Source: Amoebophrya sp. A120
Taxonomy: Eukaryota; Protista; Dinoflagellata
Direction of reading: 5' to 3'
Length of the DNA: 64,000 nt
NCBI GenBank assembly: GCA_905178155.1
Contig: CAJINV010000004.1
Span: 28,432 to 92,431 of the forward strand
The notes beneath the pieces were generated by a model that did not search any database, had not been told where the DNA came from, and saw nothing but the letters and a program-made list of their open reading frames with translations. Below, piece by piece: positions 1-64,000 of the stretch. The translations under genes and the position numbers were made by a program. How positions within the stretch are numbered: the stretch's first letter is position 1; the number at the start of each line of letters is the position of its first letter.

Positions 1-196
1 TGTCATGCAAAAGCACCTTAGGGCGGCAGATGATCTAGCTGCTTCGCATGACAAATTTCGGGAGGGCTAGACAGCATCTAAATCTGCGCCAAACTTGTAA
101 TGCAAGAGGCGCAATCTTCCTCCTTTCAATTTTGCCAGTCTTGCATTACAAATCCATGTTGTAACAGTTGAGAATGTAACATTTGAGAACTCCATA
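1..196. mobile_element. Introner family D (TIR tatggNgttctcaagcgttacattctcaa), left-truncated by the window edge
   Basis: Right TIR ...tgtaacatttgagaactccata; homologous to 30724-30966. Confidence 0.85.
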
Positions 197-3100
197 CTGG
201 ACCCGTCGAGGACTTCCTCTGTCGGAGCGGCAGGCAGTCCGCCTCGTCTCGGTGGCGGCGCGGCAGGAAATCATTATCCAAGAAAAAAACGTTGTTAGTG
301 TAAATTTATGATGCGCAACATGCAAAGTGATTGCGTCTGTCATGCTTGGCAAGCATCGTAGGGTCCATTACAGGGCGTTTTCACGTACTAGCTGCGCATG
401 ACAGGTTTCTGCTGTCATGCCAGACAAATTTGTAATGCTGTTCCTCCAAAAAAGTTACACCTACAATGTTTTTTTCTTGGATAATCATGCCACGAGGAAT
501 ACTGCTAGTGCGGCCGCTGCAAAAGCTGATGTTGAGCCCCCTCCGCCCGCAGCGGGGGGTGGAAGAACAGCGACTACGTCCTCGAACAAGAGAAAATCCA
601 GTACGAATCAAAGGAAGACCGACCACGTGAGCAACAAGCAGCAAGTAGCACTTGGGCTCGACAACTCCGACAACTACACAGATGAGCCCGAAGAACTGCG
701 TCTGTCTAGCCAAGGAGCGCTGTCAGCGTCAAGCGGCGTGGCCACAGATGACTCCGAGTCCGAAGCAGATGATGAAGATGTCGACTATAGTTCATCTTCT
801 CCTTCCTCCAGTATCCGGCGCATCAAAAGTTAAAGTACCGTACTAGTTGTAGAAATCGCATTGTTCTTCGCATGAAAAATTTCCGCAGCATGAGAATTGT
901 ATATGCGGACTTACTTACATGCCTGACTGCAAGTAGTTCGAGAGCGATACTTTTGCAAGGCATATCTGCGAAGACGGACGAAACCGATGACCTGGCCGCG
1001 GCGATTTTGTTCTCGGGCACGGAAACCAGGAGACGCATGCAAGAAAATGAAGAAAAGAAGAAACTGAGTACTAGAGAGGCTCAAGAACAGGAGCACCAGG
1101 GCGGTTTTGGGATGTTGAAAGTGGTTTGTTCATCTGCTCGTGCTGCGCAAGAAGCGGACAGTAGATGCAGTGCTCCGACGGAGCGTGGACGAAGTCGAAC
1201 TTGTACCGCCCAGCCTGCTCCTGAGGTTCTTGTACAGGAACAAAATGTAAATGGTTCGAGTTGTCGTCCTGCTGGCCGCGCCGCTCAAGAACATCTCTAC
1301 GAGAACGAGCCCTCCGCCGTCCTCCGCGCCGCCCAGTCCACTCAAGATCCGAGTTCTTGTCCTCAGACGAACGACACGAGCAACGTGCTGAAAATGAAGA
1401 ACGAGGACCCCGAGCAGGAGGAAGATACTGGTGTTTTTCTAATGGTAAATGCGGATGTGGAGCTCGATCACAACACGACCGCGACTACGATTGTCCGGAC
1501 GGTGACGCCCCCCGCCTCGTCCTCGCCCCACATGGCCTACTGCCCTTCGTCGTCCTCTGCAAGGGCTGGTGCTGCTGCTGTAAGCGCAGCGGTTCCCCTC
1601 CTGGTTGGCACCGTGCCGCCTCCCACGGGAAATGCGGTGCCGCGCAGCTCGTCGAGCAGAGCTACTGTGGAGATGCACAGTGTGGAAGACCACCCGGTGT
1701 GGCGGGGGGGTGGTGCCACTACTTCTGCGGGAGCCGCCAGTGGCACTGTGGTGCGATCCTCGCAGCACCTGTACCGAGGTGTCGAGAAGCAAATGGAGGA
1801 AGTGATGAAATTGAAATCGCAAGCAGAAAAGGAGAAGCGCCGGCGAAGTGGAAAGACCAAGAACGAAAAACCGAAAGACAGCACCGCGGCCGCACGGCAG
1901 GAGGACGTCGCGCGCGACCAACTTCAACTTCATCCGTCCAAAGACATCACGACACCTCCCCCGGGGACCGACGGCGCAACTGGAGGAACTGCCGTAGTGA
2001 CGAAGATGAATAGCGGCACTGTAGTCTCGTCCCCAGTTAGAAGTTCTTTGTCCTCTTCGCCAGCAGATAACGACCATAACACGAGCCTGGCGACCGAGAG
2101 AACCGCGACTACTACATTCGCCACGGTAGTACCACCTTTTGGGGGAGCAGCAGCAGGAGCAGCTGCACCTGCTAGTACTACTGCTACCAACACAAAAACG
2201 CCCTCGAAGAAGATGCTGCTGCACCCCATCGCGCAGAAGCTACTCAGCAACCTGTACAGGGACGTGGTCAGCCGGAGCGGCTCTCTGATTCTGACGAATC
2301 ACGACGACGGAGGTGGTGGTTCCTCAGGAAGTAGTACTCCGAGAAGCAGTACTTCCACCACGTCGCCGTCGGTGAAGAGTGGTAGAGAACTACAGGGAGT
2401 TCTTGTGGGTCCTCGTCCTTGTCGACCTGATGTTCATCTTCCGGAGGCAACCGCAGAAGTGGTCATGGTTGTGCAGCATCAAACCAGAGAGGACGAGGAC
2501 GACGATGTGGTCTTCTCTGATGAAGCTAGTAGAAGAACTTCTTCTTGTTCTAGGAATCAGAACAAGAATAAAACTGAGCCTTTTAGTTTTATTCCACCAG
2601 GCAACGGAGACGTAGTGCCTGCTGAAGGAGGTAAAGCTTGTTCTTCGCCTTCCGAAGATACGACAAATAAGACCACCACGGAGACGAGGTTCTTGTACGA
2701 CAAAATGAGAGCACCGCCACCGAGAAGCGGCTCTTCCTTGGTGTCCGCGGGATCTTTCCTGACGATGAAGAAGCGCTCGAGTAGAAACAGCCTCTCGTCT
2801 ATGAGATGAGTCAACAACTCCCCCTCTCCCTCATTTGTCATGCAAAATACCCAATCCACCCGTCCCGTTGCGTCTGGGCCTGGGGACTGTTTGCATGACA
2901 AGTTCTGGTAGCCCAAATAGCATATTAGCCCAGTGCAAATTTTTTGTCATGCACAACCGGCGCTCTTGCTGATGCTTGTAGTGCCGTTCATGCTATACAA
3001 ATGAGGGGGAGGGGGAGTTGTTCACTGTTATATCGTCCGAAAATTTCAACAAGCTGACCGGGTCCCGAATCTCCCGGGCGTCGTCGCGGGGCAGTAGAAA

Positions 3101-5954
3101 GCTGAGCGTCAGCCTTATGGAAGCGTCAGGATCGAAATCAACAAAATCGAGAAGATAATTTGTGATGCATAAAATCGATACCTCCAGTTGGAGCCTCAGT
3201 TTCCAACGGGCGCATGACAAATTTCGGGAGCACCTAAATCCGGCGCGTCGCGCTGTTTGGGAAAAGAAGACTGCTCCTGTCATGCTACTCTGACCACAGC
3301 GCATCGCCTGCTTTCCCTGAACAGGCTTGCCATCGGTCTCATTTGCCTGCTCCCCAACACAGGCCGTACGTGCCCTACATTTTATGCATAATTGCAAACT
3401 TTCAGTAAATTGGATTTTGTCGATTTGGATCCTGACACTCCCATATGCCTCACCGCCCAGGACATGCTCAGCGAGTCGCGAAAATCCTCAGGAATTTTTT
3501 CGGACATGTTCCCGTCGGGGGTGGACGAGGAAAATGGAAATCCAAATGCGGATGAGATGGAGGACCGACAGCACTCCGAATCATGCGTCGACCGAGCGGA
3601 ACAACTGCTGCAGGCCGAAGTAGAGGCGCAGGCGCACGCGGCCAGGCTCGCCGAAGAGATTGCGAGATCGCAGGAGCGCCGGAAGAAGAAGGAACGGAAA
3701 GAACGGAAGCGGAAGAGTTCTTGCAGGAATAAATCTTCTCTGTCTACTTCCGACAGAGCAGAAAGCAATCGCCACTGCACGGACCGCTCCAAGATGAACA
3801 TGGGGGGTGCGCAGACGCCACGGTTCGGCACCAGTGGGTTTTGGCAGAGCCTGCAGGCCGGCAAGCGTTCCCTGTCTAGTGGAACAAAAAAGCTGTGGAT
3901 GAAGACTTCGCGCAGTATTTCCTCTCTCACGGGAGCTGGCCTCGGAGGCGGCAGTGGTGCAAATGCCACCGCGGCATCGGCAAGAAGTAGAGGTACTACA
4001 AAAAATAAAAGCGATAGAGCGAGCCAGACGCTGAAATCGAAAGGAAGCAGCAGCGATGGAAAAAAGAACAAAAAGAAAGTACAGCACGGGTCGGCAGATG
4101 CGGGGGAGCTGACGGCGGTAGTGGTCGTGCAACCAGATAAGCACGAAGATAGCAGTCGTGCAAATAGCAGGACCATGAAGATGCGCGTTCTTGATGAGAA
4201 GAGAGCGGGTCATCTTCCTGCAGCGACGTCGGACCACCTGTCTAATTCTAGTACTGCACGCACCAGTTCTTGCAAGAAGTGTTGTACAACTTCTCAACAG
4301 CTGGTCGCTGCACTCGCTCGTTTATGCTGCACAGCTTGGCTCTTGTTTTCTCGGCTCTTGACCTCCAGAAACAAAGATTGTGGACGGAGCAAAAATTGTG
4401 CTGCTCGTGCTGTCGAATGTAAAAAAACGAAAAAGCGTGCTGAACGTAGCACAAGTTGTGGCAGAAGTAGAGCTACACATGATCCTCAAAAAATCGACGG
4501 CAAAAACGATCTCCAAGGCTCTGACGACGAAGCCTCCGCAGCACAACTGTTGAACTCCAGCAACACGAAGCCGAGCTTTCTGATGCTTTTTCAGAAAATG
4601 AAGTACGTTAGGGCGGCGCAACATCAAACGTCTAATACCACGGAGAACATGTTTCATCGCAAGGGCCTCTCGGCGAACGACCGGCGCCAAAATGTTCTCA
4701 TATCATGAGAAAAAAGTGTTACAGTTACACATTTGTTGGAGTTTCTGCATCACTGTGGCAGAGAAAACCTGTAATGCGAAGATCATAAGGGCAAACAGGA
4801 AGGAAATGAGGCTCCCAAGCGTTTCCTGCATGAGAAAGGTTGTCTGTGTTGCCGTTGTTGCAACGCAATGTGTAACTGTAACACTTTTTTCTTCCCATAT
4901 CTCACGAAAATTCGCCAGTACGTGAGCGATAAGAACCGGCAGGTCGTCGATTTCTTCCGATCAAAAAACACGGAGAGCCAGGTATCGTATTTCAAAACGT
5001 CCCCACCCCAGAGTTGTAATGCAAATCTGCATGTTCAGAATGAATGTTTCTCATGCGGAGCCCCATGAGAAGCATTTTCTAGTCGTGTTTTGCAATTTCT
5101 TGTCATGCTCCAATCTGCATGATATACTAGATCTGTGATGCTGCTGAGCTAGCTCAAACAGCACTACGCTACGAGTCCAAATTTGTCATGCAAAACAGCC
5201 AAAGCTTGTGGATTTGTCTAGCCGATTCGCCATCTTGACTATGGGGCGGGGACGTTTTTACATAGGATACCAGGAGGTGGAGGACGGGACTTCCTACTCG
5301 TTCAAGATCCTCATCATCAAGCCGATCAACCACACGGCCATGGTTTTCCTGTTGTGGCAGGCCCTGATGATCGCCGGTTACGGTTCCGGAGCCGCCCTCT
5401 GGGTGTTCGACCGAGCGGACTGTAGTCGTGGCCGGCTGGATGAGGCGGGGGTGGAACAACCAAGTGGTACAAGTGGAGCTACCACTTCCACCGAGGAACA
5501 GCACCCGGAATACGAGGTGCCGCTCTGGTTCGGTGTGCTGTACAGCGTGTTTGTGATTCTGCCGGTGTCTACCAAATACAAATATCAATATGTCTGGGTC
5601 TGGAGGAGTGCAAGACTTGTTCCTATGGGCGACGTTTTGCATGATCCATAATTATGTCAGCGATGTATGCCTTAGCATCGCAGATTTTTAGAGGGCTGCT
5701 TGGAGTCTATATTCCGCATCGATGAGAATAAACTCCCCCTCCGCGTAGCACAAACAAACTGGCCTCTTCTCGTGATGCTGGCCATGCAACACAAATTCTT
5801 TTGGATTCCGAAGGCAGCATCGCAAGTTGCAACCATGTTCCAGACCCAGACATACTTGCAATGCATAGTTTCGCTCTACGTCAGTCTCGTGGTCAACGCT
5901 GTGTTCCTCGCTCTGATCTTCAGCTGGCTGCTCAGGGAGCGGATTATCACCTGA
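197..5954 (+). CDS. 5'-incomplete multi-exon gene: long Ser/Thr-rich low-complexity protein with C-terminal transmembrane helices. Exons ~197-274, 484-821, 965-2799, 3033-3115, 3446-4700, 4900-4982, 5270-5569, 5868-5954
   Basis: ORFs 417, 872, 3392, 5208 and 5700 join once introners plus one DR are removed (e.g. ...GNH|ATRN..., ...VILPV|SLYVSLVVNAVFLALIFSWLL). The junction at 821/965 is degenerate and its frame is not resolved. Confidence 0.65.
275..483. mobile_element. Introner (TIR tatccaagaaaaaaac)
   Basis: TIRs, 5-bp DR atcat, frame restored. Confidence 0.9.
822..964. mobile_element. Degenerate introner family G
   Basis: aaagtaccgtact...gcgatacttttgc; DR decayed. Confidence 0.55.
2800..3032. 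mobile_element. Introner family E (TIR ...caactccccctcccctcatttg)
   Basis: TIRs, DR tcgtc. Confidence 0.9.
3116..3445. mobile_element. Introner family C (TIR tatggaagcgtcaggat)
   Basis: TIRs, DR agcct/tgcct. Confidence 0.88.
4701..4899. mobile_element. Introner (TIR ...aaaaaagtgttacagttacaca)
   Basis: TIRs, DR tctca. Confidence 0.9.
4983..5269. mobile_element. Introner family B (TIR tatcctgagtaaaaacgtccccacccca)
   Basis: TIRs, DR ccagg. Confidence 0.9.
5570..5867. mobile_element. Introner family A (TIR tatcaaatgtaaaaatgtctgggtctggaag)
   Basis: TIRs, DR gtgtc/gtttc. Confidence 0.85.
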
Positions 5955-6043
5955 AAATCAAAATTAATCTCCATTGTTCCTATCTTCCAAAAATTTATCA
6001 CACAATACATGGAGTAGGGCTTTTGTCATGCAAAAAAAAGTAG

Positions 6044-9000
6044 ATGGGGTTGGGGACGACGATGGTCGGTTTTCAGGGAATGCGGATCTTTGAGCAGTTG
6101 GGGCAGCTCCGACTGCTGGGACAGATAGTGGGCAGCACAGATTTCGGGCGTGTTTCCTCGTCTTTCGGAACTTCTTGTTCTTCCGTATCAAATGTAAAAA
6201 TGTCTGGGTCTGGAAGAATCCGAACTTGTGATGCTGCATTTGGATAGTAAAAAAATCTGTATTGCATGACCAGCAAAGGGAATGCATTTTTGGCTACGCG
6301 GAGAGGGCATTTGTCATGCGGAATAGGTATCACGAAGCCCTCAAGAAGTCTGTGATGCTAGGGCATGCATCACAGACATCATGGCCCATGCAAAACGTGC
6401 ATGACAAGTTTCAGAATCTTCCATACCCAGACATTTTTGCATTTGATATTCCGGGGTTGGGAACATCAACATGGCGATACAGCAACCGAGCACAGCGAGG
6501 CCGCCCGCCCTCGTTCCACAACATCCAGGCTGTTCTTCAACGGATTTTATCCTATGTAAAAACGTCCCCACCCCATGCCCACATAGATTATGCTTCTCTT
6601 CTCGTCGTAGTTCGTTCTCCCCTCTTTTTCATCTGAAAATTTGAAGTTTCTCTGTGCTTTAATTTGGTCTTTCCAGTACATAAACACCCCATGCCCACAG
6701 TCAACATGGGGAATCGGCTAGACAAATCCACAAGGTTTGGCTCTTTCGCATGACAAAATTGGAATCGTAGTGTAGTACTGTTTTAGGTAGTTCAGCAGCA
6801 TCACGCATCCAGATACCATGCTGATTGGAGCATGACAAATTTCAAAACGTGAATAGAAAATGCTTCTCATGGGGCTCCGCATGAGAAACATTCTCAGCAT
6901 GCAGATTTGCATATGCAACTATGAGGTGGGGATGTTTTTAAATGCGATAGATTTCGGGCGTGTTTCCTCGTCTTTCGGAACTACTTGTTCTTCCGTATCA
7001 AATGTAAAAATGTCTGGGTCTGGAAGAATCCGAACTTGTGATGCTGCATTTGGATAGTAAAAAAATCTGTATTGCATGACCAGCAAAGGGAATGCATTTT
7101 TGGCTACGCGGAGAGGGCATTTGTCATGCGGAATAGGTATCGCGAAGCCCTCAAGAAGTCTGTGATGCTAGGGCATGCATCACAGACATCATGGCCCATG
7201 CAAAACGTGCATGACAAGTTTCAGAATCTTCCATACCCAGACATTTTTGCATTTGATATTCCGGGGTTGGGAACATCAACATGGCGATACAGCAGCCGAT
7301 CACAGCGAGGCCGCCCGCCCTCGTTCCACAACATCCAGGCTGTTCTTCGACTCCTAGGGACTGTTCTTCTCCGTGGGAAGTTTGTGTGCCGTTGCAGACT
7401 TTCCCTTTACAGAGTTATGAGCCCAAAACATAAGTAGAACTAGAAGTAGCGCCGTCATACATAAGTAGAGTAGCATCAGTAGGCTAGAACTATGAAGGGC
7501 ACTCGCAACCAAGGCGACGAAGCAGTAACAGTCACAGCCAGTAGTAGGCTGACAGGCAAGCAGCAACAGGAAAGCGGGCGACGTAGGCAGCCCGAAGCGA
7601 GAAGAATAGCGAGCGGTCGGAACGGCTAGGAAACGAAGGAAGAGCTGCTGCGATCGTTCGCACAGCTAGGCAAGCAGCAGGCCCAGTAGAGTATGAATGA
7701 TTTGGATTTTGAAACTAGAACTAGCAGGAAGAACCTACCCAACACCGGTAGCAAGATGCAAAGCACTCGAACCCGTAGACCTGCGCATCTGGAATCCTTA
7801 GGGGAATCAGATCGCGACCTGGCTACTTCAGTGCAAAGCTTTAGCGCTTCAGCATCTACAGAGCAAGAAAAGCACTCACCTGACAAACTTCGAAGATTCC
7901 AGCCTTTTCATTCGATCGCAAGATCGGGCAATAACAAAAGGGACAGGTGGAGGATTTGAATTTGTTCGAGTTGCTAACGACCCAGGCGCGACCTGCGGCA
8001 AGGAAGGAAGCTAGTCGGCCAGACAGCACAGCACAGAGGACCACTAGGGTCGTGGATTCGTTCCACCAGCGCGATAGAGAACTTCGACACCAGGCACAGG
8101 GCAAAAATCGCACCCGTGCACAGATTCGAATACGTGGCAGAACAGAGGACGGGCCCACGAGCCGTCGGCGCCAGCTTGCGAGCGGTCGGCATGTCGCCAC
8201 AGGAACGGACAGGCTACGAGCCGTCGGCGCCAGCCTGCGGGCGGTCGACAAGTCAACACAGAGAGGAAGAGGCTACCTTCGAGGTTTGGCCAGGCTGCTC
8301 AAAGGCCCGAGCATGCCACACAGCACACAGATAGATAGATACGAGGTCGAAGGATGTAAGACGTCCCAGGACGGTGCGTGGACGCATTCAAATAGAAAAA
8401 GCGCAGCTGTGACCGACTTAGCAAGTTGCTCTATGAATGGTTTTCGATGCCTCGAATTCCGCAAGAAGATCCCGCCCGAGCGCGTGGCCAGATCTGTTGC
8501 TTCGTGCACTGACAAGATTCCTGCTTTGGCAGCGAATTCATTTTGACGATTTAGGTTCTGACTCGATTCCCAATCGCGTCCCCATTCCAAAAAGTATATC
8601 TGTTTTGAAAAAGAAAAACCCACTAGGCACAGACACAGGAAACTCAGTCACCGTTTCAGGGGGTGAAGTGCAGACCAAACCTGCAGTAGGTGAAACGGCG
8701 CCAGAGTTTCGGCGTCCGGAACGGGTAGAACCCAAAGCCCCACGAGAAAAGCAAGAACAGGCGGCCAGTAGCGGCTGCAGAGGATTCCCCGACCGGGGGG
8801 AGAAGAAAGACGACGATGAAGAAAGACGGATGTTTGTAGATTTAGTTGTAGAGACGAGAACGCACTATGGCTACGCAGCAAGACAGATTTACAGTTTTGA
8901 AACTTTGGACTTTGGAGTGAGGGGGTGTATGACGGATAAGTTTGTAATGCACCCACAGCCTCACAGAGTACAAACTTGATCCACTCCAATAGTCCAAAGA

Positions 9001-12000
9001 TCTAGATAGCCTAAGGACATGAAGACAGATAGAGATCCTTAGTGTTGTAGTACCATGAAGACAGTCCACAGGGCTAGGAAGACACTGAGCCAACATGATG
9101 AACACATATACACCCAGGGCCCTTGAGCTAGGACAGACTTACAGCATAGCAGTACTAGACTTAGTCATGGCACTGTAGATGTGCATAGTTGTTCTACCAT
9201 CGTAGTGTAGTTTGTATTGCGTACTCCGTGGGAAGTTTGTGTGCCGTTGCAGACTTTCCCTTTACACAGCGAGGCCGCCCGCCCTCGTTCCACAACATCC
9301 AGGCTGTTCTTCGACTCCTACTGGTGTTGTCGCAAAGAACCACCATCCGATCTCGTCCACGCCACTAGCTTACAATTCTTTTCCTCCAGGAACCGGCGCA
9401 ACGTCTTGTGCCGCCGAAACGGCGCAGCTGGTCGCGCAACACGTCGAGTACCGCCCCCCGTCTAGCAGTAGTACAACAAGCATGATGGCAGCGACCCCTC
9501 CATTTTTACCGGCTGTCCCAGCGGCGGCCTGCTCTTCATTGCTCGCCCCACCGAGACCGCGCAGGCAAAGCATTATGGAGAAGGTCGGGGGGGGCCATCA
9601 AGTTTATTCGCAAAGTAATCTTCCCGTGCAAGTGCAACAGCATCAGTTACCGGGGTATCCAATTATAACGTCCACTGGAAACTTCGTAGCCACTTCTTGT
9701 TCCTCGCGGCCAACCAGTCAACGGTCTATCTTGCAACGTAGCCAACTTTCCAGTCACAGCAACCTGGAGGCGGTCCTCGAGGGTGGAGCAGATGATCCTT
9801 TTGCGGCTCCGAGAATAGATTCTGCTGCATCTTCTGTTCCCATTAATATTTCTGCGGAAAATAAAACGAGTGTCGGCCTAGTACATGAAGACCGACCAAG
9901 CTCCACGGTGACCAACGCGGCGGCTGGTGCAACCACTCGCCAGAGTGCTGTTCATATTAAACCTCCAGCTGTTTCAACACAGCTCCGCGGGACGACAACG
10001 ACCTCCTCGACTGCATCTACAACTCTTGCTGGAGGATCAACACAGCATGAAATCAATAGGGACGCCGAGACGTCCCGCAGCGAGGCCCTGCAACAGCGCA
10101 CCCTGTTGCTCCTGCAGCGCCGGCAGAGCAGCATGGGCATGCAGATCCTGCAGAACGCCTCCTCCAATCAAGGTGCTGCATCAGCTGCGGCCAGTAATCT
10201 CGCGCCATCAGGCTCAGGCGTGATCAACCACGTAGCAGGCCAGACTGCCCCGAAGATGAACAACACGCTATTCCATCAGCGGCGGGCGAGCACGGCAGCT
10301 GCACTCGTTGTCCCGAGAGCCGCGATCTTAAACGCTGCGAACGCCGGCTGTATGGGCACGACACCAAACGTTAATCGTCGCGCGAGTTCCACTGGGCTAA
10401 TACAACAACACATGATCATGGCACCTAGTACAACAACTTCTCGCGGAGCACCAGGCGCCCCCACCAGCATAGTTAAACCAGTACTATCCCAATCACGACC
10501 AGATGTTGTGGGTGAAGGGGCGATTCTTTTTCAAGGCCGACGTGCCAGCAGTACTTCTGGGTACATCTTCAGCGGTGGTCGACGTCCTGCAGCCGGGCCA
10601 GGTTGTTCTGGTGCGACTTCAAGTTCTTGCGGCGAGGCCCGCGAGGAACTACGTGATGTTGATAACAAGAACTACGCTCTTGCCCCAAAAAGCGGCACAA
10701 CAATCGCCGCCGAAGATGAAGATGAAGACAAAATGACATCACGCAGCAAAAATCATGTTAGCGAGCGAGGACGGAAACCTACCTCGACATTAGTTTCGAG
10801 TCAGCGGCATTCTCTAGCCGCGACCGGCAGGAGCTCCTGTCGGGGCACGAGCAGGCGAGGCTCCCTTACGCCGGTGATTGTAAACGGCGACGCAAGTAGT
10901 TCTTGTAATTCCCCCGTGCTCGTCGGGGGGACGGGCACGGCAGCAGGCGGTCCGGTTTTATTAACGGAAGCTGCTGCACTTGAGCAAGAAGATGCTCCAA
11001 AGCTGTATGATAATTACCCCGCTCATGTTATCCTGAGTAAAAACGTACCCACACCAGAGTCAAAATGAGGATTTTGCAACACAAACCTAGGAGTTTTAGG
11101 AGTCACGCATGACAGGTTGCGCTATGCAGTGTAGTGCAGGTTAGCAAGTGCAGCCGCGTCACAGATTCATCTGCTCATCCTGTGTACAGCATCACAAATG
11201 TCAAAACACGACTGGAAATGCCTCTCATGCAGATGCGCATTACAAATGTTCCTGTCATTGCAAATCTGCATGACAACTCTGGTGTGGGTACGTTTTTACT
11301 TAGGATACATGTTGATACTCACGCGTCTGCAACAGCGTCGCCGGTGGGTTTGCACCCGGAGCTGCTTGCGCAGATGCAAAATCAGCCGAAGTATCAAATG
11401 TAAAACAAAGTGTCTGGGTCTGGAAGAGCGCACGTTTGTCATGCTTGTCTGGCATGACTCTGAAATCTGTCATGCACGTTAAGTACCCAAGAGCGCTATT
11501 TTTCTGTCATGCAGAAACGCAGTTTGTCGTGCAGAATAGGCAACACCTAGAAGCTCAGAAACCTGTCATGCTGAGCCAGCACTTGTGGCCTCCTCATGAT
11601 ACGCCACCCAGCATCACAAGTTTCCAGAGCCAGACACTTTTACACTTTATACGAAGGACCGGGTGTCGAAACTCTCGGAACTGGTGGGAGCTGCGGCCGC
11701 AAAAAACTCGGCCGTCAAGGACCCGAGGACCAGCACGAAGGAAGGAGGTACAACTGTGCGGCGTGCTGTCGAGGAGGAGGACCTGACGAGTCGCGGCGAC
11801 GAGACTGGCAATGACACCACGTCGGACGAAGAGCTCCTGCATCATGGGTGTGAAGCAGTGGTGGAGCAGGAACAAATGGTGGCGCAGGTGGGCGGGAGAA
11901 ATTATCAAAGCCAAATAATTGATCTGGACCAGAAAATGAAGAGTTATGGAAAGAACCAATCGGAGCTGCTCTCCTGCGAAGTTGTAGACAATGCACTGCA

Positions 12001-12190
12001 GCAGCAGCGGCAGGAGCAGTCACGGTTGCAACTAGAAGTAGAGCAGCACAATTTTCATCGCGTTGATCGGTCACATCAAGAATTTGATTTCTCGTCGCAA
12101 AACGAATTTGACGTGGTGGAAAGCGCGGCCCTCGAGGGGGCAGATGACAACTCATATGCATTGCAGGAGCATCTTCGTACTTACCGATAA
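6044..12190 (+). CDS. Multi-exon low-complexity protein. Exons ~6044-6185, 6449-6539, 9311-11028, 11308-11391, 11652-12190; may continue into the 12266-13910 gene
   Basis: The frame is continuous across removed introners: ...TSCSS|GVGNINMAIQQPSTARPPALVPQHPGCSS|TPTGVVAK..., ...YPAHV|DTHAS...QPK|DRVSKLSEL. The start codon is uncertain. Confidence 0.6.
6186..6448. mobile_element. Introner family A
   Basis: ~30-bp TIRs, DR ttccg. Confidence 0.92.
6548..6949. mobile_element. Introner family B carrying a nested 101-bp retro-insert
   Basis: DR gattt; nested insert 6584-6684. Confidence 0.88.
6584..6684 (+). mobile_element. Nested 5'-truncated retro-insert (type R-B, ends ...ttccagtacataaa)
   Basis: 15-bp TSD caccccatgcccaca (6569-6583/6685-6699); same 3' end as the inserts at 54670-54801. 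Confidence 0.85.
6950..7350 (+). repeat. Near-identical tandem duplication of ~6140-6540 (exon + family-A introner 6996-7258 + exon)
   Basis: 810-bp offset, few substitutions. Confidence 0.92.
7357..9264. mobile_element. 1.9-kb insertion with 43-bp terminal direct repeats and a 56-bp target duplication
   Basis: Terminal repeats 7369-7411/9224-9266; TSD 7301-7356/9265-9320. Confidence 0.85.
11029..11307. mobile_element. Introner family B
   Basis: TIRs, DR catgt, frame restored. Confidence 0.92.
11392..11651. mobile_element. Introner family A
   Basis: TIRs, DR cgaag, frame restored. Confidence 0.92.
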
Positions 12191-12265
12191 AGATAATTTC
12201 CCGAGAAACTACAGTAAATTTGAATTTACGGTCTCGTATTTTTAAGATTTAAAAGAAAGCTTGTA

Positions 12266-13910
12266 GTGCTGGCGGAGCTAAAACAGACTGAAAAAAGTAA
12301 AGGAGATTCTTGCAATCGGTACGAGTGCGATGCTTGTTTTGAAGATGACACCCGAACGGAGGAGGCAATAGCGGTGACGTATGAGGTATATGTGGAAATC
12401 CAGGAAAAAATCATCTTGGTGGTGTCCAAATTTCGCACGTTCGAAACCGATTACAACATCTTCCAGTGTGGACTGATGACCTTCGTGGTTGGGTTTCTGG
12501 TCAACTTCGTTTTTTTCGAGATGAGCATCTTATTCTACACAAAAATACAACTACTACACCCATTCATTACAATAGTACGAGGGAAAAAATGAAATTTACT
12601 GTGTTGCGGGTAGTTCTTTATGGTGTCGTAAGTTTTCGCAGCTCAGCATTGCAAACATTTTCGGCACCCGCACCTCTCTATACTGTAATCTCTCTGGAAC
12701 GCATTATAAGCTGTGCATGTCCTCTGGTGGAAGATGAAACTGAAGGAAAATTTGCCCTGCTCTTCTCGTGGTCTTTCATCTTGCATTTTTACAAGGTTAT
12801 AATTTCCAGTAGGGCCAATTAATTTAGCAAGATAATTTTCTCTCTGCTATGGCTATGGGCGTAGTTGTAGTTCTTCTCTGTGGGATACATGTTGGGTCCA
12901 GCAGAGGACGAGGACGCGGAGGGTAGTCGTGACAGCGCTGCGTGTGAGCAGGTTGTGCCGTTGTACGGGATTCTATCCATCGCAAAAGTACGATAATCGC
13001 AGTAGTACAACGTAGCAATTTTTACGCAGCATTTTTATAGAACATCAAACCAGAAGTGCAAGAACAATAAATTCTTTTGATTGCAGAAGGAAAAGTGCGA
13101 TAGTACTTTTGCTGCATCGGGGATAAATTCTTTTGCTGTTCAACTTGGTCCTGTTTCTCGACATTTTGTGGCTGAAGGAGATGGCCGGCATCTACTATCA
13201 CAGGGAAAAGTGTTAACGTCGACGGAATTTGTGCTGCAGAAATGCATCACAAAAGGTGCCCAGATTTGTCATGCTTGGCATGGGTATTAGGCAAAAATTG
13301 TGATGCGTATCTGCATTCGGTGAAAACGTTAACACTTTTTTGTTTGATATCTACGAGTCGTTTCTCATAGAGCGGGTGCAGACCACCTGCCTGGACTCCA
13401 TTGCCATATGGAAGCGTCAGGATTGAAATCGTCACAGTTGAAATAATTTCTCATGCATGGACTGCAAGACATGAAGCGCCTCTCTTGCAGGGATGGCAAG
13501 TGAGGCAGATTGTGAGCCTATTTAGGTTTTGGAATAGAGCTGCTAAAAGAGCATGACAAAAGCAGCCTTCTGTGCCAAGACAGCATGACAAATTGGATTC
13601 CGCTGCTCCGAAAATTTGTCATGCGCCGCTTGGAAATTGGGCTTCCAACTGGTATCCATTTTATGCATGACAAATCATTTCAACTTTGTCGATTTCAAAC
13701 CTGACGCTTCCATATGCCAAGCTGTCCGTGTACCTGTTCAACGACGCGCAGGCCCTGAACCTGAACCTCGCGACCCAGCAGCACTCGATGTGCATCCGGC
13801 TTTTTGGGCAGCCGATCACCTACGCACTGCTGTGGAAGGCGGTGTCCCTGGTGGTGCTCAACCTGATGATGACCCTCATGGTGCCGCTGCTGCTCAGCAA
13901 CAGGTCGTAG
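12266..13910 (+). CDS. Multi-pass membrane protein fragment(s); the C-terminus resembles a 7TM-ion-channel/gustatory-receptor-like TM7 region
   Basis: Hydrophobic exons GLMTFVVGFLVNFVFFEMSILFY and ESFLIERVQTTCLDSIA|KLSVYLFND...CIRLFGQPITYALLWKAVSLVVLNLMMTLMVPLLL. Exon structure is only partly resolved. Confidence 0.45.
13196..13349. mobile_element. Introner (TIR ...aaaagtgttaacgt)
   Basis: TIRs, DR tctac. Confidence 0.88.
13407..13714. mobile_element. Introner family C
   Basis: TIRs, DR tgcca. Confidence 0.92.
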
Positions 13911-15047
13911 CAGGGACTACAACTTCTCAACAGGCATACTGAATGATCTTCATTGTTTTTACATCGCACTTCTGGAAATCATAATCAATCTAGTATTTCT
14001 ATTTCATTTTCTATCTAGATACTTTTATCTATTGTGCATAGTGACTGATGGCGTGCACCTTTTATCTTGCTTTGAGTTTGCACCAACATCGTGGTCCTCC
14101 GTTTTGGTTGATCATCGGCATAGGAAGCAAATTGCTTTGCGTACGAAAAAAGCTTCCTAGAAGTGAGTAGTTGTCTATGATTGAACAAGCGAAAGTGAAA
14201 TGCAAGCGTACGGATTGTGATTGTCCTCTACCGCTACGTTTTTTTTTCTTAAAAATAAAATGCAACTCTGGTGTTACTAGTTTTTCAAGGATAATGGTAT
14301 TCTCCTATTCGTACTACCATTCCAGGTACGAATGTAGCACGTCGCTCTCCCCGCGTTGATATCAGTCTCGAAGCAACTTCTTTTTAGGTCATGATTACGA
14401 CTAGAAATAAATAAAAAACCGGTCATGATGAAAATGTCACCATTTTTGAAGGCGATGCTAAAAACCATATTTCCAATTTCTCCGGTTGCAAGCTGCGTAC
14501 CGAGTTTATTTTTGTCTTACTTATTGCCTGCAGAAATAGAAACTTCATCATCCGTCATCATGAAATTGGAGCTCCGCCATAGCATAGTTTCTTCCCGTGC
14601 ATCTTCCGTAAAATGTCAGTGCAAAGAAGGAGAAAAGATTATACGTACTCTCTGTTTTTATCATGATCCGGGCGGAAAGGCAGTTTGCTCCGTTGTGCAG
14701 CAGTGAATTTAAGAAGATGGAGTCGCCTGAAGCTACATTTCCATTTACATAGTTCATCTGTAAATAACACATAATACGATGGGTATGATGTGCTACGTAT
14801 TTTACTAAAACTAGCAAAGAAACTCTTTCAAAGAGACAGTCATATCACATATTCGAAAAGGTAAAGCGAGGCAAATATCATACCAAGCAATTGTTGAACA
14901 AACAACTTGTTGATAAGGCGGTGTGAATCACCCATGATCATGAAATAGAATGAACATGGCCTGTCGACGTTTCTGGAATTTCAGTTCACATCAATTCTGA
15001 AAAAATGATGGATCAGAATTACTATCTATTATATTCATGCGAAAAAA

Positions 15048-15570
15048 GAGGTCTACAGAGGGTCGAAGGGAGGTGGCCGAGAGGTCAAAAGGAGGGCAAC
15101 AGAGGTCAAAAAGAGGTCGACAGAGGTGGAGAGGTGGCGCGGGAGGTCGTTCGGGAGGGTGGCCGAGAGGTGGCGCGGGTATAGCCAGCCGAACCGTTCA
15201 CCCTAAAGCCGCGCCTATGGGGCCCGGAGGTGGCCGAGAGGGTCCCGAGAGGGTAGGCGAGAGGGGGACAGAGGTGCCGAGAGGTTGCGCGAATAAGGGC
15301 GAACCTCTCGCGCACCCTCCTGGCCACCTCTCGGCCACCTCTGTAGACCTCTACTGGCGAGTATAGCTGGACTATTAGCAGCACCTCTCGGGAGAGGTGA
15401 AAAAGAGGGTCTGCGAGAGGGTCAAAAAAACCCGAATCCCTCCGGCACGCGGCCGATTTTGTTTGGGCCTTTTCATCGCGCAGGCCCACACCCTTTCGCG
15501 CTACCCTCTCGCGCTACCCTCTCGCGCCACCCTCTCGCGCGACCCTCTCGCGCGACCCTCTCGCGCCAAC
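15048..15570. repeat. GAGAGG/CCTCTC-rich degenerate minisatellite forming a fold-back
   Basis: gaggtctacagag...gaggtggccgagagg vs cctctcggccacctctgtagacctc; accctctcgcgc tandem units ~15490-15566. Confidence 0.7.
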
Positions 15571-16576
15571 GATTTCCGCCGGGAAGCAAATAGGGCGGGG
15601 GCGTGTGGGTGATCAAAAAAGGGCAGCGCGGCCCCCGTATTGCTTCCTTCGGCGCCTATAAATGTCGAGTCAGCTTCTCTTCGCCCCCAAGCTTCGCTGC
15701 AGCTGCTCTCTGCGCATAGCGCCTGCAGGCGTGGGAAGCGCGCAGGAGGCCCTGCGGGTTGACATGGCGAAAACCGGGCCAGTAGCCCCCTCGGTCTGTT
15801 GCGCTGTGCCCAAAGCTCCGGCGCTGCGGTCCAGCCCGCGCATTGTCCTGCCCCGCCACAACAGCCTTGCGCTCCGGCGTTAGCCGGAGCATGGCTGGTC
15901 CATGTTCATGTAAAAAAATCAATCGCGGCTGTTCTAACTACTACCTCAAGATCTTCACAGTTGTGCATTCCAGCAGTAGAGATCCACATATTTTTCATTC
16001 CCGCGCCGCAGTGAAAAGAAAAGACAGTGACAGTAAAGATGAAAAAATAAAAGCAAAATCTCTCATGCAAAAGAGGACCCTGATTCAAGAACATCTATAT
16101 TATGGGCCGACGTTAAGGCCACAGTGAACAAGATCTGACATATTTATGAACCTCACGCTCTGCTCGTGCTCGTACGACGACTGATGCACTACAAGAAGTT
16201 CCATGTTGATGCATTGAGTACCCGAGACATTGAGTTGTCGCATACCTCCGAAAATTAATAATATTAATTTCCTGAATTCGAATTATTATATTTTTTTGCA
16301 GCCACGCCACTTCTTCCGCTGCGTCGCAAAGGCAAACTACTCCTATTCAGCAAATAAGAAGATTACAGGGACGAAAAAGAACAGGAGTAGGTCGTGCTGG
16401 GGCGATCTAAGACTTAGAGACGAACTGACTACAACAAAAATCATCACTGTTTTTGCACAGTTTCCAGGAACAAGATTTGTACTAGACTACTAGACAGCAC
16501 GTTATCAACATCGCTTTAGAATATTTACAGACTACAGCACGACAGAGAACTAGAAGACGACGAAAAAACACGGAAG

Positions 16577-18605
16577 ATGTTGCGTTCACTCCTCTCCTCG
16601 TGTAGTGTTTTTCTCTGGTCACACCCGGGGCACCAATCCGTCCTCGCCAGCGTGTCGCCCCGCCTTCGCCGCGGCTTGAGCCGCGAAGTCGGGAGAGAAC
16701 GGAGTCGGAGTCCTGCCGACGTCCTCGAGACCTCCCGCACTTCTTCCTCGACTGCTGACGCTGCTGGGTCCGCCGGTCCCGCGCTCGTCATTTGGACCAT
16801 CGGAGGCGCTGCGTTCGGGGACCGGATTCCCTATGCACACTGGAAAGACAGGACTGTTGCGGACCTCATCAACAAAGTAGAAAGGGGAGAGTGGGAGCCT
16901 TCCTCTGGTGCGGCTTACCAGCAGGACGAGTTTTTTGGTAGCAGTTTTGGAAGCAGTAGGACGCAGCTCGTCACGGCTGGTTTGCCCGCGGTGCAACTTG
17001 ATGCCGGCACCAACGGCCAGCAGAAATTGGCAGACCAACTGCGCGCGCATCTAATGCCAGCACCGCTCGTTTCCGTTTATTCGTCTCCTACTTCAACTTC
17101 GCCTGCGGCCCAACAAGACACCAGGGACATACACCTGACGCTTATCACTGCGACTCGGCAGAAGCCGTATTTTGCCATGCTTCTCAGAAAAGCCTTCAGC
17201 ATCGCCGAGGAGGTGCAGATGCAGCCGAATCGGCAGTCGCTTATTGACACGCTGGAGACTGATATGAAAGGGCATATGATGAACTTTTGGCGCCCGCCAC
17301 ACGTAGAAGAACTGCAAGGAGGTCGAGGCCAACAAGTGCCCGACGAGAAGAGGGCGCCCAGTGTGAAGGAGCAATTCTTGGCCTTCATCACGAGCGTCAC
17401 AGGCGGATCGAGGTCGCCCGAATTGACCGCCTTCCTTGACCGGCATGGAAACGAACTCGCGTGGCTTCTGGCTCAGATGGACACAGCGCTGCGGACGATG
17501 CGTATGCCGGCACGGCCTGGCGATGTCCTAGTGGAAGATGAGTATGCTTTCAAGAGGAGTATGGCTCAAGCGAGCGTAATGACCCCGGTGAGCCTCGCCC
17601 CTTTAGGAACATACGAAGTCGGTCAAAAGTAGAACAAAAGCAATGACGTCGTCCCCCTCACTGACAGCGCCGCCGCAGCACGGGCCAACGCATAGCCCCG
17701 ACGTGGAGTTAGATAGAAGGCTCCGGATAGAGTAGTAAATAGAAAGCAACAGTAAGACTAGCGGCTGGAGACACAAGCTCGGTGATACGCGAGGCGTGCC
17801 CGCCAACTCCGGACCCGCAGGGATACGCCCCTCCCCGCGGGATATCGTGGAAAAGAGGCATAGATCCCAAACAGCAGACTAGCCGCGGTGTGCCATGAGG
17901 GCCGGCGCGGATGGGGACCGGAAGGGGGGAGTCGTGCACCAGGCACCGAAAAGGCATGCTTGCCCGCCGCAACAGGAGTCGGCATGATGTCATGCGTGAG
18001 CGGAGGCGCCAACTGCGCTAGGCAGTGGAAGGGCGGATAGATACAAATACTCACTTAGATTGCACAGGTAGAACTTTGAAAAAGAGACTTCTCAGGCTTG
18101 AGAAATTGCATAGTGCATTGATCCCCTCCGATGGCCACGGCCTGGCGATGTCCTAGTGGAAGATGAGTATGCTTTCAAGAGGAGTATGGAAGACGCGCGC
18201 CTGACGTATGCGTATCGCGACAAACGTCCTTGTCGGCCTGGTGCTCGTCATCTTCAATATGTATCCTTGTACCACACCACAATGTTGGATGGTGAACCAA
18301 TCAGAATCTGGATCCACCTGGTTCGGAAAGGAGCCTCCGAAGCTGTACAGGTAGACGCCGAGACCGAGGACAGCCTACCGGTAGCTGTACCGGAGAGTAT
18401 TGCCGCAATTCAGCCTGGTACCGGAGCGCATCTCTTTACTCAGCTTTTCGAATCGGAGGTGAATTTGGGCGAAGATGCTCTAGGAGTGCCACTGATTATG
18501 AGGATTGTCGGCCAAATCCACGGCGCAACTTTCGCAAATCTCCCTTCTCTGAGCTTCGCTATTGATTTTTTCACCCGTCCACCTCCTGCTCCGAGGGCGG
18601 AATGA
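16577..18605 (+). CDS. Hypothetical protein, possibly with a signal peptide, interrupted by a 571-bp insertion with a 54-bp duplication
   Basis: ORFs 16577-17632 and 18156-18605 share the duplicated peptide RPGDVLVEDEYAFKRSM and fuse in frame when 625 nt are removed. Confidence 0.6.
17565..18135 (+). mobile_element. 571-bp insertion with a 54-bp TSD and a possible truncated spliced leader at the 5' junction
   Basis: DR 17511-17564/18136-18189; the junction reads tggctcaag. Confidence 0.8.
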
Positions 18606-20103
18606 GGAGCAAGAGTTCCTCGGCCCTCGCTGGAGTCTATCCAGCTTGACATAGGGAAATCGAGCCGAGGATGCAGATAATTAGCCGACGAGTAAGGGAT
18701 GAGTAAACCCCTTAAAAAAGGCTCTTTTACAGAGCGAGTCCCCGACGGACAAGCGGTTACTCTGTTGCGAAGGATTCGAAAGCGACTCACAGATAGAGAC
18801 AAGTACTCAAGAGAACCATGAGCCATGCGGTGTGAATCGCCCATGAAATGAAATGCACATAAATTTTGTCGACGTTTTATATCAAATCTAAAAAATGTAT
18901 GATGATCAGAGGAACAGTATTAATCCGAAAAAAAAAACGCAATATTAATAAAGTACTTGAACTCAGAAAACTACTAGAAGGCACTAGGTAGCACGTCGTG
19001 TATGATTTAACTCGAACCGCATATCGGGGGGATAAGCTAGAAGCAAGCGCTCTACTTCACGCAAGCACTTTATGTTTATTTCTTATCGAAATATACAGTT
19101 GTGACCTACTCAAACCTCAATTCTGATTTTACTATAAATATACGGCGACGGACTGGAGTATGGAAGCATGGTACCAAGGGCGACTATGGTTCTCTGAAGA
19201 CGGTGGCTTCAGTATGTACAGAAGAAGTCCAATGATGAAAGGAACTGAGCTCGGTTATTTGTATTTCGAAAATTTTGCTCCACTACGACTACTATTGAAA
19301 ATCGTTTACACAAAGTTTGTGTTACAAACCACTATCAGAATAATATTGTACTGATGTAGTCGTGCAAAATTTGAAATATTAGATCGTGCTGGAGATAGTG
19401 GCGCAAAGCGAGATGCTTTTGTTTTGGGATTACTTCCTATGGGAAAAGACATGATAAAGAAATCAACTTGCGGCACTTTGTTGCAGTAAGGCGCTCAACG
19501 CATACAGATTTTGCGCGTTTTGGATTTGTAGTAATGCAACAGGACCCATGATCTTGTAGCATCGATGTGGTAAGACCTTGCGCTTACAGATACTTTTCAC
19601 GGTAAGCAAGAAGAGTATAATTTTGTTATATTTTTCGACCCGTAAGTTTACTTACTAAGTAAACAGCTCTCGAAAGTATAATTGCAAGAATCTGGACCAA
19701 AAATCGCACGGCAAACTGGAAACTGTTAGACAGATTTGAAGAAGAAGGAAAAAACGTGATTTGGAAAAAGACGAAGATAGCCGGACTCTTCGTGATCGTG
19801 TTCTGTTCGAAGACTCTTGCACGGGCGCCAACTTTCGTAGTGGTGAGCGAGTCAAAGACTAGGAAAATAAGAACCCTCAAGCAAGTATAGCACGACCAGC
19901 ACCAGCAGGCTCAGAGAATCGGCATCAAGTCAGCATCAGTGCTGTCTAAGTAAAAATCTTCCAGATTTCAATCACGCAACCTTTGGCGGGAGAAGTACAG
20001 AGTCCCTCGGAGTCCTGCATCCTCATGATGCAGTGAAAAGGAACAAGCAGCGAAAAACGTAGAGATTGTTGTTTGTGAGGGTGGCGATAAAGTAGCTGCT
20101 GGA

Positions 20104-23100
20104 ACTGTTATGTCGATCACCTCGATGATCCATTTCTTTCCCAGTGTCTTTCTACGGAGATCTCGTTCTTTTTTGGCGCACAACCTGGGAGCCGCCTTAT
20201 GGATCTGTGCAGTTGCGCCACAATTTCCCGGCAGCCTCGTCCTTTTGGATTCTTGACTTTTGTTTGTCCTGCAGATTTCTTGTGAACTGCACGACAAAAA
20301 AAGGGTGCGAACCGGACAAAGGAGCAAAAGCGTGCGGAAAGTTGCTGCCCCTGTTCCAAAGATGCCACTGGAGTCTCGAGGCCCGAGAGGTGCCCTCTGG
20401 AGCAAGGGCAGCTGCTTTCCATGCGCTTTCCGGTGTATTTTTTGTCGTTCTTGGCTTCGATTCAGCGCAATAGTCACGCACTTCGCCTGCACTGCCAACA
20501 TCCGGCTCAGACATGTTCGTATTGCGAAATCGGGCGAAAACTTGCCCAAAGATCGCATCTCCGCAAGCGTCCGGGGACTGGCCTGAGTCCCTGGCCGAAA
20601 TGGTGCCACATTTATGACACTTTGTCCGATGCTATGCTGTTCAAAAATTGCTCTAGGTTTGCGAAAATCACAGCGCATCCACCAAGCGGTCACATTTTGG
20701 TGACCTCTTTATGAGGCTAACCACGGCGGCACGCTTTCAATTTTCCGGTCTAGCTTTGCGAAAATCATGGGTCGGGGAGGGGGGTGCCGAAAATGGAACA
20801 AAGCGAAGCCATTTCGTGCTCAAAACGGGTGGCCCCTTTATGAGCCTAATCAGCACGGCACGGAGCCACTTTTCCGGTCTAGCTTTGCAAGAAAAGGACA
20901 AAGATCGCGACAGCAGGCGCTATGTCATCTCCAAAGGGATGTTTGGAACCATTCAAACTAATGGGATTAGCTAGATCGCAGCTGGGTGGTTGCCTTGCAG
21001 GTGGCAAGACAATTATCCAGCTATGAGGTAGCCAGTTTGTATCAGCTTACGGGGGGAATCAGCATTGAAAACGAAACGCGTTTCCACGATCTAAAAAATT
21101 TTTTTTGGAATTCGCTGAATTAGACATCTGAGCCTGTTATAACTGTTATGTCGATCACCTCGATGATCCATCTTTTTCCCAGTGTCTTTGTACGAAGATC
21201 TCGCTTTTTTTTTTTTTGCAGGTGACAAGTGAAATGCCCAGTTTCAGTTTCAGATGCGCTTTCCGCTCGTGTTTCGCGGGGGTTACGCCGTGTACAGCAG
21301 GTCGACACTGCCAGGAAAATCGATGTGCGCGCCGCATTGGTCCATACAAATTAAAACCCTAAACCCTTCGGAAACATAAATCCGCATGCATACAGGGGGG
21401 TCACCCCTGAACCCTTTTTCGAACTCGGACCGGACACACGCATGGAAAATCCCCACGATAACGTCTATAGCCGTAAGCCGCGGCGGACGTTGCTATGCTG
21501 TGGGACGAATAGCAAGGGGGTTTGATATGGGTCGAGACTAAGCGCGATGTGCAGTGGAGTTGTGTCCGGGGTGTAGGTTCACTATCTATTCTAGCTCTTC
21601 CGTAGCCGTATCTTAGGCGCCCGCCAGGCCGTGGATGCAGATCGCCGCTGCGGAACGAACTGGCCAAGGGAGATACGGCCTGCCGGCGCAGCTTGGGCGG
21701 GACAGGGACGGGGGAAAGCGTTGGCGGGCGCAACAAGACACGGAGGTAGTTCTGAGATTGCGGAAGCAAGCTGTGGGCAGCAGTTGGCTCCAAGGCGTGA
21801 ACAGAAAAAACAGAAACATGATGGCGATGATGATGATGATGATGATGATGATGCAAAGGAATGATGGAAAGGAAAAGAGTCGTCGTGTAATCCCTGCGTG
21901 CTCGAAACCCCAAGCGCCTGGCAAGCAAAAGAGTGTCAGTTGTTGTGTCGTTTTCCCCGTATTGCCGCCCTCTTCTCGTCTTTCGCGTCTCTGTGTTGTT
22001 CTCTTCTCGTGTGTCTCGTGTTTTGGTTAGCGCTAGCGCCGCTTCGGTTGTCTTCGCCCCTAAGGCTACCAGCTCTGCTCCCACCCGCAACTGGTTTTCG
22101 GTGTGACCTGACCCCGACGAAACAAGGCTCCGTTGCGGGGTAATCGGATTGTAGGATGCCCAAAATGAGCCGGGGCCCTATCTTTGACACTGTCGAGCGG
22201 TGCACATCATAGCACGACCTCCCTATTGTCTGTACTGCCCGGCTCGGTTGTTCCTGTCTTAGGTCTGCTCGGGGACGCTTGGGCCTCTAATACCCCAGTC
22301 CGAGACTTGCAAGGTCCCAAAAACCTGGGCTGAAGTCTGCCAAGTGGGCAAGGATGAAAGCCCCCGCTTGGAGCCTCTTGCGATTCACTTCACTTCGCTT
22401 CACTTCACACACTGTTATGTCGATCACCTCGATGATCCATTTCTTTTCCAGTGTCTTTCTACGAAGATCTCGTTCTTTATGGCGATGCTAAGTACGGAAA
22501 AGTCAAAAATGTCCAAAAATTTCAGGGGTCGCGCATGTCGCCCCTCCCGTTTGACGGGAATTGCCGGCGCCCCACCTCATGCATGAGCAAAATAGCCGAA
22601 AGGCCCCGCTTTGAGGCAGTGAGAAAGGCAGACCGGCTTGAGTAGCAGCTGCTGGTGACCACATGGCTTCCGGTCCGCTCTGTCGCTTCGTCCGACGAGT
22701 GTGGCGCGCAGAGATTGGTCGGAGCGCTGTGCCGGCCGCGGCTAGCACAAGAAGGCGCATTGAAATCGGGTTAGCTAACTTCGAGCCCTGCGGCCGCCAT
22801 CCCGTTGCCCCACACGCCGAGAACACTCGCCGCCCCTCTGAGGTTAAGGAAAAGGCAAAAAAACAGGGGCGCGGTGCGCTCTGGAGAGGGTTTGCCTGCG
22901 ATGAGGTAAATGCCTTCGCAGTATTGCGTTGGCAAATGCAAAGCACACGCACGGCGCGGGACAGGGCGAAAAAAACACGCTCCGCCCGTTCGCAAACGAT
23001 GCCGCGGCCTCTTCCGTGAGGTCCTCTAGAGGCTTGCCCTCCCCGTCTTTCATAGACCCCCACTGTGGGCTCCGGTTCCCGACATCCTGGCAAGCCCCAC

Positions 23101-23528
23101 GTCGAACGCACTCGCCTGTTGCTCATTTCAGAAAATAAAAGTCCGGATCCACCCCCGGACAAAAAAGAAGCAAACGGCCCTTCGGCTACCCCTAAAAGGG
23201 CTTTTTTGGGTACCCCTAAAGAAGCTTTGCGCGCTATGTAGATGCAGCTGGTTTCGGGGTGGTGTGCCTGAGCACAGAAGCACGGCGCCTGGCCCGTATG
23301 CAGAGGGGACTCGCCACACTGCGTCAATGTGACTCCCCCGGGGGGGTCTTGCGAGTTCGACAGCCAGCGCCCCCCGCGGGGACGAAGGGTCGGCACACTG
23401 GCCAGCGTCCTTCCCATCATACGGTGTCCATTTTTCCTTTGGCACTGCATCGGCGCAAATATGTCGATCACCTCGATGATCCATCTTTTTCCCAGTGTCT
23501 TTCTACGAAGATCTCGTTCTTTTTGCGA
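20104..23528 (+). repeat. Array of four ~70-bp direct repeats separated by three unrelated ~1.0-1.2-kb spacers
   Basis: (actgt)tatgtcgatcacctcgatgatccat...agatctcgttcttt at ~20104, 21142, 22411 and 23460. Confidence 0.9.
21818..21853. repeat. (ATG)n microsatellite
   Basis: Seen directly. Confidence 0.9.
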
Positions 23529-24608
23529 TGAAGATGAAGAAACCTGCTGATCATGAGCGTAGATTAGATATCACGTCTATATGTCGAGTGTTTTTTTCTG
23601 ATGATAAACAAAGTCGCCTATATTACACAAAAAAACCGGTGGATCCTCAACATGGAATATGTTCTGCTCGTTCGCGAATTATGTGTTTCAAGTTCTTTCT
23701 TTCGCGAATGTGTTTCAAGTTCTTCCGTGGATAGATCTGTCTATAAATGTGTTTAAAAAAGTTCCGCACCTCCTGCAGGGAATGGGAAGCTGCAAAGCTG
23801 GCTTCTTATAACTTGCTGCCGTCCACGCGGCCGCGGCCATTCATGCCTCCTTTTCTTGCCGGTATTAATTCATCAGCATTTTAAGAATGAAGAGTTTTTA
23901 AGATTTTTGCGGCAGTAGAAGTGTACTCAGAATCATTTCAAATCATTTCAAACAGGAACCGCCTATTATTTTCTGGTCCTCGTAGTGCTTGGCGAGAAAA
24001 AAAACTAGAACTCTATGAAGTTTTTTCGACACCGTGGCCGTCCTCGTGATTTCGCTGCAGCTCCAGCTCGTGTACCTGTCTACAAAAGTTGTTTTTTTGC
24101 AAGACAAAGAACTTTTTTTCCCACGGCCGTCGTGAGCATCTATTCGCTCTTCCTCTGCGTCACCGAGTTCGTTTCCGAGATACATTCTGGCGCGTTATGC
24201 ATTGCATACATTCTGACCGCGTCTGGAAGTAGACCAAGAAAAGTGCAGATGTCTACTCGTCCTATCCAGCTCTTTGTGGACGATCTGCAATATTATTCTG
24301 TGTCGTGTCTGCAATGTAGGTACCGCATGGCATGATAAGTTTTGCTCGGGAGGTTAAGTACTTGTTCTCCTTCTTCATGCCTAACCTGCACGAGGAATGA
24401 TCGTGCCCTCTTTGATGGGACGAGAGAAGCACTGCGCCTCTGCTCTTGCTGACTATGCAAAAAATCACTTTTTTGTCATGTTGTACTGCAGAATCAGAAT
24501 CACAACAAGTTTCCATCCTCCCACATCACTGCTCTACCGAGTTGTCATGTTTGCAATGCATGCGCGTCACCGCAGCGCAAATCTTCGACGACGAACACAA
24601 TTGGGAAG

Positions 24609-25678
24609 GTCTCAGGCATGTTCCGGGAACGTTCCGAAATGAGTCCCGGGGCAAGTTTCCGAGCAATGAGCCTCCGGGGGAGGTAGGTTGGTCCGGAACA
24701 AGGCCCGGGGCAGGCTCCTGCGCAGGCGTCCCGCGAGCAAGGTGCTCCTCGGGGGATATTTGCGGAAATAGCTAGCCCCGCCGAGGGGGCCACGAGGGTG
24801 GTCCGGGCCCTGTCTTTGTCGGCGAGAGTGCTTCGCATCGTCGAACCGAAGTGCCGACCTTCGGCACCGCCAGCCGCCGACGTGCTCTTTGATGGGAGCG
24901 TCGCTGTGGTTTGATCCGGTTCGGGGGCCTCGCAACCCTAAAACGGCCAGAGGGCCACCCCGGGGGTTTTTGGGTTTCTGAAGGAGGGCAGGCTGCGAGG
25001 TGTCACGGCATCGGAGGTCGTCTGGGTGTTGGCTCGGCGCAGCCTGCCAGGCCTGCCCCCCTCTCGGCGCCCGGCGTGGATGGGCCGGCCCCCGTCGTCG
25101 GGCGGGCCCGCCGAGGATTATCTTGTTGTCATCGCGCGCGCCCCCGAAACGCTTTGTTTTATCGCATTCCAGCAAACGAAGCCGCATGCCATCGTGTAAC
25201 GCGCGTTACACGATGGCGCTCTCCCTTCATCCTGTCTCCTGCTGCGCTGGTGTGGCATGCTCCCGGCCGTAGACGCGCTGTCTCGCCACAGGGCGACACT
25301 CGCTCTCGCGCCCCCCCTCCGGTGCAACACCTCAAAGAAAGGCCTCCCTTCTTGTCGTGCCCACAGCCGCGAGCACGGACGGGGGCTCGGCTGTGGGGGA
25401 AGTATGCTGCATCGTGCTCATCTTCGGTTGATGTGCAAGCGTGTTGCCGTAGCGTTTGGCCGTCGTTTAGGTGGTTCATCTTGGTGGGCTGCTGTCTCGC
25501 ACCAACGTGCAGCCGGCATCCACTTGAGCAGTATAGACCGGCGGAAGGTTGGGCCCTCGTTGCCTGGAACCCCGGTGCCCTCTTGTATTGCCCCAACCGG
25601 AAACCGGCCCGACAAGTTCTGCGCAAGTTCTGGGCAAGTTCGGCACCCCATACATCTAGACCCATGCTTTCGGAGTAA
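24609..25678. mobile_element. 1.07-kb GC-rich insertion with an ~85-bp target duplication
   Basis: DR 24522-24608/25679-25762, with a 63-bp identical core. Confidence 0.85.
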
Positions 25679-25696
25679 CACATCACTGTTCTACTG

Positions 25697-28600
25697 ATGC
25701 ATGTTTGCAATGCATGCGCGTCACCGCAGCGCAAATCTTCGACGACGAACACAATTGGGAAGAACCAGCACCCACCGTCCAGAAAGCAGCACGACAGGGA
25801 GGCAAGAAATTATGGTCAGAGCAGCGCAGGAGATCATGCACCTCCAGCAGCCGAATCTGAAGGAACAACGCTGTCAGGAAGATCCTCCTCCTCGGCCTCA
25901 AAAACTACAGGGGCGCTACAAGACCGGGACAAATCAAATTCAGACTCCCCACGAAGAAGTAGAAATGCTGACTCGGCTTCCGCCACAGCACACGTTGTAT
26001 CTCCGACCGAACATCAAGATCAAGAAGCGGAAGATGCGACGCGGGTGCAGCTTGAAACTCAAGAACAAGAGCGCGATGTTGATCAAGCGTATCCTGCTGA
26101 TGTGCAAAAGTTGTATCGTTCATCTTTACTCGGTCTGTCCACTGCGATCTTGCATAACGCACGTGAATTTGATTTTACCTCAAACCGCACGAGGAAGTTC
26201 ATTTGGCCTTTACAGAAATAAAACTGTCGTGGCTGATACTAGTCCCAGTAGTCGTGCTTCACATAATTACCCATATTTTTCGTTGTTTTGGTTTTCGTTT
26301 TCCTTTTGCAATGCATAAAGCGACGTCTTCATCTTCTGTACCAATTGGAGTTGAATCTGCTCCAAGTATCTCAGCAGCAGCAAGCGGTGCGACGCGGTTG
26401 CAGGCGGACCGCAAGAAGGACGTCCAGAGACGAGGAACATCAAGATCACACCCTGCTAGTACTTCTTCATCAACATCGAGGGCCGCCAATCAACGGCAGG
26501 AGCCACCGCGTAGAAAGCCGCGCGAAGTTGTATTGAAGAACGCCGATCCTCCTGATGGCAGTGGCACCACCAGGACCTCCAGGAGAATTAGAAACGACGG
26601 CCGTCATCAACAGCAGAATCAGCATGAACAAGATGCTCCTGCTCCCGCACGAGGACCTCCACCGCCACCAGACAACATTGTCCATCTCACAGAAGGACGA
26701 GAACAGAAGAAAGAACCTCCAGTCGACACCGTCGACGTCTTATCAAATGCAAAAATGTCTGGGTCTGGAAACTTGTGATGCTGCGTGGCGTAATATCATG
26801 AGGGGATCACAAGTGCTGGCTCAGCATGACAAGTTTCTGAGCTTCTAGGTGTTGCCTATTCTGCGTGACAAACTGCGCTTCTGCATGACAGAAAAGTGGC
26901 GCGCTTGGGTAACGTGCATGACAGATTTGGGAGTCATGCCAGACAAGCATGACAAACATGCACTCTTCCAGACCCAGACATTTTTACATTTGATACGTCT
27001 TTTCCGATGGTGAAGAAATGGTTCTCACGACAGGAGACAACGCGGAGCTCCTTGCCCAAGCTGGAGATCATGCGCTCTCGTCAAGCGGAGGTCCTCCCGC
27101 AGGTAGTGGCGCGACGGCGCGTCTGCAAGAGGATATTAGAAATATTGACAGGCCGAGCAGGACGGGTGGCGGAACAGGAAAAATAAATGCACTTCCCACC
27201 CGAAAGCATGGCTACCAGGAGCAACATGGTAGTACTTCGGGTGGGAACAAAAGAACGAAACAGTCAACATCTCCTGGGTGGTCGTCCCCAGAGGCAGAAG
27301 AAGATGTTGTACCAAAAAGACACTATCTGAGTCCACCTCGAGAGGATCATGTTGACAGTGATGCCGCGGGGAGGGCCTCTCCGGATGAAAAACATCAACA
27401 ACGAGGAGCAAACGAGGAAATTATGGACGACCCCTTGTCATCTTCTTTCGTCGAACTGCAGAAACAAAGGACGGCTGGTTATCAAACGGAGCTCCAAAAA
27501 GCACAAGCCCGCGAAGCAGCCTGGCAGGCGCAACTCGCTGCTGCTCACGGCATGACTACCTGTAAGCATTTCACGTGTTACGGCACGGGCCAGCCGCAGC
27601 ATACAACAACCGCGATAAAGTCCCGCTTTTACTCCAGCGTTGTGGCCTCCGGCACGCCCGCACAGGCGGGGTCCGCAGCGCAGCAGGTGCTGAAACCGGC
27701 CGCCAGCTATTTACAGTAAATTTCCTGTACACGACGTACAAATGCGGTCTCTGCATGGCAAATCTAGGCTTCGATCCTAGTTTAGCATGACAAGTTTCAC
27801 AGTCCAAATCGGGGAAATTTGTGATGCATCTTGTACATGTACGGGAAATTTGTATTGCATACCAGCCGGGAGCAATACGCCTGGCGGTTGGACACGGAGG
27901 ACGAATGCAACGGCAGCGAGACCTATGACCCTGCACAACTCCCCCTCCCCCTCATTTGTCATGCAAAATGCCCGTATTTACTCTTTGCCTCTTGGCACTG
28001 TTTGCAGGACAAGTTTTGGTAGCCCAAATAGCACGACTATAATCCAGCGCAAATTTCCGATGCAAAACCAGCATTCTTGCTGATGCTTGTATTGCCGGTC
28101 AACATGCTATACAAATGAGGGGGAGGGGGAGTTGTGCGCTGTTATAAGTCCGGACAGTACTTCAAAAAAATCGGGTGCCAGGACGTGTGTTGCAACATGG
28201 TCTACTGCATTGCGGACGACGAATGGAAGGTGTGGCCGTTTCAGAAATTTCCAAACCTCCGCACCGCCCAGGCCGCAGTGGTGCAGGAAAAGGGTAAGGC
28301 CACGTATTTCCAATCCCCCAATGCGCTGAAGCACCACGTCGTGCGGGCGCCCAATTGCGTTGGCCCCGCGGACCACGTGGGCCGGAAGGTGTACGCGCGG
28401 GTCTCCGAGTGCCACCGGTACGTGGGCTTCTTTCACCGCGACTACCGGCACAAAAAGAAGCCCGAAGCGCGGACCTACCGCTTCTTTCCCTACCTGGCGC
28501 ACCTGAAGCAGTCCACGCCAGTGGTCTGGAATGCGATTGACCCCGCGAATCTGGTGGCGGGGACCGCGGAGCAGGGCTCCTTCTTCCGGCTGGTCACTTC

Positions 28601-28904
28601 GGAGACCGAAGACGGTCCGGCCATCGTGCAGTGGGCGAGCGAGCACCAGGAGCAGCTGCTGGCCGCGCAGCGGTACATGGAGGGCCAGATGAAAAAAGCC
28701 GCGGACGTCGGTAGCAATATTACGTACACCAAGCAAGACACGTCGATGGAAAGCCTGATCCGCGCCCGGAAGCCTTTCTTCCAGGCGCGCGAGTACCTGC
28801 AGGTCCCGGTGGGCGGGAACCCCTTTGTGCCCATCGGCTACTGCTGTCAACACGTGGTATCAGCCTGGACAAGTCCCCGTCCCCGTCTTCCCTCCTCTTC
28901 TTGA
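25697..28904 (+). CDS. Multi-exon hypothetical protein with a low-complexity N-terminus and a globular Cys/His-containing C-terminal domain. Exons include ~26299-26740, 26996-27707, 27862-27923, 28147-28904
   Basis: The frame is restored across introners at 26741, 27708 and 27924 (...VDV|FSDGEEMV..., ...PAAS|REQYAW...SET|GQYFKK...). The last exon is GC3-rich. The 5' end is uncertain. Confidence 0.6.
26741..26995. mobile_element. Introner family A (opposite orientation to 11392)
   Basis: TIRs, DR cgtct, frame restored. Confidence 0.92.
27708..27861. mobile_element. Introner (TIR ...aaatttccNgtaca)
   Basis: DR ccagc. Confidence 0.85.
27924..28146. mobile_element. Introner family E
   Basis: TIRs, DR agacc/agtcc. 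Confidence 0.9.
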
Positions 28905-30634
28905 CGACATAAACGCCAGGAGCCGCGGAGGTGCTGGCAGTATTAATATTTGGGGCTCGCGCCGCCGTGTTGGCACAACGGCGCGGGGATCTGCGCATAA
29001 CAATAGAAAAGCAGTACTGCTACTGCAGCAACTAGAAACAGTTCGAAGAGGCTTGGCCGAAGAGCTGGAGCGTGCTTTCTTTGGGGCTGACTGTTCCCGG
29101 AAGGGCAGCCGACGCACTAACGCCGCGCGATGATGGCAAACAGCTTGATGGCAACAAAGTACAAAAACAAAAAGGAAGAGCACGCGTAGCCAGGAACATA
29201 AAATGAATAAGAAAAGGCGGCCAGCAGAGCGACCGGCCCACCAACTGCAGCCCAACGCCTAGCGCGCCAGATCCGTCCGGCCTCTGTAGTGCCAAAAGCC
29301 GGGTCAGGTAGAGGTCGATAAGGGCACGCGCTTCCGCTTGGTGCGCCTCACCGTAGTTGTGCCGTCTGCCTTCTAGGAAATGGAAAGCAGACCCGCGCCG
29401 GGCGGCCTCCCCTCCTTCTACTTCAGCTACCCAGCAAGCGCAGGCAGCTAGGGCGAGAACGCCAGCGAGCCTTTGCGGCCCGCAAGTGCGTTTTTGTTTT
29501 TAGGTGCGGCTCCTGGCCGTCGCGTTGGTACTCGTCGTAGCAGGTGGCCGCCCGGCGTGGAAAGAAAACGCTACAACCTGCCGAAGGCACCTGCGCCGCT
29601 GCACGGACGTAACCTCTGCGGCGGCTCACATCTGTTGCCTTCGCATCAGCCTGCCGCTGTGCGCCGAAAGTTTCTCTTGCGTATGGTCTTGGGCTTGTTG
29701 TGTGCATGCTTTTCCATCCGGGCTGCCCTTCGGCGAGGCTACTTGGCCCGATACCCTGTAGCAAGCAGCAGGACCACGCAGCTGCTGGCGGTTGCCTCCC
29801 AACAAATCTAAGTAAGAGGCACGCCTGCCAGTGCTGTTTATGTTTTTGAGTTTTACTCTCGGCACCGGCGGCCACGCCTCACAGCATGGAGGCAACAGCC
29901 ATGCGGCTGGTTGTTTCTGATGAATTAGCCCCAGCCCCACCGCGTTTGGTTCGTTGCTTCTGTGCTCCCGGTGTTGGGCTTCCTAGGCAAGCACCAGGGG
30001 CAACAGGAACAGACCGGCCGGGTAGCTGCAGCTGATTAGTGTGAGAAACGATAAAAAAGCCTTTTGGCTGTCGAGCTGTAGGTGCTCGCTATAGGCGGAA
30101 GCTGTAGAGCTTAGGCTCTAGAACATCACCAAACAGCTGTAGAGATTCAGCTCTAGCGATTGAGCTCTACAGGTTTTTGAGCTCTAGAGGCGTTCGCCCT
30201 AATCGTTATCAATCTTTTTTCGCAGGAGCGTGGTGATTCACCAAGGAAAATTAGGAAAAAAAAGGACATCTCTAGAGATTTGATCCTTCTTGGCCCAGGT
30301 TTGAGCCTAGTCTGCACCACAGTAGCATGCAGATTTCAGAAATAAAGCAAGTAGCCTTCTTTGAGCCTTGTTCGGTTCCAGGTTTGGCTCTAGTTGCTGC
30401 AAGTACTATAGTTCTCTTGGCTACTTCTAAATTGTTTATAAGGAGGAGGTGCATCATGAAGTGTTGCTGTTTTTATTCAATACTGCTTTCTGGGTACTAC
30501 TACTAGCAGCTTTCGCAGTTATCTGTTTCTGCATGACAGTGACACTGACAGCCACAACTGGTACTGGTACTGGAGTTCTTGCTGTTTTGCATGAGAAATG
30601 AGAACATCAACATGATGGAAGTAGTAGATTTCTG

Positions 30635-33600
30635 CAGGCTGATACGTGGCGCAGTGGATGTACGATTGGAACTTCAAGTTTCACGACCCCGCGGCCAGAC
30701 AGCACGAGCAGCATCCGGTGCAGTATGGCGTTCTCGAGCGTTACATTCTCAACTGTTACATGAATCAGTCATGCAAAAGTGCCTTCATCCGGCAGATGAT
30801 CGAGCGGCTTCGCATGACAAATTTCGGAAGGGCCAAACAGTACCTAAATTTGCGCCAAACTTGTAATGCAAGAGGCGCAATCTTCCTCCTGTCACTTTTG
30901 CCAGTCTTGCATTGCAAATTCATGTAACACCAGTTGAGAATGAATGTAACGCTTGAGCACTCCATATGCAGAGCTGCGTGGTGTTCTCGGAAGCCATGGA
31001 CCGCGGCGGAAAGGACCGCGTCAAGCGCCGGGGCCCCGACCCCCATGACGACTGGGAAAAGCGGGTGGGGAGCATCGACGACCCGCCCAACATGGTACCG
31101 CCGATCTACACGACCGCAGAGCCCTTACCGCCGATGCCGACCACGGCCCATCCGACCACCCGGGAGCCGCCAGCCACAACGTCAACGAAATTCCCCCCGC
31201 CAACAACGGGGGCCCCGCCCGGCCCAATAACACCGCCCGGCCCCGGTACATCAACAACCACGATCGTGGTACCGCCCGAGCCCTTACCTCCAGGGTAAGG
31301 CCTTCTCAAGCGTTACATTCTCTTCAACTGTTACATCAGCTTGCAATGCAAGCATAGCAATAAAACTGAAAGGAGGAGGATTGATGCGCCTTTTGCATAT
31401 ACAAATTCCGCCCAGATTTAGGTGCTGTCTAGCCCTTCGCAGATTTGTCATGCGAAGCAGCTTGACCATCTGGCGGCTCAAGGTGTTTTTGCATGACAAA
31501 CCATGTAGCAGTTTGTTGAGGATGTAACGTTTGAGAACCCCATACCCGGCCACCGGTTCCGACCACTCCCACCCCCACGACCACCTCTCCCGGCACCGAC
31601 CTCACGCCCGACGCGATTCACATCCTTGCCAGCAGCGAAGATAAGTTGGAAGGTCCGGATGCGGATGTCGTGGTCAAAGACGACCTGCCCGACGTGGATG
31701 AGGCGGCCACGGAGCACGAGTGGTTGTTTCGGACCTTCGAGGAGAAGTGTCCCTGGCTGCAGATCGATCTCGGGCAGACCCGGCGCGTCCAGAGTGTGCG
31801 GCTGCTGGTCTCCTCGAGCCGGGCCCACATGCGGCGGCTTTTTTTCGTGACGACGGTGGCCTCCAGCGAGCCGTATGGGGCGGCGAACACCCCCGAGATG
31901 ACCTCAAACGCGGACGACGAACTCCGGGGCACGCGGACGTGGGACACCACGGATTTGCTGGATTTCGGGGTGCAGGTGCTGGTCACCAAGAACAGCAGGC
32001 ACCACCACGCGCGGTGCGACGCGACCGGCGGCATATGAACTGCAAAAGTATCGTACTAGTATAAATCGCATGACAAATTTCCCCAGCATGAGTGATAAAA
32101 TTTGTAATGCGGATTTAACTTGACAAAGAAATTTGTAATGCGTGACTGCCATTACCACGAGTACGATACTTTTGCACTGGATACGGCAGCCCCCAACCCA
32201 ACTCCGGCGGGCGGCCGTGCGTGTTCCCGGGCCAGACCTGCCCCCCGGTGCGGCCCGGCGAGGTGTGCGAGACGGTCCTGTTCGCCGACCAGTGGGACAA
32301 AGATGCGAACAAGAGGCTGATCTTTCGCCCCGGACAGGAGATCCCGACGACGTTTTGGATTGACTGCAAAAACACGGTCCCCGGGCGGTACGTCGTCGTG
32401 CAGCTCCCGGGCGTGCGCAGCGTGGCGTCCGAAACGCGGCGGGTGCTGTTCCTGGCGCGCGTTCGGATTTTCGGCCGGCACCTGGAGGACGGGGAGTATT
32501 GAGAGGAAAAATCCCCCCTCCCCATATTGAAAAGGTTATGTCTCCGTCGAAAATTTGTGTTGCTAGTTTGAGGCCACGAATCACATTTTTCTTGCAAGAC
32601 GACGACAAGGGCGGAAGCTTCCGTCCCATTATGATAAAGCGACTTGTCATGCTGTTGGGCTTAAACAAGGTCAGCCGTTGCCGTTTGCAATGCTCAACAA
32701 CTAGACCCATACGCCCCTACCTAGCCTGGGGATCTGGCCGCAGTTGTGCCTTCCTGCAATACAAAGCTGATTTGTCAGCGTCAGAATGATATGGGGAGGG
32801 GGGATAATTTTTCCTTTCGATAGGGAGGACGCGGACTTCACGTCGATGACCACGACCCAGTTGGAAATGTCACCGGATGGCTCCGTGCGGAACGGCGAGC
32901 AAAACTTTTTGAAGGACGGGCGGCCGCTGGACACGCTGTTCCGCACGGACTACCTGCAGTGCCCCACACTGACGTTTCAGTTCGCGCAGGAAGTGCAGGT
33001 GAGCAGCGTGTATCTCTCCGCCGAGAAGGACCATGCGCACCTCCGGAACCTGTTTCTCCCGAACCCGCAGCGGGGTTTTCTGGATGCCAACGGGAACGTA
33101 TCAAAGTGCACAACTCCCCCTCGTCCCCCTCATTTGTCATGCAAAATGCCTAATTTACGCCTTGGCTCTTGGCAATGATGTTTGCATGGCAAGTTCTAGC
33201 GCCCCAAATAGCACTACAATCCTGCCCAAATTTGTCATGCAAAACCGGCAAAAATCTTGCTGACGCTTGTATTGCTGTTCATGCAATACAAATGAGGGGG
33301 CGGCGGGGGAGTTGTGCACTTTCCTAGAACGAGGCTGCGGAAATCAAGGACCGGTTGCTGGAGCAGTGGGCGCACGCTCCCTACGGGGCGCAAGTGAGCC
33401 CGGAGAAAAGGCTATCCTGAGTAAAAACGTACCCACACCAGAGTTGTAATGCAGATTTGCAAAGACAGGAAGACTTGTAATGCGCATCCCCATGAGAGCC
33501 ATTTCCAATCGTGTTTTGGAATTTGTGATGCTGTGAACAGGATGAGCAGACGAATCTGTGACGCGGCTGCACTTGCTAACCTGCACTACACTGCAGAGTG

Positions 33601-36600
33601 CAACCTGTCATGCGTGACTCACAAAACTCGTAGCTTTGTGTTGCAAAATCCCCAGCCTGGCTCTGGTGTGGGTACGTTTTTACTCAGGATAAAGGCTGGG
33701 CGTTGCCGGCAACGCGAACCAGGACCGCGGCGTCCGCGTGTTGGTGTCCCGCGAGGCGCCCACTCCGGCTAGCACCTGCAAGCAGGACGACCCCGACCTG
33801 GACAGCGGCACCGTTGAGGTGTGCGAAAACCTCAGGTACGGCCTCCAGGGAGAGGGCCCCTACCGATTTGCGAAACTAGCCGAGGTGCCGGTCGCGCAGA
33901 CCTTGCCGCCGGGGTTTGCCGACGGGGGCGCGGCGGGCGCGGTAGATACCACCGGGCACTACCAAAAGTACGAGGTGGTGGGAACCGGGTGGTGCAGCTG
34001 CGGAGGCGACCCGTGCGAGGATACCTATGAAACGAGTGCACTACGACTCCCGCTCCCCCTCAATTGTATGCCACAAACAGCAACACAAGCGTCGGCACGA
34101 GTTCCGGTTTTGCGCGACAAGTTCACCCACATTTGTAGTTTTGTTTTTTATTGAGCTGCCGGAACTTGCCCTGCAATTGCAAAAAGTGTCAAGGAAGAGG
34201 CAAGCGTCAAGTCGGAGGTCGAGTTGTGCACTCTTATAATGCCCCGGCGTCCCCGACAAACGGCGACTACATCGCGGGCAACGCGGATCGCGCGCAAGAC
34301 TACTGCCAAAGATTCTGCGACGAGGACCGGGGATGTCAGGCCTACATGCAACAGCGTGACATGCAACAGCGTGACATGCTTCCAGGAAACTGCCGCTTGT
34401 TCGGGTACGAGGACTACGAGGTAGACGGCGTCTATCCAGGAAAAAGCACCCATCCCCATCCAATTTGTCACGCAAAACATGCATAAGGTCGACTGTTTGT
34501 CATGCAAAAAATGGATGGGGATCATGGGTGTTTTTCCCTGGATAGCGTCGTCAGCATCATCACGCGGGGAGGCCTTGGCTACGGGGTCGGAAAAATTCCT
34601 GCCGGGTGGCGGTCCGGGGTCCCGTGCATGAAAAAGACGGGACACGCAGCGACCTCGGGGAAGCCGATCTACACAAATCAGGGCGACGCCTGGTGCAAGT
34701 GCAACTTGAAAAACCACAACCTGAACAAGAACGGGGCCGCAGGAGGCGTCCGCGTCAGTGCGACAAACCTCCCCTGCCCGGTACAAGGGTCCGAGGAGCA
34801 GTATGCATTGCAAATATAGTATCGCTCTCGTATAAATGCGAGTGCAGCTGCATCATGAGCATTACAGATCTGCTCTCTTACCTATACCTGTGAATCTACA
34901 TGACAACTTCCATCTTTCTTAAAGGAAAGATTTGTCATGCAATTCATTCCACTGCGATATCATATATTTGCAATTCATAAGCAAGACGGGAAATTGATTT
35001 TCTCCAGCTATGACAAAGGTCCCGACTGGTGCAAGACCCTGTGTGACAAGGACAAGGACTGTCGTGCCTACCAGCAGTCTATGGTGAACGCCGAAACGGC
35101 CGCTAACTGCAGGCTCTTCAACGCAGACGATGTCGATGGCGGCATCAACGCTGCCGACGATCTATCAAATGTAAAAATGTCTGGGTCTGGAAGATTCTGA
35201 CACTTGTCATGCACCTTCTGCATGAGCCGTGATGTCTGTGATGCATGCCCTAGCATCACAGATTTTTTGAGAGCTTCTTGATGCCTATTCCGCATGACAA
35301 ATGCCCTTTCCGCGTAGCAAAAATTGCATTCTCTTTGGTACTCATGCAATACAGATTTGTTTGGAATCCAAATGCAGCATCACAAATTGCATTCTTCCAG
35401 ACCCAGACATTTTTACATTTGATACGATCCGGAGTTGTACAACGATCTGAGCGAGGTGCAGAAGATATCGAAGGGAAAAATCCCCCCTCCCCATATCAAA
35501 ACGAAATTTCTGATGCTGGATCTGTGTGCACAAATCAGCTTTGTATTGCAGGAGGGCACTGCGGCCAGATCCCCAGGCTATGTAGGGGCGTATCGGTCTA
35601 GTTGATCAGCATGGCAAACGGCTGCGCTTTAGGCCCAGCAGCATGACAAACCGCTTCCCTAATGGGCGCGAAGCTTTTGCCCTTGTCTTCTTGCAAGACA
35701 AATGTGATTTGTGACCTCAAATCACCAATACAAATTTTCGGAAACATGCCTTTTCGATATGGGGAGGGGGAGTTTTTCCTTTCAATAGAAGACGTGGAAT
35801 AGTTACGCTTGCAACCGGAAGGTCGAGAGACCGGCGGTGATTGGGGAGGCAAAGATCGACTGCACGGGCACGAAAGGGGGCAAATTTGTGACGATCCAGC
35901 TGCCGCAACCCATCCTTGCCACGGGGGTGGACGACGCAACCGCGACCACGCGCAGCCTCGATCTCACCGAAGTAAACATTTTTGGCCGCGTATGGGAATG
36001 TCAGGATTAAAATCGTCAAAGTTGAAATAGTTTGTCATGTATAAAATCGATACGAGTCGGAATCCCAATTTTCAAGCAGCGCATGACAAATTTCGGCACC
36101 GTCTAGATCCAGTTTGTCATGCTGTTTAGGGACAGGCGTGGTCTTTTGTCATGCTACTTTAGCAGCTCTACCGCAGAACCGGGGAGGGGATCCTTGACCT
36201 GTGGCGCCGGGAGCGGGTGTCCACTACATGATGATGATCCCAAACAGGCTGGCAGTCGGCCTCAGTCACTTACACTTGCCATTCCTGCAAGAGAGGCAGT
36301 TCATGCCTTGCAATTTATGCATGAGAAATTCTTTTAACTTTGTCGATTTCAATCCTGACGCTTCCATACCGCGTGGCTGGCGCTGGCGTAACGGCCGCAC
36401 GAGGTGGTGGACACGGGAACGACAACGAGGACGTCGTGCCCGTTATTTCGCAGGAGATTGATCTGACCCCCACGGTATCAAATGTAAAAATGTCTGGGTC
36501 TGGAAGATTTCTCGATTTGTCATGCATATTTTCCACTACCCATGATGTCTGTGATGCATGCCGTAGCATCACTAATTTTTATTTTTCGAGCGCTTTGTGA

Positions 36601-39600
36601 TGCCTCTACAGCATAAGAAATGACCTCTCCGCGTAGCACAAACTGGAGTCCTCTTGCTGGTCATGCAATACAAATTCACCGGTGGAAACGTTACCGTGCT
36701 CTTGGAAATACCGAACTTGACCAGGACATGCAGCCACTCTAACGGTTCCACTCGGGTCCGACCCCCGTTAGAGCTTGACCCTTTTCCCCCGAGGTCCTAC
36801 CTGAGGTAGTGGTCGTAAAGGGGATATAGTGGTTGAGGGGTAAATAAGGTCACGCAATACAAATTTTCTCAGAATCCAGAGACAGCATCACAAGTTTTGA
36901 ATGTTCCAGACCCAGACATTGTTACACTTAATACACGGGCGACGCCTCGCGGGTTTTGGCCAGCAGCACGACCGAGTACCACCCCCACGTGCCCGCGCTT
37001 TCGCAACCCCGCAACGTGATCGACGGGCTGGCGTTTGTGACCTTTTTCCAAACGCGACCGATATGGCGTTCTCAAACGTTACGTTCTCAACTGTCACATG
37101 AAGTTGTAATGCAAGGATGGCAACAGTGAAAAGATGAAATTGTCATGCTTGCAGCTCTCGCATCAACACAAATTTCGAACGGATTATAGTGCTGTTTAGC
37201 CCTTCCAGGATTTGTCATTCGAAGTAACCTTGGTCGTCTGGCGGCTTATGGTAATTAATTTTGCATGACAAATCACGTAACGGTTGAGAGTGTAACGCTT
37301 GAGAATCCCATAACCGAGCCCCTGTCCCTGGGTGCAGGTCGACATCAGCGGGCCGCGCAATCAGCCCCGTAGTGTGACGCGAGTGGTGCTCATCTCGCAG
37401 ATGAAAAACGCGCGCATACTATCCTACGTAAAAACATCCCCACCCCAGAGTTGTCATGCAGATTTGCAAGCACAGGAGCATTTGTAATGCGCATCCCCAT
37501 GAGAGAGGCACTTCCCATCGTGTTTTGAAACTTGTAATGCTGTAAACAGGATAAGGAGACGGAAGTGCTATGCGGATTCCCTTGCTATGCTGCACTACAG
37601 TACAGCCACAGCCCGCAACTTGTCATGCGTGACCCCCAAAAGTTCTAAGTTTGTGTTGCGAAATCCCCATTTTGACTCTGGGGTTGGGACGTTTTTACTC
37701 AGGATACACACGCCAGATGCTGCTCCCCACCTCGGGATACGACGAAGACTGGTTCGACACCGCGAACGCGGTGGAGCAAACCAGCTGCAGGCTATGACAC
37801 TGCACAACTCCCCCTCCCCCTCATTTGTCATGCAAAACACCAAACCCAGGCTGTGGCTCTTGGCGCTGCTTGCATGACAAACTCCGGAAGTAGCCCAAGC
37901 AGTGCTACTTACACTTCTGGGCAAATTTGTCATGCAAAACCGGCATTCTTACTGACGCTTGTATTTTTGCCGTTCATGCTACACAAGTGAGGGACGAGGG
38001 GGAGTTGTGCACTCTTATACAGGCAGGCAAGCTGCCAGGAGGACACTGGCGTGGAAGTCTGGGTGCGCAACAGTCCGTTGACAACGGCGAATCAGGTGAA
38101 TGCAAGCCCAATTCTATCACAGTGAAAAATGCCCCCCACCCCTGAACTTGCAAGAATTTGTGATGCGAAGTTTCCAAATGAAAGCTTTTTGTCATGCATG
38201 AAAGGAGTGCGAATCTTTCTGATGCAGATTCCAGTCGTGTTTCGCATCGCTTGCGTGACAAGTACCGCTCTTGCTGGGATCTTTTGCAACACAAATTTTT
38301 GCTATTCACAATCGGAAATCTGTGATGCTGATACACGCAAGAGGGCGAATGTTTCATTTGGAAAGATTTGCAATACAAATGCTTTCAAGTTCGGGGGTGG
38401 GGGCATTTTTCATTGTAATAAATTCCGGGACAAGATGAACTACAAGGAAATACGAACTGCGGGCAGGTAGCGCAAGAGGCGTCGTTGTGCGAGCGGGTAC
38501 ACTTTGGCGACCGAAAACGGTTTCGGTTTCTGGGAAAGGGCGTCGCGGGCTTCGACGACGAGGACCAACACAGTCTCATGTATATGGCGTTCTCAACTGA
38601 TTTGTCATGCAAAATTTTCATAAGTCGCCAGAAGATTAAGGTGCTTCGCATGACAATTTTTTCGAAGGGCTACACAGCATCTAAACGCGTTGCAAATTTG
38701 TGACGCGAGACTCGCAAGCCTGCCCCTTTCCATATTGCTGGTCTTGCATCACAAGGAATTCGTGTAACCATTGAGAATGTAACGCTTGAGAGCGCCACAA
38801 TGTACGGCGACAGCGTCGGGGAGCTCACCGTTGATTGCAAGCGGCACCAGGCGGAAAAGACCCGCGCCGTTGTGGTGGTCCTGCCCCCTGGAGAGCAGGG
38901 CGAGGACCGTGTCCTTAGCTTGCTGGAGCTGCAGGTGTTCGGTTTGCACGAGGATGGGGCGGGCGGGGCGCCGACCCCACCGCAGCCCTCCCCTGGTCCC
39001 TCGCCGACCACTGCGGCACCGCCCGCACCGGGCCCGCGTACCACCGTGGAGGGAGTCTATCTGCTTCCGACGGGGCCATACATGCTGCCGAACACACAGG
39101 AGTCCGCCCCAACGGACGACGATCCCTTCGCAAGGTGTCGCGTGGATCCGCCACAAGACCGCTTCGTGGGACGACACCCCGAATGCGCGGACCCGCCGCT
39201 GGGCAACGCGGCAAAGCACCAGGCCGTCGAAGCCGGCAGGTGGTGGAAGCAGCGTTTTGGGAGCCCGGCGTACAACAGCCGCGACTCGCCACGTTACCCC
39301 GCGAACTTGGTGTTTCTCGTGTCGCCGCTGCGCCGCGCCATGGAGGCGTGCGCGATGTTTATCAGAGGCGCTGCGCCCTTTCCCGGCGCGGAAACCGGCA
39401 CCGCGGTGTCTCTCCTAATCGAGGAAGGCTACGGAGCGGACCTCGGGAAAAATCCATTGGACGAGATATCAAACGCAAATATGTCTGGGTTTGGAAGAGT
39501 GGAAGGCTCGTCATGCATATTTTGAATGACCCATGATGTGGTCTGTGATGCATGCCCTAGCATCACAGATTTAGCCGAGAGGGCTTTGCGATGCCTCTAC

Positions 39601-42600
39601 AACCGCATGAGATGAAATGCCCTCTCCGCGTAGCGCAAATATACAACTGGTTTCCTCTTGCTGGTCATGCATGCGTCCGTAGCCATTTTGGCTCAAGACT
39701 TCTTGTCTTGTGGCCCTTTTCCCACTTTAGAGACGGGGCCGCACCCCCGTGAGATCAATTCGTCCGGACTCACCGTGGAGATCAACCCCCGTGAGATCCA
39801 AGATCCGTAGAGGCACTCTGTAACAGGCATCAGGTGCGGCTGGTGAACCTTTTGACTCACACGTAGATTGTAGATTGTTTCTCTAAAAGAAAAATCAAAG
39901 CAAAAAAAATGAGCACACACTTGCCCTCCATCCGAAGCGCGCACGTGCGCAATGAAGCTTCGATGGTCCCAGCGGGCATAACGCCCGGTCTTACTCGTTA
40001 CTCCCTTCATCTGCCCTCACCAGCCGTCCCCGATGGCGTTCGATTGTGGGGCCCTTGATCCCCACGTAGAAGCTCTTCGCGGGTTTCTTCTTGCCGGGTG
40101 GAAGACGGTGCGCGTCGGTTTTTTTTTGGCGGTCTGGGAGTTCCGTGTAGGTCTTTGTTCCTAGGGGCGCTTGTCGACGCCCTGCGGCGGAGCGGGCGAT
40201 CGGGAGGACTCGACGCTACTTGTGGACGCCATCTCCGAGCTGTCGATAGTAGAGGAGTTCTGCCGCACATCTCCGCGTCACGAGGATGCCGCGCCCACTA
40301 GCGGATCGCCCTGCTGCGCTGGAGATCAGGGACTTTTTATTTATTGTTTTTCGTTTGTCTCACACTCTCACACACTCGAATACTTATGAAAAGATCATAG
40401 TACCAGACCCATATTTCCTTTTTTTCTTCGTTTGAGTTTGTCGCCCCTCCTAATCCTTTGGTCTGTGTTGTGGCAGCGGATTGTCCTCTGACCCTTACGT
40501 AGCCTTATGGCAACCCCTTTCCATATGATTGAACTCAGGTTTTGTGTGGTAGCTGCGCTGGCAGCGCGTTTGTGCGGCTCTCTACTCCTGCGAGGTGCGA
40601 CGTTTTCAATGCGGCTGGGCTTTGCGGATCCAAACTGCGCGGAGGTGGTGGTGGCGATGGCGGGTTGATTACGGTGCGGGAATTCGGGTCGCCAGCCCCG
40701 GGTCTCACAGAGTACTGAACGGTGCTTACCAGCTGGATAGACGAGTGAGGGGTGATTACTCGTAGGGGAGTTGTTTATGGCTCGCGGTCGTCTTTCTGTC
40801 GTCCTGGCGTCGTTCGTGGGGGTGTGGCGCGGGGGTGGAGCGATCCTCGACGAGCGGTGCGGTTGCGGCTTTGTCGCGTCGAGCGGAGCGGAGCGTCGCT
40901 GTGTCTCCTCGGCATCGTCTCTTCGTGGCCTGTCGTGCGTAGTCCTAGGTGGGGTCCCTATCCCGGCCATTGCAATAGGGCTTTTTGGTGGACTGCTGGA
41001 GACCCCAGTCCAGTCGCATCGCGACGTTATTTTTCAGCTGCAGGAGACCCCAGCTATCCCTTTGCTCTGCCCAAGTCCCTCGTCTTTGTCTGTTCGTCGT
41101 GTTTTGCCTGGTTTACCGCTGGAAACGATGCCGTGCTTTTGGAATTCCGGTTTCGACCAGGACATGCAGCCACTCTAACGGTTTCACTCGGGTCCGACCC
41201 CCGTTAGAGCTTGACCCCATCCCCCCGAGGTCCTACCTGAGGTAGTGGTCGTAAAGGGGGTATAGTGGTTGAGGGGTAAATAAGGTCATGCAATACAATT
41301 TTTAGTTTAGAAGCTCCCAGACCCGGACATATTATTTGCAATCCATACGAGAGCGACAATAAGTTCCCCGAAATTTACCTGGTCCCACAGCTTCGGGAGG
41401 TGCCAAACAACGTGGACAACCACGGGACGGCGGTTGCTTTGTATTAAAAGGAAAAATTATCCCCCCTCCCCATATCGAAACAAAGTTTCTGATGCTGGAT
41501 TTCCGTACATAAATCAGATTTGTCTTGCTGGAGAGGACTGCAGGCATATGCCAAGCCTCAGTCGAGAGCAGGGTTTGACGTAGGCGCCTAGCATGGCGAA
41601 TGTGTATTCTCTAAGCCCAACAGCATCACAGACCACCTGGAAAGTGCGGGGCGCTCTCTGGACTTGCCTTCTTGCAAGACAGACAGGATTTGAGGTCACA
41701 AATGCGCGTCACAAATTTTCAGACGGTGGATATGTTTTCAATATGGGTAGGGGGGATTTTTCCTTACGATACTTTGTGGGAGAAGTTCAAGGAAGAGGTT
41801 ATGAAAGCCTCAGGTTGGAAATCCTCAAAGTGGAAATAATTTGTTATGCAAAAAAACGACTCCAGTTGAAGCGGCATTTGTAGTCGGCGCATGTCAAATT
41901 TCCCGGGCACTTAAAGCACGTCTGTCATGCAGGTTAACGCAAGGGGGTGCCCTTCTGTCGTGCTACGCAGCGCTCCAATTCTTCACCCCTAGCAGGACAA
42001 TAGTCGGCCTCCATTGCGTTCTCTGCAATACAGTCTTTTTTGCGTCGCATTTCATGCATCACAAATCATTTCCACTTTGAGCATTTCCAACCTGAGGCTT
42101 GCATAGAGGTGATCCGCGTGCAGCTGCTGAACCCGCTACTGAATGAGGCCAACGGCGGGACGGCGGACCGCCGGATTTCGGAGTGGTTCGACAAGGTGCA
42201 ATTATTGAAGCGTCAGGTTTGAAATCGTCAAAGTTGAAATAGTTTGTCACGCATGAAACGGATACCAGTTAGACCTACAGTCTGTAGTCGGCGCATGACA
42301 AATTTTCCCGGTCCTGGAAGCGGGTCTGTCATGCGGTTTAGGGCAAAAGGGCTGCCTTCTGTCATGCTAGTCAGCAGTCCAACTTTTACCAGGACTATAA
42401 TCTGCTTCCCATGCGTCCTCTGCAATAGAGTCACTTCTTGTATCGCATTTTATGCATGACAAACAAGGTCCGAGCACGGGGACAGAGTCCCCGTGCGGCG
42501 ACCTTCCGGCATTTGTCTGGGACGAGTTCGGGGGTTGTCGTGGTGGCGCACAGGGCGGGCAGGCCCCTGCAGCTCGGTGCCTCTGTGTGTCCTGCGCTCC

Positions 42601-45600
42601 CTGATCCGCGACAGACCTACGGACGGAGCCCCTCTGCTTGCCCACACTAGATCCGCTGGCCCACCGCGAACAGTGAAACAAAGAGAAAAGAAAGGAAGAA
42701 GCTGGCGCCGGGCCGGGTGCCGATAGCGCCGGCGCCGCGTCTGTAGCTGGCCCCTAGGTCATGACGCGGGGACCGAGTCCCCGCGCTGACCTAGGGCTTC
42801 TGCCCCTGGGCCGTGCGGTTAGTTTCCGGGAAGCGCCCGCAGCAGCTGGCCCCTAGGTCATGACGCGGGGACCGAGTCCCCGCGCTGACCTAGGGCTTTT
42901 GCCCCTGGGCCGTGCGATTTATTAGCTTCCGGGAAACGCCCAAAGCTGGCCCCTAGGTCATGACGCGGGGACCGAGTCCCCGCGCTGACCTAGGGCTTCT
43001 GCCCCTGGGCCATGCGGTTAGTTTCCGGGAAGCGCCAAAAGCTGGCCCCTAGGTCATGACGCGGGGACCGAGTCCCCGCGCTGCCCTAGGGCTTTTGCCC
43101 GTGGGCCGTGTGGTTAGTTTCCGGGAAAGAAGCGCCCGCAGCAGCTGGCCCCTAGGTCATGACGCGGGGACCGAGTCCCCGCGCTGACCTAGGGCTTTTG
43201 CCCCTGGGCCGTGCGGTTAGATAGTTTCCGGGAAACAAACGCCCAAAGCTGGCCCCTAGGTCATGACGCGGGGACCGAGTCCCCGCGCTGACCTGTGCTC
43301 TCGCCCCTGGGCCGTGCGGTTAGTTTCCGGGAAACGCCCGAAGCTGGCCCCTAGGTCATGACGCGGGGACCGAGTCCCCGCGCTGACCTAGGGCTTTTGC
43401 CCCTGGGCCGTGCGAGAAGCCCGCTCACTCCGGACACTTGAGCCCGCTCTGGATATTTATTCGATTCGGATCCAGGTATGTTTTCTGCTCTGGATACTCA
43501 GGCTCTCTGCCCCCTGCTCTGAATGTGGTAGCCGAGGGCGCGCCGGGGGTTTGTCTGGGGTGTGTCGGGGGTGTGAGACGGGGGTCCCTGGGGTGTGACG
43601 GGGGGGTGTGTCGGGGGTGTGTCTGGGGTGTGTCCGGGGTGTGTTCGGGGTGTGTGTTGCAAATTGCAAATCACGACGCTACGCAGCCACATTGCATACC
43701 CCAGAACACACCCCAAAGCTTCAGCAGTTCTTGTCGGGGGGGGTGTGTCGGGGGTCTGTCTGGGGTGTGTTCGGGGTGTGGCCTGCAAATTACAAATCAC
43801 GATGCTACGGACCCACTTTGCATACCCCAGAACACACCCAAAAGCTTCAAAAGTTCTGGTTTGCTGCAGTTTAAATAGTAATTGTTTCAACTTTGACGAT
43901 TTCAATCCTGACACTCCCATAGCAATTCGGTAGAGATTATTGGGACCGGACGCGGGGCCGCGCACCCTCCTCCTACTACAAAGGGGACATCGGTAGCAGG
44001 AGGACCTCCTTCGAGCATTGGTACCGGGCCCTGGTCTATCAAATGCAAATATGTCTGGGTCTGGAAGGATGCGAACTTGTCATGCGTGTTGCGGAGCATA
44101 CAAAAACCTGTATTGCATGGCTTGCAATATCAATAAAAGCCGTCCCCATAATTTCTGGCCAGGCTGAGAGGGCATTTCTCATGCAGCAGCATAGGCGTCA
44201 CCAGGGGGCTGCAGAACCTGTGCAGATTCTATGCCCTGCATTCCAGCCTTGGTGGAGCTTGGAAAAACTGCATGACAAATCTCGGTGGAATCTTCCAGAC
44301 CCAGACATATTTGCGATCCATATGGTCGAGCTTGGGTTCGACGCGTCGGCGACCCAGGTCGTGCCCGTATCCTGTGCAAAAGTATCGTATTCGTATAAAT
44401 GCAAGTCTTGCATTACAAATCTTTCTTTTAAGGTAAAGCCGCATTACAAATTTTATCTCTCATGCTGAGGCCTGAGGAAGTTTGTGATGCATTTATACGA
44501 GTACGATACTCTTGCAGTTCATAGCCCGACCTAACGGGCAAAGTCGTGGTGTTGGTTACCGGTGTGGAGCTACTCGATCAGTACTTCTACTTGTACAAGG
44601 AGGATAGGACTACTCTCATTAACCCACAAGCGCTGAAGGATCCAGAGCAAAAAGTCACCACGATGTTTGAGGTTGAAGATATTGCTACCTGCCTGGCGGG
44701 GAAAATAAAGTCCAGCGCAACTGTCTCCGCAACGACCTCGTCCAGCACCGGAGCGCAGGCAGGCGGTACTAGCAGTACCACGTCAAATGCGTGGCCTGCT
44801 CCTCCTGTCGCAGGATCAATAGACGAATGCGGGCGGAAGGCGAATGCGCTCTGGAGCCTCACAGCTGGCCGCTTGAACATTGACTGCGAACTGGAGGCGA
44901 ACTGGATATCGATAGGGGCGAAGGAAACCGGAGCTGCACGCGGGGAGCAAGGCAATGAAAACGTCGAAGTGATTTGGTCTGAAAACCAAGAAAACGTCGA
45001 AATGATCTGGTCTGAGTGCAGTACGACCTGCGGGCCCGGGGTGAGGTTTCGGAAGAAGTTTGTGCTTACCGTATCGTAAGGAAAAATCCCCCCTCCCCAT
45101 ATCGAAAAGGCACGCCCCAGAAAATTTGTCATGCTGATTTGTGGCCTCAAATGATCGTCTCTGTCTTGCAAGAACGCAACCGCGCAGGCTCTGCCGCACT
45201 CTGTTGGCGGTTTGTGATGCTGTTGGCCCTACAGACTACACTTTTGCCATGCTCAGCGCCTAGCTCAAAGCTTCCCAGTTCGGGCTTAGTATAAGCCTGC
45301 CGTCCTCTCCAGCAAGACAGATCTGATTTGTGTACGCAGATCCAGCATCAGAGACTTCGTTTTGATATGGGGAGGGGGGATTTTCCCTTTTGATATACCG
45401 AGCCCGTAGGTCGTGACGGCGCGCTGTGCGAGACGCTGCCCGAGGCTAAAGTGGGCGGGGAGGTGATAGCGGTGGAGTTTCCGCAGGAGCTTCACCCGGT
45501 GACCAAAAAGAAAACCCGGGTGCTAAAGCAGTACCATGGCTGCAACCTGATGTCGTGCAACGTCGATTGCGTCCTGGAGGAGAGCTGGCAGTTGGACGAC

Positions 45601-48600
45601 GCCGAATGTCCGTATCAAATGTAAAAATGTCTGGGTCTGGAAGAATGCTAGACTTGTCATGCATATTTTGCATGACCCATAATGCCTGTAATGCATGCCC
45701 TAGCATCCCGGATTTCTAGAGGGCTTACTCATGCCTATTTCGCATGAGAAATGCCCTCTCCGCGTAGCACAAACTGGAGTCCTCTTTCTGGTCATGCAAT
45801 ACAATTTTTTTTTGAATCCAGAGGCAGCATCAAAAGTTTAGAATCTTCCAGACCCAGACACTTTTGCATTTGATAGTCCGTGCATGAGCGCGAATCCGCA
45901 GAAAGACCAATGGAAGCTGATAAAAACTCCGCCGGCTGGCACGGGGAAACCCTGCAGCCAGCTCGCTGGGGTGGCGCGCGTCGATTTTGATGCAAATCCG
46001 CCACGAGCGTACGGGGCGCCTGTGGATTGCGTCTGCGACTGCCTGCTGGAGGACGGGGACTGGAAGGAAGGTGCCTGTGACTGCGCCACCCCCACCGCGC
46101 AGCAGCGCATGTGGAAGAGGGTGCGACACTTCGAAGCCCATGGGGGTAAGACGTGCGATATCACACAGAAAAAAGCTAGGCTGGTAATTAAGTATCTGTA
46201 ATGCGAAAATAAATTAATACTAATACACAAAAAAGTCTATATTTTTACGAATCCTAAACAGCACGCTATGGGACTGCCCATAACTGGTTTTTGCTGTGTA
46301 TTTGTTTTTGCATTACAGATTATATGCCCAAACTGCATTTTTCTCTGGGATATGCGACGAGGTTTACCACCCAACTGATGCCGATTACCCACGCTACCAC
46401 TACGTGGCAACATGGAACCAGGACGACCCCATGATAGCATACAGCCATAAAGTGCAGTGCTCCCCCGATGCCGTTTAACGTATGAAAAAACTGTCTCAGT
46501 CTCTTCAAAGAACCTCCTTTGCAGTTTGAGCAATCGAAATCTGCGAGGCAAGAAACAGAAAATCAGATCTGTGATTCGTTCTTCAGACAAAAGGGAGCGA
46601 ACATGTGAATAAACACGCCTTCCTTTTTACATCTCAAGCATGGCAAAAAACTGTCTCAACGAACAAGGAAGTTGCGCATTTTTACAAGTTGAGACTGAGA
46701 CACCACTTTTTTCACACGATACCGGCCAGGCCTGCGAAGATGTCGTGTTCGACGTTCCGTGCCACTGCCGGAGAGGGGATAAGGATATCAAGTGCAAATA
46801 TGTCTGGGTCTGGAAGGATTGGATGCTGCAGAGGCTTGCGATGCAGCTTTCGCATGACCCAGAAGGTCTTTCTTCATGCAAGCCCTAGCATGATCGCAGC
46901 AGTTTTATTTGAGAAGGCTCTTGATCAATGACAATGCCTGATCCGCACGACAAAGCCGTGCTTTTGGTGGCCAGAAATCTTCAATGGGTAGAAGGTCGCT
47001 CTGTAGTCCGTGCACGTCGGATCTGTTTTGTGTGGCTAACATCTGAAATTTTTATGCGCTTCAGAAGTTTCGTGCGCGTTTCCAGACCCAGACTGACAGA
47101 TTCGCAATGCACAGCTGACCTCACGCTGCAAACGGCGCCGCCGGCGCCGTCAGCAGCGTTTTCCGACGTCGTCAGCACCGTTAACGCGGACAATATCCTG
47201 AGTAAAAGCGTCCCCAACCAGAGTCAAGATGGGAACTCTGCTAGACAAATCGGCCAACTGCAACTTTGGGTGTTTCGCATGACAGTTTTGCCCTCGTAGT
47301 GCAATCCTGTTTAGCTAGTTCAGCAGCGTCACAGATCTAGCACGTCATGCGTATTTAGAGCATCACAAATGATCCCACAACGCGACTAGAAAATGGGGCC
47401 TCGCGCGAGAAAGTTTTTTGGCATGCAGATTTGCATGACAACTCATGGTGTCCGCCTGACCTTCCCAGCACCCTCCCTGCACCACAGCCATCTGTGGCTG
47501 TTTGCACAGGGGGAGGCAACGTGTGTCGCACTTCTGTTTAGCATGACAACTGCTCTGGGGTGGGGGTGGTTTTACTCAGAATAGACAACCAAATCGAGTT
47601 ATCCGAGTTCCAGAAGCCGCAATTCTATGGTGCTAATGACTTGACCAATACTCTTTTCATGTGCATCGACCGGGACGGGAGTGGGTTCCTGTCGGAAACT
47701 GAATACAACACGTGGCACAACAAGCCAAACAGCATCTGTCGAGTGGACTGCCAGCTAGCCTTCGCCTGGACTGACGACGGGTGCGCATGTATCCAAAAAA
47801 GCGTCCCCATACCACAGTTGTCCTGCAGAATTGCATCAACAGGGAGAAGATCTGTGTTTGTCATGCGGATTTAACATGAGACGCATTTTCAGTCGTGCCT
47901 CTGAATTTGTGATGCTGGAAACAGGATAAGCAGATGGAGTTGTGATGCGGTCGCCCTTGCTAACCTGCACTACAATACGGAGACAATAAACTTGTCATGC
48001 GTGACTCCCAAAAGAACCCCTGAGTTTGTGTTGCAGAGTTCCCAACTTGACTATGGGGTGGGGACGTCTTTGCACAGGATAGCCTGTGAGCACGACAAGA
48101 TGCGACAGCGCAAGAGCATTGTCAAGCAGGCCGCGCTATGTACTGCAAATATGTCTGGGTCTGGAAGAATGTAACTTGTGACGGTGCTGCATTTGGATAC
48201 TACAAAAATCTGTATTGCATGAACAGCAAAAGAACTCCATTTTTTGCCACGGCGAGAGGGCATTTGATTTCTCATGCGGTATGGGCATCAGGAAGCCCTC
48301 ACAAATACAAAATCTGTGATGCTACTAGGGCATCAACATGCATCACAGATGACGTTCCGAGTCATGTAAAATGTGCTGCGTGGCAGACCTTGCATCCTTC
48401 CAGACCCAGACATATTCGCACATGATACGCGCGCGAGGGCAAAAGTTGTCAGTCGGTGCTCGAGGAAGGTGGCGCCCAGGACCGTACTAACACCGCGGTC
48501 CTGATGCCTAACAGCGACCAACCACAGTACGTGATATCCTGTGCAAAAGTATCGTATTCGTATTGCAGTCATGCATTGCAAATCTTTATCTTTTTCTTAT

Positions 48601-51600
48601 AGTTAAATCAGCACTACAAATTTTATTTCTCGTCATGCTGAGCATTATATACGAATACGAGTGCGATGCTTTTGCATTTCATACATGATGAGGTTCGTCG
48701 AAAATGATCAATGCAGAGAGGATTGCACGTGCGAGCTTGGCACAGAGGTACAACACACCCCCTGTCCCTGTGAGAAAAGGAAAACGTGGAAGATGATTGC
48801 GCGGTTCGAGAATCCGAATCTTCCGGGCGCCACACGGTGCAACCAGATGCCTGGCATCGCCTACACAGATCCACGAAGCACCCCGATCGGCACAGCCAAG
48901 GCGTACCTCGGAGGGCCCCTATGCATTGCAAAAGTTGTTGTATCCGATCATACTAGTTGTAGTACGAACTGCAACATATACAAATTAGTTCAGCGTGAGA
49001 AATGGCATTCGTTATGCAAATGCTGGCTCACTTGTCTTAGTTGTAAAGAAGATTTGTCACACGTATCTACAATTAGTACGTGTACCATTATATTTTTGCA
49101 ATGCATATCCACTGCCTGACTGCAACTGCCCTGTGGACTGTGCTTGGAACGCTTGTATGCATGGCAAATATGTCTGGGTCTGGAAGATTGCAAGTTGTCA
49201 TGCTAAATCTGAATCATGCAAAAATCAGATTTTTAAAATCTGTGTTGGATGGTTAGCAAAAGCCGTCCGCTTTTGACCAAGTTTAAAGGGAATTAATATT
49301 TACATTGCTTGACTTCCGGGTTCTGGTACAGCATACCCCCGGCGACAGGTGACCTTGACAGGTGACCTCGACAGGTGGCCTTGACAGGTGACCTCGACAG
49401 GTGACCTTGACAGGTGACCGCGACGGGTGAACGCCCTGCCTTCCCCCGCTAGTGCTTCGCGCACTAAGCCACTATGCGCGCGCCTGGTGTGAGGCGAGGG
49501 GCGGACGCTGTCCGCCCCGATGCCGAACACCTTTCCCCCACTAGCGCCACGAGGGACGGGCACAAGGCCCCAGCGTGGGGACCCTGTCCCCACGCTCGAG
49601 TGGGCCTTGTTTCTCATGCAGGATAAGCATGGTAAAGATCTCACAGAAATAATTGGCATGCTGGGTCCTGGATGCCACCAGACCTCATCGGTCATGGAAA
49701 ACCTGCGTGAAACCTCTTGCAATCTTCCAGACCCAGACTACATGTTTGCATTTGATAGCTTGGTTGCCGTGGTCCTATCAAGAACGAACAAATGTGTAGT
49801 CTGGGTCTGGAAGAATGCCGATTGCATTTGTTTTTGTGATGCGGGTGCGGCCAAGCCTTGGAATGTTCATATTTTTGCGGGGGTCAGCATCACAGATCTT
49901 CCTGGCGAGGCTCTGGCTCTGCAAGAATCCCTGTCTTGCATGAGAAATCCACACTCTGTGACTACGTCACAGGAACTTGGAATTATGTTTCGCTACTTTG
50001 ACAAGACGGATTTTACTATTTCGACCGGTATACTTAGATGAAAGTTGCATTTTAATTTTTGATCCAGGTGTCCCAGGACCAGGAGTATACTAATTTGTAC
50101 TGCATAGGTCCGTTTGCACTGCATCCTGCGGCGCCGCGACACAGTCACGCACACGAACAAAAAGCGTCGTCGAACAGAATCAGGGGCGATGTCCAGGAAA
50201 TACCGAGGGCCGTTGGGTATCAAATGTAAAAGTGTCTGGGTCTGGAAGATTGCCAGGTTTGTCATGCACATTTTGCATGACTTTGACTCCTGATGTCTGT
50301 GATGCATGCCCTAGCATCACTGATTTTGTGAGGGCTTCCTGATGCCTATACCGCATGACAAATGCTCTTTCCGTGTAGCAAAACTTGGAGTCTCTTTGCT
50401 GATCGTGCAATACTTACAGACTTTTTTAGAATCCAAAACCAGCATGGCAAGTTGGATTCTTCCAGACCCAGACACTTTTACAGTTGATATTGGGATCCGA
50501 CGAACAACTGGCAGGTGTATGGGGTTCTCAAGCGTTTTACTCTCACTTGTTACGTGAATTGTCATGCAAAAACGCTATCACTCTTCGCATGATCAAGCCT
50601 TCTTCGCATATTTTTATTTTTTGGAGCGGGGCATATTATTTTTTCTTGCTTTGCTTAGAGTTCGGATGCGTCGTCCCGACTTCGGATGAGAAAAGGTCGT
50701 GTGGCGTACTATGTATGGGCTTAGAGCCAGCGCAGCTGAAGCCCTACTGCGCTGGACTTCCGGTTGGCCACGACTGGACTGTCCTTCATCTGGTAACCAA
50801 AGCGTGCGCAAGCGCTCGCAAAGCGCTCTTTGCGAGATGCTCATCCATCGCAAACGCAGCGCGAAGGCTTTGCCGTTGCCATATGGGAGGGACTCGGGAG
50901 TATGCAACCACTCGCAAAGTCGGGCATTTCCAAGTGTGTTCTGCCTTCAGAAAGCGGATCGGGCAGAATTTGTGGGAATTTTACCGAAAGCAGCCAAAAC
51001 AGCAATTACCAAGCGGGGAGAGGGTAAAAAAGACCAGTTTTGCAGCTCCGCCCGGTCTGAATCTGAAAAAAGATTGTGGCATTTTCGGCAAAAGCTGGTG
51101 GTGTGATGCGTTTTATAGCGGAAAATGCGTCACTTCCGGGCAGCTCCAGCCGCTTGCAAATTGAAAAAAGCGTTGAAAAAATGTAATTTTTCGCAGCATA
51201 CAAGCGGCCGACAAAATTTACCGATTTTCTGCAGTCCCCGGAAGCCGCTTGGAAATTGAAAATGACAATTTTTGCTGAAAAAGCAAAAGCCGCTTAGAAA
51301 TTACCGCTCCAAGACGGTTTTTCAAATTGTCACACGGCCCACACCGTCGAGATTGGACGAAAAAAAACAGCTTTTAAGCCTGCGGAGGTGTGTCACACGG
51401 GCACGGTTTTCGTCATCTCTGAGGGTCGCGAAATGAGATCTCCTCCCGCTTGAAAATGCCCGATCTGGGTGGCCCAAAAGGGCAGCAGGAAATGAAGAAA
51501 ATTGCATCACTTTTTGAAATTTGTGTATTTTACCTGGCCATCGTGCCCCCGTGCGTAACGTCATGTGGGGCGGTATAGTGGCCTCCAGAACATACTTTTT

Positions 51601-54600
51601 TTTTGAAGAGGCATCGAAAGGATGTCCCGCTGCGAAGTAGCCGGATTTCGCCTTCAATGCTTATCGCAGGAGCCTGCGGGCCGCCGCGGGCTCCACCACT
51701 TCCCCGCTCCACCACTTCCGGTTGGCCACGACTGGACTGTCCTTCATAGGCCGCCGAGAGAGTCGCTCGCCTCGCTCGATTTTTTTTTGCTTCATCCTTC
51801 TCTTTTTGCTTTCCTGCGTTTCAAAAAAACTATGCATGTAGGGATCGCACTTGACAAGATGGGCGTCCGTCGCGGCGGGATCTCATCTCAGGGTTTGGTT
51901 TAAGTTTCAGGGGTTAATAGGGTTCTCCAATTACCCCGCTCCAACAACTTTTCGACGCACTAAATAGCACTAGAATCCGTCCCAAATCTGTAACGCAAAA
52001 GGCGTAGTCTCTCTGTCTCTCCTTTCACTTTTGCCATGCTTGCCTTACAAATTCATGTAACAGTTGAGGGTGTAACGTTTGAGAATCCCATAAGGTGCAG
52101 ACTCAAGATTTTAGACAAGGAAAATTCCAGAAGTACATCAAAAATCGAGCACCATGTCCTGTGGATTGCTCTGGAAGATGGGAAAGATAGTACCTCCCTG
52201 TTCTCATATTGGCCCGGCCCGGGCTGCGGTCCCTATCAAATGTAAAAATGTCTGGGTCTGGAAGAGTGCCAGACTTGTCATGCAGATTTTGCATGAAATA
52301 TGACGTCTGTAATGCATAACCTGGCATCACAGATTTTTAGCGGGCTGTCTGATGCGTATCCCGCATGAGAAATACCCTCTCCATGTAGCTGCACAAACTG
52401 GACCCCTCTTGCTTGTCATGCAATACAGATTTTTTTAGAATGCAGAGACAGCATCACAAGTTGCAACCTTCCAGACCCAGACATTTTTGCAGTTCATAGT
52501 CCCCTTTTCTTCACCATATCCTCTGCGTCGCCTTTCCATCTGGAGATCTATGCACTGCAAAAACAAAATTACTCTTTCTGGGGTCGTTCTTGTTGCGCAG
52601 AGCGTGAGCGCATGACAGTTCTTGACAGCTCCCTCTACTTGCAATGCTAATCATGCTAGAGTTCCTGTAGTAAGGCTGCAATAAAACCGAAATCTTCACC
52701 ATGTTTTTGCGATGGATATGTCCTTCATGAAGGCGAACCCAAAACCGCTGCATGACTCGTTGATGCCACGCGTCCCGGCTGGTGGAGTAGATTTTGTTAC
52801 ACGTCGAAAAACATGCGGCCACGCAACACAAATTCTATCTTCAATGCGAATTATGCATGACAAAACTTCAAAAAGCAGCATTATACTCTTCTTTCCCGGA
52901 TCCGCCCATGTTGAGACCTTGTCGTATTTCCCTGGTGCTTATGAAAGTGCCTAACAACTCCCTCTCGCCCTCATGATTTGCATTGCATGAACAGCAAGAC
53001 AAGACGGGGCTTTCTCATCAAAAATCGAGCACCATGTCCTGTGGATTGCTCGGGTCATGGGGTGACGGGACAGGCGGTTGGCTCGGGTAGGCTTCATCTA
53101 AGTGGCGGCTTTGTTCAGTGGGTCCCACACAACCGGAAACGCCGCCGGCTTCGGCGTTCGTCTTCCATCACCACGCAGAGCAACACCACGACAATAAGTA
53201 CTCCAAGCATTCTGCGGCCAGGTCTTTCCGGATCCAATGAGCAATGGCCGTCTCTTGGAAAGTCGCGCCGCGGGGGCAATCCAAGGGCCCCCCTTTTGCC
53301 TAAGAAAAAGCACTCCCCTTGGCGTTCCTTCCCCCGACCTAAAATGGCCGATTTCGGAATCAAAAAAAGTACCCCCCTCAGGCACCCCCCTGGAGGGAGG
53401 CCCCTGGGTGCCGCCTGTCGCCTTTATAGAGTTTGGGCCGGCCTCGTTTGTAAACGAGCCCCCGAGCCAGTTGCGCCAAAGGCGAAACACTTTTGCGGCA
53501 GATGCGCGCTTGCCCTTTCTACTCGAGAAGGAGTCGCGGCTGGTCCGGGCCGATAGGCCTGCAGAAACAAATGGGGCGGGCCGCTACTAGCACTTCTAGC
53601 CGCAACGCAGACAAATCATCTCGCCCCGCCGCCACGACCCCGCGTCAGGGGGGTGCTCGATTTTTGATGTACTTCTGGAATTTTCCTTGTCTAAAGATTG
53701 CCACCTCTCGCCATGTCCTGTGAATTGCATCTGGGGGCCGTGGGGCGGCTGGATATGGATTCTTGCAAAAATGTCTGGTTCTGAAAGAATGCAACGTCTC
53801 ATGTGAAGATGCACAATTTGCATGACGCATGATGTCATCTGTGATGCATGCACTAGCATCAAAGATGTGATGATTCTGCGAGGGTGGTCTCCTGAAGATG
53901 CCCATCTCGCATGAGAAATAATGCCCACTCACCGTAGCAAAAACTGGACTCCTTTATTTGCTGTTCAACTTCAGGCAATGCATATAGTACACGATATTTT
54001 TGATATTTACGTAGGGTCACTTCCAAAGGGAGAAGGTAGCAAGCATCACAAGTTGCATCCTTTCCCTGCCGGACCCAGACACGTTTGCATTTGATCGTGG
54101 AGTGCGTGCAGCAAGTCTTGTGTTACGCCATGTGATCCCGATAAGGGGACAATCACAGGCTACCGACAAAAAACGCGTTGGGAACAATTCGGGGGGGTGT
54201 GCCCCGGCAGTGAATCGCTAACCACCGGTTGCGTTCCAGAGCCGCCACCCTGTCCCGTGCCCGTGGATTGCGTATGGGGCCCGTGGGGTCCGTATCAATC
54301 GTAAAAAGCTGCTGTCGTATATCAACTGCAAAAATATCTGGGTCTGAGAAGTGTAATAATTCAACTTGTCATGCAGATTTTCCATGACAGACCCATGAGG
54401 TCTGGAATGCAGGGCTTAGCATGACAGACTCGGCGAGGTCCTCTCTGCCATGCCTGTCCTGCGTAAGAAACTCCCTTCCAACTTGGTCAAAAGTGGACGG
54501 CTTTTGGCACTCATACAACACAGATTTTTGCATGCTTCAGATTTGCCATGACAAGTTACCACCTTTCAGACATCCAGGAATAGTTATTTGCAATTGATAC

Positions 54601-56907
54601 TGTGCTGTAAGCTTACGACACAGATGAATGCGCGCGAGCACTATTCTGAGTAAAAACGCCCCCACCCCAAGTTTCTCTGTGCTTTATTTTGGTCTCTTCC
54701 AGTACATAAACACCCCAGAGCTGTGCTTTATTTTAGTCTCTTCCAGTACATATACACCCCAGAGTTGTGGTTGAATTTCGTGGTCTTTTCCAGTACATAA
54801 ACACCCCAGAGTTGTCATGCACATCTACACGCCAAAAAAGTTTCTCATGCGGAGCCCCATAAGAAACATTTTCTAGTCGTGTTTGGGGATTTGTAATGCT
54901 AGAACCAGCATGATATGCTAGATCGGTGGTGCTGCTGAACTAGCTAAACAGGACCACACTACGAGGACAAACTTATCATGCGAAACAACCAAAGCTGGCT
55001 GATTTGTCCAGCAGATTTCCCATCTTGTCTCTGGTGTGGGGACGTTTTTGCTCAGGATAGAATATGCGCGAAGACCGAATCGGTTGTCTTGCATGTGTAG
55101 AACTGCGACCGCGGGGACCACTATGGTAGCTGCACGAAGCCTGGCAAGTTCCCATCTGCTTTGTCGCGGCAGTGTAGAAGAGCAAACTATTGGAGATGAA
55201 AAACACGCAAAGTTCCTGCTCACAATAAAATCAGCGTTACATACAACTTCCAGTGGAGCGCTTTTTTCGTGCGATTCCCCATGGAGTGCTTGCGGGGGCG
55301 CGTCTTGCGGTATGCATTGCAAATATAACGTAGAAGTACTGTAGTCTGGTGGGTCTGAAGTTGTGACGCAGCAACATGCTTACTTGATGGACAAAGAGAC
55401 AATCTGGGGTGCGTGAGCAGTCTGCTGCTTTATCGTGCTGGATGATGGACGCACTTTCTTGTCATGCGCCACTGCGACAGAGTTCGGAAGAAGCCGAGGT
55501 GAGAAGCTTCGCATCTTGCTGTGATACCGTGCAGTAGCCTTTTTTGGCTGGTGCCTCAGTACAACCGGCTCAGACGGGCTCCTGGTGCTGGGGTCGGGCC
55601 CTCATCTGGAGCGGAGACGCTGTTCTTGAACAATAGGTGTAGGACATCCCCGTTTGTTCGGAGGGGGCCGCGGCCAGGTGAATAGTCTTTGCACCCCAGT
55701 TTGGCTCTGGGCCTCCAGTTATGCCGCAGCGCTGTCGTTTTAGATGGTGCAGCGGAGGCCACGACCTAGTATGCTTGTACCACGCACCTCAAGTAAGAGG
55801 AACGCGCTGCAAAATTAAGATGAGCGCGCCCGCGCGCTCTCGTCGTTTTATTCCCTTCTGCGACTTCTGCCGCGTACATTTTTTGCCGATGCATGGCTCC
55901 GGAACCGCATACTAGAAGTTTGCGTCTTGCGCGCCACCGCTTCCGTGGCTTGTTTCCAGCTTCTGCCTGCACTCATGCGCTTGGCTGTGCCCGCTTTTTT
56001 GGCGGGCCATTCTTGTTCTGATGCCGGTCCCTTCTCGTGAATCACGAAGCAATCTCGATTCGAGTCGCATTTTGCAAAGATCAGCGCGACACGTCGTCTG
56101 TATCTACTTGCCAGAAGACCCAGGAGATCTACTTTAATATTTGCATTTGATATAATGACAGTGGGGCAGTCACACGCGCACACGTCCAAAATGGACAGTT
56201 GAGGTTAATGGTGGGGTCTTATCCACCTGTGCAAAAACGTACAACCGGCTCCAGTCCCAGACGGATTTGTCATCCAAAATAATCTAACCAGCATCCATGC
56301 CTGAATTCATCTTCAAATGTGTCTGATGCGCAGCCCCATGCGAAGCTGCACCTTCTAATGCTAATATCTGGAAGCGTTATAATTTCAATTTCATGCTAGA
56401 AAAAATGATGACGGACGAGCTAGTAATCAATGCTGGATTCGCAGCTACGTGGCTCCTCTGACACCACTAGCGAAACACGACTCCCCCGCAACGAGCCCAA
56501 AAAAGAAAAAGGTGTCATCTTCATGCGCAACAGCCATAAGCTTGTTGATTTGTCGTGTGCTGCTGGCGGCAGAATGAGTTCCCATGATCTTGACTCTGGG
56601 GTTTGGGCCGCGTTTTTGCAAAGGATAACTCTGCTGGGGAGGTCCCTCTGAAACTCAAGGTTGCCAGATGCCTGCGTGTTACTGCCAGCCAGGATGTGCG
56701 TGCGGGCCACATCAGAACTGTAACGGCGGCAATTGTTGCTCTGGCGGGATAAGCGACTGGACCTGCTTCAGGAAAGATAACGGGTGGTCAGAGTGTTACG
56801 CTGATGAAAATAACCCAGGGTGTCACAATGGGATGCACGGTCCCTGGGCGGGAGGCTGGTGGGAGTGCAAAAACATGAAAAATGGTCGGATTCATTACGC
56901 GAGGTAA
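30635..56907 (+). CDS. Giant adhesin/micronemal-like protein (>30 exons): Pro/Thr linkers, several F5/8C-discoidin/galactose-binding-like domains, PAN/apple domains, TSP1-like repeats and an EF-hand pair. The 3' part (>50 kb) looks degenerate and may be a separate gene or pseudogene
   Basis: Motifs PWLQIDLGQTRRVQSVRL, PGRYVVVQLPG, LSLLELQVFG; YCQRFCDEDRGCQAY, WCKTLCDKDKDCRAY; WSECSTTCGPGVRFR, repeated CPVDC; CIDRDGSGFLSETEY. The frame is restored at junctions checked (31296, 32034). Confidence 0.7.
30724..30966. mobile_element. Introner family D
   Basis: TIRs, DR tgcag. Confidence 0.92.
31296..31544. mobile_element. Introner family D
   Basis: TIRs, DR caggg/cccgg, frame restored. Confidence 0.85.
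32034..32183. mobile_element. Introner family G (TIR ...tgcaaaagtatcgtact)
   Basis: DR cggca, frame restored. Confidence 0.92.
32497..32822. mobile_element. Introner family F (TIR ...ggaaaaatcccccctccccata)
   Basis: TIRs, DR gggag. Confidence 0.92.
33099..33326. mobile_element. Introner family E
   Basis: TIRs, DR gaacg. Confidence 0.9.
33413..33691. mobile_element. Introner family B
   Basis: Perfect ~31-bp TIR, DR aaggc. Confidence 0.95.
34026..34238. mobile_element. Introner family E (diverged)
   Basis: DR atacc/atgcc. Confidence 0.8.
34433..34544. mobile_element. Minimal 112-bp introner (TIR tatccaggNaaaa..cacccat..ccccatcc)
   Basis: TIRs, DR gcgtc. Confidence 0.9.
34802..34979. mobile_element. 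Introner family G-like
   Basis: TIR tatgNattgcaaatat, DR agcag/agcaa. Confidence 0.85.
35163..35424. mobile_element. Introner family A
   Basis: Perfect TIR, DR cgatc. Confidence 0.95.
35466..35787. mobile_element. Introner family F
   Basis: TIRs, DR gaaga. Confidence 0.92.
35991..36368. mobile_element. Introner family C with a ~60-bp internal insert
   Basis: DR ccgcg. Confidence 0.9.
36476..36933. mobile_element. Introner family A with a nested 171-bp retro-insert
   Basis: DR cacgg. Confidence 0.92.
36677..36847 (+). mobile_element. 5'-truncated copy of the SL-capped retro-element (type R-A)
   Basis: 18-bp TSD ggtcaYgcaatacaaatt (36659-36676/36848-36865); homologous to ~41113-41283. Confidence 0.9.
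37062..37312. mobile_element. Introner family D
   Basis: DR accga. Confidence 0.9.
37420..37706. mobile_element. Introner family B
   Basis: DR catac/cacac. Confidence 0.9.
37793..38019. mobile_element. Introner family E
   Basis: DR caggc. Confidence 0.9.
38115..38420. mobile_element. Introner (TIR ...tgaaaaatgccccccacccc)
   Basis: TIRs, DR aattc. Confidence 0.9.
38583..38799. mobile_element. Introner family D
   Basis: DR atgta. Confidence 0.85.
39672..41283 (+). mobile_element. Full-length non-autonomous SL-capped retro-element (type R-A)
   Basis: 9-bp TSD ggtcatgca (39663-39671/41284-41292); SL at the 5' end; 3' end ...ggggtaaataa; no convincing ORF. Confidence 0.9.
39676..39697 (+). 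other. Dinoflagellate spliced-leader (DinoSL) relic, perfect 22-mer
   Basis: TCCGTAGCCATTTTGGCTCAAG matches DCCGTAGCCATTTTGGCTCAAG. It is followed by ACTTC rather than a GT donor, so it is not an SL RNA gene. Confidence 0.97.
41442..41771. mobile_element. Introner family F
   Basis: DR ctttg. Confidence 0.9.
41800..42105. mobile_element. Introner family C
   Basis: DR gaggt. Confidence 0.9.
42464..43881 (-). mobile_element. Helitron/IS91-like non-autonomous rolling-circle candidate (type H)
   Basis: On the minus strand it reads TTACTATTTA...hairpin-CCTTG; inserted at AA|TTT with no TSD. Confidence 0.7.
42745..43414. repeat. Seven tandem ~95-104-bp units, each with a strong GC-rich hairpin
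   Basis: Units start at 42745, 42844, 42944, 43040, 43143, 43247 and 43342; cctaggtca-cgcggggac/gtccccgcg-tgacctagg. Confidence 0.95.
44037..44322. mobile_element. Introner family A
   Basis: DR tggtc. Confidence 0.9.
44368..44523. mobile_element. Introner family G
   Basis: DR gcccg. Confidence 0.9.
45072..45395. mobile_element. Introner family F
   Basis: DR taccg. Confidence 0.92.
45613..45875. mobile_element. Introner family A
   Basis: DR gtccg. Confidence 0.92.
46193..46321. mobile_element. Degenerate introner (TIR atctgtaatgcNaaaa)
   Basis: Inverted ends; DR decayed. Confidence 0.65.
46476..46721. mobile_element. Degenerate introner (TIR tgaaaaaa..tgtctcagtctc)
   Basis: Inverted ends; DR ccgtt/ccggc. 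Confidence 0.65.
46786..47113. mobile_element. Degenerate introner family A
   Basis: gtctgggtctggaa/ttccagacccagac. Confidence 0.75.
47194..47583. mobile_element. Introner family B with a nested 97-bp insert (47444-47540)
   Basis: DR gacaa; nested TSD gcatgacaact. Confidence 0.88.
47790..48081. mobile_element. Introner family B
   Basis: DR gcatg/gcctg. Confidence 0.88.
48137..48427. mobile_element. Introner family A
   Basis: DR cgcgc. Confidence 0.88.
48535..48683. mobile_element. Introner family G
   Basis: DR cgtga/catga. Confidence 0.88.
48920..49107. mobile_element. Introner family G-like
   Basis: TIR tatgcattgcaaaa. Confidence 0.8.
49156..49757. mobile_element. Introner family A with a nested 317-bp hairpin element
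   Basis: DR gcttg. Confidence 0.88.
49293..49609 (+). mobile_element. Second type-H (Helitron/IS91-like) element, containing six 13-bp tandem repeats (49344-49420)
   Basis: TTAATATTTA...hairpin-CCTTG; inserted at AA|TTT with no TSD. Confidence 0.7.
49776..50106. mobile_element. Degenerate introner family A
   Basis: DR ggtcc. Confidence 0.75.
50218..50489. mobile_element. Introner family A
   Basis: DR ttggg. Confidence 0.92.
50518..52092. mobile_element. Introner family D inflated by a nested ~1.33-kb element (~50610-51944)
   Basis: DR aggtg; inner IR ttggagcgggg/ccccgctccaa. Confidence 0.85.
52234..52498. mobile_element. Introner family A
   Basis: DR gtccc. Confidence 0.92.
53754..54096. 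mobile_element. Degenerate introner family A
   Basis: Decayed TIRs, DR ctgga/gtgga. Confidence 0.75.
54320..54599. mobile_element. Degenerate introner family A
   Basis: tatcaactgcaaa/tttgcaattgata. Confidence 0.75.
54642..55059. mobile_element. Introner family B with three stacked R-B retro-inserts in its left TIR
   Basis: Inserts 54670-54710, 54721-54754 and 54769-54801, each followed by caccccagag. Confidence 0.88.
55311..56152. mobile_element. Degenerate family-A-like introner with several hundred bp of extra internal sequence
   Basis: tatgcattgcaaatat...atatttgcatttgata; gggtctgaag/agacccag remnants. Confidence 0.55.
56220..56627. mobile_element. Degenerate introner family B
   Basis: tgcaaaaacg/cgtttttgcaaaggata. 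Confidence 0.65.
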
Positions 56908-57310
56908 AAAAGTCTTCTTCAAATAATCCAGCTAAAAAATCAGCCGGAATGCTGATATTTTGGTGTTGTGGTGTGGTCCCGTATCAATGAGCGGTACGAG
57001 ATTGTGCCAAGATTGCGTAAAAAGTAATTAATATGTTGGAGGCGAAACAAGATTACTTACGTAGACTGAGGAGAGAGCGACGGCCGCAGTTTGATTTCTC
57101 CATTACCAAAGGAAGACGCGAAGGCCGCAGTTTGATTTCTTCTCACCAATAGGGAGACGAGCTGGAGCTCAAGAAGATGAACAAGAACACTATTATCGTT
57201 ATCGACGTGAAAAAATCCAAATCTGAAATACAAATAAGTACCTCAATCCGAGTCTTTCATCATTTTCTCACTCGTACAGCTTGACGACGCGAATTTTCAA
57301 TTTGAATTTA

Positions 57311-57747
57311 TGTTGGACGACTGTAGTCCCGATGTTCCATGAAGATGCTGAATGCGAAACAGCATGAAGATCCATCCACTTTTGGTCCCGTTTGGACGCA
57401 AGATGATCAGATGATGATGATGTCCATAGCTCCTGTTTGAGCATATTCCAGTACATGATGATGATGTACTCAGGTCGTGTTTAGACGACGAAGCATCGTG
57501 AATCCCGATGCTATGGCACGACTGCAATCAATCGATACATTCGGAACCTTGTACGCTTTCAGGCTTAGGAGTTGCACGCAAGAGCTGAAGGCTCTCGGAA
57601 CGTAAACACACCGCACGCGAACCCGCGTGCTATGCTTACCACGCATCACATTCTGCACTGTATGAAGATCGTGAGTTCATTCCAACCGACCAATGATCAT
57701 GTCGCATTCGCACCCAGGCTAGAGAGATTCTGAGTGGCTTTCAGACA
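57311..57747 (+). repeat. 5' LTR
   Basis: tgttgga...tcagaca, matches 63564-64000. Confidence 0.93.
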
Positions 57748-57888
57748 TTCTCCTAACCCTCGAGCCGACGAGCAAAACGCACACCCATCGGGAGTAAACG
57801 CCAAATCTCTCGGTGATAAGAACGCAAAAATTTTTGGGTCGCAACCGGACGGCTACTACGACAAAAATCGCCAATCTCTCGGTGCAGC

Positions 57889-59667
57889 ATGGCGACCGGG
57901 GACGGCGATCCGACCGGTACTGGCGGGGGTTTTCCCGCTGCGAGCGACCACCACCAGCCCGACACCACCTCTCTTGGCGACATGGGAGATGGACTGCTGC
58001 AGCAGCAGCATGCGGATTTGCTTTCGCAACAACAGCAAAATCCGAATGTCGGGGTGCAGCAGCAGCAGTACGCGTCTACCGGTTTTGGTGGACAACACGC
58101 AGCTGCAAGCAGCACTGGTGGACAAGGACAGCAATTCCAAGCCCAATTTCAATCGAATTATAATGCAAATCAAAACTTCAATTTGAATCAAAATGGATCG
58201 AATTTCTCCACTCTGGGCGGAGGCCCATTACAAAACTCAACCGCCGCGCAGCAGCAACAAGGCGCTGCGGACAACACCAACATCATGATGGTGATCAGCC
58301 AGATGATGGTGGCGCAGGCGGAACAAAGCAGACTGCAGCTACAGCAGATGCAGGCGCAGCAAGCGCAACAACAGCAGCAATTCCAGGAGCAATTCAACGC
58401 GCAGGAGCGAAGGCATCGCGAGCAGATGCAAGCGGAAAAAGAAGCACGCCAAGAGGCGGAAGAAAGAGCGACGGCCGACCGCGAAGCGGCGGAGAAAAAG
58501 AAAAAGGAAGACGAAGAGCGACACAAGGAAGAAAAAGAAGCGACGGAGCGACGACACAAAGAAATGTTGCGTCAGCAACAGGAGGAAGCTCGTCTCGCAC
58601 AAGCCGAGAACGAGAAGCAGCGCAAGCTTCAATCCGACCAGTTCTCCGAGACCATGCTTAGAAATTTAGTAGTTCGCGCTTCGGTTCCAACTCTCGACCA
58701 GAAGACCGAATATCCAGACTGGAAATTCAAAGTCGAGGGCGAAATAGAGCGTCTTGCGGTAACGAAAGAAATTGCCGACAAGATGAAAGGAAAGGAAACC
58801 CATCTGGACCCCGTGCAGACAAAGAAGCTGCATGCGTTAGGTGCAGAGGTCAAGAAGCAGCTGAAGGGCGCGGCTCTTCAGCGGTGCAACGGTATCAACG
58901 CTAATGATATCATCAAGCTTTTGACGGAATTAGAGCGGTGGGCTGGCGAGTCACAGTCCGAGTACGACAAGACCACGACGGAACAAAGATTCACGCAGGA
59001 AAACTGGGACCCGAAGAAAATGGGTCTCGAGGCGTGGGTAGCAGACAAGTTCCGTCTTGCTCGCTTGTTACCCGAAACCTGCCCGGAAGGACCGATTATG
59101 GAATCTCGCATGAGGGCAGTGCTTCTCGGCGGAATGCCGAAGTGCTTCGATCCCGTAGTTAGCAGGTTACGAACAAAACCACCAGCGACCTGGCAAGAAA
59201 TCGAGAAGGAACTAGTTGACTGGGACAAAACGGAATCTGGAAAAGACAAGGACGAAAGCAAGCGAGGCTCTGTCTTTGTAACCATCGAGGATGTCCAGTC
59301 CCAAATCAAGGACGCTCTCGATAAGAACGGCTCTGCTTCTGCATCTTCCAGCACGAGTAACGACTACAACTACTGCGAAGAGGCCGACTTGTACTACACC
59401 TACGGTAAGAGCAAGAACTACAAGGGCGGTAAGCAGCAGTACGGTTCGCACCCGTACAACGGAGGAAAAGGCAAGACCGGCAAGCCGAAGCAGTGCTGGT
59501 ATTGCTGGGGTTACAACCACACGCAGTACGAGTGCAGAAAGAAAGCGGCCGACGAAGCAGCAGGAAAAACCGGGAACAACAAAAACAACACGGGTAACAA
59601 CAACCAGACCAACGACAACAACAACAACTATAACAACAAAGGAAAAGGGAAGAAACGGTCCTGGTGA
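57889..59667 (+). CDS. gag: Copia Gag (Gln-rich N-terminus, coiled coil, CCHC zinc knuckle)
   Basis: CWYCWGYNHTQYEC = CX2CX4HX4C. Confidence 0.92.
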   Translation: MATGDGDPTGTGGGFPAASDHHQPDTTSLGDMGDGLLQQQHADLLSQQQQNPNVGVQQQQYASTGFGGQHAAASSTGGQGQQFQAQFQSNYNANQNFNLNQNGSNFSTLGGGPLQNSTAAQQQQGAADNTNIMMVISQMMVAQAEQSRLQLQQMQAQQAQQQQQFQEQFNAQERRHREQMQAEKEARQEAEERATADREAAEKKKKEDEERHKEEKEATERRHKEMLRQQQEEARLAQAENEKQRKLQSDQFSETMLRNLVVRASVPTLDQKTEYPDWKFKVEGEIERLAVTKEIADKMKGKETHLDPVQTKKLHALGAEVKKQLKGAALQRCNGINANDIIKLLTELERWAGESQSEYDKTTTEQRFTQENWDPKKMGLEAWVADKFRLARLLPETCPEGPIMESRMRAVLLGGMPKCFDPVVSRLRTKPPATWQEIEKELVDWDKTESGKDKDESKRGSVFVTIEDVQSQIKDALDKNGSASASSSTSNDYNYCEEADLYYTYGKSKNYKGGKQQYGSHPYNGGKGKTGKPKQCWYCWGYNHTQYECRKKAADEAAGKTGNNKNNTGNNNQTNDNNNNYNNKGKGKKRSW

Positions 59668-62600
59668 GACGAAGCTCCGAATCTCGTATCGGAGAATGGA
59701 AATTTTTCAAATTTTGACGAAAATTCTTCTGCTGATTCAGAGGGTGGGACTGCGGTAGATTACGACTACCACGACGAGGCAGGCCCATCAACAGTACTAC
59801 TTACGCGAATAAGCGTGCTGACCGTCGAAGATTTCCGGGGGGGTGAAGCCGCTCACCACCGGTCTTCTTCTTCAACATCTTCATCTTCATCCTCATCACT
59901 CATTTACATAGACTCGTGCGCAAATCGAACTCTGTCCCGCGTCAGGTCAGACTTCGAAACAGTAGAAGAAACAGCACGGGTTAAACTCAACGCAGCTAAC
60001 GGACCAGTCCAGCAATTAGGTTCTCTCGGAACTTTCAGGCCTAACACATACGGGCTGACGGTAGGCGTCTACTTCCCAATGCTCCCACTAGATCGAATAG
60101 TTAGCACTTTAGATCTCCGCGCACTTCTTTGGGAAGTTCATCTCCTGCCCCAGTCGCAGTATCTTAGATCCCAAGTTTCGGGCGGCCGGGTCGAGGTCGT
60201 CGATTGCCCAACGCGCAAACTACCAACCGCGCCGGTAGTTTTTCAACCTAGGGAGATCGGAGACGTCATGCTCTGCAACGAGGTGGAGTCTGCGTCACCG
60301 GTCACAGCTTTGCCAACGCTGACAAAGCTGCAAGCACATCGTCGTTTGTGCCACCTTTTCAACCACGAAGCACCATTTCCTACTTCTTGCGACTGTCCAG
60401 AATGCGCTCTCACCAAGGGTCGCAAGAAGGGCAGTAAAAACGAAAGAACCACTACCCTTGCCGCGCAAGGCAGCACAGCACCACTTCGACAAATCAACAC
60501 CGACTTCTACGGACCAATGCCGTTGGAATCAATCCGGCGGTGCAAACTCTTTCAAGTTTTCATTTGTGACGCAGTCGCTCATGTTTGGGTCTTTCCAGTT
60601 CGACACCGCAACGAATGCGTCGAACTCGCGCAAAAACTTGTCACGCAAGTACGAGCAACAGATGGCGAATTCATCGGGGAGAAAGTAATCCGGATCATTC
60701 GTTCTGACAATGACACAGTTTACCGATCGGAGGAAAATTCTTCACAGTTGCAGCAGCTCGAAGTTGACAAAGACCACAGCATTCCCTACTGTCCTCAACT
60801 CAACGCAGTAGCGGAGCGGTTCATGCAATCACTCGGAACTAATCTCAGAGCTGTGCTCTGTGGGGCCGATCATAGACTTCACTGCTACGCAGGAGAGTAC
60901 ATAGCAGCAGTCTGGAACAGGATTGCACGAAAAGAGTACAAGCGCGCTCCTGAGTATAACGGCATGTCACCACTACAAGCACGACTTCGTAGAACTGATC
61001 CCAAGAGGAATAGCGAACCAGTAGCATTACGAGAAGAACGCGAGCAGTGGCAGAGTCAGCTGCGTCGTTTCGGCTGTCTCGCTTACGTAATGCTACAGCC
61101 ACGCGAAAAGGTTCAGAAAGGACAACCGAAATACCGAAAAGCAGTATTTCTGGGTCTCTCGAAAAACAATTCTGCCTGGCTCTTCGGAGTAGTACAAAAA
61201 GACAGCAGGACAGCAGCAGGCACGAACTGGCAGGAAATCGAGAGCAGAGACGCGAAGTTCGTTGAGGAGGTCGTCATCTCCGACATCGACAAACTACTAC
61301 CAGAAACCGAAGGCGTTTACGTAACAGACGAGAAGTTGCTTAGTCTTGCCTGTGGTTCGACCTGTGGGCCGGGTTCGGTGGTTCAGGTTGCGCAGCCTGG
61401 TGCCTCGGATCTGCCTGCGGGTCGTGACTCGAGTGGGATTGACACTTTAGCACCGGTAGCACCATCGCGCAATAACAGTAAACGTAGTAAGGATTCCGAT
61501 TTTGTAGTGGAGATCCCTCCTGCCGAGCAGAAGCACGATGCTGCGGAGGAGGAAGATAGTAGTGACGACGAGAAAGAAGAAAAGTCAGTGGCGATCCCGC
61601 ATGGTAGGAAAGACGCGAGCCCTGAGGTTGTTTACGGACCGCCAGTACGGCGCGGACGTGGCAGACCGCCAGGAAGTAAGGACAAGAAGCCCAGGAAGAA
61701 AAGGCAGAAGAAGAAGCAGAAAAATCGCAATAATCATTCATCTTGTGACGCACACTTCGCGCGTGCTGATTTTGAAGCTCAATTTCGCGAAAACTTCTGC
61801 GCCTTTGCCGATTTGAATTCCCTGGAAGAAGACGAGCAATTTATAGAGGCATTTCTGATGATCACCATGGCGGAAGCGCTTCGAGCACCAGACGCACCAT
61901 CCTGGTTGCAGGCGATGGACAGAGAGAAGCTGAAGCAGGAAGCATATAAAGTATGGCGAGAGTTAACTGATGAAGAAATGAAAAAGGAAAAACAAATCTT
62001 GCCAATCGCGATGGTGCTAACGAGAAAAAGAGACGGATCCTACAAGGCGAGGGCGGTAGTTCTAGGAAATCTCGTCAAGGACGATGGGACGACAGAGATC
62101 TACGCGCCGGTAGTAAGTTTCGCAGGTAACAGATACCTGATGACCGAAGCAGCAGCAGAGGGCGACTACGTGTTACCGTACGACATCGACGTCGCGTTTT
62201 TGCATGCGGAATTAGACGAGGAGGTCTATGTCCGACTACCACCACAGTGGGTCAAGAACAACGAGAACAGCGTAAAGCGACTAGTCAAGGCACTCTACGG
62301 ACTCAAGCAGAGTCCTCGCGCATGGTTCAAGCGGTACGAAAAAGAACTTCTTGCGCTAGGCTGGGAGCAAGCAAAAGACGAACCAGGACTCTGGAAGAAG
62401 CCCAGTGTCAAAGTTCCCAGCAAGTTCCTCAAGCTTTCAGTCTACGTAGATGACAATGTCGGAACAGGCCCGCACAAGCAGGAACTCGACCAAGAGTTAG
62501 CGCAAGTCATGCAAAAGTTTCCTGGTAAATACATTCCCTACGACGACCTAGGAGAGGGATGGAAAAGATGGGACATTCTCGGTGGCGACTTCATCTACCG

Positions 62601-63528
62601 CCGAGAAACTCGCGAACTCAAAATCAACATGAGTCGTTATATCGTGAAAATGGCCGAGCGTTTCGGTCTTAAGGAGGCAAAGCCGGCATCCTCCCCATCG
62701 TTTTCCGAAGCAGCACTACTTGAAAACGAAGACAAAGTGGTCAAATTTCCATTCCGTGAAGCAGTAGGCGCACTTCAGTGGTGTGTCAGCGTGTGTCGGG
62801 CGGATGTGTGTCAACCAGTGAACACACTCGCCAGGTGCGTGAGTAGACCAACAACACGAGCAAAGGTCAATGCCATCAAGAAGATAATCCGTTATCTCGT
62901 CGCAACGAAAGACGACGGCGTTACGTACAGCCCGGCACAGGAACAGGAATTTCGAAAAATTTATCAGGATTTGCTTCCCGCTGGTGATCGTCTTCCTCAC
63001 TCGAACACCTTCGGCGATGCATCATTCGCATCAGATTCAGTCACCATGAGATCAGTCAGCGGCACTGTTGTTTACTACAGATCAGTCCCGATCATGTGGA
63101 AAAGTTCGAGACAAACAGTGCGAGCGTACAGCACAAGCGAAGCGGAGCACATCGCAGCTAGTGACAGTCTAGTTGTGACGGAAGGCGCTTCATTTTTAGA
63201 GTTCTTCAACCCCCACCCCCTCAGCGACGAAATCGATTTTCGTCTATGGTGTGACAACACGTCTGCAATTTCGGTTGCTAACGCGAAGGAAACACGACCA
63301 AAGAGTCGTCACTACGCACTTCGCTGGTGGCGTGTGAAGGATGCAGCAAAACGGTTGTGCTTTTGTCCGACTCATCTGCAGCGCGCGGATGCTTTGACGA
63401 AGCAAGCCACGAGGGCACAGCGCAACATGTTGATCCACACGACCGAAATCTCGCCTGAGTTCGATGACGACTACGACGATGACGATACGGAGACCGGTAC
63501 GGCTCTCCTGGTCTGGGTAATGCCGTAG
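59668..63528 (+). CDS. pol: Copia Pol (protease, integrase, AT-hook, RT, RNase H), in frame with gag
   Basis: IYIDSCA; HRRLCH...CPEC, DFYGP, RSDN, AERF; RRGRGRPPGSK; YVDD; GDASF, SEAEH, CDNTSAI, ADALTK. The frame is open from 59668. Confidence 0.95.
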   Translation, partial: DEAPNLVSENGNFSNFDENSSADSEGGTAVDYDYHDEAGPSTVLLTRISVLTVEDFRGGEAAHHRSSSSTSSSSSSSLIYIDSCANRTLSRVRSDFETVEETARVKLNAANGPVQQLGSLGTFRPNTYGLTVGVYFPMLPLDRIVSTLDLRALLWEVHLLPQSQYLRSQVSGGRVEVVDCPTRKLPTAPVVFQPREIGDVMLCNEVESASPVTALPTLTKLQAHRRLCHLFNHEAPFPTSCDCPECALTKGRKKGSKNERTTTLAAQGSTAPLRQINTDFYGPMPLESIRRCKLFQVFICDAVAHVWVFPVRHRNECVELAQKLVTQVRATDGEFIGEKVIRIIRSDNDTVYRSEENSSQLQQLEVDKDHSIPYCPQLNAVAERFMQSLGTNLRAVLCGADHRLHCYAGEYIAAVWNRIARKEYKRAPEYNGMSPLQARLRRTDPKRNSEPVALREEREQWQSQLRRFGCLAYVMLQPREKVQKGQPKYRKAVFLGLSKNNSAWLFGVVQKDSRTAAGTNWQEIESRDAKFVEEVVISDIDKLLPETEGVYVTDEKLLSLACGSTCGPGSVVQVAQPGASDLPAGRDSSGIDTLAPVAPSRNNSKRSKDSDFVVEIPPAEQKHDAAEEEDSSDDEKEEKSVAIPHGRKDASPEVVYGPPVRRGRGRPPGSKDKKPRKKRQKKKQKNRNNHSSCDAHFARADFEAQFRENFCAFADLNSLEEDEQFIEAFLMITMAEALRAPDAPSWLQAMDREKLKQEAYKVWRELTDEEMKKEKQILPIAMVLTRKRDGSYKARAVVLGNLVKDDGTTEIYAPVVSFAGNRYLMTEAAAEGDYVLPYDIDVAFLHAELDEEVYVRLPPQWVKNNENSVKRLVKALYGLKQSPRAWFKRYEKELLALGWEQAKDEPGLWKKPSVKVPSKFLKLSVYVDDNVGTGPHKQELDQELAQVMQKFPGKYIPYDDLGEGWKRWDILGGDFIYRRETRELKINMSRYIVKMAERFGLKEAKPASSPSFSEAALLENEDKVVKFPFREAVGALQWCVSVCRADVCQPVNTLARCVSRPTTRAKVNAIKKIIRYLVATKDDGVTYSPAQEQEFRKIYQDLLPAGDRLPHSNTFGDASFASDSVTMRSVSGTVVYYRSVPIMWKSSRQTVRAYSTSEAEHIAASDSLVVTEGASFLEFFNPHPLSDEIDFRLWCDNTSAISVANAKETRPKSRHYALRWWRVKDAAKRLCFCPTHLQRADALTKQATRAQRNMLIHTTEISPEFDDDYDDDDTETGTALLVWVMP

Positions 63529-63563
63529 CCATTTGCCAACGTTCGAACTGCTGCGGGGGGGAA

Positions 63564-64000
63564 TGTTGGACGACTGTAGTCCCGATGTTCCATGAAGATG
63601 CTGAATGCGAAACAGCATGAAGATCCATCCACTTTTGGTCCCGTTTGGACGCAAGATGATCAGATGATGATGATGTCCATAGCTCCTGTTTGAGCATATT
63701 CCAGTACATGATGATGATGTACTCAGGTCGTGTTTAGACGACGAAGCATCGTGAATCCCGATGCTATGGCACGACTGCAATCAATCGATACATTCGGAAC
63801 CTTGTACGCTTTCAGGCTTAGGAGTTGCACGCAAGAGCTGAAGGCTCTCGGAACGTAAACACACCGCACGCGAACCCGCGTGCTATGCTTACCACGCATC
63901 ACATTCTGCACTGTATGAAGATCGTGAGTTCATTCCAACCGACCAATGATCATGTCGCATTCGCACCCAGGCTAGAGAGATTCTGAGTGGCTTTCAGACA
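63564..64000 (+). repeat. 3' LTR (ends at the window edge)
   Basis: Preceded by PPT gggggggaa (63555-63563). Confidence 0.93.

What the first reader, a model, noticed from the sequence alone, without database searches (positions are those of the whole stretch)
36476..41347. Spliced-leader-capped, site-specific retro-element that targets introner introns (a hyperparasite of introners)
Seen: two separate family-A introners carry the same foreign element at the identical internal site (GGTCATGCA). Both copies share the 3' end (...GGTTGAGGGGTAAATAA), but their TSDs differ in length (9 and 18 bp) and their 5' ends differ (1.6 kb vs 171 bp). The long copy starts with four extra nucleotides (TGCG) and then a perfect DinoSL 22-mer, and it lacks poly(A) and any convincing ORF. 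Established: variable TSDs, 5' truncation and a fixed 3' end are hallmarks of target-primed reverse transcription, and the SL is added only at the RNA level, so this copy passed through a trans-spliced RNA. Inference: a non-autonomous element is mobilised by a sequence-specific non-LTR enzyme (R2/CRE-like logic) whose safe-harbour target is a multicopy introner, so the passenger is spliced out together with its host. I know of no description of this, but could not search the literature.
Basis: partly seen in the sequence, partly recalled or inferred. Interest (0 to 1): 0.95.

Follow-up and report, generated by a model that had tools for sequence, protein, structure and literature searches.

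The report
Retrotransposon that homes into introner introns
A family of LINE-type retrotransposons in a parasitic dinoflagellate (probably Amoebophrya) inserts at one exact nucleotide inside a transposon-derived intron present in thousands of copies, so each new insertion is spliced out of the host gene's RNA with the intron.

Summary

- **Two copies in the window.** Both sit at the same site of two family-A introners. One is 171 nt with an 18-bp target-site duplication (TSD). The other is 1,612 nt with a 9-bp TSD, beginning TGCG plus a perfect 22-nt DinoSL.
- **Site specificity.** Genome-wide, 19 of 20 matches to the 3' end are followed by GGTCATGCAATACA. 5' truncation points and TSDs (4-18 bp) vary.
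- **Independent insertions.** Four full-length 1.6-kb copies are 96.5-99% identical, while their host introners are only 65-86% identical.
- **Target abundance.** The target occurs about 3,500 times in the genome.
- **Autonomous partner.** I found it at the same site. It is 12.4 kb, starts with spliced-leader (SL) relics, and has two ORF1 paralogs. Its 1,994-aa ORF2 has an APE-like endonuclease and a LINE-type reverse transcriptase. It shares its 3' tail with the 1.6-kb element.
- **Enzyme type.** It is R1/Tx1-like (APE), not R2/CRE-like.
- **Splicing.** A transcript contig joins 39460 to 41347, so intron plus passenger is spliced out exactly.
- **Wider pattern.** A metagenome contig from another genome shows the same arrangement. 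Related SL-headed elements occupy other fixed sites in other introner families.
- **Closest precedent.** Tx1L inserting into Tx1D. I found no description of an introner target.

The first-stage scan also noted SL-headed retrocopies inside introners elsewhere in this genome.

The parts
36476..36937 (+). Family-A introner 1, an intron of the + strand host gene, carrying the short copy
   Evidence: TIR cores are at 36490 (+) and 36919 (-). The direct repeat CACGG lies at both ends. A transcript contig resumes at 36938. The 36475-to-36938 joint itself was not listed.
36659..36676 (+). Left copy of the 18-bp TSD (GGTCATGCAATACAAATT). The right copy is at 36848-36865 with one mismatch.
36677..36847 (+). 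5'-truncated 171-nt copy, consisting of the 3' tail only
   Evidence: 90.8% identical to the tail of the long copy. Its diagnostic bases group it with the LINE-type subfamilies.
39461..41346 (+). Family-A introner 2 plus passenger: a 1,886-nt intron with direct repeat ACGAGA
   Evidence: A 3,590-nt contig of run X1 (depth 17) joins 39460 to 41347. TIR cores are at 39481 (+) and 41330 (-).
39663..39671 (+). Left copy of the 9-bp TSD GGTCATGCA. The right copy is at 41284-41292.
39672..39675 (+). Four extra bases (TGCG) at the 5' junction, from neither target nor SL
   Evidence: The empty target continues ATACA.
39676..39697 (+). Complete 22-nt DinoSL
   Evidence: Exact match, unique in the window
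39698..39992 (+). 5' module shared at 77-96% identity with six other SL-headed elements that have other 3' ends and other targets
39993..40941 (+). Middle part, non-coding. It partly matches one relative at 74% identity (query positions 545-1020).
40942..41283 (+). 3' tail shared with the autonomous LINE (87% identity over about 340 nt)
41149..41283 (+). Most conserved terminal 135 nt, with predicted hairpins. This is the probable recognition signal for the reverse transcriptase.
   Evidence: The alignment of 13 copies is nearly invariant. In the consensus structure 97.9% of cells are paired, against 40-52% in slid controls, and 5 pairs show compensatory change. The single-sequence folding z-score is only -0.48.

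Best explanation
This is a target-specific, APE-type non-LTR retrotransposon lineage, together with a 1.6-kb non-coding element that borrows its 3' tail.

Proposed mechanism:
1. The element-encoded endonuclease nicks the bottom strand at one position, CTTGCT^GGTCATGCAATACA. This site lies inside a TIR introner family with about 3,500 copies.
2. The reverse transcriptase recognises the conserved, structured 3' terminal ~135 nt of the RNA, which has no poly(A). It primes cDNA synthesis from the nick.
3. Second-strand cleavage is imprecise, 4-18 bp downstream. This gives variable TSDs.
4. Incomplete reverse transcription gives 5' truncated copies.
5. Full-length RNAs carry the dinoflagellate spliced leader, so they are trans-spliced pol II transcripts.
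6. The target is itself an intron, so the insertion is removed from the host mRNA by normal splicing and costs the host gene little.

Shown: the fixed site, independent insertions, the autonomous partner with APE-like and RT domains, SL at the 5' ends, the shared and conserved 3' tail, and exact splicing of the loaded intron.

Inferred: which strand is nicked first; recognition of the tail by the RT; mobilisation of the 1.6-kb element in trans; and the idea that elements are transcribed as part of the host pre-mRNA and gain their 5' end by SL trans-splicing at the relic's AG.
For: - **Same junction.** 19 of 20 matches to the 3' end have the same 3' junction. 5' ends fall at query positions 1, 44, 60, 81, 94, 106 and 130 of the 175-nt probe. 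Further 5' junctions have TSDs of 9, 11, 15, 17 and 18 bp.
- **Independent insertions.** The four full-length copies are 96.5-99.2% identical to each other. Their host introner halves are 65-86% identical.
- **Target abundance.** The 18-mer target has 3,513 matches at up to 1 mismatch. The reversed control has 0.
- **Autonomous copy.** It lies at G000 C4:6547184-6559570 and has a 16-bp TSD at the same site.
- **Reverse transcriptase.** ORF2 (1,994 aa) gives RVT_1 at 18.6 bits. Its paralogs (E 1e-143 to 1e-123) give 31-49 bits, above Pfam's cut-off. A profile of the six finds LINE-1 ORF2p at 8e-10 and R2 at 1.8e-8 in the PDB.
- **Endonuclease.** The model's best Foldseek matches are all of one fold: TRAS1 endonuclease (3e-4), then Tdp2, L1 EN and APE1. 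The nearest ESM Atlas clusters all carry RVT_1 plus Exo_endo_phos.
- **SL at the 5' end.** The window copy has it complete, three other full-length copies have it in part, and the autonomous copy has it in tandem.
- **Splicing.** A transcript contig joins 39460 to 41347.
- **Orientation.** The element is sense to the host gene.
- **Second genome.** It shows the same site with a new truncation point.
Against: - No experiment shows cleavage or retrotransposition.
- The endonuclease model is poor (pLDDT 52, TM about 0.36). Its assignment rests on consistent but weak matches and on motifs.
- Only one intact autonomous copy was found, and its 3' tail is 87%, not 100%, identical to that of the recently active 1.6-kb element. 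The real driver of the recent copies could be another, unseen or lost, copy.
- Raw RNA reads gave no coverage. No SL-headed transcript, 3' end or expression level was seen.
- Run X1 is only guessed to be RNA, although its six intron-skipping joints argue for it.
- One match (C5:4309334) lacks the expected 3' flank. One copy (C1:5593943) lacks the left half of its introner.
Confidence: 0.85

Rival explanations
1. One ancestral insertion into one introner was then spread by transposition of the loaded introner, or by gene conversion among introners. The shared site would be inherited rather than targeted.
For: Introners of this family are mobile and numerous. Loaded introners keep their TIRs, so they could move in principle.
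Against: - 5' junctions, truncation points and TSD lengths differ among copies.
- The elements are 96.5-99% identical inside introners that are only 65-86% identical.
- Two different lineages, coding LINE fragments and the non-coding 1.6-kb element, occupy the same site.
Confidence: 0.03
2. The insertions are ordinary processed retrocopies of a cellular SL-trans-spliced RNA. A non-specific LINE put them into introners because introners are abundant, AT-rich or open. No dedicated element would exist.
For: - Near-complete SL sequences occur at least 49 times in the genome with many different downstream sequences.
- First-stage notes list other SL-headed retrocopies in introners, some with poly(A).
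- The 5' module is shared with elements that have other tails.
Against: - The insertions are at one nucleotide, not merely in introners.
- There is no poly(A).
- The 3' 340 nt is the 3' UTR of an RT-encoding element at the same site.
- 5'-truncated copies of that coding element are there too.
Confidence: 0.05
3. The SL-headed 5' module was not made by trans-splicing of the element's own transcript. During reverse transcription the enzyme jumped from the tail-bearing template to another SL-capped RNA, making a chimera that later became a propagating element. This concerns the origin of the 5' end only and is compatible with the main explanation.
For: - The element is a mosaic. Its 5' 300 nt is shared at 77-96% identity with six elements that have other 3' ends. 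Its tail is shared with the LINE, whose own 5' end is different.
- One copy starts at query position 657, next to the end (position 668) of the part shared with the 570-bp element at C1:5983216.
Against: - Four independent copies carry the whole mosaic at 96.5-99% identity. The mosaic is therefore itself transcribed and copied, and it regains an SL each round: one copy has all 22 nt, the others 12-13 nt.
- The autonomous element also starts with SL relics.
Confidence: 0.15

Closest known systems
Tx1L / Tx2L of Xenopus laevis (Tx1 clade, APE-type LINEs that insert into the DNA transposons Tx1D / Tx2D)
   Same: An APE-type LINE with a fixed target inside another, multicopy transposon. It forms composite elements. 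The case is cited in PMC6719617 and PMC4640811.
   Different: - Here the target transposon is an introner, so the target is an intron of expressed genes and the insertion is spliced out.
- The 5' end carries a spliced leader.
- TSDs are variable.
- Clade membership by RT phylogeny was not tested.
R1 and TRAS/SART (R1 clade, APE-type, specific for 28S rDNA or telomeric repeats)
   Same: An APE-like endonuclease N-terminal to the RT. A precise first nick in a multicopy target. A 3' UTR signal rather than dependence on poly(A). TRAS1 endonuclease is the best structural match.
   Different: Different target class. ORF2 is much larger (1,994 aa). There are two ORF1 paralogs. The sequence is extremely isolated: apart from three Amoebophrya sp. 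AT5.2 proteins, nothing among 1.84 billion representatives scores better than E 2.5e-11.
R2, and CRE/SLACS/CZAR/NeSL (restriction-like endonuclease LINEs specific for rDNA or spliced-leader genes)
   Same: The safe-harbour logic is the same. Like R2, the element is probably co-transcribed with its host unit and then freed by RNA processing (inference). SLACS, CRE and NeSL also have a link with spliced leaders.
   Different: - The endonuclease here is APE-like and N-terminal, not restriction-like and C-terminal.
- Those elements insert into SL genes. This one carries the SL because its RNA is trans-spliced.
DinoSL-tagged retrogenes of dinoflagellates (Slamovits and Keeling 2008; PMC6050394, PMC5585692, PMC12014239)
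   Same: SL relics at the 5' end of DNA copies, including tandem relics in the autonomous copy. This is proof of passage through a trans-spliced RNA.
   Different: Those are copies of cellular mRNAs at scattered places. This is a self-propagating element with its own enzyme, a fixed site and no poly(A).
Introners of Amoebophrya A120 classed as retrotransposon-derived, or carrying retrotransposon ORFs between DNA-type TIRs (Gozashti et al. 2025, PMC12130899)
   Same: Probably the same genome, and the same kind of composite: retroelement sequence between introner TIRs, in several near-identical copies.
   Different: That paper treats the composites as unusual introner families. It does not mention nesting: the word 'nested' occurs 0 times. 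Here the composite is shown to be a retroelement inserted by TPRT into an older TIR introner. Their example is Copia/Gypsy-like and I did not examine it.

Membership tests
Non-LTR (LINE) retrotransposon | Reverse transcriptase of the non-LTR type | tested here: met
   ORF2 gives RVT_1 at 18.6 bits, below the cut-off. It is homologous (E 1e-143) to paralogs that score 31-49 bits, above the cut-off. A profile of the six finds LINE-1 ORF2p at 8e-10 and R2 at 1.8e-8.
Non-LTR (LINE) retrotransposon | Hallmarks of target-primed reverse transcription: fixed 3' end, variable 5' truncation, TSDs, extra bases at the 5' junction | tested here: met
Non-LTR (LINE) retrotransposon | No long terminal repeats | tested here: met
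   The 340-nt tail occurs once in the 18.6-kb region around the autonomous copy, and the 5' end is unrelated to it.
APE-type LINE (as opposed to RLE-type) | Exo-endo-phosphatase fold endonuclease N-terminal to the RT | tested here: inconclusive
   The model has pLDDT 52, yet all best Foldseek matches are of this fold, with TRAS1 EN first at 3e-4. Conserved N, E, Y, GDLN and PD motifs are present. Atlas neighbours all carry RVT_1 plus Exo_endo_phos. There is no Pfam match.
Target-specific LINE | Independent insertions at the same nucleotide of a repeated target | tested here: met
   19 of 20 in this genome plus one in another genome.
R2 / CRE group | Restriction-like endonuclease C-terminal to the RT, with no APE domain | tested here: not met
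   An APE-like domain lies at residues ~480-720, ahead of the RT at ~940-1130. A C-terminal Cys/His cluster exists, but no restriction-like domain was sought or seen.
Tx1 or R1 clade | Placement within the clade in an RT phylogeny with reference elements | not testable with these tools
   No reference set of LINE clades was on hand. Sequence searches give only distant RT matches.
LINE with RNase H domain (I, R1, Tad or ingi-like architecture) | RNase H fold after the RT | tested here: inconclusive
   The D, E, D and H...EAD motifs are invariant in six paralogs. The model is unusable at pLDDT 45. The only PDB matches are RNase H1, but at E 0.35-1.6.
SINE-like non-autonomous partner of a LINE | 3' tail shared with the partner LINE | tested here: met
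   87% identity over 340 nt. The terminal 135 nt is nearly invariant.
SINE-like non-autonomous partner of a LINE | Head derived from a pol III gene (tRNA, 7SL, 5S, snRNA) | tested here: not met
   There is no Rfam match in 39400-41400. The head is a spliced leader plus a module shared with other SL-headed elements.
Processed retrogene | Poly(A) tail and scattered insertion sites | tested here: not met
   The element ends in GGGGTAAATAA and has a fixed site.
Introner (the host element) | Repeated element with TIRs and direct repeats that is removed as an intron | tested here: met
   TIRs. Direct repeat ACGAGA and an exact joint in a transcript contig. The description matches PMC7789003.

The most novel reading that the evidence does not exclude
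The window shows one member of a whole guild. Several lineages of spliced-leader-headed retroelements may each be specialised on a fixed site in a different introner family. Under this reading the elements need no promoter: they ride in host pre-mRNAs and gain a capped 5' end by SL trans-splicing. They also do little harm, because the spliceosome removes them with the introner. Introners would then be a genomic niche for a second layer of parasites. This would also explain the 'introners with retrotransposon ORFs between TIRs' reported for Amoebophrya A120.
Probability: 0.45. Interest if true: 0.85.

Novelty: new variant of a known kind. Interest (0 to 1): 0.75.

Why it matters
Target-specific LINEs are known for rDNA, telomeres, small RNA genes, microsatellites and, in Xenopus, a DNA transposon. 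An intron-generating transposon as target is a new niche, and a neat one.

- The target is present in thousands of copies inside expressed genes.
- Insertion there is neutralised by splicing.
- Transcription comes free with the host gene.
- The spliced leader at the 5' end gives direct DNA evidence that a retrotransposon RNA is trans-spliced.

The result also bears on how introner families are classified. Composites of TIR introner and nested retroelement can be mistaken for retrotransposon-derived introners.

A precise endonuclease with a 14-18 bp target, and an RT that recognises a 135-nt RNA tail, are also of practical interest, as with R2-based insertion tools.

Tried and rejected
- **Single ancestral insertion.** Rejected from the junctions and from the identity contrast between elements and hosts.
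- **R2/CRE-type enzyme.** Rejected, because the endonuclease is APE-like.
- **Internal-deletion derivative.** I asked whether the 1.6-kb element is a deleted form of the LINE. Only the last 340 nt match.
- **Known RNA family or tRNA-like head.** No Rfam match.
- **ORFs of the 1.6-kb element.** No family.
- **ORF1a and ORF1b.** No Pfam or Atlas match.
- **Word-index protein search of ORF2.** Nothing found.
- **RNase H model.** Too poor to use, so I ran no fold search on it.
- **Paralogous LINE families.** I tried to find the targets of L051-L053. Their shared downstream sequence occurs only twice in the genome, so it belongs to the elements, and their ends lie beyond the DNA I held.
- **Fetching more flanks.** The 3' ends of the family-B elements are therefore not defined.
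- **Raw RNA runs X10-X12.** Only 95 reads of X10 were laid, all on the repeated introner end at about 36476-36509, and none of X11 or X12. They gave no coverage of the host gene or of either element, so they are no test of expression.
- **Host exon.** The exon at 38800-39459 has no Pfam family.
- **Joined exons.** Exons were joined only inside a script, to count stop codons.

Full report
**What is in the window**

The region lies in a + strand gene whose exons are separated by many short repeated introns.

Two of these introns are introners with ATGTCTGGGTCTGGAAG-type terminal inverted repeats: 36476-36937 and 39461-41346.

Each carries a foreign insert at the same internal position, directly before GGTCATGCAATACA.

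- **Short insert.** It spans 36677-36847 (171 nt) and has an 18-bp TSD.
- **Long insert.** It spans 39672-41283 and has a 9-bp TSD. It starts with TGCG and then a perfect 22-nt DinoSL at 39676-39697.
- Both end in ...GGTTGAGGGGTAAATAA without poly(A).
- The long insert has no ORF above 191 aa, and none of its ORFs has a Pfam family.

**Is the site specific?**

I searched the window's own genome (115.5 Mb, 401 contigs) with the last 175 nt. There were 20 matches, and 19 are followed by GGTCATGCAATACA or a one-base variant of it.

Their 5' ends differ. The 5' junctions show TSDs from 4 to 18 bp that all begin at the same base, in some cases with extra bases. A fixed 3' junction with a variable 5' junction is the signature of target-primed reverse transcription: a precise first nick and an imprecise second one.

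Four full-length 1.6-kb copies exist. They are 96.5-99.2% identical to one another, while the introner halves around them are only 65-86% identical. They were therefore inserted separately, and recently, into introners that had already diverged. This rejects spread of one loaded introner.

The 18-mer target occurs 3,513 times at up to one mismatch, against 0 for the reversed control. About 0.6% of targets are occupied.

**The autonomous partner**

Some copies with the same tail diverge upstream of the last 340 nt. One of them, at contig 4 positions 6547184-6559570, is 12.4 kb long.

- It lies after ...GCTCATGCAATACAGA and is followed by the same 16 bases.
- It begins with two tandem SL relics, TTGGCTCAAG-cagagtagtc-ATTTTGGCTCAAG-cagagtagtc.
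- It holds three long ORFs.
  - The first two (710 and 657 aa) are paralogs of each other at 35% identity (E 1e-109). They are found nowhere else in the genome.
  - The third is 1,994 aa.

*Reverse transcriptase.* On its own the third ORF gives only a weak RVT_1 match. It is, however, clearly homologous (E 1e-143 to 1e-123) to five other ~2,000-aa ORFs in the genome that pass Pfam's RVT_1 cut-off. A profile of the six finds LINE-1 ORF2p and R2 proteins among solved structures.

*Endonuclease.* The region ahead of the RT has conserved N, E, Y, GDLN and PD motifs. Its model is of low confidence (pLDDT 52). Even so, every best Foldseek match has the exo-endo-phosphatase fold, led by the endonuclease of the telomere-specific LINE TRAS1. 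The language-model search finds only clusters with RVT_1 plus Exo_endo_phos.

*RNase H.* An RNase H-like motif set follows the RT, but I could not confirm it.

*Truncated coding copies.* 5'-truncated copies that still carry the end of ORF2 sit at the same site elsewhere, with TSDs of 9, 11 and 17 bp.

The enzyme is thus APE-type, as in the R1 and Tx1 clades, not the restriction-like type of R2 or CRE.

**The 1.6-kb element is a mosaic**

- Only its last 340 nt match the LINE, at 87% identity.
- Its first 300 nt after the SL match six other SL-headed elements at 77-96% identity. Those elements have other 3' ends.
- The terminal 135 nt is nearly invariant among subfamilies that are otherwise 77-90% alike.
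- That stretch folds into hairpins with five compensatory pairs. In the consensus structure 97.9% of cells are paired, against 40-52% when partners are slid. A single-sequence fold is not exceptional (z = -0.48).

I take this stretch to be the signal that the reverse transcriptase recognises, which would let the non-coding element be copied in trans. This step is inferred.

**The spliced leader**

- The window copy has all 22 nt.
- The other three full-length copies start at (A)TTTTGGCTCAAG, directly after a 15-18 bp TSD that ends in AAATT. The 5' junction there probably formed by microhomology within the U-run.
- The autonomous copy and the related elements also start inside the SL.

The SL is added only to RNA, so these DNA copies came from trans-spliced transcripts.

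The element is in sense orientation in its host gene. The exons defined by RNA joints give one open frame of 403 codons on the + strand. I joined the exons only in a script, to count stops.

A promoter-less cycle is therefore plausible: transcription within the host pre-mRNA, then SL trans-splicing at the relic's AG. It is not shown.

**Splicing**

In run X1, a 3,590-nt contig at depth 17 joins 39460 directly to 47 bases... correction: to 41347, skipping 1,886 nt. The ambiguity is the 6-nt direct repeat ACGAGA. Five further introns of the same gene are also joined in a second contig.

X1 is only guessed to be RNA by its record, but intron-skipping contigs show that it is. The loaded introner is thus removed exactly.

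The raw RNA runs gave no coverage of this gene, so expression of the element itself remains untested.

**Beyond this genome and this family**

*A second genome.* A metagenome contig, JACKZZ010024323.1, holds a family-A introner with a copy truncated at a new point and a 17-bp TSD at the same site. Its flanking exon matches this genome at only 79% identity, and it has an extra introner. It therefore comes from another genome. The element tail is nevertheless 97.5% identical.

*Other sites in other introners.* The six other elements with the shared 5' module all lie in introners.
- Two lie after GTGTACRCAAATCCAGCATC. This 20-mer has 2,514 matches at up to two mismatches, against 0 for the control.
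- Two lie after GATTTGYGACCTCAAATCAGCAA in the same second introner family. All four have different 5' ends.
- One, of 570 bp, has the TSD TTTCATGCAT in a third family.

This suggests a guild of introner-specific elements. Their 3' ends lay outside the DNA I could fetch.

**Organism**

- Assembly size (115.5 Mb), largest contig (16.5 Mb) and introner structure fit Amoebophrya sp. A120 as described in PMC7789003.
- The only close relatives of ORF2 among 1.84 billion representative proteins are three proteins of Amoebophrya sp. AT5.2, at 31-33% identity.

The identification is an inference.

**Comparison with what is known**

Target-specific LINEs are well known, and targets listed in the literature include transposons (PMC4640811). 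The classical case is Tx1L in Tx1D (PMC6719617). DinoSL relics in retrogenes are also known.

In six full-text searches I found no report of a retroelement that targets introners, or of an SL-headed LINE in dinoflagellates.

[quoted passage not shown] It also reports puzzling elements with retrotransposon ORFs between DNA-type TIRs in near-identical copies, and does not mention nesting. The nesting shown here is a simple explanation for at least some such composites. I did not examine their example.

**Verdict**

This is a real, well-supported feature: a new variant of the target-specific LINE, with a new target class and a new way of being harmless. It is probably one of several such lineages in this genome.

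Noticed in passing
L034 (C3:5235126), L037 (C1:1316977), L036 (C3:7717801), L040 (C8:1230225). The same introner family is in the window at about 41440-41780 and 35466-35798.: Other SL-headed elements share the 5' module and sit at two other fixed sites of a second introner family (TIR GGAAAAATCCCCCCTCCCCATAT). Each site has two independent insertions with different 5' ends. The 20-mer of one site has 2,514 genome matches at up to two mismatches.
   Followed up: partly
L032 (C1:5983216-5983785): A 570-bp SL-headed element with TSD TTTCATGCAT lies inside a third introner family. It equals the first ~670 nt of the 1.6-kb element minus an internal part, with a different short 3' end.
   Followed up: partly
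whole genome: The 19-mer GTAGCCATTTTGGCTCAAG occurs at least 49 times, followed by many different sequences, and several of these recur 3-7 times. The genome paper reports a single complete DinoSL coding sequence. Most of these 49 are probably retro-insertions. AAG followed by GTTGAGCAAATTCC (3 copies) might be the SL RNA gene.
   Followed up: no
L062:6311-8440 and L047:316-2286 (C4:6547313-6551885): The autonomous element has two tandem ORF1-like genes that are 35% identical paralogs. They have no relative elsewhere in the genome, no Pfam family and no Atlas neighbour.
   Followed up: partly
L062:6185-6230: The autonomous copy starts with a tandem duplication of a 23-nt unit, a partial SL plus CAGAGTAGTC. 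It looks like relics of repeated rounds of trans-splicing and retrotransposition.
   Followed up: no
window 36476-41347: Two of the ~20 occupied introners in 115 Mb lie 2.5 kb apart in one gene, and they come from different subfamilies (90.8% identity). With 20 insertions spread uniformly, a pair this close has a chance of roughly 2%. Local reinsertion or a favoured gene is possible.
   Followed up: no
L063 (metagenome contig JACKZZ010024323.1): The element tail is 97.5% identical to this genome's copies, while the neighbouring exon is only 79% identical to its counterpart at C10:2177612. This points to strong constraint on the tail or to recent transfer between strains.
   Followed up: partly
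L020 (C5:4309334) and L049 (C1:5593943): Two odd copies. One has the usual 5' flank but an unrelated 3' flank. The other, about 350 nt long, has a degenerate SL relic, lies next to exon-like sequence and has only the right part of an introner. Rearrangement or target deletion at insertion is possible.
   Followed up: no
L051-L055, L057 (C1:5843548, C11:958334, C5:6706951, C1:4728506, C16:1275570, C1:5003926): At least three further families of ~2,000-aa APE+RT ORFs are about 30% identical to the one studied, all with open frames. Their ends and targets are unknown.
   Followed up: partly
window, throughout (for example 36030-36160, 37130-37270, 37800-37930): The motif TTGTCATGC and its complement GCATGACAA recur several times in every introner of every family. 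The LINE target GGTCATGCA and the TSD TTTCATGCAT resemble it.
   Followed up: no

Follow-up and report, generated by a model that had tools for sequence, protein, structure and literature searches.

Introners are transposons that create new introns, and the known targets of site-specific retroelements are rDNA, telomeres, snRNA and spliced-leader genes, microsatellites and one DNA transposon (Tx1D). The locus described here raises the question of whether the inverted repeat of an introner can itself be the exact target of a retroelement, and be hit repeatedly. The window, which is the whole stretch of DNA that was analysed, comprises 64,000 nt of the forward strand of Amoebophrya sp. A120 (Dinoflagellata; GCA_905178155.1, contig CAJINV010000004.1, 28,432-92,431). 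Introners in general have been described earlier (PMC7789003); no description of introners as retroelement targets was found in the literature searched. The original prediction had pointed to three short inserts (41, 34 and 33 bp) in one introner repeat, with the same ending and each followed by a regenerated target, and this was confirmed in the sequence. The inserts belong to a family termed fam1 and lie as follows.

54642..55059, no strand assigned: host family-B introner with TAT...ATA ends (sequence; inverted-repeat motif match)
54653-54669 (+) and 55032-55048 (-): inverted-repeat motif AAAACGYCCCCACMCCA in the array host (motif search)
54663..54669, + strand: upstream target copy CACCCCA in the left inverted repeat (insertion point GTCCC|CACCCCA)
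54670..54710, + strand: U1, a 41-bp 5'-truncated fam1 copy of the GGTCTC subfamily (identity to L010)
54711..54720, + strand: regenerated target CACCCCAGAG after U1 (sequence)
54721..54754, + strand: U2, a 34-bp unit of U1's subfamily with 2 differences, ending ATATA (sequence, subfamily comparison)
54755..54768, + strand: regenerated target CACCCCAGAG(TTGT) after U2, with CACCCCAGAG itself at 54755-54764 (sequence)
54769..54801, + strand: U3, a 33-37-bp copy of the other subfamily, AATTT...GGTCTT (subfamily comparison)
54802..54815, + strand: downstream duplication copy, the native continuation of the inverted repeat, CACCCCAGAGTTGT... (sequence)

All three units end in TTCCAGTACATA(A/T)A and are followed by CACCCCAGAG (54711-54720, 54755-54764 and 54802-54811). 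The inserts and regenerated targets account for 132 of the 418 bp of the host. The host has the TAT...ATA ends, the TIRs and the multiple copies of a family-B introner, its removal from transcripts being supported by one contig join only. This join comes from a run that is probably RNA, a status which is a guess, where one contig connects 54289 to 55279 and skips the introner with its array; the interval removed (54290-55278) exceeds the introner. One contig of a public run matches 54654-54821 without differences, and thus the array is not an assembly artefact. U1 is identical to the 3' end of the full-length copy L010 (42/42, L010 475-516), and U3 carries a 3-nt insertion and a final 21 nt of perfect consensus. 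The last 4 nt of the target after U2 can be read as target (TTGT) or as element (CTGT). The element homology of U3 reaches left to about 54765/54766, which leaves a duplication of 10-14 bp rather than a firm 14. Duplications of about 7, 10 and 14 bp had been proposed; they are present, with this correction for U3 and with an uncertainty of 3 nt on every length, because the CAC at every fam1 3' junction is common to the element end and the target. If CAC is element-templated, the insertion point reads CAC|CCCA instead. The array had also been called repeat-spacer-like, and the target is indeed regenerated with each unit, but the resemblance to a repeat-spacer array is formal only.

Chance occurrence of the tail can be excluded, since the 12-mer tail has 7 matches in the window at <=1 mismatch against 0.14 expected, and the 14-nt tail has 52 matches in the 115.5 Mb searched genome-wide against 0 for the reversed tail sequence used as control. 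At least 46 of the 52 tail copies lie at the identical point GTCCC|CACCCCA of the family-B inverted repeat, a count in which the junctions of five copies were judged from 20-nt flanks alone and the flanks of the copies at C2:1646436, C6:2678279 and C12:1355412 are absent from the junction listing. The motif is thus not found mostly outside introners, as it might have been. Tail plus CACCCCA at <=1 mismatch occurs in 40 copies genome-wide. About 27 copies are on one arm of the repeat and about 22 on the other. The same 115.5 Mb contain at least 1,303 empty exact family-B repeat ends, so the target is a tiny fraction of the genome. The 3' end of fam1 is fixed, as all 42 of 42 BLAST matches to a 101-bp copy stop at query position 101 while they start at positions 1-65. 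Insert lengths spread from 29 to 516 bp, which is the range of 5' truncation that the original prediction had proposed to plot; most inserts measure just 29-48 bp, and full length (about 480-516 bp) is reached by 2-3 copies only. One near-full-length copy, at C5:4091521-4092030, lies outside introners and is a possible master gene. Copies at separate loci are 99-100% identical over 101 nt, which shows that fam1 has been active recently. It was found that the same element occupies the same site in a second assembly (contigs JACKZZ010008364.1 and JACKZZ010010661.1). The element is short and non-coding, with no ORF and no poly(A) or simple-repeat tail. A search of Rfam (E <=1) with the full-length copy L010 900-1600 gave no match; it therefore has no tRNA, 7SL, 5S or snRNA head and is not a SINE in the strict sense.

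The 101-bp copy lies at the second fam1 locus of the window.

6548..6949, no strand assigned: second host family-B introner, TAT...ATA (sequence; motif match)
6559-6575 (+) and 6922-6938 (-): inverted-repeat motif in the second host introner (motif search)
6569..6583, + strand: upstream copy of the 15-bp target duplication CACCCCATGCCCACA (sequence)
6584..6684, + strand: 5'-truncated fam1 copy of 101 bp (sequence, BLAST)
6685..6699, + strand: downstream copy of the 15-bp target duplication CACCCCATGCCCACA (sequence)

This copy is 100% identical to the 3' end of the full-length copy C10:567843-568323. Its position and length stood as proposed; the 15-bp duplication has to be read with the fact that homology to the full-length element begins at 6576, within the duplication.

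It is quite likely that fam1 is a non-autonomous, SINE-like non-LTR retroposon which enters the family-B repeat by TPRT with RT supplied in trans. The hallmarks of repeated site-specific TPRT, as had been proposed, are present: a constant 3' end with varied 5' ends, variable duplications derived from the target and starting from one nucleotide, and one recurrent position. Inferred beyond these are an RNA intermediate, which strand is nicked first, where the enzyme comes from, dispersal by LINE machinery and neutrality. The fam1 RNA would be copied by the trans-supplied RT directly onto a bottom-strand nick in the family-B inverted repeat, at ...AAAACGTCCC(CAC)^CCCA..., a point about 22-24 nt inward from the end of the introner. 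Copying would begin at the fixed RNA 3' end, ...GGTCTYTTCCAGTACATAAA(CAC), and would mostly abort after 29-230 nt. The top strand would be cut 4-18 nt further in, giving a target duplication of variable length. As the duplication would rebuild the target beside the intact outer half of the repeat, the same repeat could be hit again, and stacked arrays could form. Since the site lies in sequence removed from host transcripts, fam1 insertions are probably near-neutral. A defined transcript copied in this way would be about 0.5 kb long and would end in ...ATAAA or ...ATAAACAC.

The duplications bear on a different possibility, that the inserts are DNA-templated repair patches, made when a broken repeat invades an existing copy via its CACCCCA... 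flank with no RNA or RT involved. The small size of most inserts (only 29-48 bp) would suit such patches, as would the failure to find a partner RT. The CAC adjoining the element also looks donor-templated: L016 and L017 have CGC or CAT upstream and CAC downstream, and a downstream CGC is common to three copies of the ATAAAA subfamily. Past this CAC, however, the private variants in the downstream duplication copies match their own target site instead of a donor flank, which requires staggered cuts of the target. Fam1 duplications vary from 7 to 18 bp (4-15 bp if CAC is element-borne), all start at CACCCCA, and both copies carry site-private variants, for example TTATAGTTG, AAAATAAC, TACTAGTCA and GCGCTGTCA; they are therefore duplications of the target itself and not donor-copied. 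Repair also fits poorly with the off-target copies that have their own duplications in unrelated sequence (L047, CCCCCGCTAG), with the junction listings, in which no subfamily was seen to favour one arm, and with a conserved structured core that suggests selection on RNA. Repair patches are thus a very improbable source of fam1 inserts. The narrower idea that the downstream duplication copy is donor-templated, by DNA repair or long read-through, was ruled out by the private target variants on both sides. The CAC at the 3' junction is probably templated by the element, which makes the duplications 3 nt shorter.

Does the window array record three insertions? It could instead have arisen from one or two insertions followed by tandem duplication of a 44-bp segment (insert plus regenerated target) through slippage or unequal exchange. 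At 54677-54815 TRF finds 3.1 copies of a 44-bp period (88% matches). U2 and its target repeat the 3' 34 nt of U1 and its target as 44 bp with 2 differences, and in one parse U2 and U3 start at the same element position, (C/T)TGTG. The 5' end CTGTGC is, however, seen again in the unrelated copies L028 and L030, so a common 5' end is not diagnostic of duplication. At both diagnostic sites U3 agrees with the other subfamily, reading AATTT and GGTCTT where U1 and U2 read ATTTT and GGTCTC; with its perfect-consensus last 21 nt, this means that U3 is not a decayed duplicate of U1 or U2. U3 is an independent insertion, drawn from a subfamily other than that of U1 and U2. For U2, a separate insertion and a 44-bp tandem duplication of U1 with its target are equally possible, so that of the three stacked insertions proposed for the window only two independent ones are secure. 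A tandem repeat should have equal units with the same boundaries and no copies elsewhere, whereas here the units are of 41, 34 and 33-37 bp and about 50 dispersed copies exist; the duplication leaves about 45 other independent copies unexplained. Units of very unequal length are stacked at two other loci, of about 46, 97 and 113 bp at C14:33216-33491 and of about 155 and 48 bp at C14:50771-50933, where stacking by repeated insertion is unambiguous. Duplication as the origin of the window array is therefore possible but rather doubtful. Identity along the arrays runs 100, 94 and 78% in the window, 95 and 76% in L045, and 82, 90 and 92% in L019. An age gradient with the youngest unit nearest the terminus is present in the window and in L045; it is absent in L019, and the polarity of arrays is thus only suggested.

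A sister family, fam2, is about 690 bp long with about 49 copies. It shares with fam1 a core of 160 bp at about 80% identity and a collinear tail of the pattern GGTCTT..TTCCAG.ACA.AAACAC. The insertion point of fam2 lies in the repeat of family-A introners, at TTCCAGAC(C)|CAGACATTTTTGC, and its presence there strengthens the earlier suggestion that introner families have separate specialist retro-parasites. The common core folds into a conserved structure in which 7 of 50 pairs change on both sides, and this predicted fold suggests that selection acts at the level of RNA. Fam1 and fam2, being similar RNAs with different targets, offer a natural experiment on how the target specificity of TPRT changes, a question which bears on the current retargeting of R2-type and LINE-type enzymes. 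It should be noted here, against the model for fam1, that two sister RNAs with similar tails and different targets are hard to fit to a single protein partner.

Such a pair can also be explained if the choice of target is written in the element RNA, in its tail or another segment, and a generic RT serves both families rather than a partner endonuclease selecting the site. In its favour, the two families combine a common core and collinear tail with different exact targets, the junction CAC appears RNA-templated, and no autonomous element was found at the fam1 site, which was the one site checked. An internal stretch of fam1 resembles the target repeat at 19 of 26 nt, with a shuffle p of about 0.01-0.04 in L015, but the similarity is weak in L010 (p 0.1-0.27) and fam2 lacks any such resemblance (p about 0.8). 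The antisense search gave no match to either target, and the arm preference to be expected from long flank pairing was not seen. Targeting in the R1, Tx1 and R2 clades is known to rely on site-specific endonucleases, which also speaks for a protein that selects the site. We regard target choice by RNA as unlikely; if true, it would be a naturally programmable TPRT, and arrays would grow at their end next to the introner terminus. As an internal guide or mimic the 19/26 stretch was set aside, its similarity not being robust (p 0.01-0.27) and fam2 and the antisense search yielding nothing.

The original prediction had called for an autonomous partner. Searches with the 101-bp tail, with the 402-bp 5' part plus core and with a degenerate tail returned only short copies (fam1 <=516 bp, fam2 <= about 690 bp) and no RT-coding copy with the tail of either family, and no autonomous RT/endonuclease member sharing the fam1 3' end was found. 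The 10 kb upstream of each fam1 and fam2 3' end contain none of the 106 RVT_1 matches, and none of the 32 Exo_endo_phos matches adjoins such an end. A search for another abundant element at the fam1 site yielded nothing beyond variants of the repeat, copies of fam1 and a few singletons. Candidate enzymes are at least 10 intact ORFs of 1,245-1,481 aa, each with an APE-type endonuclease and an RT domain.

Stacking of this kind has parallels, as Zepp of Chlorella, the telomeric TRAS/SART elements and HeT-A form nested head-to-tail arrays of 5'-truncated retroposons. In these, as in fam1, each copy restores the site at which the next one inserts, and tandem stacks result, but the regenerated site of fam1 is a target duplication in a transposon inverted repeat and its stacked units are as short as 33-46 bp. 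In its choice of target fam1 resembles Tx1 (Tx1L) of Xenopus laevis, a non-LTR element which targets the piggyBac-type DNA transposon Tx1D. The Tx1L target is a sequence in a multicopy non-autonomous DNA transposon, and a composite element results (as summarised in PMC4494074). Tx1L is autonomous (APE and RT), whereas fam1 lacks an ORF and the searches gave no coding relative that carries its tail; unlike Tx1L, fam1 targets the inverted repeat of a transposon that generates introns, so that its insertions lie in spliced-out sequence. Short counterparts of fam1 are R2 SIDEs and pairs of the SINEU/Keno type, non-autonomous RNAs derived from a site-specific LINE whose machinery they borrow and at whose site they land. 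They have no poly(A) tail, and co-transcription with the target may be required for them (PMC4494074). Their parent LINE has the same 3' end and site, while for fam1 no such LINE was found, and the sister families fam1 and fam2, unlike these pairs, have different sites.

R-A, reported as a LINE-type element of the same genome, likewise uses an exact site inside an introner. Its 3' end reads ...GGTTGAGGGGTAAATAAG, and the element is located inside GGTCATGCAATACAAATT of family-A introners, so both end and site differ from those of fam1, which is 0.5 kb long and non-coding. Neither fam1 nor fam2 showed similarity to the R-A LINE of the window, fam2 matching only the 22-nt family-A repeat; this upholds the claim that fam1 and R-A are distinct elements with distinct targets. 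At least three retroelement lineages of this genome, sister or unrelated to one another, are each bound to an exact introner nucleotide, which suggests that introners are a safe harbour that has been repeatedly colonised. Inserts of fam1 and fam2 inflate and diversify introner introns, and masking them is advisable when introner families are classified.

The region reads as it had been described in the original prediction: three short units with a common tail, each followed by a regenerated target, lie in one family-B introner, and a 101-bp copy with the same 3' end and a 15-bp direct repeat is present in a second. The units (U1, U2, U3) and the copy belong to fam1, a non-coding retroposon of about 0.5 kb.

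Features of fam1 and its hosts in the window, from sequence
54642-55059: host family-B introner, TAT...ATA ends
54663-54669: upstream target CACCCCA, after the left inverted repeat of this introner
54670-54710: U1, 41 bp, 3' end TTCCAGTACATA(A/T)A
54721-54754: U2, 34 bp, 3' end TTCCAGTACATA(A/T)A
54769-54801: U3, 33 bp, 3' end TTCCAGTACATA(A/T)A
6548-6949: second host family-B introner
6584-6684: 101-bp insert, 3' end as in U1-U3, 15-bp direct repeat on both sides

CACCCCAGAG stands directly 3' of all three units, the native inverted repeat resumes past U3 (…TTGTCATGC), and a contig of a public run reproduces 54654-54821 exactly. The tail 12-mer, with at most one mismatch, occurs seven times in the window vs 0.14 expected. 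Two near-matches (TTCCAGTACATG, 57446-57457 and 63699-63710) are unrelated to fam1 and belong to a duplicated segment, 57300-57600 being nearly identical to 63560-63860 about 6.25 kb away. Within the 15-bp duplication, the final 8 nt (TGCCCACA, 6576-6583 and 6692-6699) lie outside the usual family-B repeat and resemble fam1's own sequence at the truncation point of the 6584 copy (TGGCCACA). This may reflect 5'-junction microhomology or a more complex event; another copy, L036, shows a similar oddity.

In the 115.5-Mb assembly, of which the window is C4:28432-92431, the 14-nt tail was found 52 times and its reversed control not once. With at most one mismatch, 40 copies carry tail plus CACCCCA, and in junction views at least 46 of the 52 fall at a single point of the family-B repeat, between ...AAAACGTCCC and CACCCCA(G/T)AGT.... 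About 27 lie on the arm continuing TTGTCATGC and about 22 on that continuing CAAGATGG, always oriented into the introner; at least 1,303 exact repeat ends are empty. All 42 BLAST matches to the 101-bp copy end at query position 101, with starts from 1 to 65. Anchored on the repeat, inserts measure 29-516 bp with a fixed 3' end and variable 5' truncation, and every duplication starts at CACCCCA. The longest copies, L010 (516 bp, 18-bp duplication) and L015 (481 bp, 13-bp duplication), both begin with TACACACAAAT, which sets the full length at about 0.5 kb. No long ORF was seen in fam1, and Rfam gave zero matches to it. The family was active recently, given the 99-100% identity over 101 nt between copies at separate loci. 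In another assembly, two contigs (JACKZZ01...) likewise carry fam1 at this site, flanked by duplications of 8 and 18 bp.

Only a few copies lie off target: L034, L047, L062 and one doubtful match.

Off-target copies
G000:C5:3673179-3673276: L047, own 10-bp duplication CCCCCGCTAG, in a palindromic CCCCCGCTAG...CTAGCGGGGG hairpin element
G000:C5:4091521-4092030, minus strand: L062, near full length, 96% identical to L010

L062 lies outside any introner repeat, has no obvious duplication, and is possibly a master or source locus. A variant family-B repeat, AAAACGGGGCCCACACCCCA, was noted in at least 8 copies on several contigs (e.g. C2:2976079, C4:7555979, C5:8117475). TAGTACCCATAATTTT, joined to CACCCCAGAG at C4:3328652 and C56:564, may be a diverged fam1 tail. 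A satellite on GTGCTGCACCTAGGTCTGACACCTAG (G000:C5:2245956-2247772, 33/59-bp spacing) is a chance match to the degenerate tail pattern.

Private repeat variants just inside the insertion point are common to both duplication copies at many sites. This requires staggered cuts of the target and rules out that the downstream duplication had a donor flank or a long read-through RNA as its template. Together with the fixed 3' end and variable 5' ends, such duplications support repeated site-specific target-primed reverse transcription, and site-specific retroposition of a non-autonomous element is likely. The first three duplication bases are an exception: L016 and L017 have CGC and CAT upstream, yet CAC downstream. 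As three copies of an ATAAAA subfamily have CGC downstream, and fam2, the sister family, ends in ...AAAACA(C) yet its native target lacks CA at that position, CAC is probably templated by the element, in which case the nick would fall at CAC^CCCA. All duplications would then be 3 nt shorter than the claimed lengths of about 7, 10, 14 and 15 bp.

The claim of three stacked insertions holds for U3, which is independent: it shows AATTT and GGTCTT, the two states diagnostic of the other subfamily, it carries a 3-nt insertion, and its final 21 nt match the consensus perfectly. CTGT of the element and TTGT of the target overlap at the 5' end of U3, so the boundary there is ambiguous and the duplication is 10-14 bp. 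U1 and U2 are of one subfamily, with 2 differences in 34 positions, and TRF reports 3.1 copies of a 44-bp unit over 54677-54815 (88% matches), so that U2 with its target can equally be read as a 44-bp tandem duplicate or as an insertion with a 10-bp duplication. The CTGTGC 5' end recurs in the unrelated copies L028 and L030. This points to microhomology where the 5' end joins the target, so units that begin alike do not prove slippage. At two other loci the stacks are unambiguously the product of repeated insertion.

Stacked fam1 arrays on contig C14
C14:33216-33491: units of about 46, 97 and 113 bp, duplications of 7, 8 and 12 bp
C14:50771-50933: units of about 155 and 48 bp

From the terminus inward, duplication length does not decrease in any of the three arrays, as expected if new copies enter the duplicate in which the outer half of the repeat is still native. 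That order fits the identity to consensus in two arrays but not in the third. Three multiply-hit repeats among about 50 insertions and a few thousand targets exceed the expectation from independent hits.

Fam2 (up to about 690 bp, about 49 copies) was recovered with L010, its 5' part and core serving as the query; examples are L066-L082, among them G000:C23:680872-681558 (L067 1191-1877), C15:832361 and C1:1413235. The families have in common a 160-bp core of about 80% identity, collinear through the tail (GGTCTTGTTTCCAGACAAAACA in fam2, ending CCAGACAAAACA, vs GGTCTTTTCCAGTACATAAACA in fam1). The core fold is common to both, and two-sided changes at 7 of 50 pairs in nine sequences are suggestive of a conserved structure. 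All fam2 copies examined lie between TTCCAGAC(C) and CAGACATTTTTGCATTTGATA in the repeat of family-A introners, some 21 nt from the end of the introner and facing outward, with variable 5' truncations and duplications beginning at C(C)AGAC. Three fam2 3' junctions at exact 488-bp spacing (G000:C5:5771385-5772381, minus strand) form either a stacked or a tandemly duplicated array.

As predicted, fam1 is distinct in element and target from R-A, the LINE-type introner-homing element of the same genome, which has the 3' end ...GGTTGAGGGGTAAATAAG and is inserted in GGTCATGCAATACAAATT of family-A introners; R-A has no sequence in common with fam1 or fam2. The expected autonomous partner was not recovered: no RT-coding element with the fam1/fam2 tail was found in the assembly, no longer relative was obtained with the 101-bp tail, the L010 5' part and core or the degenerate tail pattern, the 10 kb upstream of each fam1 or fam2 3' end contains none of the 106 RVT_1 matches, and occupied repeats hold no second abundant element at the fam1 site. 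At least 10 intact APE-plus-RT ORFs (1,245-1,481 aa) exist in the genome, so candidate trans-acting machinery is present. In mechanism, fam1 matches site-specific non-LTR retroposition. The nearest precedent for the target class is Tx1, which inserts in the DNA transposon Tx1D (PMC4494074), and for the non-autonomous state R2 SIDEs and SINEU-type elements. No introner-targeting retroelement is described in the paper on the Amoebophrya genomes (PMC7789003), and a full-text search on introners and site-specific non-LTR elements gave none. What is new is insertion into the inverted repeat of a transposon that generates introns; a sister pair of non-coding families that differ in their exact targets; and, in whole-assembly searches, the lack of any partner with the same tail.

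A single contig, from a run that may be RNA, connects 54289 with 55279 and 55309 with 56157; three certain RNA runs leave the locus uncovered. The first join removes 989 bp, a stretch longer than the introner that takes in the array, its family-B host and a family-A introner; this one contig is consistent with the inserts being removed.

Insertions are concentrated toward the starts of two contigs, C14 and C4. C14:33-140 kb holds 7 fam1 and 3 fam2 junctions within about 110 kb, and a broken APE-RT LINE lies at C14:39431-41742; C4:35-245 kb, which includes the window, holds 6 fam1 junctions within about 210 kb. TTTTGGCTCAAG, the 3' part of the dinoflagellate spliced leader, occurs at window 39686, inside the R-A LINE region, and on the minus strand of the L047 stretch at about 1161 (G000:C5, near 3673600), where GTATTG comes next and it could be a spliced-leader RNA gene or relic.
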